Positions 1 to 40,000 of a DNA stretch of 40,000 nt are shown in pieces. Where the stretch lies: positions 1 through 40,000 of the forward strand of contig CAYWZC010000003.1 of assembly GCA_964462745.1 (NCBI GenBank), in the 5' to 3' direction. The stretch comes from an uncultured Rhodanobacteraceae bacterium. GTDB taxonomy: Bacteria; Pseudomonadota; Gammaproteobacteria; Xanthomonadales; Rhodanobacteraceae. Under the pieces are notes generated by a model. That model saw only the letters and a program-made list of their open reading frames with translations, was not told the DNA's origin and did no database searches. The translations under genes were made by a program, and so were the position numbers. How positions within the stretch are numbered: the stretch's first letter is position 1; the number at the start of each line of letters is the position of its first letter.

Positions 1-235
1 CGATGCCCTGGCGGCGCAGGCGCAGGATGTGCTGGCGCGCATCCGTGGCCGGCACGATGCCGTTCCAGTCGCCGTTTCGCCGCGCCTTCTGCCGCTCGTT
101 TTCGTAGCGGCTGTTGGCCTTGCGGCAATCGGTGCAGCGGCAGCCAGCCACGTAGCGCAAGCGCACGCCGTGCGGATGCTTGCGCGCGAGCTCGGCAGCG
201 GAAGGCAGGCCGCGCGACGCAAGGCCGGATGCCAT
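1..235 (-). CDS. Hypothetical early-operon protein, N-terminal part only (continues left of window)
   Basis: ATG at 235-233 overlaps the upstream stop (ATGA). My translation: MASGLASRGLPSAAELARKHPHGVRLRYVAGCRCTDCRKANSRYENERQKARRNGDWNGIVPATDARQHILRLRRQGI..., with a GCRCxxC cysteine motif. Absent from the ORF track because it runs off the window. Confidence 0.4.
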   Translation of the reverse strand, partial: MASGLASRGLPSAAELARKHPHGVRLRYVAGCRCTDCRKANSRYENERQKARRNGDWNGIVPATDARQHILRLRRQGI

Positions 236-510
236 CACGCCACTCCCGGATACGTGAACTCGGCTGACCCCTCCTCGAGGATGCGCACGGCCATCGCGGC
301 GACCTGGATCGCCTCGGTTTCCACATCGTCGCGCGTGGCCTTGCCGCGATCGTGGTCGATCAGCGCCTGCGCCAGCTCGCCGACCTCCTCCATGAGCGCC
401 GCGGTCATCTGGCGATTGCCGGGGAACAACACGCGAGTCCGCGCGACCTCCGCGCGCACGGCTTGCATCGTGAGGTCGTTGGGGAACGTTGCGGGCTTGG
501 GCGCCATCAC
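235..510 (-). CDS. MazG-like NTP pyrophosphohydrolase-domain protein (91 aa)
   Basis: LMEEVGELAQAL helix resembles the EExGE motif of MazG/NTP-PPase folds. Start and stop overlap the neighbouring minus-strand ORFs. Confidence 0.5.
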   Translation of the reverse strand: MMAPKPATFPNDLTMQAVRAEVARTRVLFPGNRQMTAALMEEVGELAQALIDHDRGKATRDDVETEAIQVAAMAVRILEEGSAEFTYPGVA

Positions 511-698
511 TCTTCCTCCTCCTCGCCCGGCACACGCGTCGAGGCCGACCGTTTCTTCTTCAGCGCGTTGAGGACATCGAGAGCAACGCCCAAAGCTGGC
601 GTGCCCGGCGTGTCCTTACGCAGCGGTGGATCGAAATCGAAGTTGGTGTGAACCTTGTCCACGCCACGGTCCTCGATCGTGATCGTTACCTTGGCCAT
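507..698 (-). CDS. Hypothetical small protein (63 aa)
   Basis: Tightly packed in the minus-strand operon with a non-degenerate composition. No recognisable motif. Confidence 0.4.
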   Translation of the reverse strand: MAKVTITIEDRGVDKVHTNFDFDPPLRKDTPGTPALGVALDVLNALKKKRSASTRVPGEEEEE

Positions 699-1222
699 CA
701 GGTCATCTCCTCCAGTTCCTGGTCGTTGATCAGCGCGTCGATGAGTTTGTCGAGGTCGCCGCTGGCGGCCTTGATCACGACGGCGTCGACGTCGTCGGCG
801 ACGGCGATGCCGCAGCGCTGGAGATCCTTCGCGGGCAGGTTGGCGAGTGCGCTGCGCACCGGCGATTCGGTGACCTTGATGTACGCGTCGGCCTCGTCGC
901 CGAGCAGCTTGCGCAGGGCCTTCACGGTGGCCGCGGTATCGGCGATTTCCAGCTTGCCGCGCTGTTTGATCCAGCCGACGCGGATGCCGTGCAGCACGCG
1001 GGTCTTGGGCTTGTCGAACAGTTGCGGGCTCGCCTCGACCGCCGCGTGCAGCTCGTCGTAGCTGGCCTGCACGCGCTGCAGCGCGTTCTTGATGCCCTGC
1101 AGGCGGCGACGCTTGGCGGCGGCCTGTTCCTCGCGCAGGGCGTCGAGGCGGCTCGCGAGTTCATCTCGCGCGCCCGCGAAGGTCTTGGTGAGGTTCTCGA
1201 TGTCGGTCATTGAGCGGTCCAT
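698..1222 (-). CDS. gam: Mu Gam-like host-nuclease inhibitor family protein (174 aa)
   Basis: Same length as Mu Gam as I recall it. N-terminal coiled coil followed by KTRVLHGIRVGWIKQRGKLEI, which resembles Mu Gam KTANLVTGDVSWRVRPPSVSI. Sits in the semi-essential early region downstream of the B-like gene. Confidence 0.55.
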   Translation of the reverse strand: MDRSMTDIENLTKTFAGARDELASRLDALREEQAAAKRRRLQGIKNALQRVQASYDELHAAVEASPQLFDKPKTRVLHGIRVGWIKQRGKLEIADTAATVKALRKLLGDEADAYIKVTESPVRSALANLPAKDLQRCGIAVADDVDAVVIKAASGDLDKLIDALINDQELEEMT

Positions 1223-1268
1223 GAAAGGGTTCCTTGCGTGACGGGATGGCCTGCGGGGGCGGCGGGCA

Positions 1269-1619
1269 TCACGTCGGCAGGTGCAACTGGCCGCGCAGGT
1301 CCGGTACGGACACGCGCTTCATCGCGGCCACCTGCACCAGCGAGCACATCGCGCGGTCGTGCAGGAAGGCGCAGGTCTGGTCGAGCTCGTCGATCGTCGC
1401 GGCGAGGTAGTAGCCGTGGCCGGGGTGCGCGCACACGTGGTGCCCCGCGGTGCGCAACTCGACGACCAGGTCGCGCAGGTGGCGCTCGTCGCCCGCGGTC
1501 GGCTCGCGATGCAGGATCTCGCGGCACAGCGCGGTTGCGGTGATGCCGTTGCGCTGGCCGATGTGGTTGCGCAGCGCGGCGAGCAGGTTGTCGCGGTCGA
1601 TGACGATCTCGGTGGTCAT
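1269..1619 (-). CDS. Hypothetical protein, possible winged-helix domain (116 aa)
   Basis: ORF in the minus-strand operon with a 4-nt overlap with the upstream ORF. The GITATALCREIL segment looks HTH-like. Confidence 0.45.
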   Translation of the reverse strand: MTTEIVIDRDNLLAALRNHIGQRNGITATALCREILHREPTAGDERHLRDLVVELRTAGHHVCAHPGHGYYLAATIDELDQTCAFLHDRAMCSLVQVAAMKRVSVPDLRGQLHLPT

Positions 1620-2191
1620 TGATCGAGTACCTTCGGGTCGATGTTGGCCGCGGCGAGCAGCTCGGCCGCGGCGTCGGGCGTCAGCAGGCCGAGTTCCACG
1701 TCGCCGCGTACGCGCGAGACCAGCGCGAGCCGCTCGTGCCGATCCGTGACTTGCGCGCGCGATGCGCCGCTACGGCGCGCGGCTTCGCGCTCGCGCTCGG
1801 CCTTCGCGCCGGCCGCTTCGGCCAGGCCGAACGCGATCTCCAGCAGGTAGCCGTGCGACTTCAGCGGCAGGTTGAGCTTGCCGGCGTCGCGGTGCTCGAC
1901 CATTCGATCGAGCGCGGCCTGCCACAGCCCGAGCGGGCACGCGCGCGAAAGACCGTTGCGCGTGACGGTTTCCGCGGCCAGCATCGGCTGCAGCTCGCCG
2001 AGCAGGCGCTCGACGCGGTCGAACGAGAGATCCCGCCCGGCCGCGCAGAACAGGCCGAGGTATTGCGCCAACCCGCGCGCGATCGGCGCCGGCATGTCCA
2101 GCGCGGCGCGGATCGCGCGGCGCCCGGCATCGACGCCGAGCGCCACGTCCAGCGTGTAGCGCGCGTTGCAGCTGGGGCACTTCAGCAGCAT
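1616..2191 (-). CDS. Hypothetical protein with N-terminal zinc-ribbon-like CxxC (191 aa)
   Basis: Starts MLLKCPSCNARYTLD. Position and frame are consistent with the operon. Confidence 0.45.
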   Translation of the reverse strand: MLLKCPSCNARYTLDVALGVDAGRRAIRAALDMPAPIARGLAQYLGLFCAAGRDLSFDRVERLLGELQPMLAAETVTRNGLSRACPLGLWQAALDRMVEHRDAGKLNLPLKSHGYLLEIAFGLAEAAGAKAEREREAARRSGASRAQVTDRHERLALVSRVRGDVELGLLTPDAAAELLAAANIDPKVLDQ

Positions 2192-2472
2192 CAGTGCACG
2201 CGATCCTTCGGCACCATCTTCATGCCGCTCGCGTCAACGATCGAATGGATCAGCGACCAGTCGACCAGCAACTGCGTCGGCGCCGCGCGCCCGCTGCCGG
2301 TCGCCTGCTCGATCGTCGTCAGCACGGGCGGCTGCTTCGTGCCGTAGATCAGCCGGTACGCCCACGGCCAGATCTCGTGCAAGCCGTAGCTGCCGACGAA
2401 GTAGCCGAGCATCGCCATGCAGCCACAGCCGAACACGAAGGCGATGAGGATCAAGCCGCCGACCAGCGTCAT
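2191..2472 (-). CDS. Small membrane protein (93 aa)
   Basis: Internal start MTLVGGLILIAFVFGCGCMAMLGYFVG (TM helix) makes an ATGA overlap with the stop of ORF 2469-2774. The longer 136-aa version of the tracked ORF would overlap that gene. Confidence 0.45.
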   Translation of the reverse strand: MTLVGGLILIAFVFGCGCMAMLGYFVGSYGLHEIWPWAYRLIYGTKQPPVLTTIEQATGSGRAAPTQLLVDWSLIHSIVDASGMKMVPKDRVH

Positions 2473-2774
2473 GACGGCATCCTCGCGACAGGCTTGGTGC
2501 GCGCGCGCCAGCGCTTGTAGAACTTGTTGCGCAGGCGCCGCATGCCGTGGTGCATCGGGTCGATCAGGCGATCGCCGTGCACCACCGCATCCGGCGGGCA
2601 CGTGGTGCGGCGCTGCGCGGCTGCGAGCAGTTCCATGCGCGCGATGTGGCGCTCGCGCCGCACCGGCGCCATCGCCATGAAGCGGCGGAACGACATCACG
2701 TCCGCGAGGCCGGCCGCGACGAAGCGGTCGCCCCAGTGGTCCAGGTGTTCGTCGGTGTGCAGTGGCCTAGTCAT
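2469..2774 (-). CDS. Hypothetical protein (101 aa)
   Basis: Packed ORF in the minus-strand early operon. Confidence 0.4.
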   Translation of the reverse strand: MTRPLHTDEHLDHWGDRFVAAGLADVMSFRRFMAMAPVRRERHIARMELLAAAQRRTTCPPDAVVHGDRLIDPMHHGMRRLRNKFYKRWRARTKPVARMPS

Positions 2775-3012
2775 CCTCCACCTCCTTTTGCAGCGCGCCG
2801 ATCAGGTTGCTGGCCTGGATGCGCGTGAGGCCGCACAACACGGCGTCCACGTCGCTGCCCTGCTCCGGGACCGCGATCTTCGCGGCGTCGAAGTAGCGCT
2901 CGTGCATCGCCGTGATGCGGCCGGTGTCGAGATCCAGGCTGTTCATCAGCACGCGCGCGTACAGGCGCTGGTGCGGCGTGCTCGGGGTGCGTGGGGTCAC
3001 GTCCTGGTACAT
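2767..3012 (-). CDS. Hypothetical protein (81 aa)
   Basis: Packed ORF immediately downstream of the B-like gene. Confidence 0.4.
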   Translation of the reverse strand: MYQDVTPRTPSTPHQRLYARVLMNSLDLDTGRITAMHERYFDAAKIAVPEQGSDVDAVLCGLTRIQASNLIGALQKEVEDD

Positions 3013-3014
3013 GG

Positions 3015-4253
3015 TCAGATCCTCATGATCTGTTCCGCGCTGACGCGCGGCAGGCCGTTCTCGGTCGCCTCGTTCATTGCGCGGATGCAGACGTTGTGGA
3101 CGACGAGCGGGTACAAGTGCGACTCGACCTCGTTCGTGCCCTGCCGGCGCCGTGTCAGGCGCGCGCGGATCGCGTCGAACGCGTCCGGCTCGAAGATGTC
3201 GTCGAGCGACAACCCGACGCGCTTGAACTTCAGCGCGAGGTACTCCTCGAGGTTGCCGTTCAGGCTCTTGAGCTTGGCGACCTCGCAGCGGCGGATCACT
3301 TCGCGCGCGTCATAGTTGCGGCGCTCGTCCAGACGCTCGCCGAGTTCCGGCTGGCCAACCAGGATGATGCCGAGCAGCTTCTTGAAGCCGTCCTCCATCT
3401 CCCAGAAGCGCTTGAGGTATTTCAGCGTCGAGACGTTGAGGTCGTGGGCCTCCTCGATGACCAGCGCGTGCGCGTTGCCGCCTCGAGCGCTCGCGGCGAG
3501 GATGCGCTGGATCTGGCGCGCCTTCGCTTCGAGCGAGAGCTTGGGCGCCTCGGTCGACAGGTCCGCGATGATCGCGTCGCAGATGTGCGCGGCGGTCAGT
3601 GCGCCCTTGTCGATCGTCTGCGGCTGGATCACGACGATCGATTCGTTGTCGCGGCGAATGCGGTCCAGCAGGTCGCGGCGCAGCGTGGATTTTCCGCTGC
3701 CGCTCTCGCCGACCACGGCGAGGAAGCCGCTATGCTTGGCGGCGTAATACATGCTCTCGCGGATGTAGCGCTGGTCGCGCGAGAGGTAGACATCCTGCGG
3801 GCCTTGCACGTCGTCCTGGAACGGATGGCGTGCAAGGTGGAAGTGTTCGCGGGCGGCAGCTGATAGCATCTCGGTCTCCGGTATGTCGAAAGGGGCTTCG
3901 GCGGGGCTTGCATTGGCGTGCTCCCCGTCGTTGCCGGATGTGCTGGAATCGGCCTGGGCGTCGAAATCGACCTCGATGTCCCAGGCCGTTTTCGCTTCCT
4001 CGTCGGGCACGCCGTGCTCGGCGAGCAGCTGGGCCACGGCCTGCTCGATGTCCGCGCGCGGGATCGTGACCGGCCAGGCGCGGCGGGTCAGCAGCGTGGA
4101 AAGCGTGGTCGCCGCCATCGGCCGGCCGCGGCGCACGCCCTGGTTGAAGCGCAGGCGCTCGCAGAGCGCCGACTGGCGGATGCCGTGCCGGTACAGGATG
4201 TCGCGCAGTCGGTACGGCCGCTGGCTGTCTGCGCTGGTGAGTGGGCGGCCCAT
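3015..4253 (-). CDS. MuB-like AAA+ transposition/target-DNA activator ATPase (412 aa)
   Basis: Walker A VVGESGSGKST, Walker B HALVIEEAH, and an N-terminal HTH-like segment. Lies downstream of the DDE transposase. Start chosen at MGRPLTSADS (cat at 4251-4253), 1 nt after the stop of ORF 4255-4572. Confidence 0.8.
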   Translation of the reverse strand: MGRPLTSADSQRPYRLRDILYRHGIRQSALCERLRFNQGVRRGRPMAATTLSTLLTRRAWPVTIPRADIEQAVAQLLAEHGVPDEEAKTAWDIEVDFDAQADSSTSGNDGEHANASPAEAPFDIPETEMLSAAAREHFHLARHPFQDDVQGPQDVYLSRDQRYIRESMYYAAKHSGFLAVVGESGSGKSTLRRDLLDRIRRDNESIVVIQPQTIDKGALTAAHICDAIIADLSTEAPKLSLEAKARQIQRILAASARGGNAHALVIEEAHDLNVSTLKYLKRFWEMEDGFKKLLGIILVGQPELGERLDERRNYDAREVIRRCEVAKLKSLNGNLEEYLALKFKRVGLSLDDIFEPDAFDAIRARLTRRRQGTNEVESHLYPLVVHNVCIRAMNEATENGLPRVSAEQIMRI

Positions 4254-4254
4254 G

Positions 4255-4572
4255 TCAGTGGCCCAGGAACAGCATGGCGCGGAAATCGACGCGCTCGACA
4301 CGCGCGGTGCGGGGCAGCGGCACCAGCTCGCCGGGCTTGATCGTGTCGTGGCCACGCACGCACACGCTCCAGATCCGCGAGTTGTCCGCGACGATCACGC
4401 CGTGGCGCGTCAACGGCGCGAGCAGCATCTCCGGGGGCGCATCGATTCCATCCAGACCGTCGAGGCCATCGAGCACGCGGCAGACATCACCGGCGCGCAG
4501 CTGGAACGCCTGCAGCGTTGCGGGCAACAGGGTGGTGCGGGTGGGCAACACGTTGGGGGCAACGGTGTTCAT
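4255..4572 (-). CDS. Hypothetical protein (105 aa) between the transposase and B-like genes
   Basis: Tracked ORF tightly abutting the B-like start. No recognisable motif. Confidence 0.4.
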   Translation of the reverse strand: MNTVAPNVLPTRTTLLPATLQAFQLRAGDVCRVLDGLDGLDGIDAPPEMLLAPLTRHGVIVADNSRIWSVCVRGHDTIKPGELVPLPRTARVERVDFRAMLFLGH

Positions 4573-4599
4573 TGCGATCTCCTTTCGGGGCGGGGTGAA

Positions 4600-5253
4600 T
4601 CAGAGGCGGGAGCACGTGGTGTCGTGCGCGTGCGCGACGCGCCTGGTGTTCCACTCGATGTCCTTGAGAATCCGCTGCGCGTTTTCACTGGCGCGCTCGA
4701 CCAGCGCGCCGGCCTTCTTGATCAGCTCGTCGAACTCCTTATCGATGGTCTGGTCTTGATCGACCGCCGCGGCCCTTTCCTCGCGCGCCTCGCGGGCGAG
4801 CACTTCATCCAGCGCGGCGGCTTCCGCGGGGTCGGTGCCGAACGTCGCCTCGGCGTGATCGTGTCCCTGTTCCCCGGAGTGCTCGTATCTCTGCTCGCCG
4901 GCGCGATACACCACGCGACCGGTGGGAACCTTGCCCAGCTCCAGCGCATCCAGCTTCACGTCGATCGAATCGCGCGGAACGCGCTCGCGGAACGCGAACG
5001 GCTCGACCTGCTCCAGGAGCGTGATCGGCGTGTCGGGGTGCAGGTCCCGAAACAGGGCACCAGGCGGAAAGTAGCCCTCGCTGCCCTCGGATACACGGCA
5101 ACCGATGACGATCGTCTGCAACTCGACCTCGTTCGTGCCATAGGTGCGAATGCAGGCGCACTCCGCGAGTCCAATTGTGTGGACCAGGAACATGTCGCCT
5201 GGCTTCGCTTCGCGCAGGATGTTCGGTTCGCGGGCGATGATGGTGCATTTCAT
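4600..5253 (-). CDS. Hypothetical protein (217 aa) between the transposase and B-like genes
   Basis: Tracked ORF starting 5 nt after the transposase stop. Globular N-terminal half and acidic/coiled C-terminal half. Confidence 0.5.
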   Translation of the reverse strand: MKCTIIAREPNILREAKPGDMFLVHTIGLAECACIRTYGTNEVELQTIVIGCRVSEGSEGYFPPGALFRDLHPDTPITLLEQVEPFAFRERVPRDSIDVKLDALELGKVPTGRVVYRAGEQRYEHSGEQGHDHAEATFGTDPAEAAALDEVLAREAREERAAAVDQDQTIDKEFDELIKKAGALVERASENAQRILKDIEWNTRRVAHAHDTTCSRL

Positions 5254-5257
5254 GGGG

Positions 5258-7039
5258 CTACCTCACGGCATAGAGCCGCGGCGCGTCGACCGCGGCGGGG
5301 GCTTCGGGGAGTGGCGGCAACTCGCCGCGCACCAGTTGCTCGACCAACGCCGGGAACGCGTCGGCCGGAATCGATTCGGGGTGCAGCGCGAGCACGCGCT
5401 CGCGCTCGGCCGGCGAGAGACCGGCACCGCGCCGCGCGCGCAGCTCGTAGGCGAGATCGAGGAGCGTCAGCGGACGCTCGTCCACATGCATGGGATTGGG
5501 CAGGTGGATCTCGGTGCCGCGGCGTTGCATGAACGCGGGCGTTGCCTCGGCCGCGGCGGCAACGTCCGCGAAGGGATCGATGCGACCGCCGAACGCGACG
5601 GCACCCTTGGCCTTCGCGGCGTTGGCGTCGAGCGTCTCTCGCTCGCCGTAGGCGAGTTCGTTCGCCGCCTTGCGGGCCTGGTCGACATCGGTATCGCGGG
5701 GCGCCGCGTAGCGCTCGCCGTAGACCGGCGCCTCGACGAAGAATCCGCCATCGTCGAGAGCGATCGGCTCGCATTCGTGGTAGCGGACGCTGCCGTCCTC
5801 GGCTTTGCCGAGGACAAACACCGCGGGCGCGCGATAGGGATTGACCACGACGCTGACCTTTTCGCCCGCGCGCACGTCCGGCACGTCGGCCACGGAATAG
5901 GTGGCGCTCTCGTAGCCACGCGGCGTGAAGCTGATCGTGAGATTGCCGGCGACCACGCGCGGCTGGGGCTTGGAGTGCATCAGCACCGCGCAGTCCTCGG
6001 CCGGTGGGCAAAGGCGCAACTGGTCCGGCCGGATCGTTTGCCACACCGCGTCGCGCGTATGCTTGTGGCGGCGATGGATCGCGCGGCCGTTGAAGGCGAG
6101 CAGCCACTGGTCGAGGTGGGCGTTGAGCTGCTCGATGCTATCGATGCGCGTGAAGCACAAGCGACCCTCGAACTTGCGCTCGATGATGTTGTGCATGCCC
6201 TCGACCTGACCCTTCGCTCGCGGGTTGCCCGGCACGTGGACCCAGTGCCGCACGCCGAGCGCGGTCAACAGGTTCTGGATGCCGTGGCTCATGTTCGCGG
6301 AGCCCGCGTCCCATACGAGCATCCAGGGCACGCCGTGCATGACGCGCCCGGGTTGGGGACGCATCGCCCACATCAGGAAGTCGAACAGCGATTCCTGGTC
6401 CTCGCCGGCCGCGTGGTAATAGCGGGCGATGACGTCGCCGCTGAAGTGATCGGTGAGCGCGTACCGGAGCACACGCTTGTTGACGATACGGGCGAGGTCG
6501 CGCGGCTTGCGCGCGTTGAACAACCGCTCGTCCATGACGGCGGCCTTGCCGTTCTTCAGGTAGTACAGCACGCAGATCGAGGCATCGAGCTGCCACACGT
6601 GATTCGGGTGCAGGCTGCGCATCGAGCTGTGCGGCGTCGCGCGTGCGAGCTGCGCCGGGTGGCAGCCTTCGCGGCGCATGATGCGCAGCATTGTGTCCGG
6701 GCTGACCCGCGTCTTGAGCTCGCCGTTGGCCAGCGCGATTTCGATCGCATCCGACAGCGGGAGGCGTTGCTTGCCGGTGGTACTCTGGCTGGAACGCATC
6801 AACGCCGCGACCGCCTCGACCTCGGCGCGCGACACGCGCGAATCGCCGCGGTCGGCGCGCAGCTTGCGACCGCTGGACCAGCCGACCTTGCGCAGGCGCT
6901 GGTACAAGGTGCTGCGCGTGACGCCGAGCATCCGCATGCCACGCTGGACGATGGGTTCGCACGTGCCGTGCGCCGCGCCGCGCAGCTCGTCAGCGAGGCC
7001 CTGCAATAGCTCCATCTCGGCGAGCTCCCCCTGGTGCAC
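5258..7039 (-). CDS. Mu A-like DDE transposase (593 aa)
   Basis: N-terminal HTH (GVTRSTLYQRLRKVG). rve-type core with candidate catalytic residues in VWQLDAS, LVWDAGSAN and KGQVEGMH. Confidence 0.9.
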   Translation of the reverse strand: MHQGELAEMELLQGLADELRGAAHGTCEPIVQRGMRMLGVTRSTLYQRLRKVGWSSGRKLRADRGDSRVSRAEVEAVAALMRSSQSTTGKQRLPLSDAIEIALANGELKTRVSPDTMLRIMRREGCHPAQLARATPHSSMRSLHPNHVWQLDASICVLYYLKNGKAAVMDERLFNARKPRDLARIVNKRVLRYALTDHFSGDVIARYYHAAGEDQESLFDFLMWAMRPQPGRVMHGVPWMLVWDAGSANMSHGIQNLLTALGVRHWVHVPGNPRAKGQVEGMHNIIERKFEGRLCFTRIDSIEQLNAHLDQWLLAFNGRAIHRRHKHTRDAVWQTIRPDQLRLCPPAEDCAVLMHSKPQPRVVAGNLTISFTPRGYESATYSVADVPDVRAGEKVSVVVNPYRAPAVFVLGKAEDGSVRYHECEPIALDDGGFFVEAPVYGERYAAPRDTDVDQARKAANELAYGERETLDANAAKAKGAVAFGGRIDPFADVAAAAEATPAFMQRRGTEIHLPNPMHVDERPLTLLDLAYELRARRGAGLSPAERERVLALHPESIPADAFPALVEQLVRGELPPLPEAPAAVDAPRLYAVR

Positions 7040-7042
7040 GCG

Positions 7043-7879
7043 TCATTCCCCGACGACGGCCAGGAGATCGTTCAGCGCGGTGGTCGCGAACTCGATCTGC
7101 CTCTCGATGACCTGCTGGATGCCCTCCTCGATCTGCTCACCGGCCTCGTCGTGGACGTGCTCGATTTCCCCGGCGATGTCCACCATCGCGCGCGCGGCGC
7201 GTTCGACCTCGATCGCGGCTGCGCAGAGCTGCTGGACCAGATCCTCGGCCTTCACCTGGGCGGAACCCTTGGCCAGCCGGTTGCGCTCGCGCTCCAGCTT
7301 CCTGATTCGATCATCCCTTTTCGCGACGAGCTCGTCGGTCCCGGCCTTTTCTTCGATGGCGTCGGCGCGGGCCTTGCGCAAACGCTCTTTCAGCTCGCGC
7401 ACGGACATCCGGTCGATGTCATCCAGCGTCAGGCCGGCGATGGTTTCGCCGGATTCGAGGCCGGCGAGCGTGTCGTCGTCCTCGGTGACCAGCTCCAGCA
7501 TCTTGGTCACGCCGAGGTCCGCGATGCGCGGCCGGTCGCGCATCTTGATCGCGGCCTGCATCGCACGTTGCGCGAAGCGCGGCACGATGCCGATGCGCTC
7601 CAGCGCGTGCAGGAAATCCGCGTGCGGCTCACGCTCGCGGAGTTGCAGCAGGATCAGGCCGAGCTCGACCATGCGGGCGCCGGTCTCGATGACGAGGTCG
7701 CGGGCACGCGCGATATAGCGCTCCTGGTCGTAGGGCATGCCGGCGTCGTACTCCTCGACGACGAGCGCGACGCGCTGGGCATGCAGCGTCATCGCGTGGC
7801 CGGCCTCGTCCAGCGCTGCGGCGTCGGCATGGTCGATGAGGTTGGTATCGGCGTGGATCTGCTTGCGTGGACGTGCCAT
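7043..7879 (-). CDS. DUF3102-like protein (278 aa)
   Basis: Position directly upstream of the transposase. Helical N-terminal domain plus a long coiled coil, an architecture common upstream of the transposase in Mu-like prophages. Family call is from memory. Confidence 0.5.
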   Translation of the reverse strand: MARPRKQIHADTNLIDHADAAALDEAGHAMTLHAQRVALVVEEYDAGMPYDQERYIARARDLVIETGARMVELGLILLQLREREPHADFLHALERIGIVPRFAQRAMQAAIKMRDRPRIADLGVTKMLELVTEDDDTLAGLESGETIAGLTLDDIDRMSVRELKERLRKARADAIEEKAGTDELVAKRDDRIRKLERERNRLAKGSAQVKAEDLVQQLCAAAIEVERAARAMVDIAGEIEHVHDEAGEQIEEGIQQVIERQIEFATTALNDLLAVVGE

Positions 7880-7900
7880 AGCTGTGGGTTCCTTGGTGGG

Positions 7901-8221
7901 TTAACGGTCGCGGCTGTAGCGGTTACGGATCTCGTCGAGTCGATCCTGCGAGCGCGCGAACGCGGTGGCGGCGGCGAGCGACACCTGCACCACGCGCGGC
8001 GTCAGCCGCCATCGGTTATCCCCGAGCGGCTCGGCCATGCCCGCTTCCTTCAGGTTTGCGAGGTCGCGGGTCACGTTCGACGCGCTGGTGCGCAGCGCGG
8101 CGGACAGCTCGGACGGTGAGATACCTTCCACTTCGTGGCCGGCGAGGCGCATCAGCATCTGCAGGATTCGCTGCTGGGCCGCGTTGATGTACGTCCGCTC
8201 TTTCTCTTCCTTCTCTCTCAT
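7901..8221 (-). CDS. Winged-helix (IclR/MarR-type HTH) DNA-binding protein (106 aa)
   Basis: Only the C-terminal part of tracked ORF 7901-8980 is protein-like: MREKEEKERTYINAAQQRILQMLMRLAGHEVEGISPSELSAALRTSASNVTRDLANLKEAGM. ATG at 8221 makes an ATGA overlap with the upstream stop. Confidence 0.6.
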   Translation of the reverse strand: MREKEEKERTYINAAQQRILQMLMRLAGHEVEGISPSELSAALRTSASNVTRDLANLKEAGMAEPLGDNRWRLTPRVVQVSLAAATAFARSQDRLDEIRNRYSRDR

Positions 8222-8682
8222 GCGAGGTCGAGCTCCGGTTGCGCGTGCCGCTCGACCTGCGCGCGCTCGTGCGCGAGCCGGGTCAGTGCGGCGGTAAGGT
8301 GATCGATGGTGTCGGCGGCGTCGGCCTTGCCCTCGGCGTACGCGAGCAGCGCGCCGATCGCGTCCGTGCAGGACTGCTGCAGGGCATGCACGTCGCTGCC
8401 TTCCGGAAGCCGGCCGGTGGGTATGTCCACGACGAGCTTGCGCGCGCTGCTCGCGAGGTACTCGGTGATGTAGCAGCGCCCGCAGGCGTGTTCGAAGCCC
8501 GCGATCTTGCGCGCGGGGATGCCCCCGGTCTGGATCCACTTGTAGATGGTCCACCGGCTCTCGCCGACCAGGTCGGCGATGCGTTCGACCGAAAGGCGCT
8601 TGGTCTGCGCGTATTGCACGCAGCCCTCGACCGCCTCCTGCAGGCTGCCGGGACGCCACACCTTCCAGTTCCGGCGGTTCAT
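8218..8682 (-). CDS. HTH regulatory protein, phage CII/CP76-like architecture (154 aa)
   Basis: C-terminal part of tracked ORF 8218-9120 starting MNRRNWKVW (cat at 8680-8682). HTH LSVERIADLVGESRWTIYKWIQTGGIP. First gene of the leftward early block. Confidence 0.5.
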   Translation of the reverse strand: MNRRNWKVWRPGSLQEAVEGCVQYAQTKRLSVERIADLVGESRWTIYKWIQTGGIPARKIAGFEHACGRCYITEYLASSARKLVVDIPTGRLPEGSDVHALQQSCTDAIGALLAYAEGKADAADTIDHLTAALTRLAHERAQVERHAQPELDLA

Positions 8683-8732
8683 TGGAAGCCCTGCACGGCG
8701 GCTGGCGCAGCCATATTCCAAACACCGCCGCG

Positions 8733-8760
8733 GTTTGCCCTTGCGCAAACGTGTTGCGCG
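8733..8760. promoter_or_regulatory. Candidate operator/dyad in the divergent intergenic region 8683-8802
   Basis: Sequence GTTTGCCCTTGCGCAAACGTGTTGCGCG contains the palindrome TTGCGCAA, a flanking GTTTGC/GCAAAC dyad and a repeated TTGCGC. Confidence 0.3.
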
Positions 8761-8802
8761 TGGCGAAATGGACGGCGATCGAAACTGAAGGGATGCGCCC
8801 CG

Positions 8803-9249
8803 ATGGCGACACGAACCGAAATGGACAGATGGCTCGGTATCTCCAGCGCGTTGTTGGGCGACCTGATGCCCGCCGGCACGGGACCCGAAATCTTCGGGAA
8901 CGACCTCCCGCCCGCCGAGTTCCGCAGGCTCGTGGATGAGGAAAGTGCGGCGGTCGACGAGGCCCTCGTTGCGATGGCAACGGCTGCCGACGAGCACGCC
9001 GTGCGGGCCATCGCTCGGTCGCTGGATCGACGCACCGTCATTGCGTGGTTTTCCCGTTGGGCGCACTACCACGATCGATGGGAGAGCCTCCTGCAGAACC
9101 CGCAGGCGATGGAGATGCACTGGATTCCACCGCGGGATACCTGGCGCGCGGTTCTGCTGGCGATGACCCAGGAAAACGACCGCTCAACAGCCGCCTGCAC
9201 AGCGCTATGGGGGGATGCGTTCGGAGAACCGTCGGGGACACTGGGATGA
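8803..9249 (+). CDS. Hypothetical protein (148 aa), plus strand inside the leftward early region
   Basis: C-terminal part of tracked ORF 8239-9249 starting ATG 8803 (MATRTEMDRWLG...). Mostly G/C-ending codons in this frame and a diverse W/D/E-rich composition. The competing minus-strand ORFs here are S/A/R-rich junk. Confidence 0.5.
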   Translation: MATRTEMDRWLGISSALLGDLMPAGTGPEIFGNDLPPAEFRRLVDEESAAVDEALVAMATAADEHAVRAIARSLDRRTVIAWFSRWAHYHDRWESLLQNPQAMEMHWIPPRDTWRAVLLAMTQENDRSTAACTALWGDAFGEPSGTLG

Positions 9250-9296
9250 AACAGGATGCGGGCATGCGACGAATTCCCCTGTCAGATCGTTGCGAG

Positions 9297-9593
9297 TCAG
9301 GCGACGCGGCGGGCCGGGTCGGCGGTGAATGCGGCGAGGCGGCGCGCGATCTCGGCGCCGGAGACGGGCTTGCGTCGGCGCACGGCGTTGGGGCCGTACC
9401 ACTGCGGCCACAGCTGCTCGCGCGACACGCCGGTGGCGGTCGTGATGCGGTTCTCGACCTTGCGGCTGCGGCTGCGCCCGTGGACGACGGCGTTCACTGT
9501 GTTTGGCGCGACGCCGCACTGGTCGGCGATCTCGGCCTGCGTGATGCCCGCAAGCATCAGCGCGATCTTCACGGTGGCGGCGGAATTGGTCAT
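9297..9593 (-). CDS. Ner-family HTH DNA-binding protein (98 aa)
   Basis: GITQAEIADQCGVAPNTVNAVVHGRSRSRKVENRI...LWPQWYG matches the Mu Ner/Nlp pattern (HTH followed by IWPxRY). Confidence 0.75.
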   Translation of the reverse strand: MTNSAATVKIALMLAGITQAEIADQCGVAPNTVNAVVHGRSRSRKVENRITTATGVSREQLWPQWYGPNAVRRRKPVSGAEIARRLAAFTADPARRVA

Positions 9594-9624
9594 TGCGGTC
9601 CTGATTGCGCGATCGATCGCGCCA

Positions 9625-9657
9625 GTAAACTGCGCGGATTAAATGCAGTGCAGTTAC
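9625..9657. promoter_or_regulatory. Candidate operator in the 104-bp divergent region between the two Ner-like genes
   Basis: GTAAACTGC(9625-9633)...GCAGTGCAGTTAC(9645-9657). An imperfect inverted repeat with tandem GCAGT, flanking an AT-rich GGATTAAAT core. Confidence 0.35.
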
Positions 9658-9697
9658 CTTACTCGTTCGCCCGCGCGGATGTCAAGCGGCTGGCGGG

Positions 9698-10102
9698 GTG
9701 CGCCTGATGCACCCGGCCCAGATCAAGGCGGCGCTGGCAGTCGCGGGATTCAAACAAGTCGATCTGGCCCGCGACCTCGGGCTGGCTGGCAACACGATCA
9801 ATGCCGTCATCAACGGCCGCAGCCGCAGCAAGCAGGTCGAGGAGCGCATCGCCGAAATCACCCGCCTGCCGCTCGCCGAGCTCTGGCCGCAGTGGTACGG
9901 CGAGGGGCCGCTGACGCTGATCAGCATCGAGCGCGAGCTGGTGCTCTTGTTCCGCGCCGCGACACCGGAGCGCCGCGCGCGGGCGCTGAAGCTGCTGGCC
10001 GATGGAACCGACCCGGGCGGCGGACACCAGGTGCACGCCGACCGGGGCAGCATCGCCTCGATGGGCAACGTCGAGATCGGCGTGCCACGCAAGAAGAAGT
10101 AG
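9698..10102 (+). CDS. Ner-family HTH protein with a ~60-aa C-terminal extension; repressor candidate (134 aa, start may be ATG 9707)
   Basis: FKQVDLARDLGLAGNTINAVINGRSRSKQVEERI...LWPQWYG is paralogous to ORF 9297-9593. Divergently transcribed from it and heads the rightward accessory gene string. Confidence 0.7.
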   Translation: MRLMHPAQIKAALAVAGFKQVDLARDLGLAGNTINAVINGRSRSKQVEERIAEITRLPLAELWPQWYGEGPLTLISIERELVLLFRAATPERRARALKLLADGTDPGGGHQVHADRGSIASMGNVEIGVPRKKK

Positions 10103-10208
10103 GAGATTTCGCACAAGCCCGCGCGGCGTTGTCCTACAGAAAACCGGCAACGACGCTGGCAGGCTGAAGGCTTCCGCGCCTTGGGGCGCATGCAACAGGG
10201 GAATCGAT

Positions 10209-10592
10209 ATGTACGAGGACTATCCCGGTTCGGTCTGTGCGGATCGCGGCGGCATCGCGGCCGGCCGCGACGTGCGCTACTACGAGGTGCGCGAGGTGTA
10301 CGTGACGCCCGCCACCTGTCCGGTGTGTGAGCTGCGCTTGCTACGAAGGGGCATGGACGTGTGCGCGCATTGCGCGGAGCGCGAGGCGGAGCAACAGCGC
10401 GCGCAGTCCGTGGTGCGGTTCGTAGGCTTGGTGTTCGCGTGCGCGATCCTGCTGCTGCCGCTCGTGGCGTTCGATGCGCCGGTCTGGACCTGGAGCCTCG
10501 TTGTTTCTACCGGGATGATGATCGCCTGGTATCAGTGGGGCATGCCGCTCCTCGCCCGCCTGCGCGCGATTTCACCCTGGCCTACCCCCTGA
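10209..10592 (+). CDS. Membrane protein with zinc-ribbon-like CPVC...CAHC and two TM helices (127 aa)
   Basis: Internal ATG 10209 of tracked ORF 10002-10592, preceded by AGGGGA. Hydrophobic segments FVGLVFACAILLLPLVAF and WSLVVSTGMMIAWYQW. Confidence 0.5.
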   Translation: MYEDYPGSVCADRGGIAAGRDVRYYEVREVYVTPATCPVCELRLLRRGMDVCAHCAEREAEQQRAQSVVRFVGLVFACAILLLPLVAFDAPVWTWSLVVSTGMMIAWYQWGMPLLARLRAISPWPTP

Positions 10593-10725
10593 GGCCGGGG
10601 CGCGTCGCCGTACGTCGGGAGACGCGCGGCGGCGCACCTTATTGTGGGTTGCGCTGCGCGGCGGCCGACGCCAAATTTGCACGGGCCGCCCGTCGGCGGT
10701 ACGGTGCCACGAAAGGAGGGATATC

Positions 10726-11130
10726 ATGAATCGGATTGCTGTTCTGCTGACTGCGGCGCTGTCGATCGCTGGCGCAGCGCGCGCCCAATTGCCCGCATAC
10801 CACGAGCTCTACGTCTTCACGCAATCGATGATGTATTACGTCGGCCATTGTCAGGCGATCGACAACGGCCCGTACCAGTGGACCGGGGCTCAAGGGCAAA
10901 TCCGGCTGAACTGTCCGTATCTCCCGGCAGGTACACCTGTTGCGCCAACTGCCCGCACGCCACCGCTGGGGATGGGGGAATGGGATTTTGTCGTCACGGT
11001 TGGCGACGCGACATGGATGGGTGAGCACTGCACCTCGGACTACCACGTCCCGAACACCATCGGGGGCTACGACACGGTCTTGCACTGCCCCGCAGCGCCT
11101 CCACCGGACCGGACAGGTCGACACGACTGA
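10726..11130 (+). CDS. Secreted cysteine-containing protein (134 aa)
   Basis: ATG 10726 preceded by a strong SD, GAAAGGAGGG. Signal peptide MNRIAVLLTAALSIAGAARA. Four Cys in the mature part. Confidence 0.55.
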   Translation: MNRIAVLLTAALSIAGAARAQLPAYHELYVFTQSMMYYVGHCQAIDNGPYQWTGAQGQIRLNCPYLPAGTPVAPTARTPPLGMGEWDFVVTVGDATWMGEHCTSDYHVPNTIGGYDTVLHCPAAPPPDRTGRHD

Positions 11131-11260
11131 ACCGCCCGGCACGAACCCCGGCATCTACGTCGACGACCAGATCCTGGTAAGCGGGTTCGATTCCGGTTGA
11201 CGCGGGGGAGCGTCGCAGGCCGCGAGACGCGGGCTTCGGAAACTACAGGGGAGAAATGCG

Positions 11261-12208
11261 ATGAGGGTAAGCTATTTCGGGTACTCCGTGCGACACATCG
11301 GCACGGGGGAGTACTGGCTCGTCGATCTTAGAGACTTCGTTTCCGGATTCGTTGCAGCCGACGAATCCGAAATCAAAAATGGGCTGACGTACAACGGTGA
11401 GCAGATCTTTCTTTTGCCGCACAAGCCGCCTGTCTACCTGTTTGTTCAAGCACGAGACCACGAGATCATCAAGGCCATCCGGAAGCGGGAGATGTCCGTT
11501 GAGGACATCCATGCAGCGCTCAATGGTGCGTCCGTTGGCTTCGCGTCTTACGTGCTGATGGGAGAGCATTGGTTCGGTATCGGGTGTCGGGTGCTGTCGC
11601 CGCGCGTGAATGCCTTCGCGGCGTTTGTTCAGGACGTGTTTCAGGCGTTGCGCGTTCCCTATCAGTTCTCAGTTCAAGCGCTCACCGAGCAGATTCCGAA
11701 ATCGCACGTTCAGAAGCTGTACCAGGTCAACTCAGTGTCGATCGGAATGGAGATCGAGAATGGTTTGGCTCGGCACATCTACAACCTGTTGACCGGGGGA
11801 TCCGACGCAGGGTTGGCCGACGTGGCGAACATGGAGGTGACAATACGCCGTCGGCGAAAGGGAAACCACAGCATCAAGGACTCAGCTCAGGCGATTGTGA
11901 ACTCCGTGCCTGATGAAGGACTCGAATCGTTGGAGGCGAAGGCCAAGAAGGAGTTGAGTGAGGGCGTGACAGACGTTTACATCGTCGGGCAGGGTGGCCT
12001 CCGTGACTTCGTGCCGGGAGATTCGGAGGCCCACATCGCCGAGCAGATGCAAGAACGAGCGGCTGGCAACTCGGTACTGCGGGACAAGCTGGGGGAGATC
12101 AGGGGTGATGAAAACTTCAACACAGCGGTGGCTCCTCGTGAGCTTGGTCTCGATTGGGAATCTGCCATCGCTCGTTACGTACGCCCTGCTGCTGCGAGGA
12201 GAAGGTAG
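11261..12208 (+). CDS. rexA: RexA-like protein (315 aa)
   Basis: By-eye colinear similarity to lambda RexA as remembered: MSVEDIHAAL vs ASVEDIKNSL; VGFASYVLMGEHWFGIG vs LGFPSFLFVEGDTIGFA; EAHIAEQM vs AEIAEEM. SD AGGGGAG upstream. Lower-GC region. Confidence 0.65.
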   Translation: MRVSYFGYSVRHIGTGEYWLVDLRDFVSGFVAADESEIKNGLTYNGEQIFLLPHKPPVYLFVQARDHEIIKAIRKREMSVEDIHAALNGASVGFASYVLMGEHWFGIGCRVLSPRVNAFAAFVQDVFQALRVPYQFSVQALTEQIPKSHVQKLYQVNSVSIGMEIENGLARHIYNLLTGGSDAGLADVANMEVTIRRRRKGNHSIKDSAQAIVNSVPDEGLESLEAKAKKELSEGVTDVYIVGQGGLRDFVPGDSEAHIAEQMQERAAGNSVLRDKLGEIRGDENFNTAVAPRELGLDWESAIARYVRPAAARRR

Positions 12209-12590
12209 CGTTCTCTTGGGGACGCTCGGTGATCAGGTGGAGGCCTTTGCCACGACCGCAGCGAGCTTCTCCTTCTCGATGCTCGGCTTTCTCGTGGCTG
12301 CGATGGCGCTGATCAGCGTACTCTCTCAGACACGGGCATTTCGGACGTATCGGCAGCGCGGCTACCTGACTGTCTTCCTGTGGGGCTCCGCGATAGCCAT
12401 GTTGGAGCTGACGCTGGCGTTTCTTGCATCCCTGCGGTTGTTTTTCGCGCCCGTGACGGAATCGAAGCTTGCGTGCGCGGTTGTCGCCCTTGCAGCGGCC
12501 ATTGGGATGGTCGTCATGGTATTGATGCCGGTCATCGGCATGCAGGTCCGTGCGGCGAAAGAGGGCCGCGCCATCAGTAGCACCCGCTAA
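12108..12590 (+). CDS. rexB: RexB-like four-TM membrane protein (160 aa)
   Basis: Internal ATG 12108 of tracked ORF 11994-12590. Four hydrophobic helices. SQTRAFRTYRQRGYLTVFLWGSAIAMLELT resembles lambda RexB GSRTRRLAKIREYGYMTSVVIVYALSFVELG as remembered. Overlaps the RexA-like ORF by 101 nt. Confidence 0.65.
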   Translation: MKTSTQRWLLVSLVSIGNLPSLVTYALLLRGEGSVLLGTLGDQVEAFATTAASFSFSMLGFLVAAMALISVLSQTRAFRTYRQRGYLTVFLWGSAIAMLELTLAFLASLRLFFAPVTESKLACAVVALAAAIGMVVMVLMPVIGMQVRAAKEGRAISSTR

Positions 12591-12595
12591 AAGAC
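12574..12595 (+). repeat. 22-bp motif TCAGTAGCACCCGCTAAAAGAC (copy 1)
   Basis: 21/22 identical to 22291-22312. Both copies are followed by a GCGCCC-containing stretch. Copy 1 covers the last codons (SSTR) and stop of the RexB-like gene. Confidence 0.7.
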
Positions 12596-12606
12596 CTGCG
12601 CCCCGT

Positions 12607-12630
12607 CCATGCCGCAGCCTCGCGGCATGG
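12607..12630 (+). promoter_or_regulatory. Perfect 9-bp stem-loop enclosing both candidate holin start codons
   Basis: CCATGCCGC (12607-12615), loop AGCCTC, GCGGCATGG (12622-12630). ATG 12609 lies in the 5' arm and ATG 12627 in the 3' arm. Confidence 0.5.
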
Positions 12631-12998
12631 ACATTCGATCGCTGCTCCGTTCCTTCCGCGTACGCGCCGGGCTCTGGCTGAGCGGCGCGCTCCTGCTGCT
12701 CTCGCACCTGCGCGATCTCGGTCGCGTCGGCGCGCTGCTCGTCGTCGGCCTGGTCACGCTCTGGCTGATCGCGGTGCCGAACCCGCTGGTCGAGGCGACC
12801 AACCCGGTCAAGGTCGGGCTGCTCGCGTGGCTGGTGTGCAAGGAGTCGGTGCTCGCGTACCTCGGGTACTGGATCGACCGGTTGCTGCATCCGCGATCGC
12901 GGCCCGGCAACTTGCGCGACATCGAGCGCATGGCGGCGGAGAAGCGGCGCGCGTTCATCGTGTGTGCGGCCATGATCGCGGGCGGGCTGTTCCAATGA
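12609..12998 (+). CDS. Putative holin, multi-TM membrane protein (129 aa; alternative start 12627)
   Basis: Several hydrophobic helices (LWLSGALLLLSHL, VGALLVVGLVTLWLIAV, and others). Directly upstream of the endolysin and overlapping it by ATGA. Confidence 0.5.
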   Translation: MPQPRGMDIRSLLRSFRVRAGLWLSGALLLLSHLRDLGRVGALLVVGLVTLWLIAVPNPLVEATNPVKVGLLAWLVCKESVLAYLGYWIDRLLHPRSRPGNLRDIERMAAEKRRAFIVCAAMIAGGLFQ

Positions 12999-13684
12999 GG
13001 ATGCGGCCTGCCGCCATCTTGCTGGGGCTGCTCGGGCTGTTCGCCGCCGCCGCGGCGATCAATGCCCTGGTCGGGCTGGCTCGCTCCGCGCATGCGGCGA
13101 CGACGCTGCCCGAGGTCGCCGTGGTCGAGCACATCGCCATTCCTTCGGCGTCGTACCTGTATCGCCTGAAATTGGTGCGCGAGGTGGTGCATCGCTTCGC
13201 CGACGATCGGCCGGTCGCGCGCATCGCCGCGCAGATGCACCAGGAGAGCCTCTGGCGCGCGGATGCGCGCAGTCGCTACGCCAACGGCTTGGCGCAGTTC
13301 ACCCCAGCCACGGCCGAATGGCTGCCGACGATCTGCCCCGAGATCGGCGCGCCGGATCCGTGGAGCCCGACATGGAGCGTACGCGCGGCGGTGTGCTACG
13401 ACGCGTGGCTGCATGCGCGGGTGAACGACGCCGCGACCGATTGCGACCGCTGGGCGATGACGCTGGCCGGCTACAACGGCGGCGAGCGCTGGCGCCAGCG
13501 CGACCAGGGCCTCGCGCGCGCGGCCGGCGCCGATCCGGCGGTGTGGTTCGGCAGCGTGGAGAACTACTCCGCACGCGCGGCGTGGGCGATCCGCGAAAAC
13601 CGCGCGTACGTGCGCCGCATCCTGCGCACGCTCGAACCCGTGTACATCGCGGCCGGCTGGCCGGGACAGGCGGTGTGCGCATGA
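12995..13684 (+). CDS. Endolysin: SLT-type lytic transglycosylase with N-terminal signal-anchor (SAR-like) (229 aa)
   Basis: Internal ATG 12995 of tracked ORF 12827-13684. N-terminus MRMRPAAILLGLLGLFAAAAAINALVGLA. Catalytic-type motif AAQMHQESLW...ANGLAQF. Confidence 0.75.
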   Translation: MRMRPAAILLGLLGLFAAAAAINALVGLARSAHAATTLPEVAVVEHIAIPSASYLYRLKLVREVVHRFADDRPVARIAAQMHQESLWRADARSRYANGLAQFTPATAEWLPTICPEIGAPDPWSPTWSVRAAVCYDAWLHARVNDAATDCDRWAMTLAGYNGGERWRQRDQGLARAAGADPAVWFGSVENYSARAAWAIRENRAYVRRILRTLEPVYIAAGWPGQAVCA

Positions 13685-13959
13685 TGACGCGGCGCGAAAT
13701 CGCCTGGACGCTCGCCGGCATCGTGCTGTACCTCGCCGCGCTGTTCGGCACGCAGTACCTGCGCGATGCCCACGCGCAACCGGCACCGGCGCGCATCGGC
13801 GAGATGGACGTGCTGGTGCTGCGCCACACGTACGACGGCCCGGTCGAGTTCACCGGCTACCTGCTCGACTTCCGCTACGGGCCGGATGCGGTGTACGTCG
13901 AGATCCTCGACGACGGCGACGGCATCTTCCGCGCGGACTTCGACGGAGGCGCGCCATGA
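13681..13959 (+). CDS. Small membrane-anchored protein (92 aa)
   Basis: ATG 13681 makes an ATGA overlap with the endolysin stop. TM segment IAWTLAGIVLYLAALFG. Confidence 0.4.
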   Translation: MMTRREIAWTLAGIVLYLAALFGTQYLRDAHAQPAPARIGEMDVLVLRHTYDGPVEFTGYLLDFRYGPDAVYVEILDDGDGIFRADFDGGAP

Positions 13960-14345
13960 CGCACGCGGCGAAGCGCCAGGCGGTGGACGTGATGCGCGAG
14001 CTGCTCGCGCGTTCTTTTGTTGGCGATACCGGTACGCCCACCGAGGATCTCGCGCGCGCGATCTTCGCGCGGGCGCGATCGGCCGAAGGCTGCAAGGCGG
14101 TCACCGTCCTGGTCGACGACGATACCGGTGCGGTGTATGCACCGAAGGCCACCGCGCAGGGCGCGATCCTCGCCGCGCACGTGTGCCCCGGCTGGCTGGT
14201 CGGCACGTACAGCGTGGCGTCCTCGGCCGTGCGAATCGCGAAAGACCTGCGCCGCGCGATCGACGGCACGCTGCCGCGCGATGCCGCGCCACCCGCACCG
14301 CGCGCGTCGCAACGGGTCGTGGCCGGTTGGGGGTATGCGGCATGA
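13956..14345 (+). CDS. Hypothetical protein (129 aa)
   Basis: Tracked ORF with 4-nt overlaps on both sides. Confidence 0.4.
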   Translation: MTHAAKRQAVDVMRELLARSFVGDTGTPTEDLARAIFARARSAEGCKAVTVLVDDDTGAVYAPKATAQGAILAAHVCPGWLVGTYSVASSAVRIAKDLRRAIDGTLPRDAAPPAPRASQRVVAGWGYAA

Positions 14346-14704
14346 GCCAGGTCTACCTGATCGCCGCACTCGCACTCGCGCTGATCGTGTCGGTCGCGGC
14401 CAACGTGCACCAGCTGCGAGCGTCGGCCGCGGCGGAAGCGACCGCGAGCGGCACCGTCGATCGCGTGATAGACATCAACGCCGGCTGCGCCGCGGTGACC
14501 GCGCGGCTGAAGCTGGACCGCACCGCGTGCGAGACGCAACTGTCGCTCGACCGCGCGCAGCGTGCGGCCGCGTTCGCGGCGCGCACCGCCGAAGCGGCCG
14601 ACATCGCTGCGTGGCGCGAAGAGCGCCGCGCCCGCGCCGCCGCATCGCAGGCCGGCCAATGCGCCGAGTGGGCCGCGCAGCCGGCGTGCGGGGTGACGCC
14701 GTGA
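14342..14704 (+). CDS. Rz-like inner-membrane spanin (120 aa)
   Basis: ATG 14342. N-terminal TM VYLIAALALALIVSVAANV, then an Ala/Arg/Glu-rich coiled coil. Lies in the lysis cassette. Confidence 0.6.
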   Translation: MSQVYLIAALALALIVSVAANVHQLRASAAAEATASGTVDRVIDINAGCAAVTARLKLDRTACETQLSLDRAQRAAAFAARTAEAADIAAWREERRARAAASQAGQCAEWAAQPACGVTP

Positions 14705-14994
14705 TCCGCGCGCTGGTCGCCTGCACACTCGTGCTCGCGCTCGGCGCGTGCGACTTGCAGCGCCGCGTCGTGGTCAAGCCGGTGCCGGTGGAAGTGGTGC
14801 GCTACGTGCAGGCATCGATCGATCCCGCGCTGACCGCGCCGATCGTGGTGCGCGAGCCGGACGCGCTGTGCTGGCTCGACGTGCGCGTGTTCTGCAACGG
14901 GCAGTTGCAGACGATGCTGGACGACTATCGCGCGGCGGTGCGGCAATGCAACGCCGACCGCTCCGCGCTGCGGGAGCCAGCCGATGGCGAGTGA
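14701..14994 (+). CDS. Rz1-like outer-membrane lipoprotein spanin (97 aa, GTG start)
   Basis: GTG 14701 makes a GTGA overlap with the i-spanin stop. Lipobox LVLALGAC. Separate rather than embedded arrangement. Confidence 0.55.
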   Translation: MIRALVACTLVLALGACDLQRRVVVKPVPVEVVRYVQASIDPALTAPIVVREPDALCWLDVRVFCNGQLQTMLDDYRAAVRQCNADRSALREPADGE

Positions 14995-15175
14995 CCGCAG
15001 GTGGGCGCTCGATCTTGCCGACGCGTGGGACCGCGAGGCGGTCTCGCTGGCGCGGCAGGCCGACGCGCGCGACATGACCGACATCGAGCGGCGCCTGCTG
15101 CGCATGCATGCGCGCGTGCGCACCGGATGCGCCACGGAATTGCGCGCCGCCGCGCAGAAGATGGCAGCGAGGTGA
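14984..15175 (+). CDS. Hypothetical small protein (63 aa)
   Basis: Tracked ORF, packed between neighbours. Confidence 0.35.
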   Translation: MASDRRWALDLADAWDREAVSLARQADARDMTDIERRLLRMHARVRTGCATELRAAAQKMAAR

Positions 15176-15420
15176 ACGTGGACGAGATCGACCGCGCGCA
15201 GGAACGCGAGCAGCAGGATCGCGATGCCGCGCTCGCCGCGGCGCAGGCGCGCATCGCGGCGTCGTTCGAGCCGCGCGACCCGCGCATCGATGCGCTGTGC
15301 ATCGATTGCGACGAACCCATCGATCCCGCACGGCTGGCTGCCGTGCGTGCAACCAGCCGCTGCACGCCGTGCGCGGCCGCGTGGGAAGCGCGCCTTCGAC
15401 AGCAATGGGGGAATGCCTGA
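15172..15420 (+). CDS. TraR/DksA-family C4 zinc-finger protein (~82 aa, GTG start)
   Basis: CIDCDEPIDPARLAAVRATSRCTPCA preceded by DRAQEREQQDRDAAL, typical of phage TraR-like proteins. Confidence 0.65.
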   Translation: MNVDEIDRAQEREQQDRDAALAAAQARIAASFEPRDPRIDALCIDCDEPIDPARLAAVRATSRCTPCAAAWEARLRQQWGNA

Positions 15421-15758
15421 TGCACGAACTGGACTGGGGCGCATGGTTGACGCTGGCCGCCGTCGTATCCGCCGCGTGCGCGATCGTGGCCGCGGCCGTG
15501 AGCGTCGGCATCTGGCGCCGCGGCGCCGACGATCGCGCGCAGGTTGCCGCGCTCGCGCGCGTGGTCGCGCGCATCGAGATGCACCAGGAGAGCGAGGACA
15601 AGCACGTGCTGCGCCCGCGCGATCTCGGTGCGATCCACGAGCGCATCAACCGTGTCGCCGAGGAACTCGCCGCGACGCGCGCGCAGGCGAGCACCGAGAC
15701 CCGGATGCTCAGCGAGCAACTCTCCATCGTGCAGCGATTGCTGGAGACCCACCGATGA
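15420..15758 (+). CDS. Membrane-anchored coiled-coil protein, DUF2730-like (112 aa)
   Basis: ATG 15420 overlaps the upstream stop. TM WLTLAAVVSAACAIVAAAVSVGIW followed by a coiled coil. Lies just upstream of the packaging genes, as in Mu-like phages. Confidence 0.45.
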   Translation: MHELDWGAWLTLAAVVSAACAIVAAAVSVGIWRRGADDRAQVAALARVVARIEMHQESEDKHVLRPRDLGAIHERINRVAEELAATRAQASTETRMLSEQLSIVQRLLETHR

Positions 15759-16045
15759 ACCTGACCGAAGCCACCATGCCGTATCGCCGCGGCCGCATCC
15801 TCGCGCTGCTCAACGAAAGCAACGACCAGGGCGTGTCCGCTCCGCTGCTGCGCACGCTGTTGCGCAGCTTCGGGTACAAGGCCGACGAGGATACGGTCGA
15901 GATCGACCTGGCCTGGCTGTCGCGCCACGGCCTGATCTCGCGCCGCACCGTTGCCGATGTCGAGATGATCCGCATCACGCCGCGCGGCCGCGACGTGCTG
16001 CTCGGGGATCTCGATTTCCCCGGCGTGCAGCTGATCGAGGATTGA
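15755..16045 (+). CDS. Hypothetical winged-helix-like protein (96 aa)
   Basis: ATG 15755 makes an ATGA overlap. Sequence MNLTEATMPYRRGRILALLNES... Confidence 0.4.
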   Translation: MNLTEATMPYRRGRILALLNESNDQGVSAPLLRTLLRSFGYKADEDTVEIDLAWLSRHGLISRRTVADVEMIRITPRGRDVLLGDLDFPGVQLIED

Positions 16046-16049
16046 GCCG

Positions 16050-16595
16050 ATGGCCGCGCGCTCGAGCATCGCCCGACTGCCGAAGGATCTGGCGGACCTG
16101 TGCCATCGCCTGATCCGCGAGGGGCGCACCATCCACGAGATCACGGACAAGCTCAATGAGCTCGATGCGGATGTGTCGAAGTCCGCGGTCGGCCGCTACG
16201 TGAAGAGCGCGCGCGAACAGATGGAGCGCTACCGCGAGGCGCAGGTGGTCGCCGGGCAATGGGTCGCGCAGCTCGGCGAGAACCCGAGTGGTGATGTCGG
16301 CGCGTTGCTCGCCGAGATGCTGAAGACCGTCGCGTTCCAGTCGCTCGCCAGCATGGGTGATGCGCAGGGTGAGGACGCCGCCGGTGCCAAGCCGCCGAAG
16401 CCGATGGACATCATGCTGCTGGCCAAGGCGATCCGTGATCTCGAAGCGACCAGCAAGGCGAACATCGAGCGGCGCGAGAAGATCGAGCGCGCCGCCATCG
16501 AGCGCGCGGCGAAGAAGGCGGGCGAAGTCGGCGAGCGCGTCGGCCTGTCGCAGGCGACGATCGACGAAATCCAGAAGGAGCTGCGGCTGTTGTGA
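16050..16595 (+). CDS. Mu gp27-like (DUF3486) small terminase subunit (181 aa)
   Basis: N-terminal HTH-like IARLPKDLADLCHRLIREGRTIHEITDKL and a C-terminal coiled coil. Directly upstream of the large terminase. Confidence 0.65.
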   Translation: MAARSSIARLPKDLADLCHRLIREGRTIHEITDKLNELDADVSKSAVGRYVKSAREQMERYREAQVVAGQWVAQLGENPSGDVGALLAEMLKTVAFQSLASMGDAQGEDAAGAKPPKPMDIMLLAKAIRDLEATSKANIERREKIERAAIERAAKKAGEVGERVGLSQATIDEIQKELRLL

Positions 16596-16810
16596 ACGAG
16601 CCGGCCGACACCGACCGCAGCAAGTTCGCGCTTGCGCTGCTCGCGCTCGGCGCGGCGACCGCGTTGCTGGTGCTGGGCCGAATCAGCGGCGACGCCTGGG
16701 TCACGGCGATGACCTGGATCGTCTCGGTGTACATGCTCGGCCAGCCGGCTGGCGTGCTCGCGAAGGGCTATGCCGCGCAGCTCGCGCGTGGACCCGGAGA
16801 CGGCAAGTGA
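16592..16810 (+). CDS. Small membrane protein (72 aa)
   Basis: Two hydrophobic helices and 4-nt overlaps on both sides. Confidence 0.4.
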   Translation: MNEPADTDRSKFALALLALGAATALLVLGRISGDAWVTAMTWIVSVYMLGQPAGVLAKGYAAQLARGPGDGK

Positions 16811-18246
16811 GCGCGCTCTCCACCTACTTCCTGCCGTACCAGATCGCGTGGCTGAAGGATCGGTCTCGCCTCAAGATCGTCGAGAAAAGCCGCCGCGTCG
16901 GCTTTACCTACGTGCAGAGCTACGAGGACATGCTCGATGCTGCGCGTGCGGAGGGCGCGGTGGACGTGTGGTTTTCCTCGGCCGACGAGAGCGCCGCGAA
17001 GGAATACATCCGCTACGTCGCGCAGTGGGCGCGGATCTTCAACGTGGCCGCGCGCGATCTCGGCGAGATCGTGGTCGATCGCAAGGACGACATCAAGGCG
17101 CTGACCGTCGAGTTCGCGAACGGCCGGCGCATCAACGCGCTGTCGAGCAACCCGAAGGCATTCCGCTCCAAGGGCGGCAAGCTGGTGCTCGACGAGTTCG
17201 CGTTCCACGCCGACCAGGAAGCGATGTGGAAGGCCGCGCGGCCGATCATCACCTGGGGATTCCCCGCGCGCATCCTGTCCACGTACAACGGCAAGGGCAA
17301 CCGCTACTACCGGATGGTCAGCGAGGCGAAGAAGGCCCTCGCCGAAGGCCGCGAGCCGCAGTGGAGCTTGCACACCGTCACGCTCGTCGATGCGGTGAAC
17401 GATGGCCTCGCCGACCGCATCCTCGGCCGCACGCTGACCAAGGCCGAACGCCAGGCATGGATCGACGCCGAGCACGAGAGCGTCGGCGACGAGGACACCT
17501 GGCAGCAGGAGTACATGTGCAACCCTGTCGACGAGGCGTCGGCGTGGTTGTCGTGGGAAGTGATCGTCGCGTGCGAGTCGGTCGACGCCGGCCGGATCGA
17601 GCACATCGAGAAGGTCGGCGACTGCTACATCGGCTGGGACGTGGCACGCACCCAGGACAAGTCGGTCATCTGGACCGTGCAGCGCGTGGGCGACGTGTTC
17701 TGGACACGCAACGTGCACGTGATGCGCCGCGCCTCCTTCGCCGAGCAGCTCGACGCGTTCGACACGCGCATGCGCCTGTACGGCGCGCGCCGCGCGTGCA
17801 TCGACAAGACCGGCCTCGGCATGCCCATCGTCGAGGAGGCGCAGGCGCGCTGGGGCGAGTACCGCGTCGAGGGCGTGACCTTCACCGGCGAGGTGAAGCA
17901 GCACATGGCCACGCACGGCAAGCAACTGTTCGAGGACAAGCGCGTGCGCATCCCGGTGTCGCGCGAGATCCGCGACAGCCACCACTCGGTGCGCAAGACC
18001 ACCACCGTCGCCGGCAATCCGCGCTTCGACGCGGACCGGAACGAGGCCGGCCACGCGGATGAGTTCTGGGCGCACATGCTCGCCCTGCACGCGGGCGAGG
18101 CGTCGCTGCAACCCGCGGCCGGCGAGACCGTCGAGGCCGATCCGGCCGACCAGCTGCCCGAAGCCATGCGCGGGCGCCGTCGCGCCCGGATGTTCGGCCT
18201 GCGCCACGACGCCGCAGGACGCGTTCTGACGGCCACGGAGGCGTGA
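16807..18246 (+). CDS. Large terminase subunit, Mu gp28-like (479 aa, GTG start)
   Basis: GTG 16807 makes a GTGA overlap. Walker A-like VEKSRRVGFT, Walker B LVLDEFAF, and C-terminal nuclease-type acidic motifs (GWDVARTQD, CIDKTGLG). The first 150 codons of the tracked ORF are Arg-rich junk. Confidence 0.85.
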   Translation: MSALSTYFLPYQIAWLKDRSRLKIVEKSRRVGFTYVQSYEDMLDAARAEGAVDVWFSSADESAAKEYIRYVAQWARIFNVAARDLGEIVVDRKDDIKALTVEFANGRRINALSSNPKAFRSKGGKLVLDEFAFHADQEAMWKAARPIITWGFPARILSTYNGKGNRYYRMVSEAKKALAEGREPQWSLHTVTLVDAVNDGLADRILGRTLTKAERQAWIDAEHESVGDEDTWQQEYMCNPVDEASAWLSWEVIVACESVDAGRIEHIEKVGDCYIGWDVARTQDKSVIWTVQRVGDVFWTRNVHVMRRASFAEQLDAFDTRMRLYGARRACIDKTGLGMPIVEEAQARWGEYRVEGVTFTGEVKQHMATHGKQLFEDKRVRIPVSREIRDSHHSVRKTTTVAGNPRFDADRNEAGHADEFWAHMLALHAGEASLQPAAGETVEADPADQLPEAMRGRRRARMFGLRHDAAGRVLTATEA

Positions 18247-18343
18247 TGGCCGCTACGACCCCAAAACCGGCCGGACCCATTTTCGCGAAAACGTACAGCG
18301 CGTTCTGGCGCGGGTTCCGCGCCGCATCCCGGAGGCAAACCCC

Positions 18344-19804
18344 GTGAACTGGCTCGATCGCATCCAATCCGCGCTTTTTGGCCCGCCTGCCGCGCCGCCG
18401 GCAACGGAGCAACGCCTGGTCGAGGCGACCGGCGCGACGGTCGATGCGGACGATGACGAGTGGCGCCGCCTGACCGGCGACGGCCAGCGCGATCTCGCGC
18501 CGATGACGCACGATCGCATGCAGCGGCTCGCGCATTTCTTGTGGGAATCGAACCTGCTCGCGAACCGGCTGATCGAGCTGCCGGTCGCCTACCTGCTCGC
18601 GCGCGGCTGCGCGTGGCAGATCGACGACGAGGACGCGCAGCGCGCGCTCGACCGGCACTGGAAAGATGGCCTGAACGCCTGGGCGCAGAAATTGCCCAAG
18701 CGCGTGCGCGAGCTCGGCCTGTTCGGCGAGGCGTGCTACCCGGTGTTTCGCGACGAGCAAACGGGTTTCGTCAGGATCGGCTACCTCGATCCGGCGCTGA
18801 TCGAAACCGTCGTCACGGACCCGGAGAACCGCGAGCAGCCGATCGGCATCGTGACCCGGCGCGACAAGCACGGCGTGGTGCGTCGCTACCGCGTGATCGT
18901 CAACGTGCCGGAGACCGCGTTTGCCGAAAAAACGCGCGCGATCCGCGAGACGTTCGACACCGGCGACTGCTTCTTCTTTCGCGTGAATGACCTCTGCAGC
19001 GCGACGCGCGGCCGCAGCGACCTGCTCGCCCAGATCGATTGGCTCGACGGCTACGACCAGTTCCTGTTCGGCGAGCTCGAACGCGCGGGCTCGATGCGCT
19101 CCTTCATCTGGGACGTGACGTTGACCGGCGCGACGCCGGAAGAGGTCGCGGCTCGCGCGAAGAAGATCAGCGTGCCGAAGTCGGGCAGCGTGCGCGTGCA
19201 CAACGAAGCGGAGACGTGGAAGGCCGACGCGCCGTCGCTCAACGCCTACGATGCCGCGGTGGGCGCGCGGTTGTTCCGCAACCACGTGCTCGGTGGCGCG
19301 ACGGTGCCCGAGCACTGGTACGGCGGCGCCGAGGACGTGAACCGCTCCACCGGCGAATCGATGTCCGAGCCGACCGAGAAGATGCTCGACATGCGCCAGC
19401 AGGTCGTCGGCTACCTGCTGACCTCGATCGGCGAGTACGTGGTGCGCAGCCACTGGCATGCGCTCGACGCGGAGCTGACCACGGAACAGGCGGAGATCCT
19501 CGGCAGCCTGCAGGTCGAGTTCCCCGAGATGACGACGAAGGACACGACGCGGTACGCGGCCGCGCTCGCGCAGATCGTTGCGAGCTGCGAGCGTGCGATC
19601 GCCGAGGGCTTGTTGACGCGCATCACGGCGGTACGCCTGATCGCCTCGTGCGCCGCACGGCTCGGCGTCGACATCGATGCGGAGACGGAGCTTGCGGATG
19701 CGGAAGCGGAAGTGGCCGAGCGCGGCGGCAAGGATCTGTTCGGCGAGGATCTCGTGGACGAGCCGCCGCCGGCGCCGCCCGTCGACGACGCCGACGCGGA
19801 GTAG
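18344..19804 (+). CDS. Portal protein (486 aa, GTG start)
   Basis: Size and position between the terminase and the Mu F-like gene. GGAGG lies 8 nt upstream. Acidic C-terminal tail. Confidence 0.7.
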   Translation: MNWLDRIQSALFGPPAAPPATEQRLVEATGATVDADDDEWRRLTGDGQRDLAPMTHDRMQRLAHFLWESNLLANRLIELPVAYLLARGCAWQIDDEDAQRALDRHWKDGLNAWAQKLPKRVRELGLFGEACYPVFRDEQTGFVRIGYLDPALIETVVTDPENREQPIGIVTRRDKHGVVRRYRVIVNVPETAFAEKTRAIRETFDTGDCFFFRVNDLCSATRGRSDLLAQIDWLDGYDQFLFGELERAGSMRSFIWDVTLTGATPEEVAARAKKISVPKSGSVRVHNEAETWKADAPSLNAYDAAVGARLFRNHVLGGATVPEHWYGGAEDVNRSTGESMSEPTEKMLDMRQQVVGYLLTSIGEYVVRSHWHALDAELTTEQAEILGSLQVEFPEMTTKDTTRYAAALAQIVASCERAIAEGLLTRITAVRLIASCAARLGVDIDAETELADAEAEVAERGGKDLFGEDLVDEPPPAPPVDDADAE

Positions 19805-19807
19805 CCC

Positions 19808-21169
19808 GTGGCGGGCCTCTCGCGCCTCCAGCGCGACACGATCCGGGAGATCCTGCGCCAGTTGCGCGCGGCGCGATCGCGCATCCTGGCCGCGATCGTC
19901 GATGCGCCGAACGATGCGGCGTGGGGACGCCTCGCTTGGCAGCGCGCCGAGATCACGCGCGCGATCCGCGCATTCCAGCAAGTCGCGACCGCGACGACAG
20001 TCGAGGCCGCGCGCAAGGCGTTCGAGGAGGGTATCGCCAGCATCGAGCGGCCGTTCGCGAACGCCGGCGTCGCGCTGCCGCCGCTTGCGCCGCGCATCGA
20101 CCATCGCGTGCTGCTCGCGATGGAGGATTTCCTGACGGATCGGATCTCCGACATCAGCACCGCCGCGGTCAACAAGATCAACACCGCGCTGGCCCAGCAC
20201 ATCCTCGGCGTCGATTCGATGGCCGACACGATCACGAACATCCAGCGCATCCTGGGCGGCGAGACGCGCCGGCGTGCGATGACGATCGCCTACACCGAGG
20301 TCGGCCGCGCGATGGCCAGCGCGCAATACCAAGCGATGCTCGCGCAGGCGCGCTACGTGCCCGGCCTCAAGAAGCGGTGGCGCCACAGCGCCAAGCTGCA
20401 CCCGCGGCCGAGCCACGTCGCCGCCGCGCACGACGAGCCTATCCCGGTGGCCGAGCCTTTCCGCATCGTCAGCGACAAGACCGGCGAGGTCGAGCTGCTG
20501 CGTTTCCCTCGTGACCCGCTGGCCTCGATCGGCAACACGATCAACTGCGGCTGCTCGATGATCCCGGTGCTGCCGTCGGTCGACGAGTTGTTCGACGGCC
20601 CGATCGGGCCGATCGTCCCGGCCGGTACCGTGGTGCGCGATGGCGTGCCGGTTGCGGCGGACGGCGGTGCGCCTCCGGCCGTGCCGCCGCCTGCGCCGCC
20701 TGCGCCGCCAGGCGGCGGCGGGGATGAGCCGATCACGCCATCGAGCATCATCGAGAAACTGGCCGGCCTGGTCGCCGCCGCTGGCGATGCGCAGGGCCGT
20801 TGGCTTTTGCGCAGCCTGTGGACGAATCTCGACAGCTACGGGCAGCACGTAAATCGTCGCATATTGCGCGGCGACGTGGCCGATGCCGCCGAGTTGGCGC
20901 GCCGCACGTTCGAGGCGCTGGCTGCCGCTCGATTCGCGGAAATAGCCCTCCCGACCGCCACGCGCTACGCCGTGTCCGAGTTCCGGGTAACGCCGGACGG
21001 GTGGCTAGTGCTGTTGAATTCCGATGGGCGTATCATCACATCGTACCCGTACGAGCCGGGGCATCGTTCGTTCGCCGACTTCAATCAAGGCTATGGACAT
21101 CGTATCCAACTCCACGAACTCACCGCTGCGGATCGCGAACGCCTTGCGCGGCTATTCGCTGGACGCTGA
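19808..21169 (+). CDS. Mu F-like (SPP1 gp7 family) head morphogenesis protein with a Pro/Gly linker and an extra C-terminal domain (453 aa)
   Basis: Mu F-type core ending in NTINCGCSMIP. Linker APPAVPPPAPPAPPGGGG at aa ~286-305, followed by a ~150-aa domain. Confidence 0.8.
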   Translation: MAGLSRLQRDTIREILRQLRAARSRILAAIVDAPNDAAWGRLAWQRAEITRAIRAFQQVATATTVEAARKAFEEGIASIERPFANAGVALPPLAPRIDHRVLLAMEDFLTDRISDISTAAVNKINTALAQHILGVDSMADTITNIQRILGGETRRRAMTIAYTEVGRAMASAQYQAMLAQARYVPGLKKRWRHSAKLHPRPSHVAAAHDEPIPVAEPFRIVSDKTGEVELLRFPRDPLASIGNTINCGCSMIPVLPSVDELFDGPIGPIVPAGTVVRDGVPVAADGGAPPAVPPPAPPAPPGGGGDEPITPSSIIEKLAGLVAAAGDAQGRWLLRSLWTNLDSYGQHVNRRILRGDVADAAELARRTFEALAAARFAEIALPTATRYAVSEFRVTPDGWLVLLNSDGRIITSYPYEPGHRSFADFNQGYGHRIQLHELTAADRERLARLFAGR

Positions 21170-21404
21170 GTGCTGGTCGCCGGAGTACGGCGAGACCTCG
21201 CGCATGTTGGACGATCGGCGGGCCCTGCATGCCGCGCGCGGCGTGTTGACCGATGGGCAACGCGCCGAGTTGGCGCGTGCCGACGAGCGCGCCGCGGCAC
21301 TATATGCCGCGCATCGCAATGCGCCTGATCCGTACCTGGACGTGCGCGCACTGGCCGATGTCGTCGCGATCATCGAATCCGAGCGCGACGCGGCCGCTGC
21401 GTAA
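21093..21404 (+). CDS. Hypothetical small protein (103 aa; alternative start 21204), overlaps the Mu F-like 3' end
   Basis: Internal ATG of tracked ORF 21024-21404. Mostly G/C-ending codons. Followed by a perfect 8-bp hairpin, GTGTGCGA-aatc-TCGCACAC, at 21412-21431. Confidence 0.4.
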   Translation: MDIVSNSTNSPLRIANALRGYSLDAECWSPEYGETSRMLDDRRALHAARGVLTDGQRAELARADERAAALYAAHRNAPDPYLDVRALADVVAIIESERDAAAA

Positions 21405-21759
21405 CGGCCCCGTGTGCGAAATCTCGCACACGCACTCGCGGCAATCCCCCATCGTGCAGCGGCCGCGCCGTTGCGATACTGTTTGCGTCGCCCCGCAGCC
21501 ATCCGCGCCCGACACCGGCCTGAATGTGTCCCAAGCTGCGCGGGGCGACGCTACCAGCTATCCTCCGTTCACCCCCACGGAAGCAAGATCATGCCGAAGC
21601 CACCGGGCCGCGACAGCGACGGCCACAAGGAGCTGCACGAAAGGCCGTTACGCGAGAGCACAAGAACACCCTGCACGTCGCGCGACGACGTGCCCCCGGC
21701 GACGCGGGTGCAGCGCGTGGATCCACCGCCGCGCGCGCCGCCCGATCGAGGAGGTTCCG

Positions 21760-22263
21760 ATGACCGAAACAACTCTTGAGCGCGACTGGCGCGAGCTGGG
21801 ATTCGATCTGCGGTTGTGCAGCCACTACCACTTGGAGCGAAAGCGCTTCTTCGACTGGTGGAACCACGTTTCCGCATTCCTCGCTGTCCTGCTGGGCTCG
21901 GCGACGGCGGTCGCACTGCTTGCGACCAACCCGAAGGTCGCAATGGTGGTCGCCATCGCGGTGACGGTGATCCAGGGATTCAACCTGGTCATCGGATTTT
22001 CGCGGCAGGCGTGGACGCACGGGGACCTCTACCGCCAGTTCATCGATCTGGAAATCGACTGGATGAAGGCCGAGCCATCGGTCAAGGCGCTGAGCGATCT
22101 CGGTGCCGCGCGTCGCGCGCTGGAAAAGACCGAGCCGACACCGATGCCGTATCTCATTCGGCGCTGCCACATCGACATCATGCGCCGCGACGGCAATCCC
22201 AAGTCAGAGTGGCCAAGGCTCGGCTTCTGGCAACGAGCATTCGCAAACTACTTGTCCGGTTGA
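21760..22263 (+). CDS. Two-TM membrane protein, SLATT/DUF4231-like architecture (167 aa)
   Basis: ATG 21760 preceded by GAGGAGG. N-terminal helix HYHLERKRFFDWWN, TM hairpin VSAFLAVLLGSATAVALL / VAMVVAIAVTVIQGFNLVIGF, and a C-terminal helical region. Followed by a terminator. Confidence 0.5.
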   Translation: MTETTLERDWRELGFDLRLCSHYHLERKRFFDWWNHVSAFLAVLLGSATAVALLATNPKVAMVVAIAVTVIQGFNLVIGFSRQAWTHGDLYRQFIDLEIDWMKAEPSVKALSDLGAARRALEKTEPTPMPYLIRRCHIDIMRRDGNPKSEWPRLGFWQRAFANYLSG

Positions 22264-22269
22264 ACCCGA

Positions 22270-22291
22270 CCCCGCCGCCCGGCGGGGTTTT
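22270..22291 (+). terminator. Rho-independent terminator
   Basis: CCCCGCC (22270-22276), loop GCCC, GGCGGGG (22281-22287), then TTTT. Begins 7 nt after the stop of ORF 21760-22263. Confidence 0.65.
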
Positions 22292-22312
22292 CAGTAGCAC
22301 GCGCTAAAAGAC
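22291..22312 (+). repeat. 22-bp motif TCAGTAGCACGCGCTAAAAGAC (copy 2)
   Basis: 21/22 identical to 12574-12595. Lies between the terminator and the head-maturation genes. Confidence 0.7.
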
Positions 22313-22373
22313 TCCGCGCCCTGGCATTCGTACCTTCGGCTCCGATCGCACTTTCCCGCGACGGAGACCGCAA

Positions 22374-22640
22374 GTGTCCTCACAGAAGAATGCCGCAAGC
22401 AAGTCGGCCGAGCCGCCGGCCAATCCGCCCGCCAATCCGCCCGCGCCGCCGCCGGCCGATGACGAGTCGACGCCCGCCAAGCGCGGGCCGTCCAAGGCCG
22501 AGCAGCTCGGCCTCTCCCCGCTGAAGCCCGACGGCTACAAGCCGGTCGGCAAGGTGCGCGTGCTCGCCGAGGCCAAGCGCGACGGCGTGACCGTGCGCGT
22601 CGTGTCCGACGACCGCCGCGTGTGGAAGGAAGTCGCGTGA
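22374..22640 (+). CDS. Hypothetical Pro-rich small protein (88 aa, GTG start)
   Basis: Tracked ORF with a PPANPPANPPAPPPA repeat. GTGA overlap with the downstream gene. Confidence 0.4.
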   Translation: MSSQKNAASKSAEPPANPPANPPAPPPADDESTPAKRGPSKAEQLGLSPLKPDGYKPVGKVRVLAEAKRDGVTVRVVSDDRRVWKEVA

Positions 22641-24943
22641 AGCTGCGCGCGATTGCCGCCGCGATCGCGGCCACCGGCATCGTCGGCGAGGCTGCGTTGC
22701 GCGAGGCCGCGGCGACCGAGTTCAAGGATGTCGTCAGTATCGTCTCGGATGCGGTCGCCCAGGTGCGAGGGGTGCAGCGCTACGACGTCGATGTCCATGC
22801 CGTATTCCCGGATCGCGTCGTCGTGCGTGACGGTGGCCGCTACTTCGCCCATCCCTACACGATCAACGACGACAACCAGGTAACGGTTGGTTCGCCCGTG
22901 GAGGTGACGGTCGATTTCGAACCTGTGGGGGCACGGGTGGCAGAGGCCGCAGGCAACGTCTTCCTGGAAGCGCTGCCTGCGGCCAATGCTTCCGATGCGC
23001 CGCGCTACCTCGTGCGCGTGATCCGGTCGGGCACATCCCTCAACGGGGTGGATTACCCGCGTGCGGTGCTGCGCGAGGCGGTGCCGTTGTTCGACGGCGT
23101 GCGTGTGTTCGTCAAGAGCGACGCCGAGCACATCGCTGGCGCCGGGAAGGACGTGCGCCAGCTCGTCGGCCGGCTCTCCGAGGCGCGCTTCGTCGAGGCC
23201 GATGGCGGCGAAATCCATGCTGTGCTCGACGTCCTGGAATCGTCCGACATCGCGCCGAAGCTGCGCGAGGCCGTGCAACGCGGCATGACCGACCTGTTCG
23301 GCTTGTCGATCGACGCGCAGGGCGCCGCGAAAAAGAAAGGCAAGTTCCGCGAGGCGACGAAGTTGACCAAGGTCAACAGCGTCGACCTGATCATCGAGCC
23401 CGGCGCGGGCGGGCAAGTCATCCAGTTCGTTGAAGCAGTCCACCAGGAGTCCGACACCATGCTGCGCCAGCAGATGCTCAAGTTCATCGAGGCGCGCGAC
23501 GCGAAGCGCGCGCAGGCCCTCGCCGATGCGTCGGACGAGGACATCATGACCGCCTACCGCGAGGCCGTTGCGGCCGCCGCGGCATCGAACAACCCAGCGC
23601 GAGAGAGTGGCGAAGGCACCGTGGCGGGAGCGCCCGCCACGGTGACCGCCGCCGACGTCGATGCGCGGATCCGCATGGTCGAGGCACGCGCCGAGGCACG
23701 CGTCGCGATCGCCGCGAGCAAGCTCCCGGCGCCGACGCAGGACCGCCTGCTGCAGCGCTTCGCCGAGGCCGCGACGTTCACGGCCGAGGACGTGACCGCC
23801 GCGATCACCGCGGAGCGCGAATACATCGGCCGCATCGCCGAGGGGGCGCAGGTCACCGGGCTCGGCCACTTCGTCGAGGCCGGCCAGGACCAGTCCGAGA
23901 AGGTGCGCGAGCGGCTCGACGATTTCTTCGATCCGTCAAAGCCGGTCCGCAGCTTCCGCGAGGCGTACATCGACATCACGGGCGACCGCCACGTGACCGG
24001 CCGCTTCGCCGATTGCAACATCGCGCGCCTGCGCGAGGCCGCGGGCGCGGACTTCCGCGAGGCGGTCAGCGCCGCGACGTTCGGCGACATCCTCGGTGAC
24101 TCGATCACCCGCGCGATGATCCGCGACTACGGCGCGCTCGAAGCCTACGGCGACTGGCGCTTCCTGTGCGACGTGGTGCCGGTGTCGGACTTCCGCAAGC
24201 AGGAGCGTACGCGCATGGGCGGCTACGGCAACCTGCCGGACGTTGCCGAGAACGGCGCCTACACCGCGCTCAGCACGCCGACCGACGAGGCCGCGAGCTA
24301 TTCGGTGAGCAAGCGCGGCGGCACGGAGACGGTCTCGCTGGAGGCGATCGCGAACGACGATGTCGGCCTGTTGCGTCGCATCCCGATGTCGCTGGCCGTC
24401 GCGGCCGGGCGCACGTTGTACGAGTTCGTGTTCGATTTCCTCGCCGACAACTCGGCGATCTACGACACGAAGGCGCTGTGCCATGCGGACCACAGCAACC
24501 TCGGTTCCGCGGCGCTCGCCGATACCTCGTTCGCCGCGGCACGGCTCGCGATGAAGAAGCAGACGGAACTGTCGAGCGCGAAGCGCCTCGGCATCACGCT
24601 GCGGCACCTGATCATCCCGTCGGATCTGGAGGAGACCGCGTTCGACCTGTTCGTGCGCGACACCAACAACGACGAGACGTTCGTGCAGAGCCGCAAGCCG
24701 ACGGTTCACGTGGTCGATTACTGGACCGATGCGAACAACTGGTTTGCGTCCGCGGACAAGGCGCAGGTGCCGCTGATCGAAGTCGGCTTCTACGGTGGGC
24801 GCGAGGAGCCGGAGTTGTTCGTGCAGGATTCGCCGACGCAGGGATCGTTGTTCAGCAACGACCAGATCAAGTACAAGATCCGGCACATCTACAACGGCGC
24901 GGTGCGCGACTACCGCGGCTTCTACGGTGCGATCGTCACCTGA
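22637..24943 (+). CDS. Fusion of a putative prohead protease/scaffold region with an HK97-fold major capsid protein (768 aa, GTG start)
   Basis: The N-terminal ~260 aa resemble phage head protease/scaffold N-domains (VIRSGTSLNGVDYPRAVL...SDAEH). An Ala/Glu-rich helical middle follows. The C-terminal ~330 aa look capsid-like and end ...KYKIRHIYNGAVRDYRGFYGAIVT. No separate capsid gene is present. Confidence 0.65.
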   Translation: MKLRAIAAAIAATGIVGEAALREAAATEFKDVVSIVSDAVAQVRGVQRYDVDVHAVFPDRVVVRDGGRYFAHPYTINDDNQVTVGSPVEVTVDFEPVGARVAEAAGNVFLEALPAANASDAPRYLVRVIRSGTSLNGVDYPRAVLREAVPLFDGVRVFVKSDAEHIAGAGKDVRQLVGRLSEARFVEADGGEIHAVLDVLESSDIAPKLREAVQRGMTDLFGLSIDAQGAAKKKGKFREATKLTKVNSVDLIIEPGAGGQVIQFVEAVHQESDTMLRQQMLKFIEARDAKRAQALADASDEDIMTAYREAVAAAAASNNPARESGEGTVAGAPATVTAADVDARIRMVEARAEARVAIAASKLPAPTQDRLLQRFAEAATFTAEDVTAAITAEREYIGRIAEGAQVTGLGHFVEAGQDQSEKVRERLDDFFDPSKPVRSFREAYIDITGDRHVTGRFADCNIARLREAAGADFREAVSAATFGDILGDSITRAMIRDYGALEAYGDWRFLCDVVPVSDFRKQERTRMGGYGNLPDVAENGAYTALSTPTDEAASYSVSKRGGTETVSLEAIANDDVGLLRRIPMSLAVAAGRTLYEFVFDFLADNSAIYDTKALCHADHSNLGSAALADTSFAAARLAMKKQTELSSAKRLGITLRHLIIPSDLEETAFDLFVRDTNNDETFVQSRKPTVHVVDYWTDANNWFASADKAQVPLIEVGFYGGREEPELFVQDSPTQGSLFSNDQIKYKIRHIYNGAVRDYRGFYGAIVT

Positions 24944-25626
24944 TGAGCCTCGCCGATCTCCAGGCGTTGGTCGATGACCTGGTCCGCGACAAGGACCAGG
25001 TCATCACGACCGAGCAGCGAGACACCGCGATCGATGGCGCGGTGTCTCGCTATTCGGCGGATGCGCCGCGCGTGCTCGTCGAGGATGTGACGAGCGCAGG
25101 CGGCCAGCGCCTGGACCTGCCCGCGGGGTGGGATGCAAACGCATCCGAGATCCGCAGCATCGAGTATCCGGTCGGCCACATCCCGAGCATCGAACTCGAC
25201 CCCGAGGCGTGGCGCGTGTACACGGGCCCGGACGGCGCGGAGATCGTGCTGCTGCTGACCCTGCTCGCCGGCGAGGACGTGCGCATCGCCTACACCGCGC
25301 CGCACGCGCTCGATGCAGGCACCGACACCATCCCCGCGCGGCATCGCCGGCCGGTCGCGTGCCTCGCCGCCGCGGACCTGTGCGGACAGCTCGCGAGCTA
25401 CTACGCCACCGAGGGCGAGCCGACGATCGCGGCCGACGCGGTCAACCACGACAGCAAGTCCCAGCGCTGGAGTCGCCGCGCGCGGGATCTCGCGGCCGAG
25501 TACCAGAAGACCGTCGGCACGGTCGGCGATCGCGCCAAGGGAGCGAGCGCCACGGTCGAGCTGCCGCGCCGCGATTCGCTCGGCGGGCGGCGCATCTTCC
25601 ACCCGCCCGGGAGCTGGCCGCGATGA
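24943..25626 (+). CDS. Head-tail connector/head completion candidate (227 aa)
   Basis: ATG 24943 overlaps the capsid gene stop. Call is by position only. Confidence 0.4.
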   Translation: MSLADLQALVDDLVRDKDQVITTEQRDTAIDGAVSRYSADAPRVLVEDVTSAGGQRLDLPAGWDANASEIRSIEYPVGHIPSIELDPEAWRVYTGPDGAEIVLLLTLLAGEDVRIAYTAPHALDAGTDTIPARHRRPVACLAAADLCGQLASYYATEGEPTIAADAVNHDSKSQRWSRRARDLAAEYQKTVGTVGDRAKGASATVELPRRDSLGGRRIFHPPGSWPR

Positions 25627-26153
25627 CGCCGGTCGGCCACATCGAGATCGACGCGCACGAGTTCGCCGAGCTCGCCGACTACTGGCGCCGCTCGCCGGAC
25701 ATCACGCGCACGGTCCTGATGCGCGCGATGACCGCGGCGGACCTGTCGCTGCAGGCGAAGCTGATGACCGACCTGCCGCAGGGCGCGGCCGGCTCCGGTG
25801 GCGGCGCGGGCCTCGCGGCCAGCATCAAGACCGAGGAGCGCGCGCTCGCCGACAACGTGCTCGGGTTGGTCTACACCGACAAGCCGTACGCCGTGTATGT
25901 CGAGCTCGGCACCAAGCCGCACTACCCGCCGATCCAGCCACTGATCGACTGGGTCGAGCAGAAGCTCGGCCTGCACGAGGAGGACGGCGGTCGCGGCGTC
26001 GCCTACGCGATCCAGCACACGATCGGCAAGCGCGGCACCAAGCCGCAGCCGGTATGGAGCGCGACGTGGCAGGCACAGCGGCCGAAGATCGAGGATCTGT
26101 TCCGCGCCGCGATCCGTCGAATCGGAACCGAACTCGCGAGGCTCGGCAAGTGA
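25623..26153 (+). CDS. HK97 gp10-like head-tail adaptor family protein (176 aa)
   Basis: YAVYVELGTKPHYPPIQPLIDWV resembles the gp10-family motif. ATGA overlap. Confidence 0.55.
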   Translation: MTPVGHIEIDAHEFAELADYWRRSPDITRTVLMRAMTAADLSLQAKLMTDLPQGAAGSGGGAGLAASIKTEERALADNVLGLVYTDKPYAVYVELGTKPHYPPIQPLIDWVEQKLGLHEEDGGRGVAYAIQHTIGKRGTKPQPVWSATWQAQRPKIEDLFRAAIRRIGTELARLGK

Positions 26154-26626
26154 GCGTCGCCACTGTCCGCAGCGCGATCGTCGCGCGCCTGGAGTCCGTC
26201 GCCGACATCGGCGTGGTGCACGCGTACGAGCGCTACGCGCACGATCTTTCGGCGCTGAAGGCGCTGTACTACAGCGCGCCGCACGCGCAGATCCGCGGCT
26301 GGCACGTGCGCCGGCCGGCGACGAGCGAGCGCGGCAACATCCTCGGCCGCACCGTCGAGTCGATCCGCTGGCGGATCCTCGGCGTGATGTCGCTCGACGA
26401 CGCGGCGCAGAGCGAGCTCGCGTTCGACGCGCTGATCGAGGCCGTGCGCAACGCGTTTGCGCAGGACGAAACCCTGGGCGGAACCGTGGACCAGTGCACC
26501 TCGCCGGACGACAACGGCGAGTCGTGCATCCAGCTCGACGACTCCGGCCCCGCGATGTTCGGCGGCGTGCTGTGTCACGTGGCGCGCCTTGGACTTCTCA
26601 CCATCCGCTACCTGGACCGCTCATGA
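26150..26626 (+). CDS. Head-tail joining/tail terminator-like protein (158 aa, GTG start)
   Basis: GTGA overlap. Position between the adaptor and the tail tube gene. Confidence 0.45.
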   Translation: MSVATVRSAIVARLESVADIGVVHAYERYAHDLSALKALYYSAPHAQIRGWHVRRPATSERGNILGRTVESIRWRILGVMSLDDAAQSELAFDALIEAVRNAFAQDETLGGTVDQCTSPDDNGESCIQLDDSGPAMFGGVLCHVARLGLLTIRYLDRS

Positions 26627-26823
26627 AATCCGACAAGCAACCCGACACCCAGGCGCCGGCGAAGCCGGAGCCGAACCGCTCGAACGGCGGCACGTTCCTG
26701 CGCGACGCGAACGGCGTGCTGATCGAGCACATCCCCTGTACCCGCCCGGCCGGCAGCACGCGCGACAAGGCGCATGCGGCCCGGCTCAACCGGCACCGTG
26801 ACCGCGAGGAGAGCGCACGATGA
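26623..26823 (+). CDS. Hypothetical small protein (66 aa)
   Basis: ATGA overlaps on both sides. Confidence 0.3.
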   Translation: MKSDKQPDTQAPAKPEPNRSNGGTFLRDANGVLIEHIPCTRPAGSTRDKAHAARLNRHRDREESAR

Positions 26824-27746
26824 AAATGAAACTGGTCACCCTGTTCGCGGCGATCGAGGCGGTGTACGGCACCGCGGAGACGCTCGTCGCGGGCGACGCG
26901 ATCCGCACGCACGAGTGCAAGCTGACGCCGTTCAACGCGGCGACCGTCGATCGCAATCTCGACAGCGCATCGTTCGGCAACGATGGCGTGATCCACACCG
27001 GCGAGCACGTGATGATCGAGTTCGACGTGGAGATGTCGGCGAGCGGCACGGCCGGCACCGCGCCGGCCTACGGCCACCTGTTCAAGGCGTGCCAGATGTC
27101 GGAGACGGTCTCGGCCGGCGCCAGCGTCACGTACGCGCCGGCGTCGAACGGCACCGACAGCCTGACGATGTACTACCAGCTCGACGGCCAGCGCCATGCG
27201 TGCAAGGGCGCACGCGGCACCTGGTCGATCAAGTTCGACAGCCAGGGCATCCCGTACATCCATTTCGTGTTCACCGGCCAGTACATCGACCCGACGACCG
27301 AGACGGATATCGTGCCGGACTTCACCGGCTTCACGACGCCCAAGCCGGTCGCGTTCGCGTCCACGCCGAAGGTGTCGCTGCATGGCGTGCAGAGCGTGTT
27401 CCGCAGCTTCAGCTACGACCACGCGAACGACGTGCAGTACTTCAACAACCCCGGCGAGCAGTTCGTCGACATCATGGGTCGCAAGCCGGCTGGATCGATC
27501 AGCTTGCTCGCGCCGACGTTGACGACCAAGAACTACTTCACCGCGGTGAAGGCCGACACGCAGGCCGCGCTGGTGCTGGTCCACGGCATGACCGCGGGCA
27601 ACATCATCACGCTCAACGGGCCGCAGACGCAGATCCTCGAACCGAAGTACGAGGACGACCGCGGCCGCGCGATGCTGAGTTGCAATCTCGCGATCTGCAA
27701 GAGCCCGACCGCCAACGACGCGGACATGAGCCTGGTCTTCACCTGA
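26820..27746 (+). CDS. Major tail (tube) protein (308 aa)
   Basis: Position immediately upstream of the chaperone pair and tape measure. No sheath gene anywhere, so the tail is siphovirus-type. Confidence 0.55.
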   Translation: MKMKLVTLFAAIEAVYGTAETLVAGDAIRTHECKLTPFNAATVDRNLDSASFGNDGVIHTGEHVMIEFDVEMSASGTAGTAPAYGHLFKACQMSETVSAGASVTYAPASNGTDSLTMYYQLDGQRHACKGARGTWSIKFDSQGIPYIHFVFTGQYIDPTTETDIVPDFTGFTTPKPVAFASTPKVSLHGVQSVFRSFSYDHANDVQYFNNPGEQFVDIMGRKPAGSISLLAPTLTTKNYFTAVKADTQAALVLVHGMTAGNIITLNGPQTQILEPKYEDDRGRAMLSCNLAICKSPTANDADMSLVFT

Positions 27747-27820
27747 TCCACTGATCCACCGGCAGTCCCGCGCCCCCGCAGGGAGAGGTTCCACCCACGC
27801 TCCCATGAGGACTGCACACC

Positions 27821-28171
27821 ATGTTCAAGCTGGACCAAAGCGAGACCTACTGGTACCCGGTCACCGTCGAGATGACGAGCGACGACGGCCGGCGCCGCAA
27901 GTTCGACTTCGAGGCGGAGTTCGAGCGCATCCCGCAATCGGAAATCAAGGAGATGTTCCGGCCGCGCGACGAGGACGAGCCGAAGCTCCAGGATGACGAG
28001 GTCGTCGAGCGCGTGTTCCGGGGCTGGCGAAAGATCGTCGGACCGGACGACCAGCCGCTCGAGGTCAATCACGAAAACCGCCGCAAGCTGCTCGATACCT
28101 ACCCGGTGACGAGCTCCATCGTGAAGGCGTTCTTGAAGTCCATCGGCATCGAGGGCCGCGCAAAAAACTAG
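27821..28171 (+). CDS. Tail assembly chaperone, gpG analogue (116 aa)
   Basis: Position, size and acidic composition. Ends in the slippery site A-AAA-AAC-TAG. Confidence 0.65.
   Translation: MFKLDQSETYWYPVTVEMTSDDGRRRKFDFEAEFERIPQSEIKEMFRPRDEDEPKLQDDEVVERVFRGWRKIVGPDDQPLEVNHENRRKLLDTYPVTSSIVKAFLKSIGIEGRAKN
28162..28168 (+). promoter_or_regulatory. Programmed -1 ribosomal frameshift site (A AAA AAC) producing a G-T type fusion chaperone
   Basis: The heptamer lies in the zero frame directly before the stop at 28169-28171. The -1 frame reads KKLERAAVWWAQG... with no stop and is the frame of ORF 28183-28539. Confidence 0.7.
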
Positions 28172-28182
28172 AGCGGGCGGCC

Positions 28183-28539
28183 GTGTGGTGGGCGCAGGGC
28201 TGCCCCGGATCGGACATCGCGGAGATCGCCGAGCACCTGCGCGAGCAGGGCTGGGGCGAGACGGAGATCGCGCTGGAGGTCGCCGAGGCCGAGCGGCTCG
28301 CCGAGCCGGGGCGAGTGTGGTGCGACAACTGGTGGACAGCGCAGGTGTTCCTGCGCTGCCAGTGGACGCTGATCGCGACGGGACTCTCGCGGCCCGAGCA
28401 CCAGGGCATCGCCTCGGCGGAGATCCACGCGAACTGCGCGCTGCTGCGCATCCCACCCGCCGAGTGGCCGCACATCGCGAGCGGCGTGCGCCTGATGGCC
28501 AGCGCCGCTCGCGACGTGCTGAACGAGCGTAAGGACTGA
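28183..28539 (+). CDS. Tail assembly chaperone T-part analogue (DUF1799-like); probably expressed as a 27821-28539 frameshift fusion
   Basis: Lies in the -1 frame relative to 27821-28171. W-rich motif VWCDNWWTAQVFLRCQW. Immediately upstream of the tape measure. Confidence 0.6.
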   Translation: MWWAQGCPGSDIAEIAEHLREQGWGETEIALEVAEAERLAEPGRVWCDNWWTAQVFLRCQWTLIATGLSRPEHQGIASAEIHANCALLRIPPAEWPHIASGVRLMASAARDVLNERKD

Positions 28540-28543
28540 CGAC

Positions 28544-31500
28544 GTGGCGGACATGCAACTCTCCCTCCAGCTTACCGCCGATGGCTCCGGCCTCGTCGGT
28601 ACGCTGCGCACGTCGAGCGGGGAGCTCAAGAAGTTCAGCACCGCGGCCGCGCAGGTCGAGCAACAGGCGACGGGCAGCTTCGCGCGGTCGGCCGTCTCGC
28701 TCGGTGCTTTCGCGTCGATCGGCGCCGAGGTCGTCGGCGTGCTCGGCGAGATCGCCCGCGCGTTCCCCGAACTCATCGCACGGCAGATCGAGTACATGGC
28801 CGAGATCGGCGACGTGTCCGATCGCCTGGACGTGTCCGCCGAGTCGCTGTCCGCGCTCGCGAGCCGCGCGCGCATCGCGGGCGTGGACTTTGGCGGCCTG
28901 ACCGGCGCGCTCGATACGTTCGCCGGGCACGCGCAGAAGGCCGCGGGCGGCAGTCGCGAAAATGCGGCCGCGTTCGATGCGATGAAGATCTCCGTACGCG
29001 ACACGGCCGGACACCTCAAATCCACCGACACCCTGCTCGCCGAGGCCGCGACCAAGCTCTCCGGCTACCGCGACGGCGCGGCCAAGAGCGCCATCGCGAC
29101 GCAACTGTTCGGCTCCCATGCCGGTGAGCTGCTGCCGGTGCTTAACGAACTCGGCACGATCGGGATCCAGGGCGTGATCGACAAGGCGCGCGAGATGGGC
29201 GTCGTCGTCGATACCGAGGCCGTCGTGGCCGCGCAACAGCTGCAAACGCAGATGCGCGTACTGCGCGAGCGCGTGCAGGGTCTGGTGACCGATGTGGCGA
29301 CCGACCTGCTGCCGGTACTCAACTCGCTTGCCGAGTTGATGGACAGCGGCGCGGACGATGCGTCCGACCTCGACGACCAATCCGGCAAGCTCGCCGCGAC
29401 GCTGAAGATCCTCGCCGGCGCCGGCGTCATCATCAAGAACGTGGTCGACGGGCTGGGGTTGAGCCTTGTCGCGGTCGCCAAGGTCTCGATGGGCGTCGAG
29501 TCTGCCCTGGTCAGCGTGTTCACCGCACCGTATCGCGCCGCCGCCGCCCTCGCGACGGGCGGCGTCGATGCAGCCAAGGCCGAGATCGCCGAGACCGCCG
29601 CGACGTTCGGCGAGCTGCGCACCACGCTCGGCGACGCAAAGGCGGTGTTGACCCAGGGCTGGGGCGACGCGTGGAACGACATCACGCAGGGCCTGGACAA
29701 GATCAACAATGCCGGCAACGGCGCCGCGGCGGGCGTCGGTGCGCTCGGCGATGCGGCCGAGGACGCGGGCGGCAAGCCGGATGCGCCCGTGCCGCAGCTT
29801 GCGGGCGCGATCGATCGCGTAGGCAAATCGGCGCGCGGCCTCGACCCCGCACTCGCCGACGCCGCGCGCCGCGCGCGGGAAGCGGCGAGTGCGCTCGACC
29901 AGCTGCGCGGAATCGGCGAGGCGGTCGAGGAATCGAACGAGGATTTGATCGCGCGCATTGCAGGCGCGGACGACGCGCAGATTCGATACAACCGCACGCT
30001 GCGCGATGCGGAAAAGGCGTTCCAACGGGCGACCGCCAACGGCGGCAATTACCTGTCCGCGCTTGCACAGCTCGCACGAGCGACGCAGGAAGCTGCGCGT
30101 GAATTGGCCCTGACGCGGGCGTTCGATGCACTCCAAGAGTTCACGCCTGAGAAGGGCCCGATCTTCCACATCGTGGACCAGATCGACACCCTGAAAGCGA
30201 CGCTCGCCGACCTGCCGGAACTGATGGGCGATGCGTTCGATCCGGAGGTCGCGAAGAAGTTTCAGCAGGCGATCGATGCGGCGAATACGGCGCTCGCCAT
30301 CGAGATGATCGGCTCCTACAAGTCCCTGCTCGGCGCGGCCCAGACCTTTACGCGCGAAGGCAGCGACGGCTTCCGCGCGATGCAGGCTGGCATGGCCGCG
30401 CTATCCATCGTGCAAGACGCGCTCGCGCTGAAGGCCGCGGTGACGGCCGTGTTGACGCAGGGGCAAGGCGATCCGTACAGCGCCTGGGCGCGCATGGCCG
30501 CGATGGCCGCCGCGGTCGCGCCGTACCTTGCGAGCATCGGCCAGACGCTTTCCAGCTTCGGCGGCGGTGGTGGGTTCGGCGATGTCGCCGCCGATCGCCA
30601 GGCCGCGCAGGGCACGGGCACGGTCCTCGGCGACGCGGCCGCGAAATCCGAGAGCATTGCCAACGCGGTCGAAATTACCGCCGACGCGTCGCAGCAACTC
30701 GTCGGCATCAACCGCGGCATGCTCGATGCGCTGCGTGCGATCCAGACCGGCATCGGCGCGGCATCCGGCCAGCTCGCGCGCGATGCGGGGTCTGCCGACT
30801 TCAGCGGCAGCAATCCGCTGGTGCTCGACAGTACAAACGGCGCCGCGATCGGCGCTGCCCTCGGCACCGCGATCCTGCCGGGCATCGGCACGCTCGTCGG
30901 CGCGGTACTCGGCTACGTGGTCGGCGGATTGCTCGGTGGCAGCTCCGAGATCACCGACCAGGGCCTGGCGATCAGCGGCGGGCCAGTCAACGACCTCGAT
31001 GTCCAGGCGTACCAGGAGACGAGCTATCGCACCTGGCGCTTCGGCTCGACGCACACCGACACCGCGATGGCGGACGTGAGCGAGGAGTTCCAGCGCCAGT
31101 TCGATCTCGTGATCGCGTCGATCGTGGACACCGTGCGCGAAGGCGCGCTCGCGCTCGGGTTGCTGCCGGACGAGGTCGAGGCCGCGATCGCCGCATATCG
31201 CGTCGCCGAGATCCAGATCAGCCTCAAGGATCTCACGGCCGAGGAACAGCAGGCCGAGCTCGAGGCGGTGTTCTCGCAGATCTTCGACGGCCTGGCCGGT
31301 GCCGTCGTGCCGTGGATCGATCAGTTCCAAATGGTGGGCGAAGGGCTCGGCGAAACCTTGGTGCGCGTGGCCACCGAGGTGATGGTCGCGCAGGAAGCGT
31401 TCTCGCAGCTCGGCCTCTCCGTCGACGAATCCGACCCCGAGCGCTTCGCGCAGATCGCCGATTCGCTGGTGCAGGCCGCGGGTGGGCTTGACGCCTTCAT

Positions 31501-33580
31501 CGAGGGCATGCAGAACTTCGTCAGCGAGTTCGCGGGCGAGGGTCACCAGCTGGAGGTTGCGGGCCGCGCGCTCACTTCCGCGTTCGACCAGGCCGGGCTC
31601 GTGCTGCCGCGCACGCGCGAGGGCATGTGGGCGCTGATGCAGACGCTCGATGCGACCACCGAGGAGGGCCGCGCGCAGATCGCCACGCTGCTGCGCCTCG
31701 CCGATGCATCCGCCGCCTACTACGACATGCTCGACGAGCAGGTGCAGAAGATGGCGGACTACACGCGCCTCGTCGTCGATCTCGCGGCCGAGGCCGGTGG
31801 CGTCGGCAGCATCACGGCGTTCCAGGCGGCCCGCTTCGAGATCGCCGCGTGGGAACGCCAGACGATCGCGCAGGCGAACGAGCTCGCGCGCGCGGCCGGC
31901 CTGCAGGGCGCAAGCGAACAGGATCTCGCGCTGATCCACACGATCGCGGCACGGCGCGTCGCGCAGGCGATCGAGATCCTGCGCGAAGAAACCCAATCGC
32001 TGATCTCGCAGCTCTACGGCGGCGGGGCGGCGAACGATGCCGCCTACGATCTCGGCGACACGATGGTCGATCAGTTCGCGCGCATCGGCGCCGCGGCCGA
32101 CGATCTCTACCAGCGCCAGCTCGCCGGCATCCAGTCGATCAACGATTACCTGGTCAGCATGCAGTTCGGCGACCTGTCCGGCCTGTCGCCCGAGGAACAA
32201 CTCGCGGCCGCGCGCGAGCAGCTGCTGGCGACGCAAGCCGCGGCGCTCGGCGGCGACGCCGATGCGATGCAGGCGCTGCCGCAGATGGCGCAGACGTTCC
32301 TGCAACTCCTGCGCGAGCAGCAGGCCAGCGGCGGCGATTACAACGCGGGCTACGACTGGGTCCGTGACCTGCTCCAGGCCGTCGTCACGCAAGGCCCGAC
32401 CGCGCGGCCGGGCGCGAGCGGCGCGGGCGGCACGCCGATCACGCAGGAATATCTGGATGGGCGCGATGCGCGCATCGTCGCCCAGGACGAGGTGCAGCGC
32501 GCGATCCTCGCGCAGCAGCTGACGCAGCACCTGGGCGATCTCGCGGAGGCGCTCAACACGCCGGTGCTCGAACTTGCTGCATCGATGGGCGTGCCGCTCG
32601 CGCAGCTCGCGACCGATCTCGGCATCAACCTGCAGGAAATCACCAGCGCGAGCGTGACCGCGCTCGCGAACATGGCGACGCAGCTCGGCATCCCGCTCGG
32701 CGAACTCGTCGCCGGGCTGGACCTGCAACTGCCGGACCTCGCCGACGGCATCCGCGAGATGACCGACAGCCTCGGCATCGATCTCACGGCGCTCACCAGC
32801 GAGACCGCCGCGCAGTTGGCAAGCCTCGGTGCGGACCTCGGCGTCAACCTGCGCGACTTGAGCGAGTCGCTCGGCATCGATCTCGGCAAGCTCACGGACG
32901 TCAACTCGCCCATCTTCCAGGCGCTCTCCGACACCGTCGGCGAGATCGGCGGCGACACGAGCACGGAGTTGCAGCCATACCTCGACGCGATCGCCAGCGC
33001 GGCCGGCGACGAGGAGGCGAACGCCGCCGTGAAGGCCCTGCGCGACCACGTCGACGCGCTCGCGCCCGACATCCGCGACGCGCTCGCGCCGTACTTCGAC
33101 GACATCATCCCGACCGGTCCCAGCGACCAGCTCGAGTATCTCCAGACGATGGCCGGCGACACGACATCGATGGCCGCCACGCTCGAGGATGCACGCGACT
33201 ACCTCAGCGCGATCAGCCAGGCGCTGCGCGATGCCAACGGCGCGAACGACGTGCCGGGCTACGCGGTCGGCACCGGCTACGTGCCGGCGACGGGCTTGGC
33301 CATGATCCACGAGGGCGAGGCGATCATCCCCGCGCCGTTCGCCGCGTGGCTGCGCACCAACGGGCTGCCGGTGGCCGGCAACGGCGGCGCGGCGAACGAC
33401 GGCGCGACCGCGGCCGAGGTGCGCGCGCTGCGCAGCGAGGTGGTCGAGCTGCGCCGCGTGCTCGCCGATCGGATCGATCACAACACGAACGCCGCGCGTG
33501 ACGAACACGCCAAGGATCGCATCCAGCAGGAGGACATCGCGCGCCGCGCGCCGCAATCACTCGACCGGAGGTTCGGATGA
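28544..33580 (+). CDS. Tail tape measure protein (1678 aa, GTG start)
   Basis: Very long Ala/Gly/Leu-rich helical protein after the chaperones, with internal LG(I/V)xL repeats. Confidence 0.9.
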   Translation: MADMQLSLQLTADGSGLVGTLRTSSGELKKFSTAAAQVEQQATGSFARSAVSLGAFASIGAEVVGVLGEIARAFPELIARQIEYMAEIGDVSDRLDVSAESLSALASRARIAGVDFGGLTGALDTFAGHAQKAAGGSRENAAAFDAMKISVRDTAGHLKSTDTLLAEAATKLSGYRDGAAKSAIATQLFGSHAGELLPVLNELGTIGIQGVIDKAREMGVVVDTEAVVAAQQLQTQMRVLRERVQGLVTDVATDLLPVLNSLAELMDSGADDASDLDDQSGKLAATLKILAGAGVIIKNVVDGLGLSLVAVAKVSMGVESALVSVFTAPYRAAAALATGGVDAAKAEIAETAATFGELRTTLGDAKAVLTQGWGDAWNDITQGLDKINNAGNGAAAGVGALGDAAEDAGGKPDAPVPQLAGAIDRVGKSARGLDPALADAARRAREAASALDQLRGIGEAVEESNEDLIARIAGADDAQIRYNRTLRDAEKAFQRATANGGNYLSALAQLARATQEAARELALTRAFDALQEFTPEKGPIFHIVDQIDTLKATLADLPELMGDAFDPEVAKKFQQAIDAANTALAIEMIGSYKSLLGAAQTFTREGSDGFRAMQAGMAALSIVQDALALKAAVTAVLTQGQGDPYSAWARMAAMAAAVAPYLASIGQTLSSFGGGGGFGDVAADRQAAQGTGTVLGDAAAKSESIANAVEITADASQQLVGINRGMLDALRAIQTGIGAASGQLARDAGSADFSGSNPLVLDSTNGAAIGAALGTAILPGIGTLVGAVLGYVVGGLLGGSSEITDQGLAISGGPVNDLDVQAYQETSYRTWRFGSTHTDTAMADVSEEFQRQFDLVIASIVDTVREGALALGLLPDEVEAAIAAYRVAEIQISLKDLTAEEQQAELEAVFSQIFDGLAGAVVPWIDQFQMVGEGLGETLVRVATEVMVAQEAFSQLGLSVDESDPERFAQIADSLVQAAGGLDAFIEGMQNFVSEFAGEGHQLEVAGRALTSAFDQAGLVLPRTREGMWALMQTLDATTEEGRAQIATLLRLADASAAYYDMLDEQVQKMADYTRLVVDLAAEAGGVGSITAFQAARFEIAAWERQTIAQANELARAAGLQGASEQDLALIHTIAARRVAQAIEILREETQSLISQLYGGGAANDAAYDLGDTMVDQFARIGAAADDLYQRQLAGIQSINDYLVSMQFGDLSGLSPEEQLAAAREQLLATQAAALGGDADAMQALPQMAQTFLQLLREQQASGGDYNAGYDWVRDLLQAVVTQGPTARPGASGAGGTPITQEYLDGRDARIVAQDEVQRAILAQQLTQHLGDLAEALNTPVLELAASMGVPLAQLATDLGINLQEITSASVTALANMATQLGIPLGELVAGLDLQLPDLADGIREMTDSLGIDLTALTSETAAQLASLGADLGVNLRDLSESLGIDLGKLTDVNSPIFQALSDTVGEIGGDTSTELQPYLDAIASAAGDEEANAAVKALRDHVDALAPDIRDALAPYFDDIIPTGPSDQLEYLQTMAGDTTSMAATLEDARDYLSAISQALRDANGANDVPGYAVGTGYVPATGLAMIHEGEAIIPAPFAAWLRTNGLPVAGNGGAANDGATAAEVRALRSEVVELRRVLADRIDHNTNAARDEHAKDRIQQEDIARRAPQSLDRRFG

Positions 33581-33765
33581 CGGACGCACTGTCTGCACCA
33601 ACCGGCCGTGCGCCGCGCGTGATGTCTGCCGCCGAGCGCGAGCGGATGCGCACTGCGTTCCGACACTTGGCCGAAGACGAGGCGGCGCTGCGCGCAGGCC
33701 GTCGCCCCGGCGAACACCGTGAAGAGGTCATCGTGCATGACCAACCAGGTGGGAGGTTTGGCTGA
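33577..33765 (+). CDS. Hypothetical small protein (62 aa)
   Basis: ATGA overlap with the tape measure stop. Confidence 0.3.
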   Translation: MTDALSAPTGRAPRVMSAAERERMRTAFRHLAEDEAALRAGRRPGEHREEVIVHDQPGGRFG

Positions 33766-33956
33766 TGGCGCTTGTGCAGATCGACGTGAGCTGCGAGGAC
33801 GATGCGGCCATTCGCGTCAGCGACAACATGGAGACCTGCACGCTGGTCATCAAGTCGCCGCGTTTCGCCATCGAGGTCGAGGTAAGCCGCGACCAGCTGG
33901 AGGCGATCGCGGCGGAGATTCAGCCGTACCTGACACCAATCGTGGAGGGCATGTAG
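33765..33956 (+). CDS. Hypothetical small protein (63 aa)
   Basis: Tracked ORF, packed, with an acidic globular composition. Confidence 0.4.
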   Translation: MALVQIDVSCEDDAAIRVSDNMETCTLVIKSPRFAIEVEVSRDQLEAIAAEIQPYLTPIVEGM

Positions 33957-36595
33957 TGACCGACGCGAAGCGCCGCATCCTGCTCGCCGAGTTCGCGCCG
34001 CTGAAGCCGAGCTTGCCTACGTTCTGCACGTGGAACCCGGCGGACAAGCACGCGGATGTCGCTTTGTCCAACAGCAACCTGACCGCGACCAAGAGCACGG
34101 TGCATGCGACCAACTGGGCCTGCGTGCGCGGCACGATCCCGATGCGCGTGGGGCAGTGGTATTGGGAGACGACGTACAACTACACGGGCACGGCCGATCT
34201 GGTCGCTGGGATTGCGACGCCAGCCCACCAGTTGAGTTGGCAGCCGGGAAATGTGCAGCCATCCGCGATCACGTCGATCGGAGGGCCGCTGAAGAATGGC
34301 GACTGCCTCATGGACAAGAGCTTGCTCGTGAACGTCGGCGCTGTACCATCGGGCGGTGTTGTGCGGCACTGGCTGGATATGGATGCGGCGATCTACCGCG
34401 TCGCCAACGGCGCGGGTCCGTGGACTGTCGTTCACGCCGACGATGCGATCAACACCATCCGACGATTCGACGACTGGTATCCGATTGCTGGGTTCGTGCG
34501 TCCTCTGGGAGAGACGGTCAGCATGACCGCAAACTTCGGCGCGTCTCCCTTCGCCTACGACCCGCCCGCCAGCGCATCGCACGGCCTCTACACGCTGCCC
34601 GACCCGACGACGCAAGCGATCTACCTCGGCAGCGAGGGCTTCAACACCGAAGCCACCGATACGCCGGCGTCGACGCACTACATGGGCCGAATCGCCGGCG
34701 ACCAGGACGTCGAGATCACGCGCGAGGGATCGTGCTTCGTGTGGGGCAACCAGGTTTCGGCGCGCGGCGGGCAGGTGTCCGTGGTCAATATCGACGGCGC
34801 GCTCGACGAGTGGCTGCAATGGGAGTGGCGCGACACGCCTTACACGCTGCTCTCGGGTTACGAAGGCGATGCGCGCGATGACTTCACCACGTGGTCGAAG
34901 GGTGTCGTCGACCGCATCGTTGCCACACCGCAGCGGCGCCTGCAAATCCTGCTCGCGGATCCGCTCGTGCTGCTCGATCGGCCGGTTCAGACCGCGGTGT
35001 ATCCCGACGACCAGGCGAACGCGCAGGCGCGCGGACAGCCGAAGCCGATCACACTCGGGCGGCCGCTCTACTGCGAGGGCGTGCTGCTCGATACCAACCC
35101 GGCCGCGCGGGACTATGACCTCCACGACGGCTGGCTCGATGCGATCGGCGCGGTCGGCCAGTACCTGACCGAAATCACGACAATCTACGATCGCGGCGAT
35201 GCGTTCAGCGGGCCGGATGATGCCTACACCGCGTCGAGTCCGATCACGGGCGCGAACGGCGGTGATTTCTCGTCGTGGGCAGGCACGCCAAATGTGCCTG
35301 CAGGATGGACTGCGCTCACAGAATTCGGGGCCAGCAACGATCGGTTCGTGAATGTCCTGAACGCCGCTCGGTGTCAGTCGGGCGGCGCGATGCAATGCGC
35401 CATGCGGCACTCGCAGACGGTCGCGGTCGGTCGCTACGAGATCACGTTCACGGTTATCAACGCGGCCGGTCCCGGCACGATTTACTTCTCGGTCGGCAAT
35501 GCGATCGTCGGCGTGGATGTGGTCGGAACTGGTGCGCAGAGCGTATTCCTCGACGTGTACCAGACCGGCCACGCGACGACGATGGCGATCGGTCCGCGGC
35601 TCGGGCAGCCCGGTTCGACGCTCGATATCCGCATCGACACGCTCCGCATGGACAGCGTGCACGTCGTCGATTGGACGTACGAGACCGACAGCAAGCATGC
35701 GGTGGGCTTCCACCTCGCGAACACGCCGGCCGGCCGCATCGTCGCGAACCCGGTGGGGCCGGAGATCACGGTCGGCGCCGATACGTCGGTCGCCGAGTAT
35801 CCGCGGCAACTGGTGTCGTGGCTCGCCCAACGCTGGTGGAACCTGCGGGGTGGCAGCGGCGGCGTCGATTTCGACGTGACGACCTTGGGCGCGATCGACG
35901 CGGCCGCGCACTACCGGATGGCGACGTATCTGCGCACGCCGACGACGATGCTGCAACTGTTGCGGCAGATCATGGACAGCCTGTGCGGGTGGGCAAGCCC
36001 CGGCCTCGACGGTCTCGTTCGCTTCGGCCTGGTCGGTGAGCCGGATCCCGCATTGAGCGAACTCACGCTGGACGAGAGCAACATCGTCGGCGACATCGTG
36101 CTGTCGATCGACGCCGCGAAGGGACTCACGCAGCGGATCAGCGGGCGGCGCAACCATTCCGTGCATAGCGACGGCGACCTGGTCGCTGGCATCGATCCCG
36201 ACCTGAAAGCCGAGCTGACCACCGAGTGGCTCACGACCGCGAGCGGCGCGCAGGCAGTCGAGGATTCCGGCCTGCCAGTCAGCGCGATCTATGCCGCTGC
36301 CGCGAACGCGGAGGCGCAGCCGACGCTGCTGCAAGACCCGGCCGACATCCAGGCGCTGGCGAATCGCGTATGCACCATCTGGCGCCAGCAGCGCATGTTC
36401 TATGACCTCACTGCGCTCTGCTACCGCGACGCGGCAGACGAACTGGAGCCGGGCGACGTGGTGTTCCTCAAATGGCCGCGGATCGAGGGGCTGGAGGACG
36501 GCATCTACCTGCGCGTGGTGAGCGTGCGATCGCGCTTCTTCAGCCGGCGCGTCGACCTGCGCTTGTGGGGCCGCGCACCCGGGAGCATCCAATGA
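33956..36595 (+). CDS. Tail tip/host-specificity protein with N-terminal SPRY-like domain (879 aa, GTG start)
   Basis: GTG 33956 overlaps the upstream TAG by 1 nt. SPRY hallmarks: WNPADKHADVALSNSNL, GQWYWET, NFGASPFAYDPP. Large beta-rich remainder after the tape measure. Confidence 0.6.
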   Translation: MTDAKRRILLAEFAPLKPSLPTFCTWNPADKHADVALSNSNLTATKSTVHATNWACVRGTIPMRVGQWYWETTYNYTGTADLVAGIATPAHQLSWQPGNVQPSAITSIGGPLKNGDCLMDKSLLVNVGAVPSGGVVRHWLDMDAAIYRVANGAGPWTVVHADDAINTIRRFDDWYPIAGFVRPLGETVSMTANFGASPFAYDPPASASHGLYTLPDPTTQAIYLGSEGFNTEATDTPASTHYMGRIAGDQDVEITREGSCFVWGNQVSARGGQVSVVNIDGALDEWLQWEWRDTPYTLLSGYEGDARDDFTTWSKGVVDRIVATPQRRLQILLADPLVLLDRPVQTAVYPDDQANAQARGQPKPITLGRPLYCEGVLLDTNPAARDYDLHDGWLDAIGAVGQYLTEITTIYDRGDAFSGPDDAYTASSPITGANGGDFSSWAGTPNVPAGWTALTEFGASNDRFVNVLNAARCQSGGAMQCAMRHSQTVAVGRYEITFTVINAAGPGTIYFSVGNAIVGVDVVGTGAQSVFLDVYQTGHATTMAIGPRLGQPGSTLDIRIDTLRMDSVHVVDWTYETDSKHAVGFHLANTPAGRIVANPVGPEITVGADTSVAEYPRQLVSWLAQRWWNLRGGSGGVDFDVTTLGAIDAAAHYRMATYLRTPTTMLQLLRQIMDSLCGWASPGLDGLVRFGLVGEPDPALSELTLDESNIVGDIVLSIDAAKGLTQRISGRRNHSVHSDGDLVAGIDPDLKAELTTEWLTTASGAQAVEDSGLPVSAIYAAAANAEAQPTLLQDPADIQALANRVCTIWRQQRMFYDLTALCYRDAADELEPGDVVFLKWPRIEGLEDGIYLRVVSVRSRFFSRRVDLRLWGRAPGSIQ

Positions 36596-37449
36596 GCGCA
36601 CTCATCGCATACCGCAACCTCGCCGACGCCGCCACGTTCACCGCCGGCGCGGCGCTGTCAGGTTATCCGTTGGCGAACATGCAGACGCGTCAACTCGCGC
36701 AGGTCGCGCGGCTCAACAGTGGATTCGGCGGCGGTACGTTCGCGCTTGATCTCGGATCGCTCCAGACGGTGCGTCTCGTCGCGCTGCTCGGCATCAATCC
36801 GACCGGCATTCCACCTGCCCCGCCGACCTACTGGATGGACGTGCTGGTCGAGTATTCCGCGAACGGCACGGACTTCTCGACCGCATGGTCGCAGGCACCA
36901 CTCGACACCGGCGCACCGGACCTGCCGTACAACATCATCGTGCCGGTCGGCGAGAGTTCGACGCAGCGCAGCTTTCAAGCGCGCTACTTGCGCATCTCTC
37001 CGGGATGGAACACGCCTGCCGGCGTGACGTACTTCGAAATCGGCCGGTTATGGATTGGCGACACGATCGAAATCCCGAACGGATGCGATGGCGGCTGGAG
37101 CCTCGCCGGTCGCGACCCGGGCGGCCTCGACGAGAGTGCCGGCCTGCAAATCTACGCCGACCGGCGCGCGCGAGGTCGCGTGCTCTCGATGCCGGTGTCC
37201 GGCGTGTCCACGGATATCGCGTTCGGGTTCGACGACGAGGATTCGAGCGCGACGTACCAGCCGAGCCTCGACGACCTCGTCAACTATGCCGGTGCCACCG
37301 GCGAGGTGATCGCGATACCGCGCGCGAACTCGCCGATCTGGACCCGCCGCACCGGCATCTACGGTCACCTCACGCCCGACAGCCTGCGCATTCGGCACAT
37401 GTCGGGCCCGAAGTACGCGATGGACCTGACTGTGATCGAGGAACGCTGA
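36592..37449 (+). CDS. Tail tip-associated protein (285 aa)
   Basis: ATG 36592 makes an ATGA overlap. Call is by position only. Confidence 0.45.
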   Translation: MSALIAYRNLADAATFTAGAALSGYPLANMQTRQLAQVARLNSGFGGGTFALDLGSLQTVRLVALLGINPTGIPPAPPTYWMDVLVEYSANGTDFSTAWSQAPLDTGAPDLPYNIIVPVGESSTQRSFQARYLRISPGWNTPAGVTYFEIGRLWIGDTIEIPNGCDGGWSLAGRDPGGLDESAGLQIYADRRARGRVLSMPVSGVSTDIAFGFDDEDSSATYQPSLDDLVNYAGATGEVIAIPRANSPIWTRRTGIYGHLTPDSLRIRHMSGPKYAMDLTVIEER

Positions 37450-37571
37450 TGCACGGCGCAGAGGATTTGTACTGGGTGGTGGCCGCGGCCTATTGGCTGC
37501 CGCGCGTCCTGGTCGGCCTGGTGATTGCCGGCGTGGCCTGTCTCGCCTGGAGGTGGTGCACGCGGAAATAA
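37449..37571 (+). CDS. Small membrane protein (40 aa)
   Basis: ATG 37449 overlaps the upstream TGA. TM VVAAAYWLPRVLVGLVIAGVACLAW. Confidence 0.3.
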   Translation: MHGAEDLYWVVAAAYWLPRVLVGLVIAGVACLAWRWCTRK

Positions 37572-37697
37572 GGGGAGCGGCCGGCCGGCGCTGGAACGTC
37601 GGCCGACCCTCCGAGACACGGGAACGGAGCCCGTGAGCCCAGAGCAAGGCTCCCCGCCGCGACGTCGCAGCCGGGTCAGCCTACAACGAAAGGAGGC

Positions 37698-38462
37698 ATG
37701 ATGGCTCGCCCGATCATCCCGTGGCCCGGCGGAAAGCGCCGGCTGCTGAAGCACCTGCTCTCTGACATCCCGGAACACCGAACCTACTGCGAAGTGTTCG
37801 CAGGCGGCGCGGCACTGCTATTGGCCAAGGATCCCAGCGGGGCCGAGGTGCTCAATGATCTCGATGGAGAGCTGGTTCGGCTGTATCGCTGCGTGCAGCA
37901 CCACCTCGATGAACTCGTGCGGCAATTCCGCTGGGCGCTCACCAGCCGCGAGATGTTCGAGTGGGCCAAGCTGCAGGAGCCGGAGACGCTCACCGACATC
38001 CAGCGCGCGGCGCGCTACTACTACCTCCAGAAGCTCTGCTTCGGTGCCAAGGTCACCAGCCGCACGTTCGGCACCAGCCCAACCGGGCCGGCCAGGCTGA
38101 ACCTCCTGCGCATGGAAGAGGACCTCAGTCAGGCGCACCTTCGGCTGGCACGTGTCACGATCGAGTGCCTGCCCTGGCAGACATGCATCGAGCGCTACGA
38201 CCGGGGCGGGACGTTGTTCTTCCTGGACCCGCCGTACTGGGCGACGGCCGGCTATGGTCGGCCGTTCGGCATGGACCAGTACGAGGCGCTCGCAGCCTCG
38301 ATGCGCGCGATGAAGGGCAAGGCGGTCCTGACGATCAACGACCACCCGGCGATGCGCGAGGCGTTCGCGGGGTTTCGGATGGAGCGGGTCGGGATCAGCT
38401 ACACGGTCGGCGGCAGCCACCGGCCGAAGGAGTCGGCCGAGCTGATCTACCGGACGTGGTGA
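37698..38462 (+). CDS. dam: Dam-family (D12 class) N6-adenine DNA methyltransferase, orphan (254 aa)
   Basis: WPGGKRRLL and EVFAGGAALLL (AdoMet binding) plus the catalytic FFLDPPY. Strong SD AAAGGAGG. No adjacent endonuclease gene. Last gene before the prophage end. Confidence 0.85.
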   Translation: MMARPIIPWPGGKRRLLKHLLSDIPEHRTYCEVFAGGAALLLAKDPSGAEVLNDLDGELVRLYRCVQHHLDELVRQFRWALTSREMFEWAKLQEPETLTDIQRAARYYYLQKLCFGAKVTSRTFGTSPTGPARLNLLRMEEDLSQAHLRLARVTIECLPWQTCIERYDRGGTLFFLDPPYWATAGYGRPFGMDQYEALAASMRAMKGKAVLTINDHPAMREAFAGFRMERVGISYTVGGSHRPKESAELIYRTW

Positions 38463-38479
38463 GAGAGTGGCTTCGACGT

Positions 38480-38577
38480 GGTAACTTTCGCTACGCGGCA
38501 TTTTGTTTCGCGTGGCGAAAACTTCGCGCGTAGCAATTATCTCGCTCTTTCGCCCTCAATTATCGCGCGCCGCATCA
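38480..38577. repeat. Prophage right end (attR) with reiterated transposase-binding-type motifs
   Basis: The complement of the terminus, TGATGCGGCGCGCGATAATTGAGGGCGAAAG, resembles Mu R1 TGAAGCGGCGCACGAAAAACGCGAAAG as remembered. TTTCGC/GCGAAA motifs recur at 38486, 38506, 38514 and 38548. The end is ...CA at 38576-38577. Confidence 0.6.
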
Positions 38578-38623
38578 ACGGGAGACGGGAGACGGGAGAC
38601 GGGAGACGGGAGACGGGAGACGG
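38578..38623. repeat. Tandem heptanucleotide repeat (ACGGGAG) x6 plus partial ACGG
   Basis: Six perfect units counted directly from 38578 to 38619. Begins at the first base after the prophage terminal CA. Confidence 0.9.
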
Positions 38624-38743
38624 AAAAGCATAACGGGTTCCGGGGTGCTCTTCCCGCTTCCCGACGCCCCCCAACCAAGGTCACTGTGCGCGCAGGCGCG
38701 GGCACTGCACAATGATCGCTTGCCGTTGACTGGAGTGAAGCCG

Positions 38744-40000
38744 ATGCGTACCTGCCTGCTGTGCTGCGCCCTGCTCGTTTGCGGAACCGCGTTCGCGCGC
38801 GAGACGCCGGTCGCCGATACCGCGTTGTTCGAGCCGATGGACGTGTTCCAGTTGCAGTGGGCGGATGATCCGGAGATATCCCCGGATGGCGAGCACGTCG
38901 TGTACCAGCGCTACTGGTTCGACGTGATGAAGGACCGCAAGCGCAGCAACCTGTGGATCGTCGACACCGACGGCAACGGGCACCGGCCACTGACCGGCGG
39001 TTCGGCCAACGACGGTGGTGCGACCTGGTCGCCCGACGGCAAGCGCCTCGCTTGGGTCGCGAGCGAGGACGGCAAGGCGCAGATCTTCGTGCGCTGGATG
39101 GCGTCGGGCGAATCCGCCGCAATCACCCATCTGACCGAGGCGCCGCGTAGCCTTGCATGGTCACCGGACGGCCAATGGATCGCGTTCACGATGCGCGTGC
39201 CGGCCGATCCCGCCTCGCTCGCGCAGATGCCGAAGGCACCGAAGGGTGCCGAATGGGCGCCGCCGGCGAAACTCATCGACCGGGTCATCTACCGCATCGA
39301 TGGCGGCGGCTACGTCGATCCCGGCTACACCCACGTATTCGTGGTCGCGGCCGACGGCGGCGCGCCGCGCCAGATCACCCGCGGCAAGCACAATTACATG
39401 GGCACTCCGGCGTGGACCCGCGACAGCCGTGCGCTGATCGTCGCGACCAACCTCGACGAAAATTGGGAGTACGAAGCGCTGGAGAGCGACCTGTATCGCG
39501 TCGATGTCGCATCCGGCGCGGCAACCCGGCTGACCGAACGCAAGGGACCGGACCAGGATCCGCAGGTCTCGCCGGATGGCAAGCGTCTCGCCTGGCTCGG
39601 CTTCGACGACAGCGGCAAGCCGTACCAGGCTTCGCACCTGTACGTGCTCGACCTCGCGAGCGGCGAGCCGCGCAACCTGACCGGCGATTTCGACTTCGAC
39701 ATCGAGCAACCCGGCTGGGACGGCAATCGCGGCCTGTATTTCCATTACGACGACGCCGGCACGACGCGGATCGGCTGGATTTCCGCGGATGGCGGTGAAG
39801 TCCGGCAGGTGGCCGACGATTTCGGTGGCACCGCGATGGGGCGGCCCTACGGTGGCGGATCGATGTCGGTTGCAGCGGGACGCGTCGCCTATACGCGCGG
39901 CACCGCCTTGCGCCCGGCCGATGTCGCCGTCGTCGCGCGCGGCAGCGACGCGCGGGTACTGACCGACCTCAACGCGAACCTGCTCGGCCATACCCGACTC
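38744..40000 (+). CDS. Host S9-family serine peptidase (prolyl oligopeptidase/acylaminoacyl-peptidase-like), N-terminal beta-propeller part, 3' end outside the window
   Basis: My translation from ATG 38744 stays open for 419 codons to the window end. Signal peptide MRTCLLCCALLVCGTAFA. Repeated SPDG blades (ISPDGEHV, WSPDGKRLAW, WSPDGQWIAF, VSPDGKRLAW). Absent from the ORF track because it has no stop in the window. Confidence 0.8.
   Translation, partial: MRTCLLCCALLVCGTAFARETPVADTALFEPMDVFQLQWADDPEISPDGEHVVYQRYWFDVMKDRKRSNLWIVDTDGNGHRPLTGGSANDGGATWSPDGKRLAWVASEDGKAQIFVRWMASGESAAITHLTEAPRSLAWSPDGQWIAFTMRVPADPASLAQMPKAPKGAEWAPPAKLIDRVIYRIDGGGYVDPGYTHVFVVAADGGAPRQITRGKHNYMGTPAWTRDSRALIVATNLDENWEYEALESDLYRVDVASGAATRLTERKGPDQDPQVSPDGKRLAWLGFDDSGKPYQASHLYVLDLASGEPRNLTGDFDFDIEQPGWDGNRGLYFHYDDAGTTRIGWISADGGEVRQVADDFGGTAMGRPYGGGSMSVAAGRVAYTRGTALRPADVAVVARGSDARVLTDLNANLLGHTRL

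What the first reader, a model, noticed from the sequence alone, without database searches (positions are those of the whole stretch)
21405..22293. Self-contained moron with a SLATT/DUF4231-like 2-TM protein at the head-module site where Pseudomonas Mu-like phages carry anti-CRISPR loci
A ~1 kb insert interrupts the otherwise tightly overlapping late operon, between the Mu F-like gene with its small downstream ORF and the protease/scaffold-capsid gene. Upstream, a perfect hairpin at 21412-31 is followed by 355 bp of apparently non-coding DNA. The insert then carries a strong-SD gene (21760-22263) and its own GC-stem/T-tract terminator (22270-91). The protein has an N-terminal amphipathic helix (HYHLERKRFFDWWN), a tight TM hairpin and a C-terminal helical region. 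This is the layout of SLATT/DUF4231 pore-type effector modules from conflict systems, here without a fused or adjacent nucleotide-signal-generating enzyme. In D3112/JBD-type Mu-like phages, the interval between the Mu G-like gene and the protease/scaffold gene is the known acr-aca insertion hotspot. This locus is therefore positionally equivalent to a known counter-defence/defence hotspot. A possible 62-aa Arg/Pro/Asp-rich ORF (21591-21779) overlaps the gene start and could be a partner or a leader peptide.
Basis: partly seen in the sequence, partly recalled or inferred. Interest (0 to 1): 0.65.

Follow-up and report, generated by a model that had tools for sequence, protein, structure and literature searches.

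The report
Phage two-gene SLATT-like membrane cassette
A Mu-like phage carries, at a variable spot among its head genes, a conserved pair of accessory genes: a tiny proline-rich protein and a two-pass membrane protein distantly related to the pore-forming "SLATT" effectors of bacterial immune systems; the pair is widespread in phages, has never been studied, and its function is unproven (a guess is that it kills infected cells or excludes rival phages).

Summary
The gene at 21760-22263 is real. It encodes a 167-aa helical protein with a tight two-TM hairpin. It belongs to a large uncharacterised family (PHROG 11791; 1,637 representative clusters) that includes BcepMu gp19.

SLATT similarity is real but remote. 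NCBIfam SLATT_4/SLATT_1 hit 60 and 43 of 97 members, all below curated cut-offs. The top structural matches are SLATT proteins. No nucleotide-signal enzyme is adjacent in any locus inspected.

Hotspot behaviour is confirmed. In 80 related phages the Mu F-to-capsid distance ranges from 341 to 4,849 bp and holds varied, partly defence-like cargo. The closest relatives have no cargo.

- The terminator at 22270-91 belongs to the phage backbone, not to the insert.
- Half of the "non-coding" 355 bp is a conserved partner gene (21591-21779, 62 aa).

A comparable hydrophilic small ORF abuts the gene start in 57 of 68 further phage loci, against 3% at random positions. In the BcepMu clade it is under purifying selection (pN/pS 0.25).

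The unit is therefore a two-gene cassette. It sits most often after the repressor and before the lysis genes, and sometimes at the head hotspot.

Function is inferred only: most likely a membrane-permeabilising exclusion or abortive-infection effector controlled by the small partner.

The parts
19808..21169 (+). Mu F-like head morphogenesis gene (left flank, backbone)
   Evidence: PF04233 E 1.2e-7 and phrog_2468 4e-33. Only the N-terminal ~255 aa is conserved in relatives.
21144..21404 (+). Small 86-aa backbone ORF after Mu F
   Evidence: Called in the metagenomic contigs. 50% identical to the syntenic 98-aa ORF of L094. No family hit.
21405..21590 (+). Non-coding leader containing the hairpin 21412-21431; partly backbone intergenic DNA
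   Evidence: Hairpin dG -15.7, z -3.1. 21405 to about 21490 shares motifs with the L015 intergenic region. No sigma-70-like promoter found. No Rfam match.
21591..21779 (+). Partner gene: a 62-aa hydrophilic, proline-rich small protein (motifs PLRES and RVQRVDPPP). It overlaps the next gene by 20 nt and contains that gene's SD.
   Evidence: Homologous small ORFs occur at the same place in L094, L098, BcepMu, phiE255, TC7, L092, L096, L068, L111 and L112. A hydrophilic small ORF is present in 57 of 68 further viral loci, against 3.1% at random positions. pN/pS is 0.25 in the BcepMu clade, against 1.1-1.2 in the other frames.
21760..22263 (+). SLATT-like 2-TM membrane protein gene (167 aa)
   Evidence: phrog_11791 1.8e-40. 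Family of 1,637 representatives. AF2 pLDDT 88. TM peaks at 37-55 and 60-78. NCBIfam SLATT_4 E 0.0024 for this protein; 60 of 97 family members hit SLATT_4. Top BFVD fold matches are SLATT proteins.
22270..22291 (+). Backbone operon-end terminator hairpin (not the insert's own)
   Evidence: dG -19.2, z -3.3. The same hairpin follows the small ORF in cargo-free L012, and a longer one is present in L094.
22289..22312 (+). Conserved palindromic backbone motif (TTTCAGTAGCACGCGCTAAAAGAC), a candidate regulatory site for the head operon
   Evidence: TTTTAGCGC(C/G)CGCTAAAAGA(C/T) is conserved in L012 and L015, and more weakly in L094. The function is inferred.
22374..22640 (+). Conserved 88-aa gene preceding the capsid gene (right flank, backbone)
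   Evidence: Its C-terminal part is conserved in L012-L018, L041 and L094.
22622..24943 (+). Fused protease/scaffold-major capsid gene (right flank, backbone)
   Evidence: PF25209 5e-39, phrog_29592 3e-212, phrog_4523.

Best explanation
The locus is a mobile, phage-borne two-gene accessory cassette.

Gene 1 (21591-21779) encodes a ~60-aa hydrophilic, proline-rich, probably disordered cytoplasmic protein. It has a conserved C-terminal motif: [VI]x[DN]T(L/F)xPPP in most relatives, RVQRVDPPP here.

Gene 2 (21760-22263) overlaps gene 1 by 20 nt, which suggests translational coupling. It encodes a divergent member of the SLATT superfamily. The protein has an N-terminal amphipathic helix carrying the near-invariant S-x2-Y-H-x2-R-x2-F motif, a tight two-TM hairpin, and a cytoplasmic helical C-terminal domain with a conserved E-x2-EP...C motif.

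In this phage the cassette was inserted at the end of the first late operon, just upstream of the backbone terminator, at the Mu F / capsid boundary. That boundary is a cargo hotspot in this lineage.

Inferred mechanism: like the other SLATT and 2TM effectors of CBASS, Pycsar, retron and DRT systems, the membrane protein oligomerises and permeabilises or depolarises the inner membrane. This arrests or kills the cell and so excludes or aborts a competing phage infection. The small partner holds it in check or triggers it, as a labile inhibitor or an adaptor/sensor, taking the place of the nucleotide second messenger used by canonical systems.

Shown: the genes, their conservation and coupling, the fold, the remote SLATT homology, the hotspot, and the mobility between genomic slots. 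Not shown: expression timing, toxicity, pore formation, and any defence phenotype.
For: Family and fold:
- phrog_11791 hit at 1.8e-40.
- 1,637 representatives, mostly 165-190 aa stand-alone proteins.
- AF2 pLDDT 88, all-helical with a TM hairpin.

SLATT link:
- NCBIfam SLATT_4 hits 60 of 97 members and SLATT_1 hits 43 of 97 (best 1.9e-8).
- PADLOC CBASS '2TM effector' PDLC00712 hits 35 of 97, RT-associated SLATT hits 4 of 97, and Pfam SLATT_1 hits 4 of 97.
- UniRef names member P0167 as SLATT.
- Foldseek against BFVD is dominated by SLATT-domain proteins (E 6e-4 to 1e-2, TM 0.6-0.7).

Partner gene:
- Present in every unfused locus inspected by hand except one degenerate case.
- A hydrophilic small ORF abuts the target start in 57 of 68 IMG/VR loci, and 55 carry the motif. 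At random positions the figures are 3.1% and 0.14%.
- pN/pS is 0.25.
- Some members carry a fused hydrophilic N-terminal extension instead, and P0114 has PPPPP just before the domain.

Accessory and mobile nature:
- Absent from the closest relatives L012 and L015.
- Present at the same site in L094 and L068.
- Elsewhere it lies after the repressor (BcepMu, phiE255, L112, TC7), before Mu I protease (L178, L180, L152), after a tape-measure gene (L092), next to IS1595 (L108/L110), and in a Rudaea chromosome beside truB (L098).

Other cargo at the same hotspot is partly defence-like: CapP-like M78 peptidase with an HTH protein, and an LmuB-like ATPase. This phage carries RexA and a RexB-like gene in the slot where BcepMu-type phages carry the cassette.
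Against: - There is no experimental or expression evidence of any kind.
- SLATT similarity is below every curated cut-off (17-30 bits against 41-55). It covers only the N-helix, the 2TM hairpin and the start of the next helix.
- No PDB analogue was found.
- In roughly 40 BcepMu-like phages the cassette sits just before the holin/endolysin genes and appears vertically inherited. That would also fit a lysis-related role.
- In L094 the cassette starts 37 bp after a late gene, and here no promoter was detected. Expression may therefore be late-lytic rather than lysogenic.
- The partner's role as inhibitor, sensor or leader is pure inference.
Confidence: 0.5

Rival explanations
1. The cassette is lysis-associated. 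The 2-TM protein would be a holin-like or antiholin-like lysis-timing factor expressed late, and the small cytoplasmic partner its regulator, as T4 RIII is to the holin T.
For: In roughly 40 of 78 viral loci (BcepMu-like transposable phages, a Klebsiella plasmid prophage, L096, L112) the cassette lies immediately upstream of holin, endolysin and spanin genes. In the window and in L094 it lies inside or at the end of a late operon with no detectable promoter of its own. An N-in/C-in two-TM topology resembles that of class II holins (own knowledge).
Against: Here, and in TC7, L092, L098, L108/L110, L178 and L180, the cassette is not next to lysis genes, and some of these contexts are not phages. 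These phages already encode holins. In BcepMu-type phages adjacency to lysis genes coincides with being downstream of the repressor, so position does not discriminate. The closest relatives L012 and L015 lack the cassette at the Mu F-to-capsid site; their other genome regions were not examined.
Confidence: 0.2
2. The small ORF is mainly a cis-acting translated leader rather than a protein partner. Its poly-proline run, 14-28 nt upstream of the downstream ATG, would pause ribosomes on the SD and start codon. Synthesis of the toxic membrane protein would then be tied to translation status or EF-P activity.
For: The longest Pro run (PPP to PPPPP; only PP in L096) ends 14-28 nt before the ATG in 10 of the 13 loci measured by hand. 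Of the others, L112 is at 41 nt, L111 has no Pro run, and L096's tabulated Pro run lies 71 nt upstream, although its C-terminal PP lies about 20 nt before the ATG. The SD of gene 2 lies inside the small ORF, and 8 of 13 overlap it by 11-23 nt. The rest of the peptide is poorly conserved. In the window's own clade constraint is weak (pN/pS 0.5-0.76, with synonymous sites near saturation).
Against: Non-proline residues of the motif ([VI]x[DN]T) are conserved as well, which argues for a peptide-level function. pN/pS is 0.25 in the BcepMu clade. Natural fusions place the same kind of hydrophilic or PPPPP segment at the protein's N-terminus. L111 lacks a Pro run altogether.
Confidence: 0.15
3. The protein is an orphan effector wired in trans. 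It would be activated by cyclic nucleotides made by a host or co-resident CBASS or Pycsar cyclase, or it would act as a decoy for such signals.
For: The best defence-database match is the CBASS 2TM effector model PDLC00712, hit by 35 of 97 members. No cyclase lies in cis in any locus examined.
Against: The hits are weak, and no nucleotide-binding domain (SAVED, CARF, cNMP) was detected. The conserved cis partner is the small protein, not an enzyme. The cassette occurs across very different hosts.
Confidence: 0.1
4. The protein is a virion structural or assembly protein of the head module.
For: Only its position among the head genes.
Against: It is absent from 77 of 80 relatives with the same capsid, including the closest ones. 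It occurs in other genomic slots and outside phages. It is an integral membrane protein.
Confidence: 0.03

Closest known systems
SLATT superfamily (Pfam SLATT_1-6 / DUF4231; NCBIfam NF033632 SLATT_4, NF033634 SLATT_1), the predicted pore-type 2TM effectors of CBASS, SLOG, TIR and RT (DRT) conflict systems
   Same: An N-terminal helix followed by a tight two-TM hairpin and a helical cytoplasmic tail. Recurrent sub-threshold profile hits run across the family. The best structural matches are SLATT-annotated proteins.
   Different: All scores are below curated cut-offs, and alignments stop at about residue 100. The family has its own conserved C-terminal domain (E-x2-EP...C) and its own N-helix motif (S-x2-YH-x2-R-x2-F). 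There is no fused or adjacent SMODS, SLOG, TIR or RT. Instead there is a conserved ~60-aa Pro-rich partner. The family is predominantly phage-borne.
BcepMu gp19 / phiE255 gp48-gp49 (PHROG 11791), annotated only as conserved hypothetical proteins
   Same: Same protein family (34-36% identity, full length). Same small upstream ORF overlapping the start by 20 nt. phiE255 gp48 is the only annotated example of that ORF.
   Different: A different genomic slot, after the cI-like repressor and before the lysis cassette. No function has been published that I could find.
Lambda RexAB and other prophage exclusion/abortive-infection modules with a membrane effector
   Same: Prophage-borne accessory genes. 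The position is interchangeable: this phage has RexA and a RexB-like gene where BcepMu-type phages have the cassette. The presumed outcome is membrane depolarisation.
   Different: No sequence or fold relationship. RexA is a 279-aa sensor (own knowledge), whereas the partner here is a 60-aa disordered peptide. The analogy is functional only and is untested.
acr-aca loci of Pseudomonas Mu-like phages (JBD30, D3112 group)
   Same: Variable cargo inserted at the equivalent boundary, between the Mu G homologue and the protease/scaffold gene (PMC3993853 Fig. 1 legend; RGP G, low GC, PMC4378225).
   Different: The cargo here is a membrane protein plus a small peptide, not soluble Acr proteins with an Aca HTH regulator. 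The phage lineage differs: it has a fused protease-capsid gene and no recognisable Mu G.

Membership tests
SLATT superfamily | Two closely spaced TM helices preceded by a cytoplasmic helix and followed by a helical tail | tested here: met
   The AF2 model shows helices H5-54, H58-78 and H80-103. Hydropathy peaks fall at 37-55 and 60-78.
SLATT superfamily | Profile match above the curated threshold to a SLATT or DUF4231 model | tested here: not met
   Pfam gave no SLATT or DUF4231 hit at E<=1 for the window protein. NCBIfam SLATT_4 scored 17.8 bits against a cut-off of 55. The ten members scanned individually scored 17-30 bits.
SLATT superfamily | Statistically supported remote homology (family-wide recurrent hits or fold similarity) | tested here: met
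   SLATT_4 hits 60 of 97 members, SLATT_1 43 of 97 (best 1.9e-8), and PADLOC 2TM effector 35 of 97. The top BFVD matches are SLATT proteins with probability 1.00. A direct profile-profile comparison against SLATT alignments could not be run.
SLATT superfamily | Fusion to, or operonic association with, SMODS, SLOG, TIR, RT or another signal-generating enzyme | tested here: not met
   None was found in the window or in any locus whose genes were inspected.
SLATT superfamily | Pore formation or membrane disruption on activation | not testable with these tools
   Needs toxicity and depolarisation assays.
Phage moron (autonomous accessory unit with its own promoter and terminator) | Present or absent between otherwise syntenic relatives | tested here: met
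   Absent from L012 and L015 (capsid 72% and 67% identical). Present in L094 and L068.
Phage moron (autonomous accessory unit with its own promoter and terminator) | Own terminator | tested here: not met
   The hairpin at 22270-91 and the palindrome after it are conserved in cargo-free L012, and the palindrome is also conserved in cargo-free L015, so they are backbone.
Phage moron (autonomous accessory unit with its own promoter and terminator) | Own promoter | tested here: inconclusive
   No sigma-70 consensus was found in 20500-23000. That scan is weak for a genome of 68% GC. L094 has only a 37-bp gap.
Phage moron (autonomous accessory unit with its own promoter and terminator) | Deviant base composition | tested here: met
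   The gene has GC 0.611 and GC3 0.79. The window has GC 0.678, and neighbouring genes have GC3 0.84-0.91. The deviation is modest.
Cargo hotspot at the Mu F(G) / protease-capsid boundary | Variable length and content between conserved flanking genes across relatives | tested here: met
   The distance ranges from 341 to 4,849 bp. Low-GC cargo includes HTH with M78 peptidase, an 880-aa SMC-like ATPase, membrane proteins, and another member of this family.
Type II toxin-antitoxin-like pair | A small upstream gene overlapping a downstream toxin gene | tested here: met
   The overlap is 20 nt. The arrangement is conserved.
Type II toxin-antitoxin-like pair | Antitoxin with a DNA-binding domain; demonstrated toxicity and neutralisation | tested here: not met
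   The small protein has no Pfam, PHROG or PADLOC hit and looks disordered. Toxicity cannot be tested here.

The most novel reading that the evidence does not exclude
The small-protein + SLATT-like pair may be a complete, self-sufficient phage-borne exclusion or abortive-infection system of a new type. A SLATT-fold pore would be gated not by a nucleotide second messenger but by a ~60-aa proline-rich peptide. That peptide's abundance or translation (a poly-Pro run placed over the effector's ribosome-binding site) would report on the state of the cell's translation or proteolysis machinery during infection.
Probability: 0.25. Interest if true: 0.75.

Novelty: new variant of a known kind. Interest (0 to 1): 0.55.

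Why it matters
SLATT and other 2TM effectors are among the commonest but least understood killing modules of bacterial immunity. They are normally studied as slaves of a cyclase, TIR or reverse transcriptase.

This family is large (more than 1,600 clusters at 50% identity) and mostly phage-borne. It always travels without such an enzyme but with a conserved tiny partner. If it is active, it offers a minimal two-component system for asking how a SLATT-fold protein is held inactive and how it is triggered.

It would also add a defence or exclusion function to model transposable phages (BcepMu, phiE255) and to Burkholderia, Pseudomonas and Klebsiella prophages.

The work further shows that the Mu F/G-to-head-gene boundary is a cargo hotspot in a second, distant Mu-like lineage. 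That boundary is already known as the anti-CRISPR site in Pseudomonas phages. Here it carries defence-like rather than anti-defence cargo.

Tried and rejected
- Megablast of the 5.2-kb region against GenBank phages found nothing.
- Foldseek against the PDB gave only non-specific long-helix matches (ESCRT-III, PspA; E>0.5). I reject an ESCRT/PspA relationship.
- The weak Rv2743c/PspM hits (E 0.04; 2 of 97 members) are treated as generic 2-TM noise.
- An Rfam scan of 21000-22700 found nothing near any threshold.
- The promoter scan found no sites.
- The candidate minus-strand ORF 21589-22170 was rejected on codon-position GC.
- The search for related loci failed with the 97-member alignment. With the 7-member alignment it gave one genome locus and no viral loci.
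- Searching the small-ORF profile against 5.8 billion proteins returned only the inputs and a few Burkholderia and Methylocucumis 'hypothetical proteins'.
- Searching the family profile returned no Pfam-annotated bridge sequences.
- Literature searches for SLATT with prophage, for BcepMu gp19, and for SLATT/DUF4231 defence found no description of this family.
- pN/pS in the window's own clade is uninformative because synonymous sites are near saturation.
Full report
**1. What is at the coordinates**

The window is a 68% GC Mu-like (transposable-type) phage known only from metagenome assemblies. Fifteen Logan contigs carry the identical gene.

The late region reads, in order:
- Mu gp27-like gene
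- terminase
- portal-like 486-aa gene
- Mu F-like gene, 19808-21169 (PF04233, phrog_2468)
- 86-aa ORF, 21144-21404
- the finding
- 88-aa gene, 22374-22640
- a 773-aa fused protease/scaffold-capsid gene (PF25209, phrog_29592)
- tail genes

The gene 21760-22263 has a GGAGG 5 nt upstream of its ATG. Its codon-position GC (0.60/0.45/0.79) is coding-like but lower than its neighbours' (GC3 0.84-0.91).

21412-31 has dG -15.7 and z -3.1. 22270-91 has dG -19.2 and z -3.3. Neither Rfam nor the sigma-70 scan gave anything in the region.

**2. The protein**

AlphaFold2, run with a 7-sequence alignment, gives a confident all-helical model (pLDDT 88, pTM 0.78). It has one long helix at 5-54, helices at 58-78 and 80-103, and three shorter C-terminal helices.

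Hydropathy shows two peaks, at 37-55 and 60-78, joined by TNPK. This is a tight TM hairpin with both termini on the same side.

The protein matches phrog_11791 (unknown function) over its full length at 1.8e-40. An exhaustive profile search finds 1,637 representative clusters at E<=1e-3 and 778 at E<=1e-10. Nearly all are 165-190 aa stand-alone proteins.

Across 97 members the near-invariant positions are S20, Y23, H24, R27 and F30 in the N-terminal helix, and E122, E125, P126, L132 and C136 in the C-terminal domain.

**3. Is it SLATT?**

No Pfam SLATT or DUF4231 hit appears for the window protein even at E<=1. The family as a whole points consistently to SLATT:
- NCBIfam SLATT_4 hits 60 of 97 members (best 1.9e-8) and SLATT_1 hits 43 of 97.
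- Pfam SLATT_1 hits 4 of 97 and DUF4231 hits 2 of 97.
- The PADLOC CBASS '2TM effector' model PDLC00712 hits 35 of 97, and RT-associated SLATT hits 4 of 97.
- The window protein itself scores E 0.0024 against both SLATT_4 and PDLC00712.
- UniRef labels one member (P0167) as a SLATT domain protein.
- Foldseek against predicted viral structures returns, as its best matches, proteins annotated as SLATT or 'SMODS and SLOG-associating 2TM effector'. These have E 6e-4 to 1e-2, probability 1.00, TM 0.6-0.7 and near full-length alignments.
- The PDB holds no analogue.

All profile scores (17-30 bits) lie below the curated cut-offs (41-55 bits). The aligned region ends around residue 100.

I conclude that this is a divergent, unrecognised branch of the SLATT superfamily with its own C-terminal domain. 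It is not a member of any curated SLATT family.

**4. The partner gene**

The 62-aa ORF 21591-21779 ends 20 nt inside the SLATT-like gene and contains that gene's SD.

Equivalent small ORFs of 52-69 aa, strongly hydrophilic and Pro-rich, sit at the same place in many loci:
- the syntenic relative L094
- a Rudaea chromosome (L098)
- BcepMu, where it is unannotated
- phiE255, where it is annotated as gp48
- Pseudomonas phage TC7, where it is hidden by a mis-called start
- L092, L096, L068, L111 and L112

They align weakly overall. They share a central P(L/T)R(E/D)S-like motif and a C-terminal motif, [VI]x[DN]T(L/F)xPPP. The window's clade has RVQRVDPPP, and another clade has (D/T)EPPPKRK.

In a further 68 IMG/VR loci that carry a family member, 57 have such an ORF abutting or overlapping the start, and 55 have the motif. 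These comprise 46 distinct sequences. At 2,096 random positions in the same loci the rates are 3.1% and 0.14%.

Among BcepMu-like phages the small ORF shows pN/pS of 0.25 in its own frame, against 1.1-1.2 in the other two frames. The membrane protein shows 0.08. In the window's own clade synonymous sites are near saturation, so the test is uninformative.

Some longer family members lack a separate ORF and instead carry a fused hydrophilic N-terminal extension. One of them (P0114) has a zinc ribbon followed by PPPPP just before the domain.

The functional unit is therefore a two-gene cassette. The small product most probably acts at the protein level on the cytoplasmic face of the membrane protein.

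There is one alternative. The longest Pro run (PPP to PPPPP) ends 14-28 nt before the downstream ATG in 10 of the 13 loci measured by hand. Of the other three:
- L112 is at 41 nt.
- L111 has no Pro run.
- L096 has only a PP run, tabulated at 71 nt, although its C-terminal PP lies about 20 nt before the ATG.

A role as a stalling leader therefore cannot be excluded.

**5. Insert boundaries and the 'own terminator'**

The closest relatives by capsid identity, L012 (72%) and L015 (67%), have Mu F, a 66-aa ORF, a small protein and the capsid gene, with no cargo.

In L012 the 66-aa ORF is followed directly by CCCCGC-tccg-GCGGGG-TTTTTCTTTT and then AGCGCCCGCTAAAAGAC. The window has CCCCGCC-gccc-GGCGGGG-TTTT and then AGTAGCACGCGCTAAAAGAC, placed after the SLATT-like gene. 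L015 and L094 carry the same palindromic motif.

The terminator and the palindrome are therefore backbone. They mark the end of the first late operon and, by inference, the regulatory region of the head operon. From my own knowledge, phage Mu starts a separate late transcript (P_I) at the G/I boundary, which would explain why this site tolerates insertions.

The first ~90 bp after 21404 also resemble the L015 intergenic region.

The cassette was thus inserted upstream of the operon-end terminator. It is probably transcribed at least by read-through. An own promoter in 21405-21590 is neither shown nor excluded. In L094 the cassette begins 37 bp after the preceding ORF.

L094 shares the flanking genes at 50% and 62% identity and the cassette at 55-63%. 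In this sub-lineage the cassette is therefore old and has been retained.

**6. Hotspot behaviour**

Among 80 IMG/VR loci with a related capsid gene (36-72% identity), the distance from the end of the conserved Mu F domain to the capsid start ranges from 341 to 4,849 bp.

The longer intervals carry low-GC cargo:
- Xre HTH with an M78 peptidase in L052, L088 and L059 (PADLOC capP 8e-15)
- an 880-aa SMC/ABC-type ATPase in L065, whose best PADLOC hits are mad3 and LmuB
- membrane proteins and unknowns in L047, L048 and L053
- another member of the present family, with its small ORF, in L068

The published anti-CRISPR region of Pseudomonas Mu-like phages lies between the Mu G homologue and the protease/scaffold gene (PMC3993853). 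It is a low-GC plasticity region (PMC4378225).

The positional analogy is sound. However, this phage has no recognisable Mu G gene, and the cargo seen here looks defence-like rather than anti-defence.

**7. Where else the cassette lives**

- In BcepMu, phiE255 and L112 it lies downstream of, and co-directional with, the cI-like repressor and immediately upstream of the lysis cassette. In roughly 40 of the 78 further viral loci, tblastn finds BcepMu-type flanking genes on one or both sides: the immunity HTH pair or repressor upstream, or lysis genes or terS downstream. A BcepMu-like prophage on a Klebsiella plasmid has a lytic transglycosylase gene just downstream.
- In TC7 it follows 'repressor protein C'.
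- In L178, L180 and L152 it lies directly upstream of a Mu I protease (PF10123, about 1e-90 for L178 and L180).
- In L092 it follows a tape-measure gene.
- In L108/L110 it sits beside an IS1595 transposase, with different flanks in the two loci.
- In L098 it is in a bacterial chromosome next to truB.
- The window phage itself carries RexA (3e-51) and a RexB-like gene (E 1.4e-3) exactly where BcepMu-type phages carry the cassette, just before the holin and SLT genes.

This pattern is that of an autonomous accessory module. It occupies operon ends and the immunity-adjacent slot, and it is interchangeable with a classical abortive-infection system.

**8. Mechanism, and how sure**

Firmly supported (about 0.85-0.9):
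- The locus is a conserved two-gene cassette.
- The membrane protein has a SLATT-like fold and origin.
- It has no cis-encoded signal generator.
- It is accessory cargo at a hotspot.

Inferred (about 0.5): the membrane protein permeabilises or depolarises the inner membrane as an exclusion or abortive-infection effector, and the small partner inhibits or triggers it.

The main rival (about 0.2) is a lysis-timing role, suggested by the frequent adjacency to holin and endolysin genes. Against this rival:
- Many loci are unlinked to lysis genes, and some are not phages.
- These phages have holins of their own.
- In BcepMu-type genomes 'before lysis' and 'after the repressor' are the same place.

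A structural role is effectively excluded, because 77 of 80 relatives lack the cassette and the protein is integral to the membrane.

**9. Novelty**

I found no description of this family or cassette in the literature. Databases call the proteins hypothetical.

It is a new variant of a known kind: a phage-borne, enzyme-less SLATT-like effector with a dedicated proline-rich micro-protein partner.

Noticed in passing
window 11261-12208 and 12216-12590: A RexA homologue (PF15969, E 3.3e-51) is followed by a 124-aa RexB-like protein (PF15968, E 0.0014, below cut-off). They sit directly upstream of a holin-like gene (12609-12998) and the SLT endolysin. This is the slot where BcepMu-type phages carry the small-ORF + SLATT-like cassette.
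   Followed up: partly
window 22289-22312; L012 5765-5785; L015 5728-5748; L094 about 6069-6090: A conserved palindromic motif, TTTTAGCGCGCGCTAAAAGA(C/T), lies just before the head-gene block; in the window, L012 and L094 it immediately follows the operon-end terminator. It may be a late-activator or promoter element of the head operon.
   Followed up: partly
L052 4055-4937; L088 3990-4938; L059 4504-5416 (minus strand): Relatives carry an Xre-HTH + M78 peptidase pair (CapH/CapP-like; PADLOC capP 8e-15) as cargo at the same Mu F-to-capsid hotspot, with no obvious adjacent effector.
   Followed up: partly
L065 2285-4927: An 880-aa SMC/ABC-type ATPase is cargo at the same hotspot. Its PADLOC hits are mad3 (4.5e-18) and LmuB (5.6e-13).
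   Followed up: no
L068 4721-4930 and 4934-5416: In this relative the small ORF and the SLATT-like gene are in the same reading frame, separated only by a stop codon and one further codon. Stop-codon read-through would therefore give a fusion like the naturally fused family members.
   Followed up: no
proteins P0087, P0157, P0158, P0128, P0166 and P0114: Family members of 250-264 aa carry an 80-90-aa hydrophilic low-complexity N-terminal extension instead of a separate small ORF. P0114 has an N-terminal zinc ribbon followed by PPPPP, and 3 of 97 members hit TIGR04402 'mobilome CxxCx(11)CxxC protein'.
   Followed up: partly
L192 (NZ_CP056223.1 3278-3544) and 37 other Klebsiella IncFIB plasmids: Only the C-terminal half of the family (residues 79-167, 42% identity) is present, as a ~100-aa 'hypothetical protein' near RepB. 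It may be a remnant or a stand-alone C-terminal domain.
   Followed up: no
window 19808-21169 compared with L012-L091: Only the first ~255 aa of the 453-aa Mu F-like protein are conserved among relatives. The Ala/Pro/Gly-rich C-terminal ~200 aa is lineage-specific.
   Followed up: no
L003 (Pseudomonas phage TC7) 5805-5963 and 5881-6504: The annotated TC7_041 start appears to be mis-called. A 52-aa Pro-rich small ORF in another frame ends at 5963, and the SLATT-like protein probably starts at 5965.
   Followed up: partly
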